The notes below the pieces were generated by a model. The model saw only the letters and a program-made list of their open reading frames with translations, ran no database searches and was not told the DNA's origin. This document shows, in pieces, positions 1-64,000 of a DNA stretch of 64,000 nt. Position 1 is the stretch's first letter, and each line of letters opens with the position of its first letter. The DNA is from Lama guanicoe (taxonomy: Eukaryota): NCBI GenBank assembly GCA_013239625.1, contig MU053431.1:744001-808000 (forward strand). The letters run 5' to 3'. Made by a program: the position numbers and the translations under genes.

Positions 1-1559
1 CAACATCACCCTCCCCCTCGATGGAAAGCAGCTGTTTTATTTCTGATTGACTCTTTCTTTGAGCAAATCCTCCAGAATCAAGTTACTTGAAGGGTAATTG
101 TTCCTGACGAACATCTTGCTTTTCCCTCCGTGCAGCTGCGGTTGTTCGGTCTCGGTCCCACCATTGACTGACTGGCGTGTTTACTGCTTGACTCTGCCCC
201 CTCCTTTCACTGTGGGTCCGTGTTGTCTGGTTCTCTCAGTCGAGGGAGGTTGTGTTCTGTAAGTTTTAGGGAGAGTTACGTTTCGCTTTCCTGTGTTCCT
301 CATATATAGGGTAAGAAATGTTTAATCTCAACCACTTTAAAATTGAGTGTCTCAATACAGCATCCTCAGACTTTGACACGAGCCCATTAACTGACAAGAT
401 CTAAGTTTCAGGGCGAAGCTGACCAGTCTCGGACGTGCAGGCATCACCTCTACAAAGTCTGGAAACGTGTGTCACTCAGTTGCATGGACTCCCCTTTAGG
501 TATTAGATTTCCTACTCACATGCATATTTAGTCCATCACCAAAAATGGCTAGGAGGTAGCCACGGTCCTCCCGGAGCTGTGCAGGGGCAGACGTTCCGTA
601 ATCTCACGTGAGTGGCAGTAACTCCCGGGCTTCCCCCGGGTTTTGGACGTCGAGGGCATCCTTGTGAGGAGCCAGGGCACACGTCCTAACAGAGCCAGGA
701 GGCCTGGGATCAGGGCAGGAGTGAGGAACAGGGCGGAAAGGGGGCACCGGGGTGCCAGTCTTCCTGCCCCACGACTGCAGACCCCCGCGTCCCGGGCGGG
801 GTTATTCTGGAGGCATCAGACCATCAGCTGCCCCACCACAGTTCTGTCTTGGAGAACGTGCCCCACCCAACCCTGAAGGGCCACCCACACCACACTGAAC
901 CCTCAGTCCCACCACAGGTGACAGGCCCAGGGGTTCAGACACGGTGCTTGTATGGGTAGAAGGACGCTGAATGCCAGAGGGACGTGGGGTGGGGGCACTG
1001 AAAGAGGCAAAGAGAGAAAGAGGGGACAGAACAGAAAGGAGAGGTGGTGAGCCCTTGAGAGACAGGGAGATGGCCACATCTCCTGACCCCTCAGGTTCTG
1101 CTTTGAGCCTGGGGTCCAGCCATGCGTCACCTGTACGGTACTCGTGGTTCACTGTCACCACCACTGTGTGTCCTCTGAACCATCAAAGGCTCAAAGTAAA
1201 ACCCCCGTGAGAGTCTGGTTCAGCACGTATGCCCAGGACACGGCTGCAGGCCGGGGCCGAGTGGCTCCCAGAAGAAACGAGGAGCGAGCTCAAGAAAGGG
1301 TCAGCACGTCAACTAGGCGCCCGCAGCGAGGTGGCCGGTGGCACAGGTCAGAGTGACCAGTGGAACTACAGTGAGACATGCAGGTAAACACAGTAAAGGA
1401 AAAACGTTCCTTAGTTGACAGTAGAATAAAAAGCGTTTGATAGAACCAGTGGCGTAATTATGAAGCTGTGACCCCCCGCGTTTTGAACAGCGGACATGGG
1501 GAAGGTTTTGAACCTTCCCCATGTCCGCCCGCAGAGGAGCCACTGGGGTTTATGCAGGG

Positions 1560-2190
1560 CACGCTGACCCACCCAGGGTCTGAGCGTGAATATTAGTCTT
1601 CCACAAGAGGAATCGGAGCTCCTCAGAGAGCAATTGATCTGAGACTCTGCAGAAGAATAAAGTCAAGATGATCCTGGAACATCCTGCTGAAAGAATTCTT
1701 TCTACAGTGTTTGGGAATCATATCAAAAGGACAAAAGAAGCTGACCCAGGAGGCTCCCAGCAGACGCCCTGGGACAATGTGAGCATCACCAAGAAAGGGG
1801 TGATTACCAGTACCCAGAACTAAGTCAACTCAGTGAAAAACCACAGACCTCGACTGATGCTCAAAACAGGGAAAGCTCGTATCAAGCTTGCAAAGTTTCT
1901 GTGAAAGGGTGGCGGCGGCTGGAGACGAGCTGGTGCGAGACTGTAAGCCTGCAGGTTCCTTGCTGGTTGATGGGAGAAAATCCACATGCTGCAGGGACCC
2001 GGCAGCCCCCGCTCTCACCCAACAAGCAAACCTCTCGCCCCTCACGGTGAAGGCGCCGGCCGCACGTGCGTCCACCACGGGCCCGCAGCGAAGCACGAAC
2101 GGGTGTGCTGTGAGTCAGCGCCTCACCCAGACTTCACGGCAGCCCTTTCCCCTTTATTGTTTAAACTGGTTTGAGTTGGAGTTTTAGTAA
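1560..2190 (+). mobile_element. Old L1 (L1MC-like) 3' UTR fragment
   Basis: atgatcctggaacatcctg...tcaaaaggacaaaagaagctgacccaggaggctccc...ctgggacaatgtgagcatca resembles the recalled L1MC 3' UTR consensus. Confidence 0.55.
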
Positions 2191-3759
2191 AAATCAGCTA
2201 AGAAGCAGCAAGTCACTTAGATCCCCATGCACAACCTAGGACTCTTTGGGAAAGACCAGCCCCGCTTCCTCCTGGTCGGCGGGGAAGAACTCTGAGAAGC
2301 CTGGGTCTCCCGGCACCGTGACTAACGTGCGGCCGATGGGGTTAGATCGTTCACGCGCTCGTAGGACACGGAGAGGCTCCCCCCCACCTCCTCCTCTCCA
2401 GTCAGCTTCGCCCACAAAGAGCAGGAAGCCAGGCTGGGGTGCAGCCATTGTGGCCTTTGACAGGACTGCCCAGGAAGGGACACGGCTCACCACTGGGTCT
2501 TCCTTTTATTCTGACTGGTCTTGCAGACAGATTTCTCACTCTTTGGAATTCTGCAGGGGTACATCTGGGACCTCGGTCTCTACATTCTAAGTGAGTCCCT
2601 TTCTGACTCCCATTAGCTCTGGTTCTCGGGGTGTCACTTCACTTCTCAAATCTCAAAACTGCTGGCAAAAGGCGATGCCTCATTTGGAGCAGAACCATTT
2701 AGCAGGACCAGTAATATCTATTATTATCCTGGCGGCGTCAGTGATAAATTCCACCAGACTTCCACTGGGGTCACTGGCGCACATCGTGGTATCACATGTC
2801 TTGGCAATGAAGAGGTTCTCTCTCCAAGAGGGGGTTGGGGGCGGCAGTCTTCCATTGTTTCATTAACTTCCCAAAACACATCCAGGTGTGTGATGCTGAA
2901 TTCGTTGCGACAGGACAGGCGACTTAGCACCAAGATTTGTCTGCCTTGGTTCCTTCCTTCACACACCATGTTTTCTTGAATTGGAGCTCCCCTGCTCAGT
3001 GTTCCCTGAGTGTCAAATTTTTAACTAAGACTTCTTTCCACAACCTCCATGGTATTCAAAGGACTGAGACATACATGTCAAATATTTTAAGTCATTTACA
3101 AACGTATTGAGATTTTCTAATGGTAAATGAGCAGAATGGGGCTGTGGATGGCAAAATTACCAGTTGCATACAGTAATCAGCGGTTGTCTACCACCCATAC
3201 GAGACACAGTGGAGAGGAGGCCGGACAGATTTAGCGACTCAATGGATGCATCCAAAAGCACCACTTAGAACCCAGTATTTATTTTCCATGGAGAAGAATA
3301 ACTGTGCTGTTTCCTACTAGGAAATTTATGGCGCTTTTTTTCTGTTTAACCAATAACACCTTATGGGCACTTGAAAATTATATTCGCTTATGGATCAAAC
3401 AGCCATTTTCATTTGTCCTGACAGAAAAGCACAAATTGCAGTGGGGTCCCCAAAGACCAGGTTCAGGCACGGCTCTGCTAGAATAAACATGGCTACAGCC
3501 AAACTCCCCATCACTCAGCCTGGGGCTGATGACTTGCTCAGGCCACTCCCTTCACAGGGAAGCCAGACTCTGCTCTTCCTTGAGGCCCAGGCTCAGTCTT
3601 CTCTTCCCACAAACTTCTCTCCAGACATCTCTGCGCTGACTGCTCTCTCCCTGCAGGCCTCCATGGTAGGTGGACCAGTCAGCCCCCCTTTTCACCTCTC
3701 TAAAATCCATGCCCTTACTCTGTCACTTTCCAGCTCCTCTTACTAAGCACAGAGTTTGT

Positions 3760-4000
3760 TACCATGCACCTAAGTTTTGGATTTGGCCGCACTGTTTGTT
3801 CCGGCCAATGGAATTTGGAAAGAGGAATATTCGCAAATTCTAAGCCTAGGACAGGAGTTTAAAACTGCCAAGCAGAGCCCAGACAAGACCAGCAAAACCA
3901 CCCTGGCTAATGCACAGACGCATGAAAACTAAATGCTGATTTTTATCCACAACTAATGCTTTGTGGCTGTTTGTTACACAGCACTACCTGATTGATACAA
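3760..4000 (+). mobile_element. MaLR LTR (MLT1-type) 3' part
   Basis: Ends with a typical MLT1 terminus: tttgtggctgtttgttacacagcactacctgattgataca. Confidence 0.65.
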
Positions 4001-5359
4001 CCTCCTATAGTGTTTTTTTCATGCAGTGCAATGAGTGTGACAGATACGCATCTCAGCCAACTGATACACATATTTATGGCATTTTTCCCCCCAAAACTCA
4101 ACCCAATCCCCAGGCCCCATGCTCCTTAAGTGGGATAAATTCAGTCTCATTCTGTTTAACTCTGCCCATTGCCTTTACCCTGTCTTTGTAACAAAATTCT
4201 AAAAGTTTACAAAGTACGAAGACAGGGAGGGGCCCCTGTGGTCCTTAATGTCATCCACCTACAAAGCTGATTACTAGATGTCCATTAGTCATGGCCCATT
4301 TAGATCGCCCTGGGGACATCCTCGCCCACCTGGGCCCTTCTGACATAGAGTCTCTCTCTTCCACATCTGTCACATGGGGACATCCTGTTGTTCCAACCAT
4401 GTGCTTGGATCTGAACTACTCTGTGTGGTGCCCTTGCGCCTCCTTTGACTCATCAGAGCAGCCACATTGTCCCTGAACTATCCCTAGAGAGAGGTATCCT
4501 CTCCCTCTGTGCTGGGCCTGACAAGCCTCTCCGGACTTGGCCTCCTTTCCTGCTGCTTAGTCCAGGAGTGACGGCAGGGGGCCCATTTCTACAGTGCCAG
4601 CTAGTGGCTGTCCCCCTCAGGTCACGGGAACCCCTCCGTCTTCCCAAGGAGGCTCTTCTGGTCTGAGGGCAAGAAAGACGGTCCTTTGTTTTCTCCCAAA
4701 TGAGCTGACTATTCCTTGAGTCTTTTTGTTTGCCTAGGGACCTGGACTTTTGAGATACAAGATCCAGGAAGAGATGCCATGTATTCTGACGTCACCATTC
4801 TCCTTTCCGTCAAGAACCACGGACAACGGTGATGCGTGCGTGTCGATTCTGAGGCAGCATAACACTTTGCAGAGGCGTGAAAGAGGCAGTATGAGTTTGC
4901 TTTTTGTTAAGAGAGCTTACTGTTTGGTTCAACAACAACAACATAACAAGTAAAAGAAGCAATTAATTAGTTGGATTAGTCACATTTCACTACGACTAAT
5001 CTCCCAATCACGGATGAAGACCTCGGCTAGGAGTGCCCGCGCCACGGTGGTAGCGGCGGTCTCCACGGCACAGCTGGCGTCTGGCTTGTTGGTTTGCTGC
5101 GCTTGTCCCTCTCAGCGACAGTCAGCGATGACAACAGAGCTCTTCACAGGTGGATCTTCGGTTCATTGAAAGTTAAAGAGCTACAGAAAACGCAGTGATG
5201 CAAGTCAGGGAAAAGAGCGAGTCCCCTCTGCACGGCCATTTCTGATTCACCAAACCAGGGCTGTGTTATCAGCCTTGGCTTCGCGGTAGGACAAACTCTG
5301 AGGAAATTCACAGAAAGAGCATCTTGGAGCTCCGTAGAGGGTCCCCCGGGCATGTTCAG

Positions 5360-5900
5360 CTGAGTGCTGATTAGAACATACAGCCCAAGGGGCCTACCTG
5401 TGGCCGGGGAGAGAGCCGCCTGAAAGGACTGGAGGGAACAGTAACAGGCATCCGTACGGGGCCGGGAACAGCACGTCTGCTCCTCGGTCTAGCTGAGAAA
5501 ACCTGTAATTCATCGAACGTTTGTCAAAGTATTCAGGAGGGTTTTGCTTCCGTAGAAGCGAAAAATTAGCTCCAGACTAAGCACAGCTCTCGAGCCGCCT
5601 AGAACAGTATAAAAGACCTGGAAGGACTAACCTGTCTCCAAGTAACTTACACGCATTTGAAAAAATAAAAACACACACACACACTTAGAATATCAACAAG
5701 AATACAAAAATAAGCAGCTCTTAAAAGATACAAACCACACAATGTCTAGCTGTAACCAAAGATTACCAGACATACAAAGAGGCAGAAAACACCACCCAAA
5801 TGAGAATGATTGATTGGAATTAGCTCAGAACTGGTGTTAGAATTAACAGAAAAAGACATTAATACAGTTATTGTAACTCTATTCCATATGTTCAAAACAT
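5360..5900 (+). mobile_element. Old L1M 5' UTR/ORF1-start fragment
   Basis: A-rich aaagattaccagacatacaaagaggcagaaaac...ttagaattaacagaaaaagacattaatacagttattgtaact...tatgttcaaa, typical of L1M ORF1 starts. Confidence 0.6.
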
Positions 5901-6904
5901 CACTTAGAGAGAGGCCTGGAGGATGTAAGAGAGATACGAGAAGTTTTTGAAGATACCACCCCCACACAACTTCAGTCAAAGTCTCCAGAAAGGGGGCCCA
6001 TCTATACGTGTATTTTTTTAAAGCTACTCCAATGAGTTGAGTCGAGAAACACTGCACTCACAAAAATCTAACACACTCCAAGGACTCCCAGCTTCGAAGA
6101 ACTTCTTATTTGCCTTCAGGAAGCCACAGCACACTCAGAAGTTCCCAATTCATTGATCAGGGTTCCCCTCAAGGAGCAAGGAAGATTCAGGGCCTGTGTG
6201 CACCCTCGCCACGCAGTGCCCTGCCACATCACAAGAAGAACACTTGGGACAGTGGCATTTCCCTAGCACAGCCAAATAAGACATAAAACCAAAGAGCAAA
6301 TCACAGTTTCTGGAAAAATGTGTGCGGTGACTGTGACCTGTTTCTGCAGTGCACGTACACTTAGCCATTTCCATGAAAACCTGACATAAGTCTTCAGGTT
6401 TCAAAACACCTACAAATTCCACCCCTCTTCACGCGAGCTGGCGAGTGCACTCTCACATCCTCCTGAGCACCTGCAGGGACCCAGCACTGTGTTTCTAGCA
6501 GGCAGTAAGGAAACACTTGCTGAGCTGCTTCAATTGGGTGGTACGTGGAGAGTCCTCTTGTAAACCGAGCTAGTTTTGAAGAGCATCGCAAACATACGCA
6601 GATCACAGACACTGATGGGTGGATAGAAGACCTGCGTGCAGCGTGGGGCTCTGAAAACGCCAGGGAGCCTGGGTTCCACCCCACACTGGTGAGGCCAGAC
6701 TGCCAGGGGAGGCCTCTAAGTGTGGGCATCTTCTAGAAACACCCTAGGTAGTGCGGATGCTACCAGGGTTACCTCTGTTGCTGCAGGCATGGGTGCTGAA
6801 TAACAGTGCATCTTTCTCAGCACTTTGACGACTCAGACAAAAGGTTCAGTCCAGTATTAGAAAGTCTTTAACGTGTCTTTAACTCTTGGGTTTTTCTGGT
6901 GTTC

Positions 6905-7730
6905 TTTTTAAATTGAAATATATTTGATATATAATGTTGTATAAATTTAAGGTGTGTGTGTTAATTTGATCTCTTATATACTGCAACATGATTGCCATGG
7001 CAGCGATAATTAGCACTTCCATCAAGCCCATAATTATCATCTGTTTAGTGGTTGGAATTATTAAGATCTAGTCTCTTAGAAAGTTTGATGATTGTAATGC
7101 GATCGTGCTGTCTGCGCTCACTATTCTGTGCTCCGGATGTCTAGGACCTAACACTGCTGCTTTTACGTCTGTGCCCTTCAGCAGCCTCTGTCCTAGCCCC
7201 CATCCCGCCCCCTCAACCCCTATTTCACTCTCTACTTTTACAAGTTTGGCCTTTTTAGATTCCACGTACAAGTGATGCTGTACCGTACTTGTCTTTCTCT
7301 GTCTGACTTATCTCCCTCAAGTTTCATCCGTATTATCGCACGCGGCACGTGGCTGGAGGTCCTTCTTTCCCACGGCCGATTAATGTTCCTCTGCGTGTGT
7401 GCGCATGCGGACATAAATCTCACATCTCTTCTATTGATTCGCCACCCGATGGACACTTGGGTTCTTTCCGTGTCTTGGTTCCTGCAGCTCATGCTGCAGT
7501 AAACACGGGAGTGCATCTGTCCCTTTGATATCCCATTTTCATTTCCGTGGCTATATACCCAGAAGCAGGGTGGCTGGACCATACGGCGGTTCTATCTGTA
7601 ATTCTTTGAGGAGCCTCCACGTGTTTTCCACAGTGGCTGAACCAACTTATGCACCTACCAACAGTGCACAAGTTTACCTTTTCTCCACATTTCCACCAAC
7701 ACTTGTTACCTCTTGTGTTCTTGACTCTTG
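6905..7730 (-). mobile_element. L1 3' end with ORF2 C-terminus (L1MA9-like)
   Basis: T-rich tail at ~6905. Hallmark antisense L1 text: ttttagattccacgtacaagtg, gacacttgggttctttcc, ctatatacccagaagcagggtggctggacc, tttgaggagcctccac, ttttctccacatttccaccaacacttgtta. The minus-strand ORF 7489-7797 contains NKCWWKCGEK, the ORF2p Cys-rich motif. Confidence 0.9.
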
Positions 7731-8189
7731 TTAACACATCCCTTTGACATACGGATCTCCAACTAAGAGTCTGGGAAGATAATGGTGCCTTTTTCAAATT
7801 TAATAATGTTTTTCTGGTTCACTCAGGGTCTTAGTGGCTGCCAGACTCATGCAATTGGAAGAGGCAGAGCTAAGATTCAAGCCTTATCCTGTCTGGAACC
7901 GAAGATACGATTATACACATGTCTTTGTAGATGTAAAAAGGGATGTACTTATACAACTTACATATAACTTACCAGGGTTTATGGATTGATTGTACATGGT
8001 GTAGCCTGAAGAATTAAGGGGGGTTTTGTAAGGGAGACTTACATGTGAGGTGAATCTGAATGATGGAGTCTTGTGGGGCAAGGGACATATGTTTCAAGCA
8101 GAAAGGTCAGAAAGTAAAATTTCAAAGGATGTTGGGGAGGGCCTCGGTAGGGCTGGAGTGCAGAGTTGAAGGATGAGTCCTGGCAAGAC

Positions 8190-8320
8190 GAGAGATAGCT
8201 TTCAATAAATGGTGGTGAACAATTGGACTTTCCTGCAGGAAAAAAAAAGGTACTTCTAACTCACATCATATGCAACAACCAGTTCAATGTGGATTAAAGG
8301 AATAAATGTGAAAGGCAATT
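8190..8320 (+). mobile_element. L1 ORF2 fragment
   Basis: tttcaataaatggtggtgaacaattgg...ctcacatcatatgcaacaaccagttcaatgtggattaaagg matches the L1 ORF2 FNKW...LTPYTKINS.WIK region. Confidence 0.65.
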
Positions 8321-8399
8321 GTTTCTGTAGATCGTAGGAAAGTGTAGAGGAGAATGAGTGCAGTCACTACCGACAAACCAATCAACTGGCTGTTGTTTG

Positions 8400-9735
8400 T
8401 CCTGAACTTGTGAGCAATCTGTCTTTTCTCTCTAGTTGCTTGAAGATCGTATCTTGTCTTTAGTTTTCTGCAGTTTCACTGAAATATGTCTAGGATTGTG
8501 TGTGGGGGGTAAAATTTTATTTATCCTTATTAAGATTAATTGCACTTCCTGGATCTGTGAATTGGTGTCTTTCTTCAGTTCTGGAAGATTCTATCTGCCG
8601 TTCAGTCACACACTGTTCCCAGCTTATTACTTCTTTCCTCTGATTTGGAACTCCAAATAGACATGTATTGTGTTTTTATAGTCCGTATTTCATGTCCGTT
8701 TTCCTCTCATATTTTTCCATTTCTGTGTCTATCTGGGCTGCATTTGGATAATGTTTTCAGATACTTGTTTCAGTAAACTAATTATCTTTTCATCTGTGTG
8801 TAATCTGCTGTCAAACCCACTTGCTGAGTTTTAGTTCTGATCCCTTCTCTTCTTTCACATTTGAAATTGGTTCTTTTCCAAATGTGTTTGGTCATTTTAT
8901 ACTCTCTCGCTTCCCCTATATTTGTAATCCTTTCATTTATCTCCAAAAACAAACCAAACACACTCATTTTTATATTTGGTAACTGACAATGTTAATATCT
9001 AAAAAATTCTACATAGTTGTTATACTGTCTGTTGTTTTGTGAGTCCTTGTTCGTGGTGCCTGGTGTTTCTGTGAGTTTATAACTTCTGAATGAGTTCATA
9101 TTTATTTAGAACCTCATCTATGGCCATTCCTCCTGCTCTGTGTTGAAGGTGTGATTACTTCCTTTCAGTTCTGTGAGTTTTTGAGAACGTCACCAGCAAG
9201 ACCTGCATTAAACAACACTCTCCATCTGAGGCTTCACAGACTAGGTATTAATGTAAATTCAGCCCTCAATGCTGAATTCTCAAGTTATCAATTTCAGGAC
9301 AGATTTTCCCTCTCTCACATCTGCCTCGAGGTTTGAGAGGACAGTGGCCCCGCAGCCCCTGGGGGTGGATTTGTCTCCACTTGACCTTGCATTGGGTGCA
9401 GACTCTTGGGCGCCCAGGTTTATGGGGAAGGAACTCTTGGTCTACTTAGCACCTTGGACAGATCCCGAGCTTTGCTTTCTCTCCCTGCAGCTTGAGGCTC
9501 TAAATGAAGCTCTGATATGCTGGGCTGTCAGACGCCCTCAAGGTAGAGCCAGCTTCCCTGCTCTTATCACCTCTCTGGGTTCCAGTAATAATCAGTTGCT
9601 GGCCTCCAAGTATAATTTACTTTCTTGACGGCACATCATGCATTTTAAAGGTTTGCTTTTTTTTTTTTTAATCCAGCGTTTTGGGTTGGTTTCAGTGGAG
9701 TCTGTCATATCTAGCCCACCATTCTGCCAGAAGGC
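8400..9735 (-). mobile_element. Ancient L1ME/HAL1-like 5' end and ORF1
   Basis: T-rich antisense ORF1-like text (ttttctgcagtttcactgaaatatgtctagg, tcttcagttctggaagattct, taatctgctgtcaaaccc) ending in ccaccattctgccagaag, typical of old L1ME/HAL1 5' termini. Confidence 0.65.
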
Positions 9736-11170
9736 ATTCTTTGTAATAGCTGCATAAAATTCCACATTATAAACGTCCCACTTTTTAATCATTGTTGGAT
9801 GGATAGTCAGTTTGTCTCCAGATTGTTTGGTTTGGTTTTGATGCAAAAAGAGTCCTTACGCATGCATTTTTATGAGTGTGCGCTCTCATTTCTGAAGGAC
9901 TGGTTCAAAATACCAGAACGCCTATATCCACAGGACGCTGTGTTTGTAGATACATAGAGTCACACACATACCTGCAATATCTCGCAATGTGCACATTTAC
10001 CTCTTCTTTTGTCCCAAACTTTGAAAAATAAATAGTTTCAAGACTAGCATAACGAGCATGTGCACACACACCGACACTGATCCATATACTTACAGTATGT
10101 ACTGTTTTGTCGAACCACTGGAATCATATAGCCATCAGGACACGTTAGCACTAAATATATCAACATGTATTTTTAAAAAAAACCACCACGTAACTACAAC
10201 GTAGTTATCACACACAGGAAACGCAATGTTAATATCTTACTATCGAGAATGCTATTCATAGTCAAATGTCTCCAATTGTCCCCAAAACACCTTTTACAGA
10301 TGTTTTGTTTTTTAATCCAGGAGAAAGTCCAAGATCAATTAAAGATCACAGATTGCCTTTAGCTGCAAAATTCCCTTAATCCCTTTTTAACCTGGAACGG
10401 TTCTCTTAGCTTTATTTTTATTTTTGCCTTTCACGGCATTGGTCTTTTGATGAGTCCAGGGTAGCCATTTTACAGAATATCCCTCAAGTGCATTTATCTG
10501 ACTTGATTTGATTCACGGTAACCATCTGTGGTCGGAACACCTCCTGGGAACTGCACACCACATCAGAGGATGCGCGCAACCACCGGTTCCCGTTACTCGC
10601 TGTGCTAAGTCTGAGCACTTGGTTAGTGTGGGGTCTGCCGTTTCCCCCCTGTTAAGCTATCCTTTGCCCATAGTAATCAATAAGTAATTTATGAGACCAG
10701 ACTTCGATCACGTAGTCAGCCTCCTCACCAGCAATCTTCCGTGCAGTGACTTCAGCGTTCATAGACGGTTCTTGCCTGAATCAGTAATTATTATGGTGAC
10801 TGTACAGTGGCGATTTCCTGTTTCTTTTATTCTTCTACATTTAGTAATTGATATTTTTCTGTAAAGAAGAGCTTTCCCATGTACCTCAATTTTTAAAATG
10901 TTCATTCACTTATTTATATGAGTGTGGACTTGTGGATTCTTTGGGTTTTTTTCCCCTTATTTGATGTGTTCTGACCCATTTCCTGGACCTGGCCAGTGGG
11001 AACCCCTCAGACTGGCCATGGTGTTCTTTTCTGTCTCCAAACATTTGTGAGCACTTTCTTCACCTGAGCACAGGAGCATGTTCCCATTTCATCTTGTTCT
11101 TTCCAGCTCCAGCCCCCCACCCCCCACTGAATCCGTGGGGTCTCATGGCCCCAGCTCCTCTTGGAAGGAA
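9735..11170 (-). mobile_element. Old L1 3' UTR fragments (L1ME/L1MC4-5-like)
   Basis: caaatgtctccaattgtcccc, aatccagga...gatcacagattgcctttagctg, ttttacagaatatccctcaa, ttcttgcctgaatcagtaattattatgg and ggccagtgggaacccctcagactggc resemble the L1MC4/5 3' UTR. Confidence 0.7.
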
Positions 11171-11720
11171 CACCATTTAGAAGCTAGCACCTCTCTGAGT
11201 CTCCGACACGCTCTCCCCTTGACTCTCAGGGCGACGCCTTTCCCAGCCCCACTGCCGCCTCTGTGCATGTTCTGCGGGCTTGTCTTGCACGTATGTCTCT
11301 GCGGTTGGTCCTTCCTGTGACGCCGACGTGAAGTCCTTCCAGGCTCTCCTGGGATGGCGTCAACCCCCCCCCACAAGGTTTTCGTGATAATTTATACCCT
11401 GCCAACTCCCAGGCCACCGTCCCCGTGCTAGCCTGTCTCCAGAGCTCAAGTCCGCTGTTTACAACTGTATGCTCAACGCCCTGCAGACATCTCAGACCCA
11501 CTCACTTCACTTTCAATTAAAGGCATCACCACCCACCCAGTCTCCAGGACTTAAACATGTCACCTCCTTTCTCTGTCACCCAATTTCTCTATTTAGTAAC
11601 CAGATTCTGCCAGATCTAACCCAGAAATGTCTTGTGCACCACGTTTTCCTCTCCAAACCCAGTGCTATGTGAATCCCCACTCTCCCTCGTATGACGATCT
11701 CTTGTTCTGCAGTTCTCATG
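11150..11720 (+). mobile_element. L2 fragment
   Basis: ctccagagctcaagtcc...tttacaactgtatgctc, ggcatcaccacccacccagt and accagattctgccagatct...ttcctctccaaacccagtgc are L2-like. Strand assignment is tentative. Confidence 0.55.
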
Positions 11721-12519
11721 ACTTGTCTGGCTTCTTATGCCAGGATTACCTCCTGCAGAGTAAACGAGGTGACATGCGTGGCGTACATTCCTCAGCCCCC
11801 ACCCCCTTTCCTTCTTAGAGTAAACTCTGATGTTGATCTGCTCACAGGGACACCTAGCCACCTGGCTGTGTTCCCTCTAATGAGACGCAGCAAAATTGCA
11901 ATGTGGGATTTTGATGGAGGGCGCCCCTTCCTGCCTCTCTTCTCCTTCTAGCCTACAGCTCAGAAGGCTGCTCCCCAGGGGTCAACTCAGACCCTCAGCT
12001 GATCGGGAAGATGAGAGCCATGTGCTGAGCTGATGGGCAGAGAGATGGAAGCCAGCACCCCAGGTGACGCTATGGAAATATCTTCTCCTATGTCCCTCCT
12101 CCAAGTTACTGATGCCTTCCTCGAGGCTACTACCTACAAGATATCAACTTTGATCTTTTTTAAGCCATTACTTTTGGGCAGGGGGAGAGTGTGTCTCCTC
12201 TGGGCAGCTGCCCCAATCCCAGCTGGCAGCAGATGGCATCGTGGCAGAGCACATCGCCTTGGGAGCTAGCCACCACTGCCCTTGGAGTGAGCTGCAAGGT
12301 CTCCATCAAGCGACGTAACTACTTTAAGACTCACTTTATTCTCCACCAAGCAAACCCCTTTCCACTCTTCTTCAGTGGCCAGTTTCTACCCATGCTTCAG
12401 TATCTAAGCCAGGTGTCACCCCGAGAGAAGAGGGGCTTCTGGGTGCTAGTCGTGTTCTACATCTGGATAGGGATTCACTTAAGAAAGTCGTATCCTTAAG
12501 ATCTATACACTTGGGTGTC

Positions 12520-12800
12520 TCTCTCTCTGCATGTACGTGATGTGGATGGAGGTGCAGAGATGGAGGCAGATATAGTGATGGGTGTGGAAGTAGAAGTAGA
12601 GGTAGGTGTACAAGCAGAGAGAGCGCAGGTGGAGAGGGAAGGGTGGAGTAGATGTAGATGCAGAAGTAGGTGTCGAGATGGGTGTAGGTACAGATGTTGG
12701 TGTAGGTGTGGAGGCAGAGGTAGACATAGAAGCAGACGGAGATGGAGAGGTAGAGTCAAGGCAGAGAAGATGGAGAGTTAAGGGTAGAGACAGATGTAGG
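12520..12800. repeat. Degenerate purine-rich hexamer repeat (GTAGAK/GGAGAT-like)
   Basis: Directly visible runs such as gtagaagtagaggtaggtgta and gtagatgtagatgcagaagtagg. It generates the low-complexity ORFs at 12496-12811. Confidence 0.85.
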
Positions 12801-13385
12801 ACCGCCTCCATCTTCTTCTATGTCTACCTCTGTCTCCACACCTCCCTTTCCCAGACTGGCCAGTGCGCTCCCGCCCCCCCAGGAGCAGCCACACGAGGAC
12901 TCGCACGAAGCTCTCCGCCAACGTCCATGGACACACTTGCGAACAGAGATTCTTTACGCACAGTGCACATTTGGGGCCTTGACGAAATGACTTCCACGTG
13001 CCTGATTCCAAATGCGTGAAATCACGCCTCCTTTATTTAGTCTAAGACGACTTTCTTTACGCTGCACGAAACTACCTCCTGAACTTGGGGACCGGGATTT
13101 TGAAAACAAACGCTTCTCCCTCCCTCCATTCCCTTCGAGACTGAGCACACTTGATCCACATCCCCTGACCTTCCGTCTGGGAGACGACGCACCTCCGGGG
13201 CCCGATTCTGGGGAAGCCCCTGTCTCTGCTCCACCTCACAGTGGCTTCCTGAGTCATGCCGACCAGCACCGCAGACGTCCTCCAGGTGCGCAGGCCCCCA
13301 CCTTGCTGGACACTTGGGCAAGAAAGACAACAAAAGGCCCACGTGTGAAAGAGGGATGGTGTGTGGGCTCACATGATAATCATAG

Positions 13386-13603
13386 TAAGTTTGCCAGATT
13401 TAGCAAAAGAGAAAAACTACATCTAATTAATTAAATTTCAGTGTCAGATAGTTTTCAGCATATTTATGTCCCATGTGATAAATAATTTCTTTGGTACTAG
13501 TGTGTCCCAAATATTGCATGGAACTGACTTACTCTAGAAAATCGTTCATTGTTTCTCTGAAATTCAAATTTCACTGAGTGCTTTGTATTTACGGGACAAC
13601 CTG
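13386..13603. mobile_element. MER53 non-autonomous hAT element (palindromic MITE)
   Basis: gtttgccagatttagcaaa...aaatttcag at the left end, central tgtcccaaatattgcatgg, and ttgtttctctgaaattcaaatttcactg...gtattt...gacaacc at the right end; matches the recalled MER53 consensus. Confidence 0.8.
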
Positions 13604-13879
13604 AGACCACAGTGCCTTTGCCTAAGCTGTACTCACCGGCCACAAAATGCTGCTTGGACAACATTGTCCTGCTCGCTCCGCACAAAAGCCTAGCTCGGTG
13701 GGCGGAGCAGAGGTCACTGGCTGCACTGAAATGAAGGTGTTCAAGAAAAATCACAGCGCCAGCAGGCGGCAGAGCTCTCACCAAGCTCTGGCTTTTATTT
13801 TAGCCACATTCACGGCTTTACTGGTGGGACAGGTGACCCTTTCCATGGAAGAAGGTGATCGTGTCTCTTTCCACAGCAT

Positions 13880-14295
13880 GTCTTTGCGGCATCACTTTTC
13901 CTTGGGAAGGAAACTTGCCCCATCCTGAGTCCATGTGTTCAGGAGGGACTGATCACAGACCCAGGCACGGAGAGTCTGCAGAGCCCTTCTCCCTGGCCAT
14001 GGCTGTCAGCTCACTGGCCACGCCGAGGACACACCAGTGAGACACAGTCACAGCACTTAGGCTGGAAGTTACTGAGAAAGAGGACTCTCTTTGGGAGGGG
14101 CTTCCAACTTGGTAAGCCATCACAAAGGAAAGAAAAAAGAGAGTGAACCTTGACAAAGTAATTTGATCACCTGGATCCAGCTATGCCTGAAGGCTGATGG
14201 CCTCGGGCTTGAATTTTCTTTATTTCTTTTCTTTCCCCCCTCAATCCAGGTTTACGTGGGTCTCTGCCACTTGCCGACAAAACGGTCCTGAACAC
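13880..14295 (+). mobile_element. MaLR LTR (MLT1K-like)
   Basis: Diagnostic cacctggatccagctatgcctgaag and 3' end gggtctctgccacttgc...ggtcctga. Confidence 0.65.
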
Positions 14296-14344
14296 CTACT
14301 TCCACATTTAAATGTCAGTCTATTGAAATCTGTCCTGGCCAGAA

Positions 14345-14470
14345 ATCATGTATTAAGCGTTTGCTCTGTCCCAGGCAGTGTGACCAGCACAGAGACCCAG
14401 CACGAGCAAGGTCAGCACACCTTCTGCCCTCTCGGAGCTGACTCTCACCCCTAGACAGGCTGCCAGCAGG
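14345..14470 (-). mobile_element. L2 3' end fragment
   Basis: tgtattaagcgtttgctctgtcccaggcagtgtg...ctgccctctcggagctgact. Confidence 0.6.
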
Positions 14471-15719
14471 CCGCGGCCACGCCGTGCTGCCCGGTCTGAG
14501 AGAAGAAGGCTGTCCTAACTCCGGTCCAGCTGAGCTCCTGCCAAGCGCTGAATCCCAGAGCTGAGTCTTCAGGCGGTCTTGGGACTTCTCTCAACAGAGA
14601 GCAGGTCACACAGCCGGGGGCTTGTTAGAGAGACCTCACCGTGCCGCCACTGCCCCAGTCCAAACAGAGGCCACCTTCCCGCGTCACCCACGGGCCTGCC
14701 CCTCCTCCAGCCGCCAACTGAGGGGTAAACCATCTTGTTAAAATACAGAACGCCAGACTGAGACCCCAGACGGCGATGAGTCCTAGCTAGTCCAAGATTT
14801 ACTTTCCAAGCATGAAAGTCAATAAAAACTAATCAGATGTTTACCTCGTTTCCTCGGTAACGACCCCGACACGCCGCCGATTGTCAAACTGAATCTATGT
14901 GCAGGCGCTGCCCCAACTGGGGTCAGGGCTAATTTCTGCATAACACAAAGAACCATCAGAGCGGTTATTCATACCTGGGCCCAGGGTGCTCTGGGCAGGT
15001 GCTGTTAAGCTCATTTCCGTAGGAGGAGGAGCTGCAGCCCAGATTCGAGTGCGCGGAGCAGGGGATTAGGTATGCAGCAGCCATTAACAGTAATGAGAGG
15101 GATGCACCTAATTCCCCAGCATCGTTTTAAAATTTGCTTTATTAAATAATGCTGTGATGTTATGTTAAGTAATGCAATGTTAAGCAGCATTGACTTCAGC
15201 CTCATTAAATAATCTCCTTAACTATCACACTGGAAAACTAGTATCATTAAACAAAGGTGACTTGTCACCAGCCGTGATGTAATCGTGACAGAAGGTTCCA
15301 GATGAGGGAATTAATAAGCAAGGTACCGCATGTATAACGCCACCAAAGGGCTTCGAAAGAGAGGGTGGGCGGGTCCGAAAAACACCTCTGGAGAGAGAAC
15401 CCACAGTTCCCAGATCACTAACTCAGAAAGGGGAGAAAACTGCCCACCCACTTTTGGTCCTGCCCCTCCGTGCCTGGGGCACGACCAGAATTCCAGGAGA
15501 GGTATGGCTGTGGCGTGCTGTTGGGGAAGGAAGGAAACATGACACAGTGGGTCCATTTGTCAGCCTTCCTCTCCGACAGCAAGAAACTGGAGAACACAGT
15601 GGAACGGCCTTCAGTGTCTCCACCCTGACCGTGTCAGAAGAGCCCGTTTCACAGAGAAAGCTGTGATCCTGCCGAGGGAAGCTGCCTTTTACCATCCTCT
15701 TCTCGGCAGCAGTCCGCAG

Positions 15720-16238
15720 CATGGCGCCGCCTCCCAGAGACGCCAGGTCCCACTCCCCAAACCCGGGAGCATGTTAGGCTGCACGGCAGAGCCAAGGGCA
15801 GATTGCTGATCAGCCGGCCTCAAGTCGGGGGAGGCTCCTGGGCGGCCCGAGTGGCGCCCGTGGGAGCATCCTGGTCCTTAGAAGAGGCAGAGGGAGGCAG
15901 GAGAAGAGGGAGGTGGAGTCAGAGGGAGAGATGTGACCATGACAACGGCAGAAGCAGGGTCTGAGCCGGACGGCGGGAGGGCGCCACCCGCATCGCTGGC
16001 TTCGAAGGTGGAGGAAGGCGCCCAGGGATGCCGGCAGCTTCCGGAAGCTGGAGAAGGCAAGAAAACAGATCTTCACCAAGAGCCTCCAGGAGGAAGGGCA
16101 GCCCTTTCGACACCCGCGTTTTCGCCCAGGAAGACCCGTGCCAGGCTTCTGACCTACGGAGCCACCCAGTGATAAGTCAATTTTCAGCCGCTAAGTTGGC
16201 GGCCATTTGTTCCAGCAGCGGGAGAAAGGAAATGCATG
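15720..16238 (+). mobile_element. MaLR LTR (MLT1D-like)
   Basis: gctggcttcgaaggtggaggaagg, ggaagctggagaaggcaagaaaacagat...agagcctccaggaggaa, cttctgacctac and agccgctaagttggcggccatttgttccagcagc. Confidence 0.85.
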
Positions 16239-17194
16239 CACTGTTTGGAATGTCGTCCTGCACTTCCTGGTGGAAACTTGGAGACTTAATACGCCAGCAA
16301 GGGCGCGCCCTCCACCCACGAGCAGCTCCTTCGGTGGCTGGGGAGGCCCGGCTGCTCCACCGCAGGCATTTCAGCAGCAGAGGAGAGAGAGGTTCACAAG
16401 AGACAGACTAACAGACCCACGGCTAGTGTTCACCAGTGCAGAGGCAGCGGGGGGCGACACCCCCAGGTGCTGAGCCCGTCCCAAGGCCCTTTCTCCAACC
16501 AGCTCCCTCTCCTCACTCAGCCTTGACGGTGAGGGAGGACGCACTTGACTTAGGAGCCGAGGAAGCGCGTACTTAGCTGGTCCAGCCCAAGTTCAGAGCT
16601 CCTTCTGGTAAGGCTCAAGAGCAGAATTTGAACCTCCTGGAGGTTTGGCTCCCAAAGCCAGATCCCGCCCGCTGTCCCACAATACCTAGATGCCAATGAT
16701 TCTCAACACACAGCCATCAGTCAGACGCAGCTGCGAGGCCCGCCTTCTGCGTGGGAAACGTGTGCTGCCGACAGTGGGTTGCTCCTGCGTTGCTCCTGCG
16801 AAGGGGCCTTGCCAAGAGGGGTCTTGGATTTACACCAGTCTCTGCACCAGGAGCATAGGCGACACCACTTATCTCCCCACGAGGCTCGCGGGTTAGAAAG
16901 GACAGAATGCCGGGAGGGCTCTCGGTTCAGTCTTTACTACACGAACAGAGGGGCGGTCTGCCATCATCAGCCCGTGGGGGTCTTCGGCCAGGTCTTGTGC
17001 CACAGCGCAGTGCACTCCAGGATGAGGAAGTAGCAGCCGCACGTCCATGTGAGAAATCCTCCCCGCATTGGCCATCGCCCGCCTTGTTACAGGCGTGGAA
17101 GACAAAGGTGCAAAGACTCAAAGAGAGAACCAAAGGGCGTGGCCGGGGGGGCAAGCGCCTACTGCCCGGGGGAGCTTTGTGATGCCAGACACGT

Positions 17195-17348
17195 CCACGG
17201 GTGCCCTTCACAATCAGGCGGCCTCTAGCGACAAGCGGCTAGTGCCCTGTGACCGAGGACCTGAACACGGAAGCTTAGTTCGTTTTAATTAATTTTTAAA
17301 TTAAAATACTCACATCTGGCTAGTGGCTCTTCTATTGGACAGCGTAGA
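17195..17348. mobile_element. MER3-like hAT-Charlie element
   Basis: ttttaattaatttttaaattaaaatactcacatctggctagtggctcttctattggacagcgtag matches the recalled MER3 end. Confidence 0.75.
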
Positions 17349-18704
17349 ATTGAAGAAATGTGTGTGAGCCTACAACGTGTCCATGACACTGCAGTGGCCA
17401 CTGGCCCGCTGGCCCGTTGGCCTTGGAATGTTCAGCCTCGTGGCGAGCGAGGCTCACCCCGACCTCCAGGATCCAGGTGTGTAATCCTTCTGTGAAAAGC
17501 TGTGCTCCCTCGTCCATCATCCTTTCTGTGTCTAAACAGCCCTTCAGCCCGCCTGTCTTGTGTCTGTTTCTTTGCTACCAGACCTATCAATCCGTGTTAC
17601 ACATTGGACTTTGACTGAAACTCGTGCCCTGGGCTGGGCCCCTCCTGGAGCCGTTTTATTGCACACATGGAATTAACACGAGGGCTAATTATAGCTGTCA
17701 GTTAAAAGCATAGCTTGTAATAAAAACGCCCTTCAACTTTTTGGAGTTAACAAAGCCACACGTGGGTGGATGCCCTGTTGAGTAAGGACGGTCCTGGGTG
17801 CGGCGACCCGGGTTCTCCGCACCGGGGACGCTTTTTCTCTCGTCTCACTCCTGGGAGCCAGTGGAGAACCTCACAGCCACTGTCACTCTGGCAGGAGAAA
17901 GACCGCTCCAGACTCACATTTTTCAACTTCACCTTAGCAGTCGCAAGTATCTCCCGATGCCTCAGAGCGCCCAGACCATAATCCAGATTGAATGACATTT
18001 TTAAACGAGGAAATCGAGGTTTATGATCTACTTGCCAGTTTCAGCGTTTTGACCCTCATACTGAGAACCCTACATCTGACAAGGGTTGTCTAGGGTGCTG
18101 TCTGATCGGGCCGCCCAGGGAAATGACAGCCCACAAGGCTCTGCTCCGGCTGCGGGCGCACCGACACCGGCCGCGCTCCTCCGGTCCATCGCAGCAGGAG
18201 GGTATCACCTGCTCTCCTTGAGGCCCCACATTCTGGTCCGCACGCTTGCTGTGAAGTTGTTTTGTTGACCACTGGGGAGCAGAGGTCCTACGGAAACGTG
18301 ATCTCTCAAAGCCAGCTCCCCCTGCACCGGCGGGGTGTGCGGCTCTTAAATATTTGTTCAGCGAAGGCCGCGGCCGCTCCTGAGCCGGGAAAGGGCACGG
18401 GGTAAACAGGCAGCCGCTGGCGCAGCCTCCCAGGCGTTGGGAGGTGGTGTGGGGCCCCCGCGGCGGGTAGGGAGACCACTGCCTGCGAGTTCTGGCAAGA
18501 AGAAGTCAACATTCCTCACTCCTAAGGAAAGACAAAGAAACAAAAACCAACTACGGCTGTGCCAGCCTGTTACGTTCAGGTCCAACGCTGGTTCCCAAGG
18601 TGTGTTCCCGGGCACACTGCCACAACCTGCAGGGCTTTCCTACACAAGTCAAGGCTGCGGACAGACTGCAGCCACGTGAACAAGGAGAAAGGGGACTTGA
18701 TTCT

Positions 18705-18896
18705 GGAGCAGTGGCCGCAACCCTGGCCGTATGTTGGAGTCACCTGGGAAGACTTTTTAAGTGCCAGTGCCCAGATCCCAAAGCCCATTGGATAGTGCTC
18801 CCTGTAGGGCTGGGGCAGTGGCAGTGGGGATCAGTCCCTTAGTTTAAATATCCCCGGGGGATTTTAACATGCAGCGGGTTGGCCACCGCTGACTAG
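18705..18896. mobile_element. MER5A-like hAT-Charlie element
   Basis: gcagtggccgcaaccctggc...gagtcacctgggaagactttttaa...tccccgggggattttaacatgcagcgggttggccaccgctg. Confidence 0.7.
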
Positions 18897-19056
18897 GGGA
18901 GGGGGTGGGGGTCTGGAATTTCCCCAGTGGGAAGGTGACTGGAGAAGCAGGTGTAGACAGGGAAGCTCCTGAAAGTCATGGGGATGGTCCCATGGACAGG
19001 ACCCACCCCTCTGCCACCCTCACACCACGGGCTCAAGGTTCTGAATTCCCGGAGGG

Positions 19057-19105
19057 CAGGCTGACAGCGCTCAGGCTGACGGCGCTCAGGCTGATGGCGC
19101 TCAGG
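19057..19105. repeat. 15-bp tandem repeat, about 3.3 copies (CAGGCTGAYRGCGCT)
   Basis: caggctgacagcgct caggctgacggcgct caggctgatggcgct cagg, read directly. Confidence 0.9.
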
Positions 19106-19341
19106 ACGCAGCCGGGCCCTCAGTGGCGGGGCTGAGAGGAAGGCGCCCCTGTCCCCCTGCTTCCTGAGTGGGAGGAGAGGCGGAAACTACTCCCTGCCTC
19201 AGACACACACAGCCAGGAGGCCGGAGTGAAACCAGCCAGGGGAGTGGACGCTGGGCCCTGAGGTGCCCCCACCAGCCATGGTCCCTGCCTCCAGCGGGTG
19301 CGTATCCTGGGGTGAAAATACGTCTTAAAGTCCCTGGGTTA

Positions 19342-19527
19342 TAGATATACAAGCTTCTCCAGTCAGCACAGGGGGCAGGATTCAATGCCTCGTAATAACC
19401 TAAAATGGAAAAGAGTACAAAAGCGAATGCATGTATGAGTGTGGGTGGCTGAGACGTTACGCTGCCCACCAGAGACGGACACATCGTTCCAAGCGGACTG
19501 CAGCTCAACAGAAATAGTAGTAACAGT
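19342..19527 (+). mobile_element. 5'-truncated lineage-specific L1 3' end with target-site duplication
   Basis: cagcacaggg...gtaataacctaaaatggaaaagag...ctgagacgttacgctgcccaccagagacggacaca resembles a cetartiodactyl/camelid L1 tail. It is flanked by aagtccctgggtta (19328-19341) and aagtctatgggtta (19528-19541). Confidence 0.8.
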
Positions 19528-20419
19528 AAGTCTATGGGTTAAAAAACAGTACAAACCTGTTTGAAGCAAGAAGACGATGTACCACATTCTCCCAAAACAT
19601 TTTAATAATTACAGAGCCTCCCCGCTTTGTATTTTTCACATTTACCGTCGTCATCATTTTAACGACCGTGGCGCAGCGGCGTGAAGCCCATCACCCCTCT
19701 GTCCACCTCCAGAACGTGTTCACTTGGCTGTCACTTGTAGAGCGTGCGGGGTGGGCCAAGCCCTTCGGAAGACACCAGGAGCCCGGGAGGGTGGAGCCCA
19801 GGGGCAGACACCCCTCGGGGCGCCTGTCCTCCCCCTGGGCTGCGGCACAGGCCGTGCTGTTTACCGCTCACAACACACTCAGGACCCGCACACAGACTGC
19901 AGTTTACAAATCTATCTCACACATTCTGAGCAAATTAAATCAGATCAGGCAGAAATTGCCTTAAAGGGAGATAATATTCTGACTAACTTCCCGCTTAAAG
20001 TGGCCACGGTCCCCGGGCCTGCCACACTGGCCCTGTCACCTGGGTCAGACGCGGGAGCAAGCCAGCGGCCCCCAGGTGTCTCTTTCCGAACCGGCTCTGG
20101 GGAGCCCCACTCCCCGAGGGCTCTGGGTTTCCACCCACGGCAGAGGTCAGCTGTCCAGCCAGGAGCGTCAGCGGCGAGGGGCTTTGAGTGCTGCGTGGGT
20201 TTGGGACACTGCTTGTGCAGAATGCAGAAAATGTACAATTGTGTGTTGGGGGGCATTTAAAATGGAGGCAACAATTTTTATAGCTGGAAATTGGAAAACT
20301 CTCGAAAGCTGATGGAAGGAGCCAGAGCGGCCGATGATGAGATGTAAAAGGGAGGTGAAGTCGCCAGTGGGAAGGACAGCTGTGAGGTCTGCCAGACGAC
20401 CCCGGGCAGCTACGGGCTC

Positions 20420-20925
20420 TCGCAGTCGCGGGGTGAAGTCCCCCCAAGTGCACTGACACCCTAACACCCCAGACCCGCGACCGTGCCACCTTACAGAGCA
20501 GAGGGGCCTCTGCAGCTGTGGTTAAGTTTGTGAGCCCTGAGACGGGAGCCGACCCTGGGTTACCTGTCTTTACCACGTGAGTCCTTGAGAGCAGAGAACC
20601 GTTCCCAGCTGTGATCAGAGGAGACGCAGTGATGGAGGGGTGATCACGAGGTGGGGGTGAGAAAGGCTGGACCCGCTGCTGCTGGGTTTGAAGCTGGAGG
20701 AAGAGGCCCAGAGCCAGGATGCAGGTGCCTCCGGAAGCTGGCAAAGGCAGGAAGCGCGTTCTCGCCCGGAGCCTCCGGAGGGAGCCCCGCCTCTCAGACA
20801 CCCCGATCTCAGCCTCGGGAGGCCTATTTCAGACTCTGACCTCCAGACCGGGAGATAACACACTCACACTGTCTAAGCCACTGAGCGTGTGGTGCTTTGT
20901 TACAGCAGCACAGGAAACGAACACG
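20420..20925 (+). mobile_element. MaLR LTR (MLT1D-like)
   Basis: gcctctgcagctgtggttaag, ggaagctggcaaaggcaggaagc...gagcctccggaggga and taagccactgagcgtgtggtgctttgttacagcagcacaggaaacgaaca. Confidence 0.85.
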
Positions 20926-22175
20926 GCTCTGGAGTCAGGCTGCCTGAGTCTGAAGCGCCCAAGTGTATTCCCGGCCCCCACGCGACCCTGCAGAGTGGAG
21001 GCAGTCGGCGAATCCGCGCCACGGGACCGTTTGAAGGGTTAAACGAGGTATGGCCTGAGAGGCGCTTGCCCCTAGTGAGTTCTCCACATGCCTTAAGCCA
21101 CAATTTTAAAAGGAGTAAAGAAAAGAAAGTAAAAAGGTTTTAAAAGGATTTCTTTTTTTAAAAAGAAGGAAGGGACTGTGTGCCACAAAATGCAAAATGT
21201 AGGATTCATAGTGATGTCGAGGCTCTAAATGCTGGCCGTGGGGACAGCAGGCTCGTTGCCGGGTTCTTTTTAGCAGGTACGGATTCTCAGGGCAGTGGTT
21301 CTGCTCGTGAGTGGAGCTGGCCCAGGAGGTCCTCCCTGCTGGGCCCGGGGAGACACGGGCCGCCCCGGTCTCCGCGCTGTTCCTGGGCAGGGCCTCGGCC
21401 GACGGAATGGACACTAAATATAAAGAGGAACCACATGAGAAAACAGTCTCTGGCCGAGTCTGAGGCCAGCCCCGCGCGGTCTTCTGACGGCGCTGGCCAG
21501 GGCAGCATTGCTCCCAACATGAGAAGGAAAGACGTTCCCATTAGTGCTTCATTCCCACACGCCTGCGCTTTCTGAAATGTGAGCTTTCTGTTTCCTTCTT
21601 ACTTTCCGGACATAAAACCAAAGTCCTTGCATTTGTGCCACACGATCTCTGTGCTTTATCTGCCCTTCATCGCTTCTTGCAAGTAAACTCCTGCCTCTTT
21701 GCAGTTTGCCTGCAACCCGCCGCCCTGTGTGCCTCATGGTGTCTTCATTTCCTTGGGGAAGATCCCCCTGCTTCCCCCTCGGCTGGCCTGGAGGGGGTCT
21801 CTCACTGCTGGTCGGATTATAATGCCCCCTGCCCCTCCACCCGCTGCCCGGCGTGGCTGCCCCTACAGGCCCAGCCGAGCTGCGCACAGCGCTGCCTAGT
21901 GGCCAAGAGCCCCAGGCGCGCCCTGCTGGGCACGCACGCTTCAGAGCCTGGCGGGGAAAAGGGGGTTTTTAAGTCACCTTTTCATTTTGTCCCTGCAGTT
22001 CTCTATGCATCTGAGAGCTATGCTGGAATTCACAGAGCAGCAAACTATGAATGAAAGAGAATTAGAGAACGCGCACAGGTGTGTACTGGTGGACTGGGAA
22101 CCACATGAGATGATGGAATGGTCCAGTGGTCCAGCCTGACCCTTGTGTGTGGGACCTGTGATTCAAAAGTCAGAC

Positions 22176-22548
22176 CTAAAGTGAAGCAAAGACGGAGAAG
22201 GACAAATACCAGATGATACCACTTGGATGTGGAATCTGAAACATGACACACACGGACTTACTGACAAAACAGAAGCCGACTCACGGACATAAAAAACACG
22301 CTCATGGCCACCAAAGGGGAAGGTGGGGGGAAGGATAAACTCGGAGTTCGGGATTAGCAGGTGCACGCTGCTGTGCACCAAACAGATGAACGGCAAGGCC
22401 TGCTGTACAGCACAGGGGGCTGGACGCAGCAGCTTGTAACTGCCCATGATGAGCGTGTAGGTGTGTAACTGGGCCACTGTGCAGCACACCTGACGCTGAC
22501 ACAACACGGTGGATCGACCGTCCTGCAGTGAAAGTAAATAAGGAAAAG
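22176..22548 (+). mobile_element. Cetartiodactyl-type L1 3' end
   Basis: gagaaggacaaatacc...tgtggaatctgaaa...caaaacagaagccgactcacggacata...accaaaggggaagg...ggataaa...gagttcgggattagcag...ctgtacagcacaggg...cacctga...acacaaca, followed by an A-rich tail. Confidence 0.88.
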
Positions 22549-25159
22549 CGAGTCTGTCTGTCACGCGTCACAGTTCATCTGTCCGTCGGCCGGCCTCCCG
22601 TCTGCCGCACGCACATGCAGACCCACCCACGTCGCAGGGAAGTGCTGGCCACGCAGTGAAGAGAAAGCACCAGGGACACCGCATCGTATGCTGGGCCCAG
22701 GCACGTGTCTTCCCACCGCGGTGTGTCTGCAGGCTGTGCGGCGACATTCAGTCTTGGCAGGGAAACGCAGACCCTGGGGGCTGGGCTGGGGCGGGGTGCC
22801 CTGCGCTGGGGGACAGGGGCTTGGCCTTGGGCCCCGAGTGGCTCCAGACCTGGTGGTCGGCGGGAGACGCTCGGGTCAGTGGGCTGGGAAGCGGGCCGCG
22901 TGGGTGTCTGGCGGAGGGCAGGCGGCGCCCCCCAAGGGGGCCGGACCAGTTCTCTTCCCTGGCAGTCGATTCGATCAGCACGCTGGCCTGTTGAAGGCAT
23001 GGTCCTGTTTCTCACAAAGGCTGGGCTCCTGCTCTCCGGGGTTCACACCCTCTTCCTTCTCAGCTGCCCCTCCTCCAGACGGGACTGGGAGTGACTGCCC
23101 TCTGGGGCACATGTCCACGCAGTCTGCTAGCTACGGCCAGGAGGGGCTGGCCAGCACAGGCTCCTCCCAGCTTTGGCCTGGCCACTCCCTCTCCTGGGAT
23201 GCCCTGCGGTCACTCCACAGTCTCCCCCAGGAGTTCTGTCCTCTGTGCTGTCGGCCTGGGCCCCCCCAGCTGGAAGTCTCTGGTGTGTTCATACCATGTC
23301 TGTCTGTGTAAGGCGGAAGCCCGGTTCCTTCCACAGCCTCCCTGCGTGCGTGCCAGGCACAACCAGCGAGGGTTAACCCAAGGGAGGAACGTGTTTCCTG
23401 CTGCCGAGGGCCTGGAGAGGCCAAAGTTTCGGTTGCCAAGGACAAAGTGGTCAGTTGTCAAGGAAGAACTGCCTCCCCCGGGCAGGGCCAGTGGCCCATC
23501 AGCTCGGCTCTCGCTGGAGCTGGAGGTTATTCTAACCAAGCTCCGTCCTGCCCACTGTGGGCGGCCAGTTGCCCGGCCCCGGCACCCTCGGCATGTAAGG
23601 CCAGACTAGCCTCAGGAGCGGGGCCGAGCTGGGCACTGTGGGGTGTCTCGCGACACCCCCACCTTCGCCACCAGGCACCAGACCCCCTCGCCAGCCCTGC
23701 CCTCACCCCAGCTGTGGCAGTGAAAACGTCCATCGCCAAGACGTCACGTGGGGCAAGCTCACCTCTGCCCCCTACGGATCGGTCTCCATTCCTCTCCGCC
23801 TGCCTGCCCCGGCATCACTGTGATTTCTTTCCAGGACAAGAAGCTGCGCTTGGTCAGGTCCTGGCTCCTAGTCTTGCACACACGCCCCCGGATCCATGCT
23901 CGTGCCAGTCGTCCAGCCGGAGCCCCCGGCACCCCCATGCTGCCCCCGAAGCTTCCCCGTGTGCGTTCAGACAGGCTGTGTGGCCCCACAGCAGCCCTCC
24001 AGGGAGGGAGAAACGCGCATCCTCCAAGAAGCCGCAAGGGAGGCTGGGCCTGGGCGGGCGCTCAAAGCCAGGCCAGCCGAGGCCAGCCCAGGGCAACTCA
24101 CTGAATGGCCTTCAGCAACATCGTCGCTAGGCGAACGAGGCACTGAGCTCCAAAGAGGGGGGAGACTGAGGGTACGGCCCAATTCTATCCGTCTGAGGGC
24201 CTCTGAATGCTCCTCAGAGGCACGTCCTTCCCAGTTAGCTGCTGCCCCTGACGACGTCTGAGAGAGGTTGGCGTCCGGGGCCCCCCCGCCATCCGCACAC
24301 ACGCTCGGCTGTTAGACGGTGCGTCCGATCACGGAGTCACCACGCTGCCGGCTACTCGACATCATTTTCAAACCACTGCTTTACTTCAACAATGATAAAG
24401 CTTCCTGGCCGCTGACAGTAAGCGGGAAGCCTTCCTACACGCCGGCAGAGCCAGGAAAGGCAATAGTGTCAGAGCTGGGCCTCGCCCTCCCGCCTGGCGT
24501 CTGCTCTTCCCAATTTGCGTTTGCCCAGAGCGCTGGGAAATCCAGAGGCTGGCAGACTCGTTACTCACATCCCACCCCTGTCAATCTCGGTGAGGTTTTA
24601 CATGACTGGATGTGAGTTTGGGGTGAATTATTCAGGTCTCATATTTTGATGAATGGGAAAAAAAGATGCCTGAAGAGAACACAGAATGTGCGTGTTTGTG
24701 CGATTCGGGAAAACAAACGTCACCTTTGCCCCACTTTTACTTCCCATAAAGAATTACCTGTAATCTGTGCTTGCCAAGCAAAGCCCCCTGGGTGGGCGGG
24801 AGCCCTGCCGGCCGCGAGCTCACGGGGAGAGACTTGCGCGTCTCTCTGGGCGGCATTCCCATCCTTATCCGGAAGGGGCGGTAATGGTAACAACAGGGCC
24901 CCTGCCCTGGGCCGTGGGACGCTCGTTTACAGCGTGTGCGGGGACGAATCCGCGTGCTGGCGAGGACTGGACGGACTAGCATCTGCCGTCTGCCCGGTCG
25001 AGGGCGTGAGCCTCCTCTGGCCCCGTCGGGGAAGAGGCCCGGGGTGGCTGTGGCGGTGAGGCCGCCGGGAGCAGGGCTTTGGCCGTTTGCACTGAGAGCT
25101 AAGACTCACTGCCCTGCCCCACGGTACCCCTCTGGGAAATCAGGAGACGTGCACACGGA

Positions 25160-25230
25160 CGCCGGGCCTCAGTTTTCTCATCTGTAAATGAGGGGCAACC
25201 TCCTGACTTCGTGACAGCGCCCTCAGGGAG
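25160..25230. mobile_element. MIR core fragment
   Basis: gggcctcagttttctcatctgtaaatgagggg. Confidence 0.7.
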
Positions 25231-26329
25231 AAGGACAGGCGGGGAGGACCAACAGGACCACCGTAATGGAGGGACGCAATCTTGTCTGACAGCCTCCCCC
25301 TCCCTCAGGACTCGATGACTCGCTAGCCCCCTGTACGAGACAGCCTCTTCTGTTCAGGGAACCCCAGGGCGTCTGGTTCAACCGGCGAGGCACCACGGTT
25401 GGCTAGAAACCTCCCCCTCTCTCTCAAAAACGGATCTCTGCTCTCCGAGCTTAGCCGGCCTCAGTGATGTGTGATTACGACACCTCCTCCACCGCGTGTT
25501 ATTAATTTCATTTATAGCAGAGCCGATAACTCACACATTCAAGGCAGTTTGTCATGCATACCTGTAAATAGATTGAAAGTCTGCCGAAGCGTGCTGGGTA
25601 CACACGCGGCCGCAGCCCGCGCGTCTCCTGGCCCCCCGCCAAGGCCTCACCGCCGGGCGGTATTCTTCATCACGCATATGAATTTATGCCACCCCAGCCC
25701 CCGGCTCCCTCACCCCTGGAACTCCGCTCAGTCTCAGCGCTGCTGCCCCAGCCGGCTCTGTGGGCACTGCTCCCCGTGAAGGTGAAATGTCGCAGCCGTC
25801 ATGTTCCTATTGATTTAGAGGAGACGCCTCCACGCCTGCCCACTCGGTGGTCTCTGTTCCGTGCCCTGCGCCAACAGCACCCCGCTGTGTATGAGGCGAG
25901 TGGACACGGGCAGGGCGACCCGGACAGAGGGGGCTGGGGCCGCAGGAGCCGCAGAGCTCGGGACACAGGGTGCGCTGCCCCCATTCCCCCCAGAGTGGCC
26001 TGGAGTCACCAGAAGGGTCCTCGGTGCTGCAGTCTGAATAATCAACGTGGTTCCGGCCAGAGAAGCAAGCTGCTTGCTTAGGGCAAGTCTTTTATTTATT
26101 TTTTCTTTTAGGGCTGCATCCAAAAATAGCAAAATGGACATTTAGGAATTTCACAAACCTTTTGATAATACCCTCATTTCCCAAAATTTATCCCATAGAT
26201 GTTGTGGTATATACACTCCCGGGGGCACGTCTTCACGGCGGGGGTGCGACTGCTTTGTGGACACCTGTGGTTTCTGCCTTCTCGGCGTCTGTGCCCCGGC
26301 TGGTAGCAGACCTTCGGTGTTTATGGGGC

Positions 26330-26826
26330 AGGTGACCTCCTCATCCATGAGGGTCAGGGGGATTGACTCCGCCCCTGCCTCCAGTGTGGTCATGTGACCC
26401 AGAGCTGGCCGATCACAGCATCAGCTCCCCCAGCGTGGTGACTAGTTCAGGGAACTAAGATGACAGACCAGCGTGGTCCAGTGAGGCTCGTTCCAGGACT
26501 CTTGCCAAGGCAGTTGAATAAGGTCAGTTCTCCTACTTCTTGCGTTTCTGAGAAGGCAGGATATAAGCATTGAGCTGCTAATGTAAACATCCTGCAACTA
26601 GAAGGAGAAAGCCTTATTCAGGATGAAGCTATATGTGCAAAACGGAAGGGGGCAAAGCCCAGAGGTCAAGAGAGGTCTAGTCAGCACCTGGATCTAGCCA
26701 TGCCTGAAGCCAGCATATGTCTTGGTTTTGGGTTACCTGAGCCAACATATATTTTTCTATTCTTTTTTAAATTATGAGTTGGGATTCACTCTCTTCTGAC
26801 TGAAAAACAATATCCTGATAATACAA
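26330..26826 (+). mobile_element. MaLR LTR (MLT1K-like)
   Basis: ggtcatgtgacccagagctggccgatca, agcacctggatctagccatgcctgaagccag, gttacctgagccaa and terminal tcctgataataca. Confidence 0.75.
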
Positions 26827-27944
26827 CTGAGAGCCCGAATACCAAGAATCAGAGTCTCCGCAACCCTTTCTGCAATTGTTCGTCTTTCCTTGCAGTCTCA
26901 AGTGTCTGATTCCAAGTTAGCAGTGGATTTTGAGTTCCTTCAAGTGCTATCCTTCGTAAATCCAACCTCTCAGCCTTTCAGAGTGCAGTGATCAGATCGT
27001 GTGGAAGGAAGATGTCCTTTTAAAATGAAAAGGGAAAGCCGGTTTTCTCTACAGTCTTTTCTTGGTGAATGTGTGTCACCTCTTCCTCTTGGCATTTTCA
27101 GCCCCTCATCCTCCACCCTACACTCTCCTGCTGTGCAGACAACCGGATCCTCCCCGGGCTCTAGAAAGGCCTCAGTCTCGGCTCTCCCAGCCCCTGCCCT
27201 TGGGTTCAGAGAATGGGGCAGACGGCTGAGATCCCTGTCCAGCCGGCGGCCTCTGGCTCCCCTCGCCCAGTGAAGGGGCCACATGTGAGTACTATACATG
27301 AATACAGTTCAGTTGAATTGTAAATTTTACTTCGTTTTACACAGATGGAGTCAATGGCATTGGAACACAACAGGAAACTGTGTGTAAATGAGCGCACACA
27401 ATTACGGAGACGGCTAGGCAATCGTGCCCCCGGGCGCGGCAGGGCCGCCACTGGACTCTGAGACACAAGCCGCCCGAGTCCTCACTTTGCTCTAACCTCA
27501 GAAAAGCAGTCGAACCACAGACGATACTTGGGTTTCCGACTGCAGTGTAAACGCTGGCTGGGCTGGAGGCCCGTGTCCTCTGCTGATAGGAAGCCTCCCG
27601 TGATTCAGATGAGCCTGGGGGGTAAGAGGCCAACGCCAGCTGTGTGGTTGGAAAACCAGGACTCAGTTTTCTGTTGCGTGTGAGTGGGGTTTAAACCCCC
27701 TGCCCGCCTCTGCTGTGCTGTTACTGACGTTCAGGGCAGCCGGCAGCGAGGTTTTGCAGAGTCTGTTGCTGCGGTTGTGCAGGACACAGGGCCGGTCTCT
27801 CCTGATGTGGGGATGCTTCCAGGGAGGAGGATCTGCTGAAAATCCATGTGGACTGTGTTTTGGGCCCTGTGGTCTCAACTGGATTCCCTGAAGGTAGAGC
27901 TTGAGACAGAGACCGAGGTGCAGATAGTTTATTTAAAGGTGATG

Positions 27945-29123
27945 TCTACTGGTTTCTGTATGTTGATTTTTTATCCTTCCACTTTACTGAATTATTAATT
28001 ATTAACTAATTAATTCCCCCCCTTGAACATGACCTTAGCTGTGGGCTTGTCATAGACGGTCTTTTTATGCCAATAGAGTTTGCTTCTATGGCTATTTTGG
28101 GGGGGAATTTTTATCATGAAAGGATCTTGAACTTTGTCAAATGCTTTCACCAAATCTCCTAATATAATCATGAAATTCCTTGCCCTTTTCTCTGCTAATG
28201 TGGTGCATCACATTACACTTGTATGTTGAACCATCCTTGCATCCCAGGGATAAATCCCACTTGGCCACAAATGGATACCCTTTTAATGGATTGTTGCATT
28301 TAGTTTGCTAGTATTTTGTTGAGGACTTTTGCACATGTTCATCAGGGATATTGCCTGATGAAAATAATTTTCTTGTGCCTTTTTCTGGCTTTAGTATCAG
28401 GGTATGCTGGCCTCATAAAATGAGTTTGGAAGTGTTCTGTCCTCTTTAATTTTTTTGGAAAAATTTGAAGATTGGTATTAATTTGTCTTTAAATGTAGAA
28501 TTCACCAGTGAAGCCATCTGCTCCTGGAAACTTCTTTTTTGGGAGGGTTTTGATGACTGATTCAATCTCCTAAGTCACTGTTGGTCTGTTCAGACTTTGT
28601 CTCCCTGGTTCAGTCTTGGTAGGTTTTCTGTTCCTAGGAATTCACACATTTCTTCTAAATTGTCTAATTAGGCGGTGTACAACTTTCCATAGCTGTCTCT
28701 TATGGCCCTTCGAATTTCTGTAGAATCTTTGTAATCTCTTTCATTTCCGATTTTATTTGATTTCTCTTTTTTCTAAAGCAGGCTAAAGTTTTATCAATTT
28801 TGTTTGTCTTCCCAAAAGAACAACTCTTAGTTTCTCTTATTTTTGTTTTTTTAAGTCTCTATTTCGTTTATTTCTGCTCTACTCTTTGCTGTAGACTTCC
28901 GTTTGCTCACTTTAGGATTAGTTTTGATTTCTTCTGTTTCCTAATTCCTGGAGGTATAAAACCAGGCTGTTGTTTTTGTTTTTTGTTTTGTTTTGCTTTT
29001 TTTTTTTTGAGAGCTTTCTTCTTTTTTCATGCAGGCATTTGCCACTATAAATTTCCCTCTTAGTACTGCTTTTGCTGCATCCCATAAATTTTGCTATGTT
29101 GTGTTTTCATTTTCGTTTGTCCC
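27945..29123 (-). mobile_element. L1 ORF2 internal fragment(s)
   Basis: Classic antisense ORF2 text: ttagctgtgggcttgtcatagac, gttgaaccatccttgcatcccagggataaatcccacttg, tttgctagtattttgttgaggac, tagaattcaccagtgaagccatctg and ctataaatttccctcttagtactgcttttgctgcatcccata. Confidence 0.92.
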
Positions 29124-30169
29124 AAGACTGGGGACAGAGGCTCCTGTGGCTGCTTGTTTGACACCTCCACGGAGTCACATTTGGGAGGTTTGTTCCTTCC
29201 TCGGCTGTGCCTCTGGACTATCAGAGACCAAGCCTCTCAGAGGCCAGACCCCTACCCAGTGCGGGAACGACTCCGCATGGGCTCATACCAGGGTCACGTG
29301 TCTGGCCTCCAAAGTCAGGGGAGCCAGGGAGTTTTCAAATGATAGAAACACATCCCTGGCTTGGCTCCCACAGTTGCCATCTTAGAGATGCTTTACCCTC
29401 CATTTTCCCCAGCATAATTTCCTCTCGAGGCACCACGTCTATGCGGGGAGCAACAACAGGCAACTGATGCTCCCTAGCTCCTTGGCCTCTGCTCCAGACC
29501 TAACTCGCACAGCCACCTGCGCCTCCGGGGAACCCTCCAGCCTCACCCAGGGCTGCTCCGTCTTTAGGAAAACACCAGGGCAGAGTCTCAAGGAGGGACA
29601 TGTAACTTGCATTTAGTCTCTTGAAATGCATTGTCTCACTTTTTTTTTTTTTTTGGTCTTTCCCCTCCTCCTCACCGTCTCCTTATGGGGTTGGAGAAAA
29701 ATGAGTTGAGATACACGATTCCTATCTTGCTTTTCCTCTGCAAACAAGAGTGTGAGCAGAATAAGGCATTCCATATGTGAAGGGAAGGCGTGAGAGGGCT
29801 TGCGTGCTGAGCTGAGGCCGCCTGGGAATGGCTACTTCCTTGCAGCTGCATGAGAGAAGCAAACCTCATTAGGGACGTGCTTGGATTTTCAGGGTCCAAG
29901 TTCTGTGATTACAGCTGAATCGACTAGATGCTGGGCTAACTCAGCTGCCTCGGACAGGCTGTTCCCTGCAGGTACCAGGAAGAGCAGGCGTTGCCTCCCT
30001 CCCCAACAATGTCAAAAGGCAGTAGGACAGCCTGTGAGCTCACCTGCATCACAGGCTCCTGGAGGTGGGAGTATGGTTCCTCCCTGTGTCCCCCCGTAAG
30101 CGGCTAAGTGAGCCGGCATTGGAGACAGCTGGGCTGGGTCTGAGTCTACCCTGCCTCTGAGCTGCGCAT

Positions 30170-30620
30170 GTTACAGTTAGCTATCGACTGCCGTGTAACA
30201 AATCACCCATAACTTAGTGTCTTCAATCATCCGCCTCTAATGGTATCTTACAGTTTTGCAGGCCAGGAAACTTGTTCCTGGAGCTGCTCAGTTGGTGGAT
30301 AGGCTGGTCCAGAAGGTCCTGGGAAGCTTCACTCACAAGGTGGGCTTCACTCACAGCTGGAAGGCCCCCTGCACACAGCCTCTCCAGCATGGTGGCCTCA
30401 GGGGTTAGACTTCCTACATGGAAACTCAGGATCCCAGAGAGTGTGTTCCAAGAAGTCCCCTGGGAGCTGCAAGGCTTCTTATGATGTAGTATCAGGGGCC
30501 TCAGGGGTCAGTTCTGTCACATTTGGCCAAACGAGCCATGAAGGCCAGCCCAGACTCAGGGGAGGGGAGTTCAGCTTCACTTCTCGATGGAAAGAGTAAC
30601 AAACACTTGGATGCCATCCT
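30170..30620 (-). mobile_element. MaLR LTR (MLT1G/H-like) inserted between MIR-like pieces
   Basis: gttagctat...tgtaacaaatcaccc...aacttagtg, ctccagcatggtggcctcaggggttagacttcctacatgg and aaggccagcccagactcaggggagggga. MIR-like sequence lies at ~30120-30170 and ~30650-30770. Confidence 0.75.
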
Positions 30621-32609
30621 GTCTCTGAACAGGCAGAGCTGACACTTTGTTTACAAGCCCCGTTTCTTCCGGAGTAAATAAGGACAATGATGGGCCCAAC
30701 TTCAGAAAACGCACATGAGGATAAAATAAGACAGTGCACTTAGAACACTCGGCCTTTGGCCCGTGAATAGGGTCAGCAGGGAAGGCGGTTCAGGCTGGAT
30801 GGAAGCTCCTGACCACCGGAGTCCCAGTGCCCACCAGCCATGCCAGCCTCTTCCAGCCACATCATCTCTCTGGCGCTTTCACAGTGCTCCTCTGGACACT
30901 GAATTTCAAGTGCAATAAATCGGCTCCTGGGTGGGAAGGGCCATGGGGCTCAGCGAAGACCGTAATCTCTTAAGAGCAATGAGTGTATTGAGAACGTGCC
31001 TTCTCCACGAAAGAGATCATTGAAATCCCAAACAGAAGAAGGTGGTTGGCAAGTGCAGAGTGCTTCATGTTGCCAGCTCCCAAGTCTTGAGCACCTGAGT
31101 GGGAGAGCGTCAGGGCAACTTTGTTCATTGGCATCTACAAATCCCGGTTGTGGTCAGCGCTCAGCAGGACTCAGGAGACGACAGGTGTGACCAGCAGAGT
31201 CCAGCGCAGGTGGCTCACCCAGGCCCGGAGCCACCCAGCGCACCCTTTTCCATGTGCAGCCGCGGATCAGTCCTAGTCCACTTGCTGTGGTAGGGGTCTT
31301 GTTCTGGGGGATCAGTTCTACAGTTTAGCTTCAGAGCTGGGTCACCTGTTGAGCAGAGCGGGGGACCATGTTTGTACTGCCCCCCACTTTCTTTCTTCTG
31401 GGCTCCTCATCTCCCACATAGAGCCCAGCAGCCTTGACCCTCCCCACTGCCCTACCTGGATAGGTGATACCCCTGCCACTCCTAGACCCCAGTCACATTC
31501 CCCTCCATCAAATCGGGTACTCACTGGCCCAACTCATGGGAGCCCCTTTATTAGAAAGATATCAGAAATCAAGTCACAATAAGCTGCTCAAGGTGGAAAC
31601 ATTTGAAGTGGTTTCATGCCTCAGCCACCAGCGGGCACGCTCAGTCACCCGGGAACATGGAGAGCAGAGTCCCTGAGGCCCCAGCTTGATGTTTGCCAAA
31701 CAGGAATCAATCTGCAGGCCTGGGCTGGGGTCCAAGCACCCATATTTTAAGACGCTTGTTAGGTGGTTGGAGAACCCCTGCCTTATCCCAAAGATGTGAA
31801 TTTTGCAGGGGTCGGGACTTCGAACAGGTGTCTGTCCAACTGCCTCTGCAGCCTCTACTCCATCAGTGCTTCGGCCATGGACCCAGAAGCAAAGGCAAAA
31901 GGAGGGCTTGTCTCCGGGGGGCAGGACGGCGTCTCTGGCCCTGCACTTAGCGGGCTGCCCGTGCCCAGTCCTCCAGTGCTCGTCCCCCTGCACCCGAGCA
32001 GCACGAATGGGGGCTGTCATGCCCCCCAGGGAATCCAGCCAGCTCTCGACAGCCCTGGGACTTGCGTTCTGGAGAAGGCAGTCAGTAGTCATCCTCCCAG
32101 CGTTTGATAATAAAACCAGTGAACCATGACCTGAAAGGATCCGACCGGTGACTCTACAGGTGGAAGGTGCCTCCCCACAGGACCCCGAGGGGCTGACGCC
32201 GTCAGGACGCCCCACAGCTCGGAGAGGCCCGTCATGTTCCGCTTCTGTCCCACCTTCCTGGTCTCTCTTGTGTTTTATTGCCACTTGCTGTCTACTCGTA
32301 TTTCCAACATCTCCCCCATTTTCTCCCTCCCCTTGAATCTCATGTCACCTGTTTTGCTGTTTAATTGGCTTCCTCTCCTCCGACACTTGTTTTTATCATC
32401 CCCCTTGCCCTCCCTACCCAGCCCCCCACCCCCTGACCTTCCAAATCCCTTGTTGGTGCTTCAGGCTGAATCACCTCCTCTGGTCCTCCCGCCCTGGTGC
32501 TCATGGGAAGAGAGAAGAAAAACCGCCCGCAGTCCTTCCTCCCAGGCCGGGGGCAGCCTTGCGGGACCCCTCCCACGCCCCCGGGCTGTCCAGGAGATGC
32601 TCCTCCTCT

Positions 32610-33215
32610 CCCAGTCATCCACTCATTCACTTATTCAGACATTTGCCCGCTCTGGGCTGCACCGTCCCAGTGCTGGGGAGAGAGCAGTGGGTCGGGGAGA
32701 GGTGCCTCAGCACCGCAGACATCAGAAAGCAAGAACCAGAGCGACAGGGCAAAAGGTCCCGGCTGAGCAGAGGTGGGTGGGCAGCCTTGCTGGGGGTCCC
32801 GCAGGGCCCCTCTGACCTGCAGCCTCCAGGCTGAGCAGCAGTCAGCCCTGCGAGGACCTGGGACAGAATGTTCCCAACAGCAAGTGCGGGACCTCGGAAG
32901 CAGGACCCAGCTCTGAGGAGCAAGGCCAGTGGAGGGGGCGTGGTTAGGACAGGGGCCGGGTGGCGCAGGTCCTTGTGGGCCACAGAGAGACCATTACTGA
33001 GGGTCCAACCCGAGGGCATGAAGCAGGGCTGGATGTGACGTCTCTGAGTCAAGGTTTCTAGAGGACCCTGCGGGGCCTGGTCTGCAGAGAGGCGGGGAGG
33101 CTGGAGAGGAGAGGCCGCTGCAGGGATCCAGGTGGGAGACGAGAGTGGGGGGCGGTTCGATCCCCAGCTGGAGGCCAGTGGGCGGACTTGGGATCTGCTC
33201 TCGGGGAAGGATCAA
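32610..33215 (-). mobile_element. L2 3' region
   Basis: Starts with the L2 tail repeat cattcacttattcagacattt, then gtcagccctgcgaggacctggg...aatgttcccaacagcaagtgc, aaggccagtgg and gaggccgctgcagggatccaggtgggagac. Confidence 0.7.
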
Positions 33216-35389
33216 CAGCAGCAGAGAAAGTAAAAGGGAACAAAACCGATTCTCTGCCCCCACCCGGAGGGCACAGGGGCACCAGGCCTCCAAGACACAG
33301 CCGGCACGGCTCCCCCATGCTGAGGGGTCCCAGGGGCGTTGAGGGGCGTGGGCAGTGCCATGGCCCTAGGAGTCGGGGCCCGCCCGTCCTGGGGACACGG
33401 GGGCTGTGACAGGGTGGGCGCCCCCCTCACTGACGTTTACTCATCTTCACGCATCCGCTGAGGCCACCGCGACCTCCTTTTCTCCTCCTGGTGAAAACCA
33501 GCCAAGGACAAGCCAGACACCGTGCGGGTCGTGAGCAGGTGCTGTCACTAGCTTCCTGTGACATGTACTCCCTGCTCCCACCCTGGAGTCCCCCTTTCCT
33601 AACAACAGACGGGAAACAAATAGCAAAAGAGGCACAGAGACCAGAGCCCCCCAGATCCTGAGACGACCTGGGGTGCCCGCACCGTCCCAGTTTGGCTGTG
33701 TTGTTCTGACCCTTTTCCCTTCTGCTCTACAGAAGTTCCCAAAGGTCCAAAGTCCCTGCCCAACTCCTTCCAGGCCCAGAGGAGCAGCAGCACCTGGGCA
33801 ACCAGATCCAGCACAGCCCAGGCCCTTCTCAAAACCCAGTAAAGCTGACCAACTCCCTAGGGCCACTGGCACGGGCCAGGGTGTGGGTCTAGACTCGGGC
33901 AGCCCCGGGTCAAGGTCCCAGCCCTCCGCCTGCTCCAGGCCGTGGCTTCCTGCTCTGTCTGACGAGCGCATGAGGTCGCCCAGGTGCTCCTGTGCTGCTG
34001 GCTAGGGCCAGAGTGGTCCTCACTGCCTTATCCAGCTGGCCACTGGGGGCCGGACGCGGGGCTACGTGGGGAGGGGTAGCTACACTGGGCGCCCACCCTC
34101 CAGGCCCTTGGAGGAGTATCAGGGGAGGCATACGGAAAACAGCTCCTCGACAGTGAGACAGTGTGACAGCAGGAGGTGTGTACGAAGTCCTAGGCCAGCC
34201 GGAGCCAGCCCTGTGTCCCTGAAGAAAGGCCAGTGTGAGATAGAGAGGTCGCCTCCCACAGGAAAGCTGACTGACTGGCTCCCAACGGGGGCACACGTTT
34301 GTGCTCCTGGTGGGGCCAGAGGTCAAGTTCTCGGGGTGGGGCTGGGGCCGTGGGAGGGGGCAACTGAGCCTAAGCCTGGAAAAGGATGAAGATGCAGTGA
34401 GGGTGGGAAGGGACGTCTGCGCCTTCCCTCCTGGGGTGTCTGCCCCCGGAGCACGAAGCGGTCCCCTGGGTTGTGTCACACTGCCCAGTGCAGAAGCGCA
34501 GCCTGGCCAAGCGCCGGCCCGTGACCCGGACAGCCCCCCACGCCTCCAGGTCTGTCTCTGTCTGCAGAACGTGGGAAAGCCCACCTCCTGGGTGTGTGAG
34601 AACACACGAGGTGACAGTTCCCAGCCCCTCCACACAAATTATCAACAGACACTGAGGGAGAAGGACGATGTTGGTGAGAACAAGACAGTAATGGCAGCGG
34701 CCGTCCCCCTTCCCCCAGGGCAGTCCGCTGGGCAAGTGTCGGCGGAGCTGAAGGCAGAGCCGCTCGTGCTGGCCTGTCTCTGTCACTCGCGCGTTTTCCC
34801 CTTCAGACTGTTCTCGTGGGTTCCACGTGGGGAGGTTTGCTCGAGCGGGCGGCAGTCTGCACTCATTTCTGTAGCATCTGAGCACCTTCAGTTGCCCACA
34901 AAGATTCTGCTTTATTCCAGGGACACACCTTTTGCTAACTTCTCCCTGCTTCCTGTATAAAGCAGCTTTTTGTCTAGCATTGAAGTGTCGAAAAAAAAAT
35001 AATGATAAATAATGGAAAAACAAATTAACATCAGATGACAAGGCAGGGGAACGTGGCCCCAACGCAAGTGTTCGGTTAGCTTCCAAAGTGAACCCCTTGG
35101 TTCACACACGCCTCCCCAGCAGGTGGGAGGGAGCAGGTGCTCGCCCAGCACACGTCTGCGGGCCCGTCACAGTCACGGGGAGACAGTCACTGACATGCCA
35201 CCCTCCCAGCTGAATTTTCTTAATCTCTCTTAGAAACAAAAGCAAGCTCTTCTCCTGGGCTCCTCAGCCAGCAGCCTGAGAGGACAGCTCCTCCTCCAGG
35301 TGGGCCGTCCCCCGCTGGGCTGGGCAGAGCAGGGCTGGCTGGAGCCCTGCCCCAGGGCAGCTGTGTCTCCAGCTCCCCAGCTCCCCAGG

Positions 35390-35780
35390 ACACCCAGATT
35401 CAGCAGATCCAAGGGGGTCCAGGAAGCAGCATTTCTATGATGCTCCCAGGAGCTGCCCATGTTGGTGGGAGAGGCCAGTGGTTCTCAAACATGAGCTTGC
35501 GTGAACAACAGCCCAAGAGGCTGTTAAAAGGCCAGGCCCCAGGCTCTGTTCCCCAAAGTGCCAAGCCAGTGGGTCCCGGGTGGAGCCCAGGAGTCTGCAT
35601 CTTCACGAGCCTCAGAGGATTCTGCAGCAGCTCATCTGAGGACAGAGGTGGGGCGGGAGGAGGGTCCATTCATGTGCAGACTTCCATTTGGTAGGTCTTG
35701 GGGGTGGCCTGAGGTTCTGCAGTGTCAAGAAGCCCCCTCAGGGAGTCCGCGCTGCCGGCCTGAGGACTATCCTCTGGAAT
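35390..35780. mobile_element. Cluster of MER5A/B-like fragments
   Basis: cagtggttctcaaac at ~35477, gggtggagcccaggagtctgcatc and ggggtggcctgaggttctgca. Confidence 0.65.
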
Positions 35781-37799
35781 CTGCTGCCTCGTATTTCAGA
35801 CCGTCTCCTCCTTCCTCCCAGTGTATCCTCACTGCCTCATTCACAGCAAGTCTGATAAACCAATGCTCTCTGCTGGACTTGAATCAGTTACTGCAGTGTG
35901 TCTGAAAATGTGAGTTCCCAAAGACATCATATGCTGTGTACACGGGCTTCCTCCAGACAGTGAGATCGGGAAATGCTCCCCAGGCCAGGAGCACAGGGCC
36001 CGGGTGGGAACACTGGTGCTGAAGTCCACTCCCCCTCCTGCCCTGGCGAGCGTTGGCGGTGATAACAGACCCTGTCGTGGCATCAGGATGGCTCTGCGAG
36101 TTACTGCACACGAAGCTCCACCTTGTGCATCGCCCAAGGCTGGTGGTTGTCAGGAAAGCGCACCTGGTCTGCAAGTCACCTCGAGCTTCGGGAGCGTCAA
36201 GGTTCTGGGACACTCAGTGGTAGGAAGCGTGGTGCCGAGTCTCCTCCAGTCTTTGGGTCTCAGGACGCCCCACTCAACACCATTTAAAACAATTCCATTT
36301 GGCATGCATGTTTGCACCGAGCAGTTTCAGGGAGGCTGGCAGAGCAGGTGCTGGGTGCTGGGATCGCCCTCCTGGGAAACACTCCATATCACGCTCAGGC
36401 CTCTGGAGACAAGGGCGCGTTCCAGCCCCGGACATTTCAGGACAATAGCGAGGACCTGGGCTGGCCCCTCTTAGCTCCCTTGGCAGTGATGAAGTCCTCT
36501 GAGCAAGGGGAGAGTCTGAAGGGTCTCTGAGAGGTGTCAGCACACTGCTGAGGAATGGAGTCCCCAGCATGGGATCTGGGTGAATCTGGCCACGAAACCT
36601 CACTGGTGACACAGGATCTGTGCTGAGTCTGAACATAAAGATGGGCCAGGCACATTCAGCCACTTACAGGGTCACCCTGCTCCTCTCCCATCAGCCTGGG
36701 AATGGGCAATGCTCGGGCTGGGTGTGACAGGCCGGTACTGATCCAGTGTCCCCTTTAGTTGTCTCACAGTGACTGGGTGAAAAACCCAAAGTCGCCCCAT
36801 GATCTTGGATACATCACTTACCCTGCCCATCCTGAGTTCTCTAAAGTCTGATTTCCTGAAGTCCAAGGCAGCAGGCTGACCGGCGGGCTGCCCCGCCCCT
36901 GTGCAAGGGTTCTGGGTAGGATGGGTGGGGGCTGGGCCACAGCTTTCCTGCCCTCCTGCCCGAGCTGGCTCTGGCCTGGGCTCAGCAGTTCACTCAGTCT
37001 TCATCCCCTCCTTTGCAGCGTATCTCTTAAACCAGAACTAATGTATTCTGGACACAGAGCTCTCCAAACCAAGACAAAGAAAACCTGAAATATCTGAGCA
37101 AACACCACCACTTCTCTTTACATCTCCAAGCCAGACGAGAAGGAGCAGGAACAGCCACTCCCTTTCCAAGCTGTACGTATTTCTCACTTGATGATCCCTT
37201 AGAGAAGTGTCCCCCCAGTTCAGAAATCGCCCAAGCGGGGACATGGAGCCGCCCGCCTGCGGGCGACATTCCTGACAGCTCTTCACGGTGGGCGTCTCTG
37301 CCTTTCCCTTCCCGGGGCCTCTAATTTCCTTCTTGGCTTCTCAGGCCTAACACTATTCTGATGCACAGATCAGCATTAGCCCCTTCCCGGTCCTTAAGGG
37401 CGTATCACAGCCCGGGGCCCAGACCTGGACCGTCCTGTGCCCTGTGGGTCTATGCCGCCTGCTGACGAACCGCAGCCCTGGTCCCCTCTGCTCTTCCCGG
37501 TTGGCTAGTCTCTGAAGGGGAACTCCTGACAGACCCAAAGCAGTGCAAGACCGGGAGGTGGGCCTGGGTCAGGGGGTCAGTGGGAAGACCCTTGAAACAT
37601 ACAGGACAGATGGGTGTGCCCACCCCCACTGTGGGCCAAGGCAGGAAGTTGGACCTAGGCAACAGGGGCTTCCTACCCAGAAGGGGCACCCAGGGTTTGG
37701 GAGCTGGGACCCCTGCGCCTTGTTCAGTCTTCACGACCCCCACCCTTCCACTTCTCCCCTGTAGAACATGGGTGCCAGATGCCCTGTCCCGGCCGGGTG

Positions 37800-37920
37800 G
37801 TGCGGCGGAGCGAGGCGGAGGGGCGCGGGCGCGAGGGGCTCGGGTGCGGCGCGGGGGGCGCGGCGCCTTTAAGGCCCGCGTCAGGCCGGGCTGCGGGGCG
37901 GGGCTTCGGCGGGGCCGCCG
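37800..37920 (+). promoter_or_regulatory. Putative CDH4 core promoter: TATA-like TTTAA (37868-37872) flanked by GC boxes and G-runs
   Basis: GCCTTTAAGGC is the only AT patch in the GC-rich block. GGGGCGGGG (Sp/KLF box) lies at ~37895, with several G-runs upstream. It sits ~200 nt 5' of the exon 1 coding part. The TSS is inferred, not observed. Confidence 0.55.
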
Positions 37921-38064
37921 CGCCGCTTCACCTGCAGTTCCGAGCGCGAGGAACAGAGGCGCGGGCGGCTGTGAGGCCGGCGGACGCACCGGCCCGAGGG
38001 AGCGCGCCGCCGGCCCGACTTGGCCTCGCTCCCGGAGCACGGCGGCGGTCGCGGCATCGCAGCC

Positions 38065-38121
38065 TGAACCCGGGGCTCCGGCGTGCTCCTCGTCCTGCTC
38101 TCGCTCTCCGGCGCGCTCCGG
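38065..38121 (+). CDS. CDH4: Cadherin-4 (R-cadherin) exon 1 coding part, signal peptide; start codon not intact in this sequence
   Basis: Reads *-T-R-G-S-G-V-L-L-V-L-L-S-L-S-G-A-L-R followed by a consensus donor CGG|GTAAGT (intron starts 38122). Matches the human CDH4 N-terminus as I recall it (MTAGAGVLLLLLSLSGALR, 57 coding nt, phase 0). The codon-1 position 38065-38067 is TGA rather than ATG. Confidence 0.9.
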
Positions 38122-40309
38122 GTAAGTTGCAGCCACCCGCCCCGGCCTTTCGGAAGCCCGGGAAGCGCGGGGCCGCCCCCGGAGCTGGCAGGGCGCGCAC
38201 TCGCCCGGCGGGGCTCTCCGGGGCTGCCCCCGCCGCGCGCACCGCTGCATCCAGCCGGCTCCCGCGCTCCGCGAAGCCGCCTGCGGTCGGCAGAAGCGCA
38301 GAGCCGCCGGCTTAGCGGGGAGCGGCGGTGCGGAGAGAGGTGGGAGTGTGGGTGGAGGATGCAGGGAGATCTGCCCGAGGCGGGACTCGCTGAGCATCCC
38401 TCAGCCGCCCTAGGTCCGCGGCCGCTGCCCGGAGCTCGGCTCGCCCGCGCCAGGACAGGCTGCCCGCTAGCGGAGCCGGCGCGCCCTCCATCGCCCGCTC
38501 GCCGCGCTCCTCCGGAGTTGGCGAGCCCAGCCCGGGTTGGGGCTGCAAACGAGGGGAGCTGGCGGCAGCGGACTGGACATCAGGGTGCTGGGGACAACCT
38601 GTCTGGCCTCCGCTGCTAGGGGCTGAGTGCTCCTGAAGCGGCGCCCCCTCCATCCGTGTCCTCTGTGTGCTGGCTGGGACGCCGCTGCGGGTGGGCAGTG
38701 AATATGGACCGCGGGGCACCCTCGCCGCCTACTCCCCGAGGCGTAGGCTGCAGCCGGTGTCCAGCGGGGCCCTCGGCGCGCGGAGCGGGGCCGGGGAGCC
38801 AGGCGCCAGGCAGGCGCAGGGTGAGGTGCAGCCGAGAGCGCGATCCGGGCGCCCGCATTCTTCCTGCGGAGCCCCGCGAGCTCGGTCCCCTGCCCTGCTC
38901 TGAGCCCGCTGGGTGCAGGGCCGAGGGGCAGCGTGAGGGCTGCTCCCGGGGGCGCCCCTGGAGGAAGGCGGAGGGGCGGCGAGAGTTGCAGGAACCCCCT
39001 CTCGTGGCCGATCGGCCTCGCTGCTCTTCCCGGGCCGCGCTGTTGTAACCTCGGAAATAAACAAGTGCCGCGGCCAGAGGCCCGCTCTGAGGACGCGGGG
39101 CGCTCCGGTGCGCTCGACCCACGCCCGGGGCGGGTGGAAACTTTCCTTGGCGAGTTAGCTTCCCCCGGGCTTCGGTCCTATTTGGAGCTTCGCTCCCGGG
39201 GCACGGAACCGCAGCTTGGAGCTTTATCCTAGGAATGACCCCGCGCCCTGCTCTTCCTCCCCGCGGTGCTTTTTGGTGGGGGAGCCACGTCTGGGCCGGC
39301 GTCAGGGTGCCGGGAGCTCCAGGCTGGGGCGGCCTCCGGAGCCGGAGACGAAGGCAGGCGGGCGGCGGCGCGCTGAGCTGGAGGAGGCGGGCGGCAGCGT
39401 GGAAGCGCGTTCCGCTCGGCAGCCCCGCGAAGGCGCGACTGCAGGGTGCGGGCTGCGCCCCTTCTCCCTGTGATCGCCTGGGAGCGGAGCCGTCTTGCTC
39501 CCTCTCCTGTCTTGCGGCTGGCTTCCTTGTTGCAAATGCAGTCTCTCCCTCCACTCCCCATCCCTGCACGGTGGACCTGCAGCCTGGGAGGGGGCCCTTG
39601 GCCCACCTCCCCCCTTCCCTGCCCTCCTGGTGCCCAGAGCTCTAGACCTCCCACTGGGCAGGAAAGCCCAGCGTGCTCTGGAGGACAGGACAGGAGGACA
39701 CCCACCTTTCCCCGTCAGTCAGGGGAGCTCTCTGGCCTGGTTAGGCTGGAGATGGGGGCTCCAAGAAGTGGAGGAAGAGGACTGGAGGGTGGAAACCTCC
39801 CCTGCCTTCCTGCAGCCTCCCTCAGAGCAGAGCTCGGAGCTGAGTCTCCGAGAACCTGACTTCTTGCTCTGCCCCTCTCCTTCCTCCCTGACCACCACAG
39901 GGAGGAGCAGCCTCCTGGTCCACCCCACCCAGCGCCCGGGCACTGGGGCAGAGGTGAAATGGCCCCTCGCAGGAGCCTGCTGCCTTGGCCTCCCCTCCTC
40001 CTCGTCTCCACTGGCTAAGCCCTGGCCCTCCTGCCTCCCCCTGGACAGTCCTCAGACCTTCCTTTCCTCCATGTGTCAAGGCCCTCAGCCTTGTAGTCAG
40101 CTGGCCTGTCCCCTCTGCAGCACCTCCCCCCCTTCAGGAGGACATGGAGACCACGGGGGCGGACCCTGGGTTACGTCTGGGTGGGGCTGTGGCTGATGGA
40201 AGTTTGTCATAGCCTGAGACCTTGCAAGCAACAGGCCCTGCTTAATTTTGGCTGGATGAAATTTCTGTGAACTTTTGTTTGTCCTAACTTCTTTTCATTC
40301 CGTTCTCAG
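38122..40309 (+). other. CDH4: CDH4 intron 1 (2188 bp, GT-AG, phase 0)
   Basis: GTAAGT at 38122 and TTCTCAG ending at 40309, between the two recognised exons. Confidence 0.93.
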
Positions 40310-40421
40310 GCCCACAATGGGGATCTTACAGCCAGGGAGACCTGCAAGGCGGGATTCTCTGAAGAAGATTACACAGCGTTAATCTCCCAGAATATTCTGG
40401 AAGGAGAGAAGGTCCTCAAAG
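40310..40421 (+). CDS. CDH4: Cadherin-4 exon 2 (start of prodomain)
   Basis: Branch-like CTAAC at ~40284, pyrimidine tract and CAG acceptor ending 40309. The 112-nt exon translates [37 protein letters not shown] plus 1 nt, then GTAAGG donor. Closely matches recalled human CDH4 [38 protein letters not shown] and joins exon 1 in frame. Confidence 0.97.
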
Positions 40422-41510
40422 GTAAGGCAGACGTGGAGATGAAATGGCATTCCGTGCTTTGGATTAGGGAAGCATGGCCACCCATGGAAAAAGAGGCTGG
40501 GCTGGCTCTGAGCCAGGCTCTTTGCAAAATGATGGCCCAGGGGTCAAGGGAGGTAGAGACTGGTCGACCTCATGGCCTTTTGCATCCCAGGTGAATGATT
40601 CAGAGTCCTTGTCATTTTCTGAGTGAGGTGAATCATTTCCTGGGCAACAAATTGGAATTCGGATGCAGCATCACCCAAATAGTGTGCAGAGAGAGACTTT
40701 CTTACCAAGTATTTTTGTGTATGAAATTCTGGGTTCTTAAATTATGCCTGCTTTGAAATGGATGATAAAGCAGACGATGTTGTTGGGAATGCGGTAAATA
40801 AGCCCACAGACGTTCTGTTCACAAATGTGGCGTTCGTTTTCATCCCCGTCCCACTGACAACACGGAAACACACATGCAGGGGGAACTACCCGTTGGCTCT
40901 GCCGTAGCTGCCGGGTGATATCCACGCCTGTGATGGGGAAGTCACTGACAGCTTCAAAGCCCAAAGGACAAGAGACCACTCTGCAAGTTGATCAGTCTCC
41001 CTTTCAAGACAAACTCATTACACTTTGGGTTTGCACGGGAGGGGAAATGCATCACCTCCTTCTTCCTTGAGATTTCAAAGTGGCACCTCAAGTAGCTCGA
41101 CCACCTGGGCCACGTGCCTTCCATCCCCCACCAGTTTCCCAGAAGCCACTGCGTTTAACCGATTTCAAAGCAATGGAGGGAACAAACTTTCGCAAAGCAT
41201 CAAAGCCACATCTCGGTCTCACGACCAAGCCGTCCTCAGGCCACTGGCTTTACCCCCAGACTTCTGCTTTAGGAAATAGTTTTCCCTTAAGCTCTGACAA
41301 CAGATCCTTCATGGGGGTGGGGGCACACTCACACGGGGGGGGTCTTTCAGACCCTCTCCTGGAGACAGCTTGTTGACTGACTGTGTGCGACTAATTATAC
41401 GAATCAGGGTCTTATTTCGCACCAAGTCCAACTTTTCCTACTTATTTGTTGTCCCCTGAGTTGACTGTCAAAATAGAGGTTTGCTACTATTGACTCTTTC
41501 ATTGATTATC

Positions 41511-41546
41511 AAAACAAAACAAAAACAAAAACAAAAACAAAAAATA
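41511..41546. repeat. (AAAAC/AAAAAC)n microsatellite
   Basis: aaaacaaaacaaaaacaaaaacaaaaacaaaaaata. Confidence 0.9.
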
Positions 41547-43594
41547 ACCCGTGAGCAGCTGGCCTAGAGGCAGGATGGCTTTGCTTTATGAGTGGGCGGA
41601 TATGGGAAGAGCTTTCAAGAGATGCTCTGTTCACTGCACGGTGTGTGTCATTTTAGAGTTAGAAAGCGTAGACCGTCTTTCAGGATCTGCAGGTTTATGA
41701 GAGCTCCTGTGTGCTCAGGAGAAGGCCCGGAAGATTCTCGCAGGCTCAGGGCGTTGTACTGCCGTTTGCGCATCCGGAGGCTGGCATCCTTGCCACCTCC
41801 CTCTGCAGCAGAACCTGATAAGATCTTGGAGGACCAGGCTTACTCAGAAATTGAAGAAAAAGTGCCTCTGTTTTCATAACGGCAAATGCCACCTACTGCG
41901 GAAGAGAATGACAGCTGCTCATGCTTTTCACAGTTAAGTGTGAGGCTTCTGACTAGCGTCTCCCCCTCTCCTGGTGGGCCGTGGGGGTCCGGGCTGAACC
42001 GCCCTCTGCTCTTGGCCCGTGTTGGGTGGGGGGAGCATTGATCTCTGGCTGGATGCTGATCTGCCCCACATACCCACGTGGTTTTCACCTGGTGGAGGAC
42101 AAAAAGTCCGTCATCGTGGGTGAACTTGAACCAGCTCATGGGCTTTGTGGACGCGAGACTCATATTCTAAGCACTTAACTTACACCCGAGATGAAGCCCA
42201 GCCGAACCCTGGTGAAGGGGAAAATCGCAGAATATCTCCCTCCCCCGTGTGTGCCACCTCCTCGCCTTTCTCAGGGATGGAGCTGTTTTTTTATCTTAGA
42301 AACAATTTTACACATCTGGAGGCAAAAGCCAACACTGACATACACTCGAACCAGGGCAGATAAAAATCTATTTGTGCAGAAAACTTTGCGAAGCACAAGA
42401 CCACAGTCAAGATGGGTGTGTCAAAAAGAAATGAGTGGCAGAATACTTCTGTTCTTCTGGTAGAAATCAGCTTAGATAGTGAATGACTACTCATAATTGA
42501 GTTATTCCAACGGAGAGAGCTGAACCTTAATTTGACAAGCAGAGCTTCACAGAGTCCCCGTTTTATTCCAAGTGCGCCGTAAGACACTAACGACTGCCTT
42601 GTGGCTCCTTCTCTGCCTGAGTCAGTTCACAGGCAGCCCCAAACATCCAGATTCCAGAAGGAGAGACTTGTTACACCGTAATTAACTTGTTTATGATAAA
42701 TGGATGGAAGAAATGTCGTGGCATTTTGTTTTATGTCTAAATGAAAAGCGTGTGCATTCTAGAAATTTCATGCTAATTAGGCTTAAAATAGTCTCCCCCG
42801 ATAGGGTAGCAAATACTGTGGCGAACCTTCTGAATGGCGGAGCCACTGTGGGCCGCAGCGCGGGGCGTTTGTGCAGCTGATGCGTCGTTCCGAGGACACC
42901 CTGCGTGTTGTGTTTCCTGTCCGCGCACTTTCTGGCGAGCACTCGAACATAATTGCATACACTCTCACGCTGTAGTTTTGTTTTCAGGATAAATCACCGA
43001 TGGCCATGATCACTGGTGCATGGTAATGTCTGAAATAGGATGGTTAAGCCGTTTTCCTTAGGCTAAAACGGAGCGTTCTCTACACCATAGTTTAGCGTGG
43101 GGTAGTGGCTGAGTGGTGTCTTTTTCTCTGCTTTGTAAATAATTAACAGTCAGCCCGGCCCAAGGCTGCCTCTGATGCTGATGCACTGATCTGTTCTCTC
43201 CTGGCGGGCACAGCTCTGCCAAAGCCCAGACCAGCTTGGAGGCAAAACCCCACAAGGGTGGGAGAGTGAGGGGTGTCCTGGTGGGAGCTCTTACCTGCCC
43301 TCGCTCCTGGAGCAGAGGGTGACGAGTGAGCGGAAATGTCTGCTGGGGCAGGAGGATGTGGGGTCTGGACATGGCCCGATGAATTCGGACACTGAAGAAA
43401 GAGGAGCTTTGCTTCTGATGACTTCATTTAAAGAGACTGCCTCAGAAAAGCCTTCCCTCTCACGGTGAGTTTAGGGCCATTTTTTGCCCTTAACCACACT
43501 CTGATTCCTCACTGGAGAATTTATATTTTCTGGTCAGTCATCTGTCTTACTTAAACTGCAAGATTCATGAGGCCAGCAGCTCTGTCACTCGGTT

Positions 43595-44130
43595 TAACAT
43601 TTAGAATGTTCTTGGCCAGTAGGACGAAACTCAATTAACAGGCTCTTAAATGAATGGGGGCTTAATTTGCCTCACATAACAGTGAAGAGATAGGTGGTTG
43701 AGGGCTGCAGCAGGAGACAAGCGGCAGCATTTCATGCCTAAATTTCATTCTTATCATTCTACCATCTTTAGTTTGTCAGTTTATTGCCTCATCATTGCAG
43801 ACTGGCTGCTGTGGCTCCAGGCATTGCATTTGAGTTCATAGCAAGCAAGAAAAAGGAGGGAGTGGTAGCACCCTCTGCATCTCTTCCTTGTATCAGGAAT
43901 GCAAATGCTTTCTCAGAATCCTTGCAGAAGTTCTCATGGGGAGAACTGGGTCAAATACCACTCCCAGTGGGAAGAGGTAGGGGGAGGGGATGAGGCTGGG
44001 AAGCAGAGAATTGCATAGTCATGTCTGACTTAGGCCTATTATGATCCATCACCCAGCAGATGAGAAAATTGCTACTTGGAACAGAATTGAGAGTCTGTTT
44101 TAGGAAGGAAGAAGGGAGGAGTGAGTCCCA
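43595..44130 (-). mobile_element. Old MaLR LTR (MLT1J/K/L-like)
   Basis: ctcacataacag, gactggctgctgtggctccaggcattgcat, gaactgggtcaaataccactccc and gaggctgggaagcagagaatt. Confidence 0.65.
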
Positions 44131-44674
44131 AGGAGGCAAGCATTGGTGTTTGCCTCGTAGGGTTTCCCCAGCTTCCAGCAGCCCAGCTGAAGCAGAGTAA
44201 CAGGCAATGCATTGTTGAGCGAATGGCTCATCTGCCACCAAGGCACACAGAGAGGAATGATTGAGGAGACGCCCAATGCACCCAGGTGTCTGGAATCAGC
44301 ATCTAAGAATTTGCCACAAAGTAATGAGTGTGGCCAGAAGTCATGATCTTGTCTTTACAAGTATGTTGCAAATAGCCTCTTTACCCTCTGTGAAGACGAT
44401 AACTCTTGCCAGGATGGGAGGCATTGCTGGATGCATGGACCAGATGCCAACCAAGTCTGACTGCTCACCCAACACCCAGTGCCATACCTGTCTCGTGGGG
44501 TGGTGGGGGTGCAACCAGTATTGTCAACTGAAGTCATGAATGAGCCAGAAAACACTGACACCGGGATGTTTCTGAGCCCCCTCAGTCAACTCGCAGAGGA
44601 GCTGGAGCTGCTGTGAATGTTCAAATAAATGGCACTAATGACAAACCTGCCAGGTGTGCTGAGAACTGCTGGAC

Positions 44675-45150
44675 ACTGCAAGTTACTTGTCCAATATCCA
44701 CTCTCTCCCTCTTCCCTACTAACAAAACCTCTTCTGTCCCGATCCACTTGGCTCATACTGAGGCCTGTTTAAGATACTCCCACCTCTAGTAGACTCTTAC
44801 ACCAACGTGGCAATATGGCCCCTTTCTGGTCAGCGGGATCTAACTAGGTTATTCTATTAGATGAGACTTCTAGGAAAGCTTTGTTTTCATTGATAAAGAG
44901 GAGCTGACTCAGCTGGCCATGCCTTCTGCCTTTTGCCCTTACCTTTTCCTCCTGCCTGGAATGTGGGTGTGATGTCTGGGGCTGAGCAGCCATCTTCTGA
45001 CCATGAGGATGGTGGAGCAGGAACTGGATTCCAGGAATCCTTGAACAACTGCAGACCTCTGGATTCATTGTCCCCTAAGAGGTGAGAAAAATAAGGTTAA
45101 AATACCACAGTTGAGTTCCTTGTGGCATGTAGCCAAATGCAATCCCTGCC
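44675..45150 (+). mobile_element. MaLR LTR (MLT1J-like)
   Basis: cttctaggaaagctttgttttc, cctgcctggaatgtgggtgtgatgtctggggctgagcagccatcttctgaccatgagg and terminal tgtagccaaatgcaatccc. Confidence 0.75.
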
Positions 45151-47295
45151 TTAGGGAAAGCAAGAGCTGTGCACGCTAGCAGGTACCTGTCCATCCCTCT
45201 GAAAGCTCAGAGCATGTTTTATACTCTGTCCTGAGCCTCTGCCCATCCTTTGTTCCCTGGGCCTTGGCCTTACTCTTGCTTTAATAAACTAGTATCCATG
45301 TAGTATCCATGTATCCATCCTTTGTAAATTAGTATCCATGTCCAGCCCGCTGGATTGCAGAGACCACATCTGGTCACTGGGTAATATTTGTTGAGCAGAG
45401 GGAATGAATACTCACCACCACAGACTCTCTTTGGCCAGGATATGGCTGAATCATTAAAAATATTAAGTTCATGCTGTCTATTCAATCCACCCATCGCCGG
45501 GTGTGAGCTCTCTGCTGGCTGTCTTAGCCCCCCCTTCCAGGAGCCAGGGGATTATGCACTGGGAATGTGGGTTTCAACAAAGAAGTGGAGGTGCAGAACT
45601 CGGGCCCCAGCGGGGGGCTTTGATCAGCTCTAAGCCAGGACTCCCTTCTCTTGAAGCCTGAGGAAGCTTCCTTTGAGCACCCAGACCTCCACTGCCTTCT
45701 CTTGGGGGTGTCTCAGGGTCCCCTGAGAAGGAGCATCCAGAGCCCGTGGTGAAGATGTGGTGGAGACGCAGTGCCCCTCTGACTGTCGTTGGGGGCAGTC
45801 CTGCCTTTTCAGGGGCCAGCGTTGTCTGGGGCTTCCCAGCATCCTTTCCCTGCTGTAATTTTGCCTGGTCCCAGAGTCAAGAGGTTTAGAAAGGGAAGTT
45901 TATACACTTAGAAAGTGACTTCTATCAGATAAGAGGTAAGACTCCCGGTGACAGAGCACGAAAAGCCTGCTTTATGCGCTGCCCACAGGCCAAGCTCGTG
46001 CAGATGGAGGGCCCTGATAGCCGCGTTAAAAACCAAAAGGAGGCCGGGACTGCGGCCCCTGGCGCTCAGCCACTGCTGCCTGCTGCGGGCCTGAGCCTCT
46101 GTTTCCACTGCGGCACTCACCCACCCCACCTCCCCGCAGCTGAGAGGGAGGTGCTCATGCCTGGCCGTCCACACTGGGGCCCGAGGGCGATGGATCACTG
46201 GCCTCTCTAACCTCCGGCCGCTCTAACCACCCGGCAGTGACTAGAAATCCTCATTGCAGAAGATGCACACGCCAGTTAGACGTGAGGGTGACGGGCTCAT
46301 CCGTGCTGCAGCTTAAAGATTAAGATTTTTGCATTTCAGAAATATATATTTTAATGGAGTCTTAAGATGAGGAAGTGTGCAACTTTGTGTAATTGTAACA
46401 CTGAGTTCCGGCCAGACTCTGCCAGCAGGCCCTGCGCACGCCTCGCGTAATCCTAACTGAAGCCTGTCTGGGGAGGTAACATTGTTGCCGTTCTGTGGAT
46501 CAGAAACCGATGTGGTTTTGGAGGTTGAGGGATTGGCCTCAATGCACGCAGTTCACTCTGTTTCCCCTCTTTGTCCAGACCCAGGTGGTCAGCTCACTGA
46601 TGGCTGCTGGTCATGTGAATGGAGTTGGTTTCTAGAGCGCTCGAGTTGTGTGCAGACAGAAGGACACCCAGGTGTCCGGGGCAGCGCCATAAACTCGGCA
46701 GTCCTCAGGCACTCACACGTGCAGCTTCTCACCTCGGACGTTTGCACTGAACAGAGGCCCAGCGTATCCAGGAGGGCTCAACGGCAGTCGCCGGCCTATG
46801 AGGGCCCATTTGAAGTGGGTCCAGACCCGGTGGACACCTTGGGTTTGCAAAACTGCGCCTGGGATTAGAACAATGCCAACAGGAGTGCTGCCAGCAGGAG
46901 CCTTCAGTTCTAGGCATAGCAAACAAACGGTCCCCGAGCGGCACTCTCACACGACCTTCAGACTCTGCCCTGGCTGGGGGACACGGCAAAGGGAGAGGCG
47001 CGAGGAGTCCAGCCGTCCTGGGAACCTGGGACACGTCGGAGGGGAGCTGGGTTGAGGCACGTAGGCCACTCCCACTGGGGTACAGAGCCTAGGGGACGTC
47101 GATGAGGCTCATGATGAGGGGGCCTGGAAAAGCTGATGACACTGGTCTAAAGGAGGCCGCCCACCTGCCCAGGCCGGCTTCCCGGCACCGTCTTCCTGGG
47201 GGATGTCCATCTGCAGGGGTCCTTCTGCCTGGGTCTGGGGTCCCCGTGTTTGCAGGGTCCTCTGAGCCTAGAGTGTCAGGTGCTTCTTTCCTTTC

Positions 47296-47301
<6 letters not shown>

Positions 47302-47332
<31 letters not shown>
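47302..47332. repeat. (TC)n microsatellite, about 15 units
   Basis: Perfect tctctc run, read directly. Confidence 0.95.
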
Positions 47333-47335
<3 letters not shown>

Positions 47336-47999
47336 CTTTCCTTTGGAGCATGGCTAAGTACCGACCACAAACGGAGAGTGGGTGCGGAAGCCAGTGCCCA
47401 TCTCTTCCAAGAACGTCCCTCTCATTCTGACTTTCTGAAGAAACAGTTCTTACTCCTGAGTGAATCCCACTCTGCACAACCCTGAGTGAGCTCCTTTCTG
47501 CGAAGAGTGACGAAGTCCTCCCCGGGGTGCTCTTGTAAAACCTCACAGTACTTGCTTTTTCTTTGAATCTTCCGAGGGGACTGTGGTATGTTGTAAGATG
47601 GGCCAGTAAAAGCATTCACTTTATGTTTAGACTCAAAATTTTGGTGACTTTTTGCCTGGGCTCTAGGCTGACCTCTCCTGGTGGCCTCTGGTACTGACTC
47701 AGGTTGCCTCCCCCAACCCCCACCTCTTTCTTAAAGGAAAGAGAACAAACCAGAACAAAACCACACTTAATTAGCTCTGCCCAGTGTGTGCTACCAAAGG
47801 CCACTTCCCTTGCAGCCTCCATCTGGGCACGCTGGAGTCTTCTGAGGACCTGGCACACGCCAATGGGCTCACACTTAACGTGCGCTCAGGGCACTTAGAG
47901 GCCACACCCCCGTCACCCGGTTGTGTGGAGGTCTGTCCATAGGACGGTCCGCCTGCCACACTGCCTTTTCCAAGGAGGGGTTTGCTTAGATTAAGGATG

Positions 48000-48420
48000 G
48001 CATTCGTCCCTTAGTGTGGCACAAGCGACTCGTAAATGCAGCGGCTTAAATGACACAAAGTCACTAGCTTGCTGTTCTGGACGTCAGGACCCAGTGCGGG
48101 TCCCCGGGGCTACAGTCCAGGTGTGGGCAGGCTGGTTCCTCCTGGAGGCTCCGTCTCCCGCCTTTGCAGCTTCTGGAGGCCTCACTGCTTTCCTTGGCTC
48201 GTGGCCCCTTCCTCTGTCTTCACGCCAGCACTGGCCTCCCCCTCCCGTGCCGTCCTCCACAGTCACATCACCTTCCCTGACCGTCCCTTCTGCTCATAAG
48301 GACCTGTGCCGGCACTGGGCCCCTGGATAGTCCAGGCCCACCTCCCATCTCACGTCCTGAACTTGAGCACATCTGTGGAGGCCCTTGGCCACGAAGGGGA
48401 CCTCCAACAGGCCCACATGG
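48000..48420 (-). mobile_element. MaLR LTR (MLT1C/D-like)
   Basis: gcggcttaaatgacacaaa, gcaggctggttcctcctggaggctcc, cagcttctggaggc...ttccttggctcgtggcccc and ataaggacc...tgggccc...ggatagtccagg. Confidence 0.8.
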
Positions 48421-49503
48421 TGGCAGACGGTGCCCAGTGTGCTTGGCGTTCCTGGCTGCCACGTGCTGAGGGCCTGCTGTGTCTCGGGCACCGTGTCCTG
48501 TCCTTCACTCGGCTCCCGTGGGCCCTCAGCAGTTCAGGTGTGCCCCCCACTTCACAGTGGAGGGGACGGAGGCCCAGATGTGAGTCACAGGTCAGGAAGG
48601 CCTACTTGCCACCCTTAACGGGGCTGCCATCCCATTTGCCTCATTCCGGGAGCTCCTCTGTCTGCGGTTAGGACTCTGGTTGGCAGCTTCTTCCTGGGTC
48701 CTGAGATGGGGGTTTGCCCTTTGGGGACTGAAGGGGGAACTGTGGCTGCGAGGCCGGAATCAGCTACCGACTGCGCTGCTCTAACTGCGCCTTATTTGGC
48801 TTCACCGCGTTTCTTGCCGACAGCGTGTGGGGATTTAGGAAGGATTAAGGTAAGCCGCCAGTGACAGATAAATATCCCGGGGCGGGAGAGTGCTGCCCCC
48901 CGCCGCGCCAGTGGGAGGACGGTCCTGCGCAGCAGTTTACCTGCCCTGGGGCGGCTCCAAGAAGCCGCAGGTGCTGAGAGGAGCATTCTCTGCCTGGACA
49001 GGTGCATTTTCCATTTGCAATACAGTTTAATTAAGTCCCAGCTGGTGGGGGGACCCCATGTCTGTCCAGGAAGGGCGCCCCCACTCTCCTTGTCTTTGGG
49101 TCAGATGGAGATGCTGCGCGCCTCCCGGGCCCCCATTCAGGAGCTTGCGGTGCACCTGTGTTTGTGCATCTGACTTGGAGAGGTGTTGGACTTTCATCTT
49201 GCACTGGCTTTTGCAGCCCAAATGTGAATTTGAACACCATCAGTGTTGATCTGCCTGGAAAACCTCAGTGGGCAGGGGTGCTGAGTGTGCCATCCAGCCT
49301 TCTCCTTCCAAGGGGCGGGGGGAGAAGCACAGGCTGAGATGCAGGACGGGGCGGGGGCTCCTGGCTGGGGCAGGGAGCACTCGTGAGCGGAGGGGCTTCT
49401 CTGGGCCTCGGTTTCCTTGTCTGCAGAGCAAAGGGGCAGGATGACCAAGTGTGGTCCAGGAACTGCCGGCCCCAGGGACACGGCTAAACCCTCCCACACC
49501 CTC

Positions 49504-49930
49504 TGCAGTGGCTTGGACGGTGGCCCCAAAAGGTACGTCAGCCCAGAACCTGTACCTGTGGCCAACTTTGGAGAAAGGGTCTTTGTGGGTTTCACAGAGT
49601 TAAGGATCTCGAGTTGAGACTATCCTGGCTTATCCAGTGGGCCCTATATCCAATAATGGATGTCCTTACATGAGGCAGAAGAGGAGACTCAGCCACGTGA
49701 CCATGGAGGCTGGGCCTGGAGTGGTGAGGCCACAACCCACGGATGCCTGGGGCCCCCAGGAGCTGGAAGAGGCTGACAGGACCCTCTCCTGGAGCCTCTG
49801 GAGGGTGCGCAGCCCTGCTGACACCTGGATTTCAGACTTCTGGCTCCAGAGCTTCCAGAAAGTGAATTTTTGTTATTTTAAGCCACTAAGTTTGTGGTCA
49901 TTTGTCACAGCAGCCCCAGGACACTCAAGT
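49504..49930 (+). mobile_element. MaLR LTR (MLT1B/C-like), near full length
   Basis: ggtggccccaaaag, tttggagaaagggtctttg, ggagcctctggagggtgcgcagccctgctgacacctggatttcagacttctggctccaga and tgttattttaagccactaagtttgtggtcatttgtcacagcagcc. Confidence 0.9.
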
Positions 49931-52900
49931 ACCCACTGAATCAGAAGCCATGGGGCTGTGGCCCAGGACTCTGCCTGTTCAATCCTCTCCCAGGGAAGCC
50001 GATGTTCATCAAAGCACGAGGGCTCCGGGTCCAGAGGAGTTCTGGCTTCAGAACCCCAGTGGCCAGAGTCCCTAGCGAGAAAGCATGCTGTTCACAAGGG
50101 GGTGTCCGGGGGGTGACAGCTTCTTGGCATTGCTCAGGGTGCGGCTGAATGACGCTGTGCGTTGCCCTCTCCCCGGAGCAGTAAATGGGGCACTTCCACA
50201 TAGAAGTGTAGGATCTCGTATTATAAAGCGTGACACAGAACACTTTCGTTGTGTTTAAAATGTGCGTGGAACATTTGTTCTCCCATTATTTTTCCCCGTC
50301 AAACAGAATCTTAACGAGATTACGGCTCAGATAATATCGCGGAGTGCATTGTAAATATTTTGTTGATGTAAAGGTTTGCGTTGGGAATGGATGGTTTCAG
50401 GGCTGCTGCTGCAGACGAGGGAGGCTCGCTCCCTCTGCCGCTGAGATGTGGAGGCAGGCGGGCAGGAGCAGGGAGCTCTCCGGCAGGAGAGCGTTTATAG
50501 AACAAGCCTCTTCTGTCCCCTGAACTGCTTTGCTCTGCAAATGCAAAAAGGCATTATTTCTGGCACCCGCATCTCATTTCTGTGTTTCAAGCAGTCGCGC
50601 TTTTGCTGCCCGGCCGCTTCGCTCTCCTGCAGGCAGAGGTGAGCGCCCCGCCCCTTTCTGTGGCTGCGCGGCAGGTAGCCTCATGGGTACCTGGGACCAG
50701 ACCTGCAAGCCACCCTGCCCGCTGAGTCTGCGCTGATGGAGAGCCTGGGTACCCAGAGGCTCCCGGTCTTCCTGGGAGTAGGTGTCTGTGGCCATCCTGT
50801 CTGTCTCTCCGGGTCGGGATGGGCAACCCAAAGGCTGGCCCCTCTAGAGAAGGACCGCTGCGGCTGGACGCCAGGCTTCTCAGGCCCCCTGTGCTGCTCC
50901 GGCCCCTCGGGCTGCAGGTGACACATCCCAGGAGCACAGCCCGAGCAGAGCGGAAGGGCCTCTGGGTGGAGCATGCAGATGAGCTGTGTCGTTGCTTTGT
51001 CCTGAGGTGCAGGCTGCTGGCACTCAGTGAGGGCTGAAGGGAAAGATGACCGTTTTCCTTCCTCCCTTGTTTCTTCAGCGCAGTGTTTACAGAGGGCCTC
51101 GGCAGGCACTGGGTTATGGACGCCGCAAATGGGTAAGCTGCATCACGCACACATTATTGGCCCCTTTTGCGAAGCAGCGGATCTAATGTGGGGTGACTTG
51201 GGTCACTCATTTCAGGGGGCAGCCTGCCTCCCGAGGTCCGCCCTCACCCCATCCTGTCCATCACCTCGGCCCTAACCCCTCAAGGAGGACGGGCACCCCG
51301 AGGCGCAGGTCTGATCAGCTTGAGGGGCGCAGACCCAGCGCCCCCATCATCAGCTGTGTGGCTCTAGGCACGTGCCGCGGCCGGTGTGACCTCTGTGGCC
51401 GCTTCCCCGGGAGGGGATGACCGTTCCCACGGCTCAGGCCAGTCCCGAGGGTCCAGCAGGATGGGCATACGACACGCAGGAAGCAGGGTCTGGCCTGTGG
51501 AAAGCAGGCCGCTGCTCACCTGCCCTGCAGTCGCTGCTGTTATTAACGGACGATCCAGGCTCTCCTCCTCCAGAGTCTTGGCCCTGAGATGTGACGAAGT
51601 GGCCTTTAAAGTGGTAATTTTTTCCATTAGATGGCTGCTCGATTTGATATTTTTGTGGTTTTGTTTGGGGACTTTTTCCCTCCTGACCTTTACATTCTTA
51701 TGTGTGGCCAGAGACCTTTTGTTAAAAGGCGTGTTTTCAAAATTGAGTAAATAAATGATGGAGTGGCGTATTTAAAGCTCCGTAGGCTCGTGGGGGCGGG
51801 CGGCAGCACACGAACGTCATCTCAGTACCGTCAGCTGTCCGCAGGGCTGGGTGTGACCGGATTCCGCCACGTCCTCGTTAACGCCGAGGCACCAAGCTGA
51901 CGCGTTGTTGGAGACCCAGCATCAGAGGGAGGCGTCGCCACACGCAGGCGCCTAACTGCTGAGAGCCGGACGCTTTTTTCTCAGGATGTCTTATTCTTTC
52001 CCCCCTTCCCTCAGGTACAAAGACGGGAGCGTGCCGCTTGTCTCATCTAGTTCTTATATTTTAAGATAAAAACAGAATACCAGAAAAGGGCTGAAGGCGA
52101 TAAAATTGCGGTCAAAAGTCCATAAAATTATAGAACTTATGTTTTTTTGAGAACAGGGAGGTTTCACGCTGACTTTTTGTGTAAAGGAGCTGGACAGCTT
52201 AGGGGTTATCCGTGGAGACGTGTAAGATACGCTTCCATGTGAGGGGGGAGAAAAAAACAGTTACATGCTTGAAAGGTTAATGGCTAGTAAACGTCAATTT
52301 TCTACCATCCTGGCTAATCAAAATAGCTTATGAGACGTAAGATGTCATGCTGCCACCATTGCAGCGGCCTTTGAAATCCATTTTGAAGTCTTAGATCCTT
52401 GGAAACGAGGGGGTTGGGGGGATACAGCCCGAGCTTCGCGCACCTCTCCCTCTGGTTGAGCAGGGGCACCTTCACCAAAAGGAGAGCGTCTCTGAGTGGG
52501 TGGGAGTGTTTCTCTGGGGTATTTCTGGGTTAATCACTTGGTCAGTGCTGTGGATTCCGGGTCCTAGACACTGTGGATGCGTCTTTATTACGGAAGATCT
52601 GTCCCCCCTGGTAGACCTGCGCTGTGTTTGTGGGTCCACGATCTGGCCGCACCGGGGCACCTGCACGGACTCCTAGAAGCATAGACATTTCCAAGGTCTC
52701 TGGTTTTAAGTGTGATGACAGTGACAGACTTCTGCCGCAGCCCCTGACTTGGATGGGGGTGCCTCCGCTCTTTAGACTGGAATTCCAGTGCGCAGAGATT
52801 CCGGAACTTCCCGGAGTTTCGCAGGAACAGAGTGGGGTGGGGGTGAGATGGGAGAACCTTCTCGCCTTAGAGTCTCCACCCTCACTCCGTGCTGTGAGCT

Positions 52901-55900
52901 TTGCCTGGGATGGAGGTAAAGCATCCTCTGCAGGGGCAGAGCAGATGCAGTGCAGTTAGAGGAGACCTACAGGACCCGGCTTGCGGGATCTCCACCACTG
53001 GTGTGTCACTGTCCCGGTGCCTTGGGGTCCTGTCGGCACCCGCGCTTCTTCCACCCGTCTTCCTGGAAGACGCCCTCACGCCCGGCCTCGCTGAGTCAGC
53101 TCAGTGGAGGGGCCAGGTGGCTGCCTTTCTCATTTCTTTGTGAGCAGGATTGAATTCCCCTCCAGCTGGAGTGGAGCCGCAGGCTCCAGCATCTTATACC
53201 AGGAGGCTCCATCCTGGGGGCTCACGTGTCCGGGTTTAAATCCTGAAACCTCGCGTCCTCGCCTGATGCTGCACCGTGGTTCTCACCTGTCATCCTCATA
53301 CGGCGGGGGGGGGGGCGTGAACCTACAATGGGAATTTGACTTTTATCTCTGTCAGCCTGGAGCCTGTGCCTTCCCCCCTGAAAAGGAGCCGCTCACGAGA
53401 CGGTCCTGTCATGAGAATCCTGGTTTTGCCTCTTCCCGATTGAAAGGTAAAAAGGAAGGGTAGCAGGTCTCCCCTCGATGTGCCCATGTTTGGTTTGGGG
53501 GTTTGGTGGGGGCAGGTCTGGACTCCAGGACTGATGGGGAGGTGGGGAGGAGTGCAGGGCGGAGGGCAGGGCCAGCAGAACAGGGCACTTGGGAGCAGGA
53601 CGCCACTCCTGCTCTTGGTGGCTTCCCTCGTTCACTGAAAATCGTGCCGTACGTCCACGGCTGTGCCTCCCGTATGGGGCACCAAGAAGAGGATTCCTTC
53701 CAAGCCAGGCCTCCCTCCTCCCGGCAGCCCCTGTGCTGGCACTCAGGGTTCTAGGAAACGCACTCCATTGTTGGGTCCTAAAAGGAGGATTCAGGAAGGG
53801 TGCCGTTCTGTGACATGCCAATAAAAAGCCCCTCCTCCCCACCCCCTGCGGTTTTCTAAGGTTGCCGCTTTGAGGAGGCCCTAATTAATCACTTCCTCCA
53901 ACCCCAGGGGAGCAGAGGGACGCTCCCCAGATAAGGAGGCTGCAGTCCCCGCCTGTCTATGTCCCATTGTTTGCTCACACTGAAAGGTGGTTACTTTAAT
54001 CAGGAAGGCATCCGTCCAGCAGTGACCGAGGCATTGTCTTATTGCATTTTCTCTTACCAGTTTTGAAATATTATTTCCTTCTTGCTTAAATGCCATGCGA
54101 GTTAAAACTTACGTTGTTGGAAATGGCACTGTGGGTGAGCGGGCAGTTTACAGCAGAGGAGCCTGGTATCCTGGTCTCTCCAGGGTGGTGAATGTGGACG
54201 GCAACACCCTCGTCGCCCTGGACCCTCGCCTGGGTTTTTCTGGAGGAGTCCTGAGTTCTGGGTATCGGCTGGTAGCAGCGGAGGCGAACGCTTATCAATT
54301 TATTTCCTGACATCGTGCGCCGTTAATCTCTGCTCGCCGACTCCCAGTGGGACCGCAGCCGCTCTCCGGGAAGTTATTTGATTTCTGATGTAAGGAAAGG
54401 GATTCACGCGGCTGGATTTTGATAAGGCCGCCGTCTGGCGTGGCTCAGACACGCTCATCCCGGCCGTGTGGCTGACAGGTGGCTCGCTGGGCGGGAGTAC
54501 TGCAGAGCAGCGATGCCGGACGTGCGGAGATAATTGTAGTTCTGCTATTTAAAAAAAATAAGGCTAGTGCTTTACAATGTTGAAATGATAACCTGCTCAG
54601 GGAGGCTCGCAGTGCCTGTCTCTTGGCACAGGGAAAGCTCTTCGAGCAGCTTGACTTGGAGCCTATTAATCTACCTGTATTTTCCCCGAGCATAAACTAA
54701 AGTCTCGTTTCTGTCTGAACGCTCAGGCTAGGACGTGGGGCCGGAGGCGCAAGTCTGCGGTTTCGAGCGAAACATGCTCCATATTCCAGAGGTTTCCGTG
54801 CCCGTGTTGTGTTTACGCCTCTGCTTTCAAATGACCTGCAGTGTTGAGATTAGAGGCACTTGGTTCGACTTAACATCTAAGTACCGTGATCTGCGGAGTT
54901 GCTCCTGATCCGGTGCTCAGCTCGGTGTTCTGCCTGGGGGTTGGAGGAAGAGAGGGTTAGAGGCCACCCTGGAGTGGTAGGTCAGTATGGCCCCATGCCT
55001 CTGCCATCTTCCTGTCCCCACTAGGACAGTGACAGGGCTGTGCCCAAGGTCCCCCCGCCCCGTGCTCAAGCCAGATGTTCTGGTGGTAGGCGTGTCCTTG
55101 GAAGCCCAGGACTGTGGTCCTGGACAACAGAGACGGGCCTGTTCACCTACCACAGCGGCTCTACAAAGGCCCGGGGCCCCTGGGGGCCAGCAAGGTGCCA
55201 CACGGTCATCAAGACCTCACATTGTTCGTTTGGCCCCAGGAGGTGGTGACCAGCTTCCTAAACACGGTGGATCTTTGGATTCCTAGATCAGCGTAACTGT
55301 GGGTATCGCTGGCCCATTAACCACAGGACCCTGGAGAGTCTTAGACCCCTGGGGCCGGCATTGAATCCCTGCCCAGGTAGCTGGAACCTGCCAGCCCTTC
55401 CCTGCTCTGTTCCCCCATCTTGGCTGCCTCCCTTCCCACTTGCCCTTGTGTCTGCGGGGCTCTCCCAGGGCCTCCTGATTCAAAGGTCACCCCTCCTCCG
55501 GGCCCTCTTTTGCTGTCTTCTCCCTTCCCTTCTGCCTGAGCTGAGTGAACTTAATGACGTCCACTGCCCTTGTCTCCTGGTTGTATTGGGACATGCAGTA
55601 ATGTCATGTTTACGGTCCTCCCCCCCGTGTCTGCCCCACTGTGGTCGCACAGCATGTGCGGCGTTCCAGGTAGCGGAGCGGTGAGGCAGGGCGTGCTGGG
55701 GAGCTGGGGAGAGAAGACGGCACGCCGGGGAAGCCGCCTTCCCGGGAAAGGGCCTTTAGGAGATGAGCTTCTCCCGCCTCTTGGAGGGGGCGGGGGCTGG
55801 AACTGACAAGCAAGAACATATGAAAGCAAGATAATTCGAGGAGGGCGGGCATGAAACGGAAAAGCCGAAGTGCCTTCCGTCTCGCACCGCCGTGCGAGGG

Positions 55901-58797
55901 CTCACTCAGTTTGTTTATGGGCTGTTATCGGAGTAAAGTGGGGCACGTGGATCTCCGCCTGATGAAATCACCCCCTGGGCCGTGTTGGCTTCAGGTCCCT
56001 GGGCGTAACTGGACAAGGACAGCGACTGCGGTGCAGTTCCGTGCCGGACGGCCTCTCCCTTTGTGCTCTTCGTGCACAGCAGCCCACGGGCGCGCCAGTG
56101 ACACAGGGGCAGGCGGGCGCTCCGGCTCTGGTCCTGGCTTGGAGCTGCGGACGGGGTGCCCATCAGGCCCGGCAGGGGCCCCGCACGTCAGCCCCGCGCG
56201 CTTCTCCGATTCAAAGTCTGTGTTGTGACCTGGGCGAGAGTTGCATCCGTGGCGGACTCCTGCTCAGGGTGCTGCTCGGCTGGTCCAGGCGTCTGCGTGG
56301 CAGGCGGCTCCTCGCTGGGGGTCTGGGGGCCAAGGAGGCCACGGACTGCCTTCTGCTTTGTTTGAAAAATTGTTTGACCTACCCCCCACTCCCTGCCACC
56401 TCCGCCCTTCCCCAGGTAGGCCTGTCTGCCAGCATTATTTCACGGCCGAGAATTGGGTACCTCTGTAAAATTATATTGACCTGAGGGAATTGAGGCCAGA
56501 GGTGCCTGGTGCTTAAACGCGCAGGAATCAAACTGCTTGGCTGATAACATTGTATCGATCCATCTCCCCTCCCTGCTTTGCTGAGCCAGAGGCCTCCCAG
56601 ATGACGTGGTGGTGTTTGGGGGTTGTAGTGGTGCATGGAAGTCCTCATTCTCGATGTTGAAGTGATGTGTTCGTGGCCCGAGGACTGGATCTTCATCGCG
56701 GCTCCCGGTGACGTCAGGCAGCAGCCCCCTGGCCGGGGGCCAGGTGTGGGCAGGGGATGCCTTTCCTTCTGTGTGTGCCGGAGACTCTGTCCTGGGGCTC
56801 GGCCCTCGGGAAGCAGCTCAGGGCTCACAGCTAGTGTTCCCAGAGGAGAACGTTCAAAGTGCAGGAGAAACAGGCAACTGGAAAGGGAATGCGGGGAAGT
56901 GGAGCTGGTCTGTGGGGCGCGCCCTGTCCTCTGGGTACACGGGTCACCTGTCACGCTGCTCTGGACGGGCCCCGTGGGAGGTCGAGGGGCCCACTACTTC
57001 AGGGACCCGAGGCCTTACTTCGGTGAGCTCCACCTCTTAGGCGGGGCTGGCTCTGGATTCCGTTAGAGCCCGGCAGCCAGGAGCCTTCCCTGCGGAGACT
57101 GAACACCAACTTCTGGCCTTTGCCGTGGCAGGTGCCGTGAGAGCCACTGCGGTGACGCAGGGGTGCTGAGTTTGCTGGGGCTTGCTCTGTCTGGGGCTCC
57201 GGCCTTCTCACTCCCAGGGCCGCCCACTCCTGTATTTCTAGGGGTGAGCGGCCCTGTGGCCGTGACTGCCGGCCCGAGAGCGTCCACTGCAGCTGAAGGG
57301 CATCCGCTGCGCTGCAGGCTGCCTCTCCGCCCACGCGCTCGGACCCGCCCTCTGCCCGGGCCTTGCAGCCCCCACGGGCCGCGCCTTCCTCGTCCTGTTC
57401 CACCCCCCGCCCCGCCCCGCCCCGAGCTCCCGCTCCCTCCTGCTCTGCCGGGACCCTCTCCTCCGCTGCTGCAGGGCTTCCTGTCTCAGTGCTCGGCTCC
57501 TGTCCCCTCGCTGGTGGGTCCGGTCCCACTGTCACCCTCCTCCTCCCCCGAGTCCCGTCTGCCCCCTCGGGGCCCTGGTGCTGCCCGGTTCCCCTCACTG
57601 TTACTGTCTCACCCGTCACCCCCCTCTGCCACGTCGTGGTGCCAGGGACACACAGGCCCTGCTCTGGCCGCGCCCCAGGGCCTGGAGCAGGCCGGGGGCA
57701 GAGGACACGCAGTCAGGGCCCATCGCCAAGCAGGTGACAGGTCGTGTCCCTGCTCTGCTCCGATCCTTCCCGACGTCACCCACAGCCCCCTCCTGAGCAA
57801 GTCTGGTGACTGTCACACCCCTCACCCCCCAGTGCAGCTCCCCACGACCCCCTCCCCCAACCCTGTGGCTGGAATCCCTTGGCTCGTCTTCTGTCTGCTC
57901 TCTCTCCCTGGGGAGATCCTACCTGTCCTTGCCTGGGGTGGCAAGTCCACTCCGGAGGCCCCGTCCTCTCCCGGGGGGGCTGGGCCCCCATGTCCTATGC
58001 CCCTTGGCAGGTACGACTGCTGGGGCTGTGCTGCGGCTCAGCCAGGGGAGGCCAGCAACTGGACCTCCCGTCCGCCCAGTGCACCTGCTGGGGTCAGTCA
58101 CCCCCGGGTGCTGTCCTCCTGAGTGGGGGAAGGGCCCTGCCCACCAAGGCTGGACCCTGGGTGCCCCCACAGCCCCCAGGGCCGGGCTCCCTGCTTCCAG
58201 TTCCCAGACGTGCGGGCAGACTGGGCCTTGGTGTGGAAATTCCCAATCCTGTAACCTTCCGGGAGCCAGGCAAGCACAGCAGGTCTCTGGGCCGAATCTC
58301 AGGCCAACAGTCCATGACTCGGTTCCAGTCGGTTTTAAGTAACAGGCGATGCATTGAGGCCAGCGCGTGTGTGAGTCTGGGACTCCCTTGTCCAGCTCGA
58401 CTGCTGGGTAGGAGGGGACACCTCAATCTGGCCTGCTGGTTGCAAGGAAGAAAACCTCCTTGGGGACCGGGCCTGGCATCTTTAAAACAGGGCTCCGTGC
58501 CGACCAGAGGCCAGAGGAGGGCCCAGTGGACAGCAGGGCTCTGGGCCTCCAAGGCGGGGCTGGAGACCCCTCTGCTCTCCTGCTGGCCATGAGCCTCGAC
58601 CACAGGGGCCAGGTGGGGTGGGGTGTGCGGCCCCTCGAGGCTGAACGCCTAGGGCTGGGCGTGCGGAGGTGAGAGGCTGGTGCAGGTAAGCTGATTTTAA
58701 CTGCACTTTATTCAAAACAGGCTATCGGAGCCTGAAGACGTCCAAAACGTCAGGCTATGCAGTGACCCCCATACTTGGGGTCTGTGAACCCCTGGAA

Positions 58798-58998
58798 GGA
58801 CCCTCGGGGCTCCTACGGCACAGGGTGGGTGGGGAATGAGTCCCGGGGGCCCTCGGGGGGTCCCACAGCATGGGGGGTGGTGAGGAGTGAGTCCCAGGGA
58901 CCCTCGGGGGCTCCCACGGCACGGGGTGGGTGGGGAGTGAGTCCTGAGGACCCTGGGGGGCTCCCACATTGGAAGGAGGGTGGGGAGTGAGTCCAGAG
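58798..58998. repeat. G-rich minisatellite, ~50-bp unit, 4 copies
   Basis: Unit approximately GACCCTCGGGGGCTCCCACGGCACGGGGTGGGTGGGGAGTGAGTCCCAGG, repeated four times with substitutions. Confidence 0.9.
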
Positions 58999-60089
58999 TC
59001 GGGACAGCAGCTGTCCAGTAAGCTCTCACCCAACATCAGCGCTTCGGGTGGCCGCCGGGAGGCCCTTATTCTTGCGAACCTCGCTTTTTCCCAGAGGAAG
59101 CCAGCTCCAGACGTGGAGCAAGAGCTTAACAGCATTATGTTGCTCTCACTGCGCTTACTTGCAAGCACAGGGTGAGGCAGTGTCACAAGTTCCCCTTTTA
59201 AACGCATGTGCTCCGTAAAACAAAAGCCTCGCTGGGCCCAGGTGGCAGGCCGGGGTGGCGTGCTGAGCGGCGTCCGCGTGCGAGGTGCGCGCTTGCCGCC
59301 CTGGGGAGGGGCCCGCAGCCAGCACGCCCACGGCACCTGCCCGGCCCCGCCACCGTCCCTCCCCAGGGGCCGCATCCAGGTGAGAGCTCGCACCCTCGTG
59401 CCGCGCCCAGTGTTCCTGACGGTTGCTTCCCTTTGTGGTAGGTTTACTGTTTTCCCTGGTGATGAAATGTTTCCCATGGGAGTCGTGAAGGTTGTAAGGA
59501 AAATGGGAGGGAAAAGGGTAAGATGGTCCACAGACGGGGCAGAGAGCCTGGGCTGGGCCGGCTGTGGACAGAGCTGCGCGGGGGCTCTCTCGTCTCCTCT
59601 CTCGCCCGAGGCTCAGAGCTGGCAGCACGTTCTGACCCAGAGCCTGCGGTGGGCGGGGGTCTCCCTCCCAGCCCGGTGCCATCACCAGTGTGAGGCCAGG
59701 CAGAGACCCAGGCGAGCTCCGTGTGCACCTGTCACCCCCCCAGGGCCGCACCAGGGATCCTGGGGGGTCCGCACTGCCAGCACCAAAGCCTGAGGGGACA
59801 CACCCCGGAAGCTGTGCGTCCGTGGATGGGGACCCCATTGTCTCCCAGTCAGCCAGCCTGCCTGCTAACATTGAACACAGAAACAGCACACTGGCTGCGC
59901 CTGCAGGCTCAGCGAGCTGTCCCCGCTCGGCACCCATTCGGATGTTCGTCTGAAAATCCCGGCTGCTGTGGAGAGAGCCGCGTGGAGGAGGGGCCGGCCC
60001 AGGGCGGGAGGTCGCCCCGGGCACGCGTCAGGTGCGACGGCTTCTGTTTCAGAACCATCTACCTTTCGTCTCTCTCTTACTTCAATAGA

Positions 60090-61060
60090 TCATTTTGTAT
60101 TTTTAAAGTGCCGAACAATTTACTTTTGAAAACTTGAAATACAGAGAAATGTGAAAAGAATAAATCAGTGCAATTTTGTCTCCCTCCCCCGTACAACCAC
60201 TTTTAACCATTTGGCACACCTGGCATGTGTGTGTGTGTGTGTGTGTACGTGTGCATAGGGGGGCATGTGCCCATGTGCATAAGCTTGTGTAGGTGTGGTG
60301 TGTTACCACGTGGGCACACACGTGTGGTATGCAGTCACGTGGGCACACTTGTGTGTTGCACGCACCTGTGTCAAGTGTGTGAGTGTGGTGCGTGCACGCA
60401 TGGGTGGTATGTGTGCATACCACTTGTATGCACACACATGTGCTAATGTATGTGTGTGTGGCGAGCGTTCACGTGCACACGGGTGTTGTGAGAGTGGTGC
60501 ATGCATGCACAAAAGCATGTGAGTGTGTGTGTGCATATGTGCAGACACATGGCTGCACAGACGTGCATGCGTGTGGAACGTGTGCATGTGGTGGGCCTGC
60601 GCCGTGGAGGGACAGAAGGACATTTCCAGTTCTCTGCTGCTGAAAATGACGGATGCCGTGAAGAAAATCTACACACGTGCATCTTAGGGCACATTTCTCA
60701 TTGTGAGAAGCAGAATTCAGAAACGTGTTCCCGAGGCCATGCGGGCCTGGATCTGCGTGTCTAAAGGATGCTTCAGGGGGGAGGTGGCCATTTACGTTCC
60801 CAGCCAGAACTTCGGAGACGCCGGGGTTCCCGTGCCTCCTTCGTACACGGCTGTTCTTTTAAAGACATTTTCCAGTCTGACAGGTGTAAGAGAGCATCGT
60901 TTAATCGTGCATTTATTTAATTAGAGCGGCTGGGAATTTTTCTAAATTTGCCATTCCTCCCCATGTTTTCTTGTGCAAATTGTGTGTCCATATTTGTCAG
61001 TTTTTCTCTCTCGGGGTGACTGGAGTGGCCTCGTATGAAAACAGATTCATCTGGAAGAAA
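60090..61060 (-). mobile_element. Ancient L1ME-like 3' end interrupted by a TG-rich repeat
   Basis: aaccacttttaaccatttgg, tttccagttctctgctg, ccatttacgttcccagccag and tttccagtctgacaggtg...tgcatttatttaatta. Confidence 0.6.
60222..60592. repeat. (TG)n and degenerate (TGCA/CACG/CATG) alternating purine-pyrimidine tract
   Basis: tgtgtgtgtgtgtgtgtgtgtacgtgtgcata...gtgcatgcatgcacaaaagcatgtgagtgtgtgtgtgcatatgtg. Confidence 0.9.
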
Positions 61061-61233
61061 TCTGACCTCTGTCTTCAACCTACAAACCCGACTTGGGTTT
61101 CTGTTAGTCCTGTCACCACTGAGATCCCTCAGGAAAGTTTTGTAACTTTTTTCAAGTAGTTTTGGTGTATTCTTAGAGTTTGTCCCTACGCGCTTAACAC
61201 GTGCTCTTGTGTGAGGAGTGTCTGCAGGGCGGC

Positions 61234-61259
61234 GGTGCTGGTGCTGGTGCTGGTGCTGG
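61234..61259. repeat. (GGTGCT)4 hexamer repeat
   Basis: ggtgctggtgctggtgctggtgctgg. Confidence 0.85.
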
Positions 61260-61411
61260 GCGCAAGCTGTTCATCTAGGGACCGTGGTTTGTACGACTAA
61301 GTAAGCAGAGCCCATCCAGACTGGCTGAAGCCCCAGCACAGATTCTTTGAGAGGCAGTGGGGTTTTCTGAAGGCCTGGAATCCAGCACTGAAATTTAAGG
61401 CTGCCAGGATG

Positions 61412-61620
61412 AGGCATGGGGAAGCCTTTTCTGTAAAGGGCCAGAGAACGGTTATTTTAGGCTTTGCAGGATAGGTCTGGTGGGGCCTGCTCACCTCGGC
61501 TGCTGCAGCACGAAAGTGGCCGTAGACAACTGGGGACGAATGGGGCAGCTGTGTGCCAGGGAGACTCTGCTTACAGCAGAGGCTGCAGGTTGGAGTTGAC
61601 CCCACACAGAGCCCCCGCTT
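61412..61620. mobile_element. MER58A-like hAT-Charlie element
   Basis: ttttctgtaaagggccaga...tattttaggctttgcagg...tgcagcacgaaagtggccgtagacaa...gaatggggcagctgtgtgcca. Confidence 0.85.
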
Positions 61621-61724
61621 TCTGCTTCTCTATGACTCTCCCATCTTCATGTTCCTAGTTTTCTGTGCATGTGGAGGAAAACTGTTCCTGGTTGAGAACC
61701 ATTGCTCTGAATGCATTACTCTTT

Positions 61725-61835
61725 AGCCCTCATAGCAACGTTATGAAGCTTGGCGTTATGGCCCCATTTGACAGATGGGGAGACTGAGGCCAGCAAGATG
61801 CCACAGCCAAGGTCAGGGAGCTTATAACCCACGTC
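61725..61835. mobile_element. MIR fragment
   Basis: ccccatttgacagatggggagactgaggcc...ccaaggtca. Confidence 0.7.
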
Positions 61836-62370
61836 GGCCTGACAAGCACTGTGGCCGTGTGAGTGCAGTTCAGAGTTGGGTCAGAGCCCACGGCATGTGC
61901 CTGCAGGGTGCAGTCCCCGCGTCCCAGGGACCCGAAAAGAGGAGGCAGAGGAGGCAGGAACACAGAGGACTGGGCCCTTCCAGTGCTGCCAGGAGCATTT
62001 TCTGCTGGGCATTAATAATGCCACCACCACCACGGTCACAGTAAAGGAAGATGAGGGAAATGAACACTTGCTGGCTGGTGTGTTCAGTGCTCAGCGCAGT
62101 GATCTGCTCCCACGGGGCTGGAGTTAAGAGTGGACGGCTCCTCGCCGCCGGTGAGCTCTGCTGGCCCCAGACAAGGACCCCGAGATGGGGGCTCCGCAGA
62201 CCCCGGCTCCAGGCGGCCATGCTCCGCCTCACTGGAGGGGCCCGCGCTCCTGCCGGGGGCCTGGGCGTGGACCTCCCGGGGCGGCCGCTGGGCCGGGTGC
62301 AGCCCGTGCTCCCGGGGCCAGACGCCTGCGGCCTCCCGAGGGGCCTCCACCCTCTGCATCTGGGGCTGGC

Positions 62371-62467
62371 GGGTCCGCCGGGGTCAGGCGGGGTCAGCCG
62401 GGGTCAGCGCCAGGGCAGGGCAGCCGGGGTCAGCCGGGGTCAGGCGGGGTCAGCCGGGGTCAGAGCC
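62371..62467 (+). repeat. 10-bp tandem repeat (GGGTCAGSCG)n in two blocks
   Basis: GGGTCA at 62381, 62391, 62401, 62427, 62437, 62447 and 62457. Confidence 0.92.
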
Positions 62468-64000
62468 AGGCCAGAGCAGCCATGTTGAGCTGAGGAGGCA
62501 GTTCAGCGGCGGCTGAGAGACCTGAAGGGACCTCGGGTGCTCGGGCTGGCGGCCAGTGGAGGGAAATGCTGTCCGTCACCTGCCTTCCGATGCTCCGTCA
62601 AGGGAGCCGAAGTGAGAAGCGAGAGGGTCTCCGTCCCCTCAGACCAGCCGGCCACCCGAGCGGCCGCGGCCGGGGCCCCACCCGCCACGGGCCGGATGTG
62701 CAGCCGCTTCCCGCCCCGCGCAGGCTACCCGCTCCCACCAGTCTCCCTGGGAGGAAAGCCCCTCTTGCTGCAGCTTCGGGGGAACGAGCGGGCGGAGGTG
62801 GGAAGCGCGCCCTGCGGACTGGGTGGGGGCCCAGGACACCTCCAGAGCTGGTGTCGCGGGGATCCCCCCCCCCGAGTCTCCGGCGGCTCGGCGGTCACTT
62901 GCTGGGGGACGACGTCAGTCCTGGTGACCGCTGCGCATGGGTCCCCACCTGCTGTATCTGGACCCTGTGTGACGGACACTCACCCCAGGTTTGATGTCAA
63001 GCGGGCCAGTCGGAGGACGGAAAAATGAAAGGCAGAAAAGCGCCATGTAAACAGGGCGGAGGTCGGATTTCCCCACGGCGCTTCCAGAAAGTTGGGATTG
63101 CTGACTAGTTAATTTTGGTGGGACTCGAGCCCAAGGATCTACTTGCCCTGGACTCCGGGCGCCGCCCTCGGGGAGCCTCAGTCTTCTCTGTGAATTGAGG
63201 TAAGAATCCAGCCGCCTCGGAATGTCCTGACGTGTAGGGAGAGCCTGGGTGGCGGCGACCTTGCGCGTACATGGCAGGCTGGGGTGTGTCACTCAGCCCC
63301 CCGTGGCTCTTTTTGGAAATAACCACAGTCCAGGGCACGGATGGGGGTGCCGTGAACCCCTTCATGCCCCACAGTGGCGTGGTGTTCTCAGGGGACACCG
63401 CCTCCCTCCTGCTCCCTCGTGGGGCATCCCCGTGCGGGTCAGAGCTTGGGGTCAGCGGGCCATCACAGGCTCGAGGCCTGGGCACGCTCAGGACCTGCCT
63501 CACGTGCAGCCCCCTGCGCTCACTGGGGACCCAGCACCACTCCAGGCCCAGGTGTGCACCCTTGGGTCCAGCCAGCCGCCCGGCAGGAGCGGTTCTGATC
63601 AGTCCCACACACGGCGTCCCGTGTGGAGGCATGACCATGACCCGGGCCCTGGTTTCTGGGGTGGAAGACAGTCCAGGAGCCAAGATGCATGAAGATGCCC
63701 CGACCCAGGTGCCTGTGGTCACTCTGCCCCGACCCACATCTCCAGGGAAATGAATGCTTTGCTGTGCGTCCTGGTGGCTGACAGTCAGCGTCATGGCTTT
63801 TCACGCAGTGAGAGAAAAATGACAACCCGCAGAATGTGGAAGGACAGTGATCAGCCTTTAATTGTACTTATCCAAGTCCATTTGGTGAAAGACGCTGCTG
63901 GCGTATTTTTATTCTCACAGTTTTGCTTTTCCCGAGTAGAAGCGTCCCTCGGTGGGGTCCTCTGGTTTCCTGTTCCCAGAAAGTCTCCTCTAGTAGGATG

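Follow-up and report, generated by a model that had tools for sequence, protein, structure and literature searches.

Does CDH4, a conserved adhesion gene, begin without a start codon in this genome? In the window (the whole stretch of DNA analyzed, 64,000 nt) the exon that should carry the initiator is read in frame by counting back from the splice donor at 38122, and codon 1 then falls on TGA at 38065-38067; the exon-1 frame runs TGA ACC CGG GGC TCC GGC GTG, translated as a stop followed by TRGSGVLLVLLSLSGALR. The exon ends at 38121 with the intron 1 donor GTAAGT directly 3' of it (38122-38127, plus strand). Codons 2-19, which encode the signal peptide (38068-38121, plus strand), are intact, as is exon 2 (40310-40421, plus strand; 112 nt, bounded by AG and GT, with an open frame), where the cadherin prodomain starts. 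Between 37779 and 38359, the two ATGs flanking exon 1, the plus strand has no ATG; within this interval lies a TATA-like TTTAA (37868-37872, plus strand), a putative promoter element identified from sequence only. The initial annotation had described the locus as CDH4 exon 1 with TGA at codon 1, no ATG from the TATA-like element to the donor, and an intact signal core, donor and exon 2. The frame count, the ATG scan and the orthologue matches of codons 2-19 and exon 2 bear out all of this, and the positions it gave for TTTAA (37868), a GGGG (38072-38075) and an in-frame GTG (38083) are correct.

No upstream ATG rescues the frame: the one at 37768 shares the coding frame, which meets a stop short of exon 1, and those at 37779 and 37610 are in frames other than the coding one. 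Duplication of exon 1, or its presence on a haplotig, is ruled out, since this stretch is single-copy in the assembly (G000, contig C866). The first AUG of the spliced exon 1+2 message, at 40317, opens a +1 frame of 21 codons (40317-40382, plus strand); it has A at -3 and G at +4, and its stop lies within exon 2. The only repeats between 38016 and 38400 are short GC-rich pairs, with one 9-base inverted match (38068-38076 with 38115-38123). As a separate observation, no stop interrupts the frame of exon 1 for 183 codons, well into intron 1 (38068-38619), and similar read-through frames are predicted on the contigs of other mammals; this open frame is probably a by-product of high GC.

Downstream of its start, the gene is that of other mammals. 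Codons 2-19 and exons 2-16 match CDH4/R-cadherin of human (P0126), cow (P0048), dromedary (P0001 and P0147) and alpaca (P0021). Exons 3-16 lie at C866:1110160-1246561, and joining exons 1-16 gives codons 2-914, that is 913 codons that run uninterrupted to a terminal stop, with an identity of about 94% to the closest among 50 full-length orthologues. The frame is full-length through the cadherin repeats, the membrane span and the tail, as expected of CDH4, a type I classical cadherin; likewise, the signal peptide is on exon 1 and the prodomain begins with exon 2, and PF08758 is found on the matching dromedary peptide. An old pseudogene is ruled out by the lack of any stop or frameshift in the 913 codons, so that the pseudogene-type changes come down to the loss of the start and a single aberrant donor. 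Canonical splice sites account for 29 of 30 (AG at all 15 acceptors, GT at 14 of the 15 donors). The exception is the donor of exon 5 (C866:1180893, outside the window), which reads CTGAGT where the other 14 begin with GT; in alpaca P0021 the junction between exons 5 and 6 is normal. Compared with mammalian CDH4, which has 914 codons including codon 1, the gene in the window lacks codon 1 and about 130 nt of leader, and it differs further in the CT donor and in an arginine at residue 3 common only to the dromedary model. An initiator ATG and a full set of canonical splice sites, both usual in CDH4, are therefore absent here; apart from its start and one donor, the gene is unremarkable as a CDH4 orthologue.

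At four positions (149, 669, 689 and 714) the residue in G000 is unlike that in any camelid model reaching the position. Three of these private residues, which set G000 apart from the dromedary model, fall in exon 13 (C866:1243099-1243332), where the alpaca model itself has four odd residues; G000 and alpaca differ at six positions in this exon and at none or one in most others. Together with the CT donor of exon 5, these residues fit local base errors, and they also fit early decay. Intron 7 contains two runs of N, of 977 bases at C866:1204945 and of 48 bases at C866:1208312, which may be either gaps or withheld sequence.

The comparison of orthologous first exons that had been proposed in the initial annotation leaves little doubt about what normally stands at codon 1: Met is present in 91 of 91 exon-1-type peptides (from 175 stored proteins, redundant for isoforms and close species), and the difference in the window is therefore not a matter of chance. 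Residue 3 is Ala in 79 of these proteins, Val in 11 and Arg in one. The single Arg3 protein is dromedary P0001 (KAB1262154.1), the sole camelid among the 91, which begins MTRGSGV (peptide MTRGSGVLLVLLSLSSALR); in the window the residue is encoded by CGG at 38071-38073. Their agreement shows Thr-Arg-Gly-Ser to be the camelid sequence after codon 1. The dromedary model is also the top match of exon 2 (identical over the 40-residue query), and its intron read-through differs from the window at two of 57 residues, compared by eye; pieces of the alpaca model derived from the intron match G000 at 96-98%. These matches mark the genome as that of a camelid, and probably as a different assembly from the dromedary one on which P0001 is based. 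In the dromedary model codon 1 reads as Met at the protein level. GenBank, however, prints an initiator CTG as Met, so the dromedary Met is no proof of an ATG. At residue 16 the dromedary model has Ser, in place of the Gly found in cow, pig, human and the window, and the assembly behind it may therefore be imperfect at exon 1 as well. The alpaca (P0021) and wild-camel (P0008) models are without exon 1, which is also missing from the non-camelid models P0004, P0014, P0037 and P0096. Among the cluster members listed (at most 15 per cluster, for clusters of up to 92), none was a camelid CDH4 that is full-length and includes exon 1, and searches of proteins with the frame reading through exon 1 (one of six frames; 4, 7 and 3 matches) returned no camelid frame across the junction.

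What distinguishes the window from its orthologues is more than a codon. The last part of the 5' leader that is collinear with them, ending in GCAGCC, lies at 38041-38064 (plus strand; tblastn with dolphin P0007 and sheep P0073). Between 38064 and codon 2 all 10 of the leader-spanning orthologue models that we measured have 130-165 more bases, and this block, which the initial annotation missed, ends in ATG in the orthologue models. Dolphin P0007, among the tblastn matches listed, aligns up to 38064, continues with 45 extra residues and is collinear again from codon 2. By anchor distance the window is short of dolphin by 135 nt, of goat and sheep (P0073, P0076 and P0083) by 130 nt, of jaguar by 165 nt, and of four contig-derived frames by 130 nt; reindeer P0175 has the same 43 codons as goat across the block. 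Eight of the 10 models thus have a block of 130 nt, one of 135 and one of 165, a count that leaves out P0003, P0108 and P0110, whose models also enter the leader. Because the whole block, ATG included, is absent, the TGA (38065-38067, plus strand) is a junction and not a mutated start codon. The block is absent, its flanks are collinear with the orthologues, and the frame downstream is whole.

The missing sequence is probably very rich in GC. Gly, Ala, Arg and Pro make up 67-75% of the residues when the block is translated, and runs of Arg, Gly or Ala occur according to frame, which suggests a run of GGC-type triplets. It belongs in a CpG island (37750-39500, no strand assigned; GC 0.75, CpG observed/expected 0.92) that spans the CDH4 promoter, exon 1 and the start of intron 1, with 50-base bins reaching 0.86 GC. 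The window contains no N at all, and two orthologue block peptides used as queries found no significant match elsewhere in G000 (best E values 0.17 and 0.23).

We also compared the region with the word content of sequencing runs. Over 37700-38400, 13 DNA runs contain 0.91 of 74 words and one contains 0.88, and among the 24 runs listed none is higher; these 14 runs come from six studies with four organism labels, and they may include duplicates or the source. A share of 0.91 corresponds to seven missing words, which may lie anywhere in 37700-38400. The probability of losing at least seven words is approximately 0.04 for one junction alone and approximately 0.53 for two separate differences. As no run exceeds 0.91, each of them probably departs from the window somewhere in this interval, and a ceiling shared by 13 runs may point to sequence that only this assembly has. 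Placing the seven words by guessed sampling schemes was abandoned: two of 84 schemes gave 74 words, which is chance level, and these two assigned four and two words to the junction. Six RNA runs contain 0.05-0.35 of the words.

The feature at the start of CDH4 is most likely not real. We consider a gap-free mis-join of the assembly across a GC-rich dropout, in other words a false gene loss, to be the probable explanation, the animal's own ATG start likely being normal. Reads would have been lost where the leader is richest in GC, and the sequences on either side of the dropout would then have been closed up without a gap; in a variant of this mechanism, the camelid leader would truly be shorter and keep its ATG, with a few bases wrong at 38065-38067. 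Support comes from the presence of the block in all 10 models and of Met in all 91 proteins, from the intact frame over codons 2-914, and from the GC-richness of the block within its island; the ceiling of 0.91 in 13 runs, which would fit assembly-private sequence, also points this way. Against it stand the junction without an N gap and the failure to find the block elsewhere in G000, the lack of a camelid frame across the junction in the searches with the read-through frame, the seven missing words, a number that one junction alone would seldom reach, the chance that the dromedary Met is a CTG in a model with an odd Ser16, and, in part, the CT donor of exon 5 with the four private residues. 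The consensus error in a GC-rich stretch that the initial annotation favored is still the leading account as far as a sequence error is concerned, but not as a slip of a single base, given that about 130 nt including the ATG are lost.

Cases of this type have been described. In older vertebrate assemblies, 26-60% of genes have some false loss, and sequence is most often missing around the start site, the 5' UTR and the first exon, above all in CpG-island genes (PMC9516821). The locus resembles the false gene losses of that account in that the 5' end of a CpG-island gene is missing while the rest is intact and the orthologues are normal; here, too, the missing sequence belongs to a GC-rich 5' end with a CpG island. 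The same source also counts false disruptions of splice junctions, to which the exon-5 donor is comparable. Unlike the cases in that paper, which were checked against reads or a long-read assembly, the loss here is closed without N or contig break and our case is built from sequence comparison. On this reading the case matters only as a warning: a GC-rich block can vanish from this assembly with no gap to mark it, and the start losses and clean deletions that the assembly seems to show should be backed by reads before they count as losses of genes.

A real deletion in the animal is an unlikely alternative but a consequential one, as it would amount either to a natural camelid CDH4 null or to a switch, throughout the lineage, of a neural and kidney adhesion gene to initiation at CUG. 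For the former, the deletion would be an allele private to the animal or its population that removed the ATG and left the exon-1 message null, perhaps as a first step in the decay of CDH4; we regard this as improbable. It is consistent with the gap-free junction in an N-free window, with the out-of-frame first AUG (40317) in strong context followed by a stop after 21 codons, with the CT donor that stands against 14 GT donors and a normal exon 5-6 join in alpaca, and with the four residues unlike those of the camelid models. A CDH4 null allele could exist, because mice with loss of Cdh4 function are viable, with reduced nephron formation (PMC11463967, citing Dahl 2002). An allele on its way to decay is harder to reconcile with zero stops or frameshifts in 913 codons, and the clustering of three of the four private residues in exon 13, where alpaca is odd too, looks like base error. 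The ceiling of 0.91 in 13 runs speaks against fixation of this version in the species but does not count against a private allele.

The lineage-wide switch appears to us less credible still. Here a deletion of about 130 bases through a 2-base TG overlap would be common to all camelids, the protein would start at CUG (L/M-T-R-G-S), and the extra A of the window would be a one-base error. Trp (TGG) directly follows the GCAGCC anchor in four orthologue models, which places TG at both ends of the block, and removing one A from the window gives L-T-R-G-S-G-V, identical to the dromedary model after residue 1. Only removal of the A does so at the junction; removal of one G, from which the initial annotation had derived a CUG-initiated signal peptide, yields L-N-P-G-S and contradicts the T-R-G-S of dromedary. 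Arg3, which adjoins the junction, in one of 91 proteins and the alpaca and wild-camel models without exon 1 also agree with a deletion shared by camelids, although exon 1 is commonly missing in non-camelid models as well.

Such a switch requires a real deletion, a dromedary Met that is actually CTG, and a separate error in the window. Augustus gene models start at ATG, and P0001 is presumably a product of the MAKER/Augustus dromedary pipeline. That the dromedary GenBank models come from this pipeline (PMC7468183) weighs against a CTG behind the Met. In the literature collection searched, nothing relevant was found on camelid CDH4 or on non-AUG initiation of CDH4. Some mammalian genes do initiate at CUG or GUG, and the junction resembles them in having a CTG that ends one base out of frame and a GTG in frame. 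It differs from them in that, in the assembled sequence, this CTG does not share the coding frame, and a near-cognate start is not conserved (91 of 91 relatives have Met), so that an in-frame near-cognate codon at the start, conserved in relatives, is lacking. Were the shared deletion true, a whole mammalian family would have a non-AUG start of the signal peptide of a classical cadherin, masked because annotation writes Met at that position or supplies a spurious first exon instead.

That the sequence is real as assembled, with protein made from the in-frame GTG (38083-38085, plus strand) or from another first exon, as had also been offered, is very hard to accept: the GTG is indeed in frame with G at -3, but it is disfavored as a start by C at +4, by having only 13 codons left 5' of the donor and by the strong out-of-frame AUG downstream, and human isoforms 2 and 3 (P0130 and P0125), which do start without exons 1-2, have a best 9-residue hydropathy of 1.1-1.8 against 2.9 for the signal peptide and, with no comparable hydrophobic leader, would not rescue a surface cadherin, which leaves the alternative first exon a weak explanation of the missing ATG.

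Elsewhere in the window, the part of intron 2 at 57000-64000 contains GC-rich patches with tandem repeats (a 50-nt unit at 58798-58994; at 62371-62481, units of 10 and 56 nt), and on the minus strand it has three frames that are 229-260 codons long.
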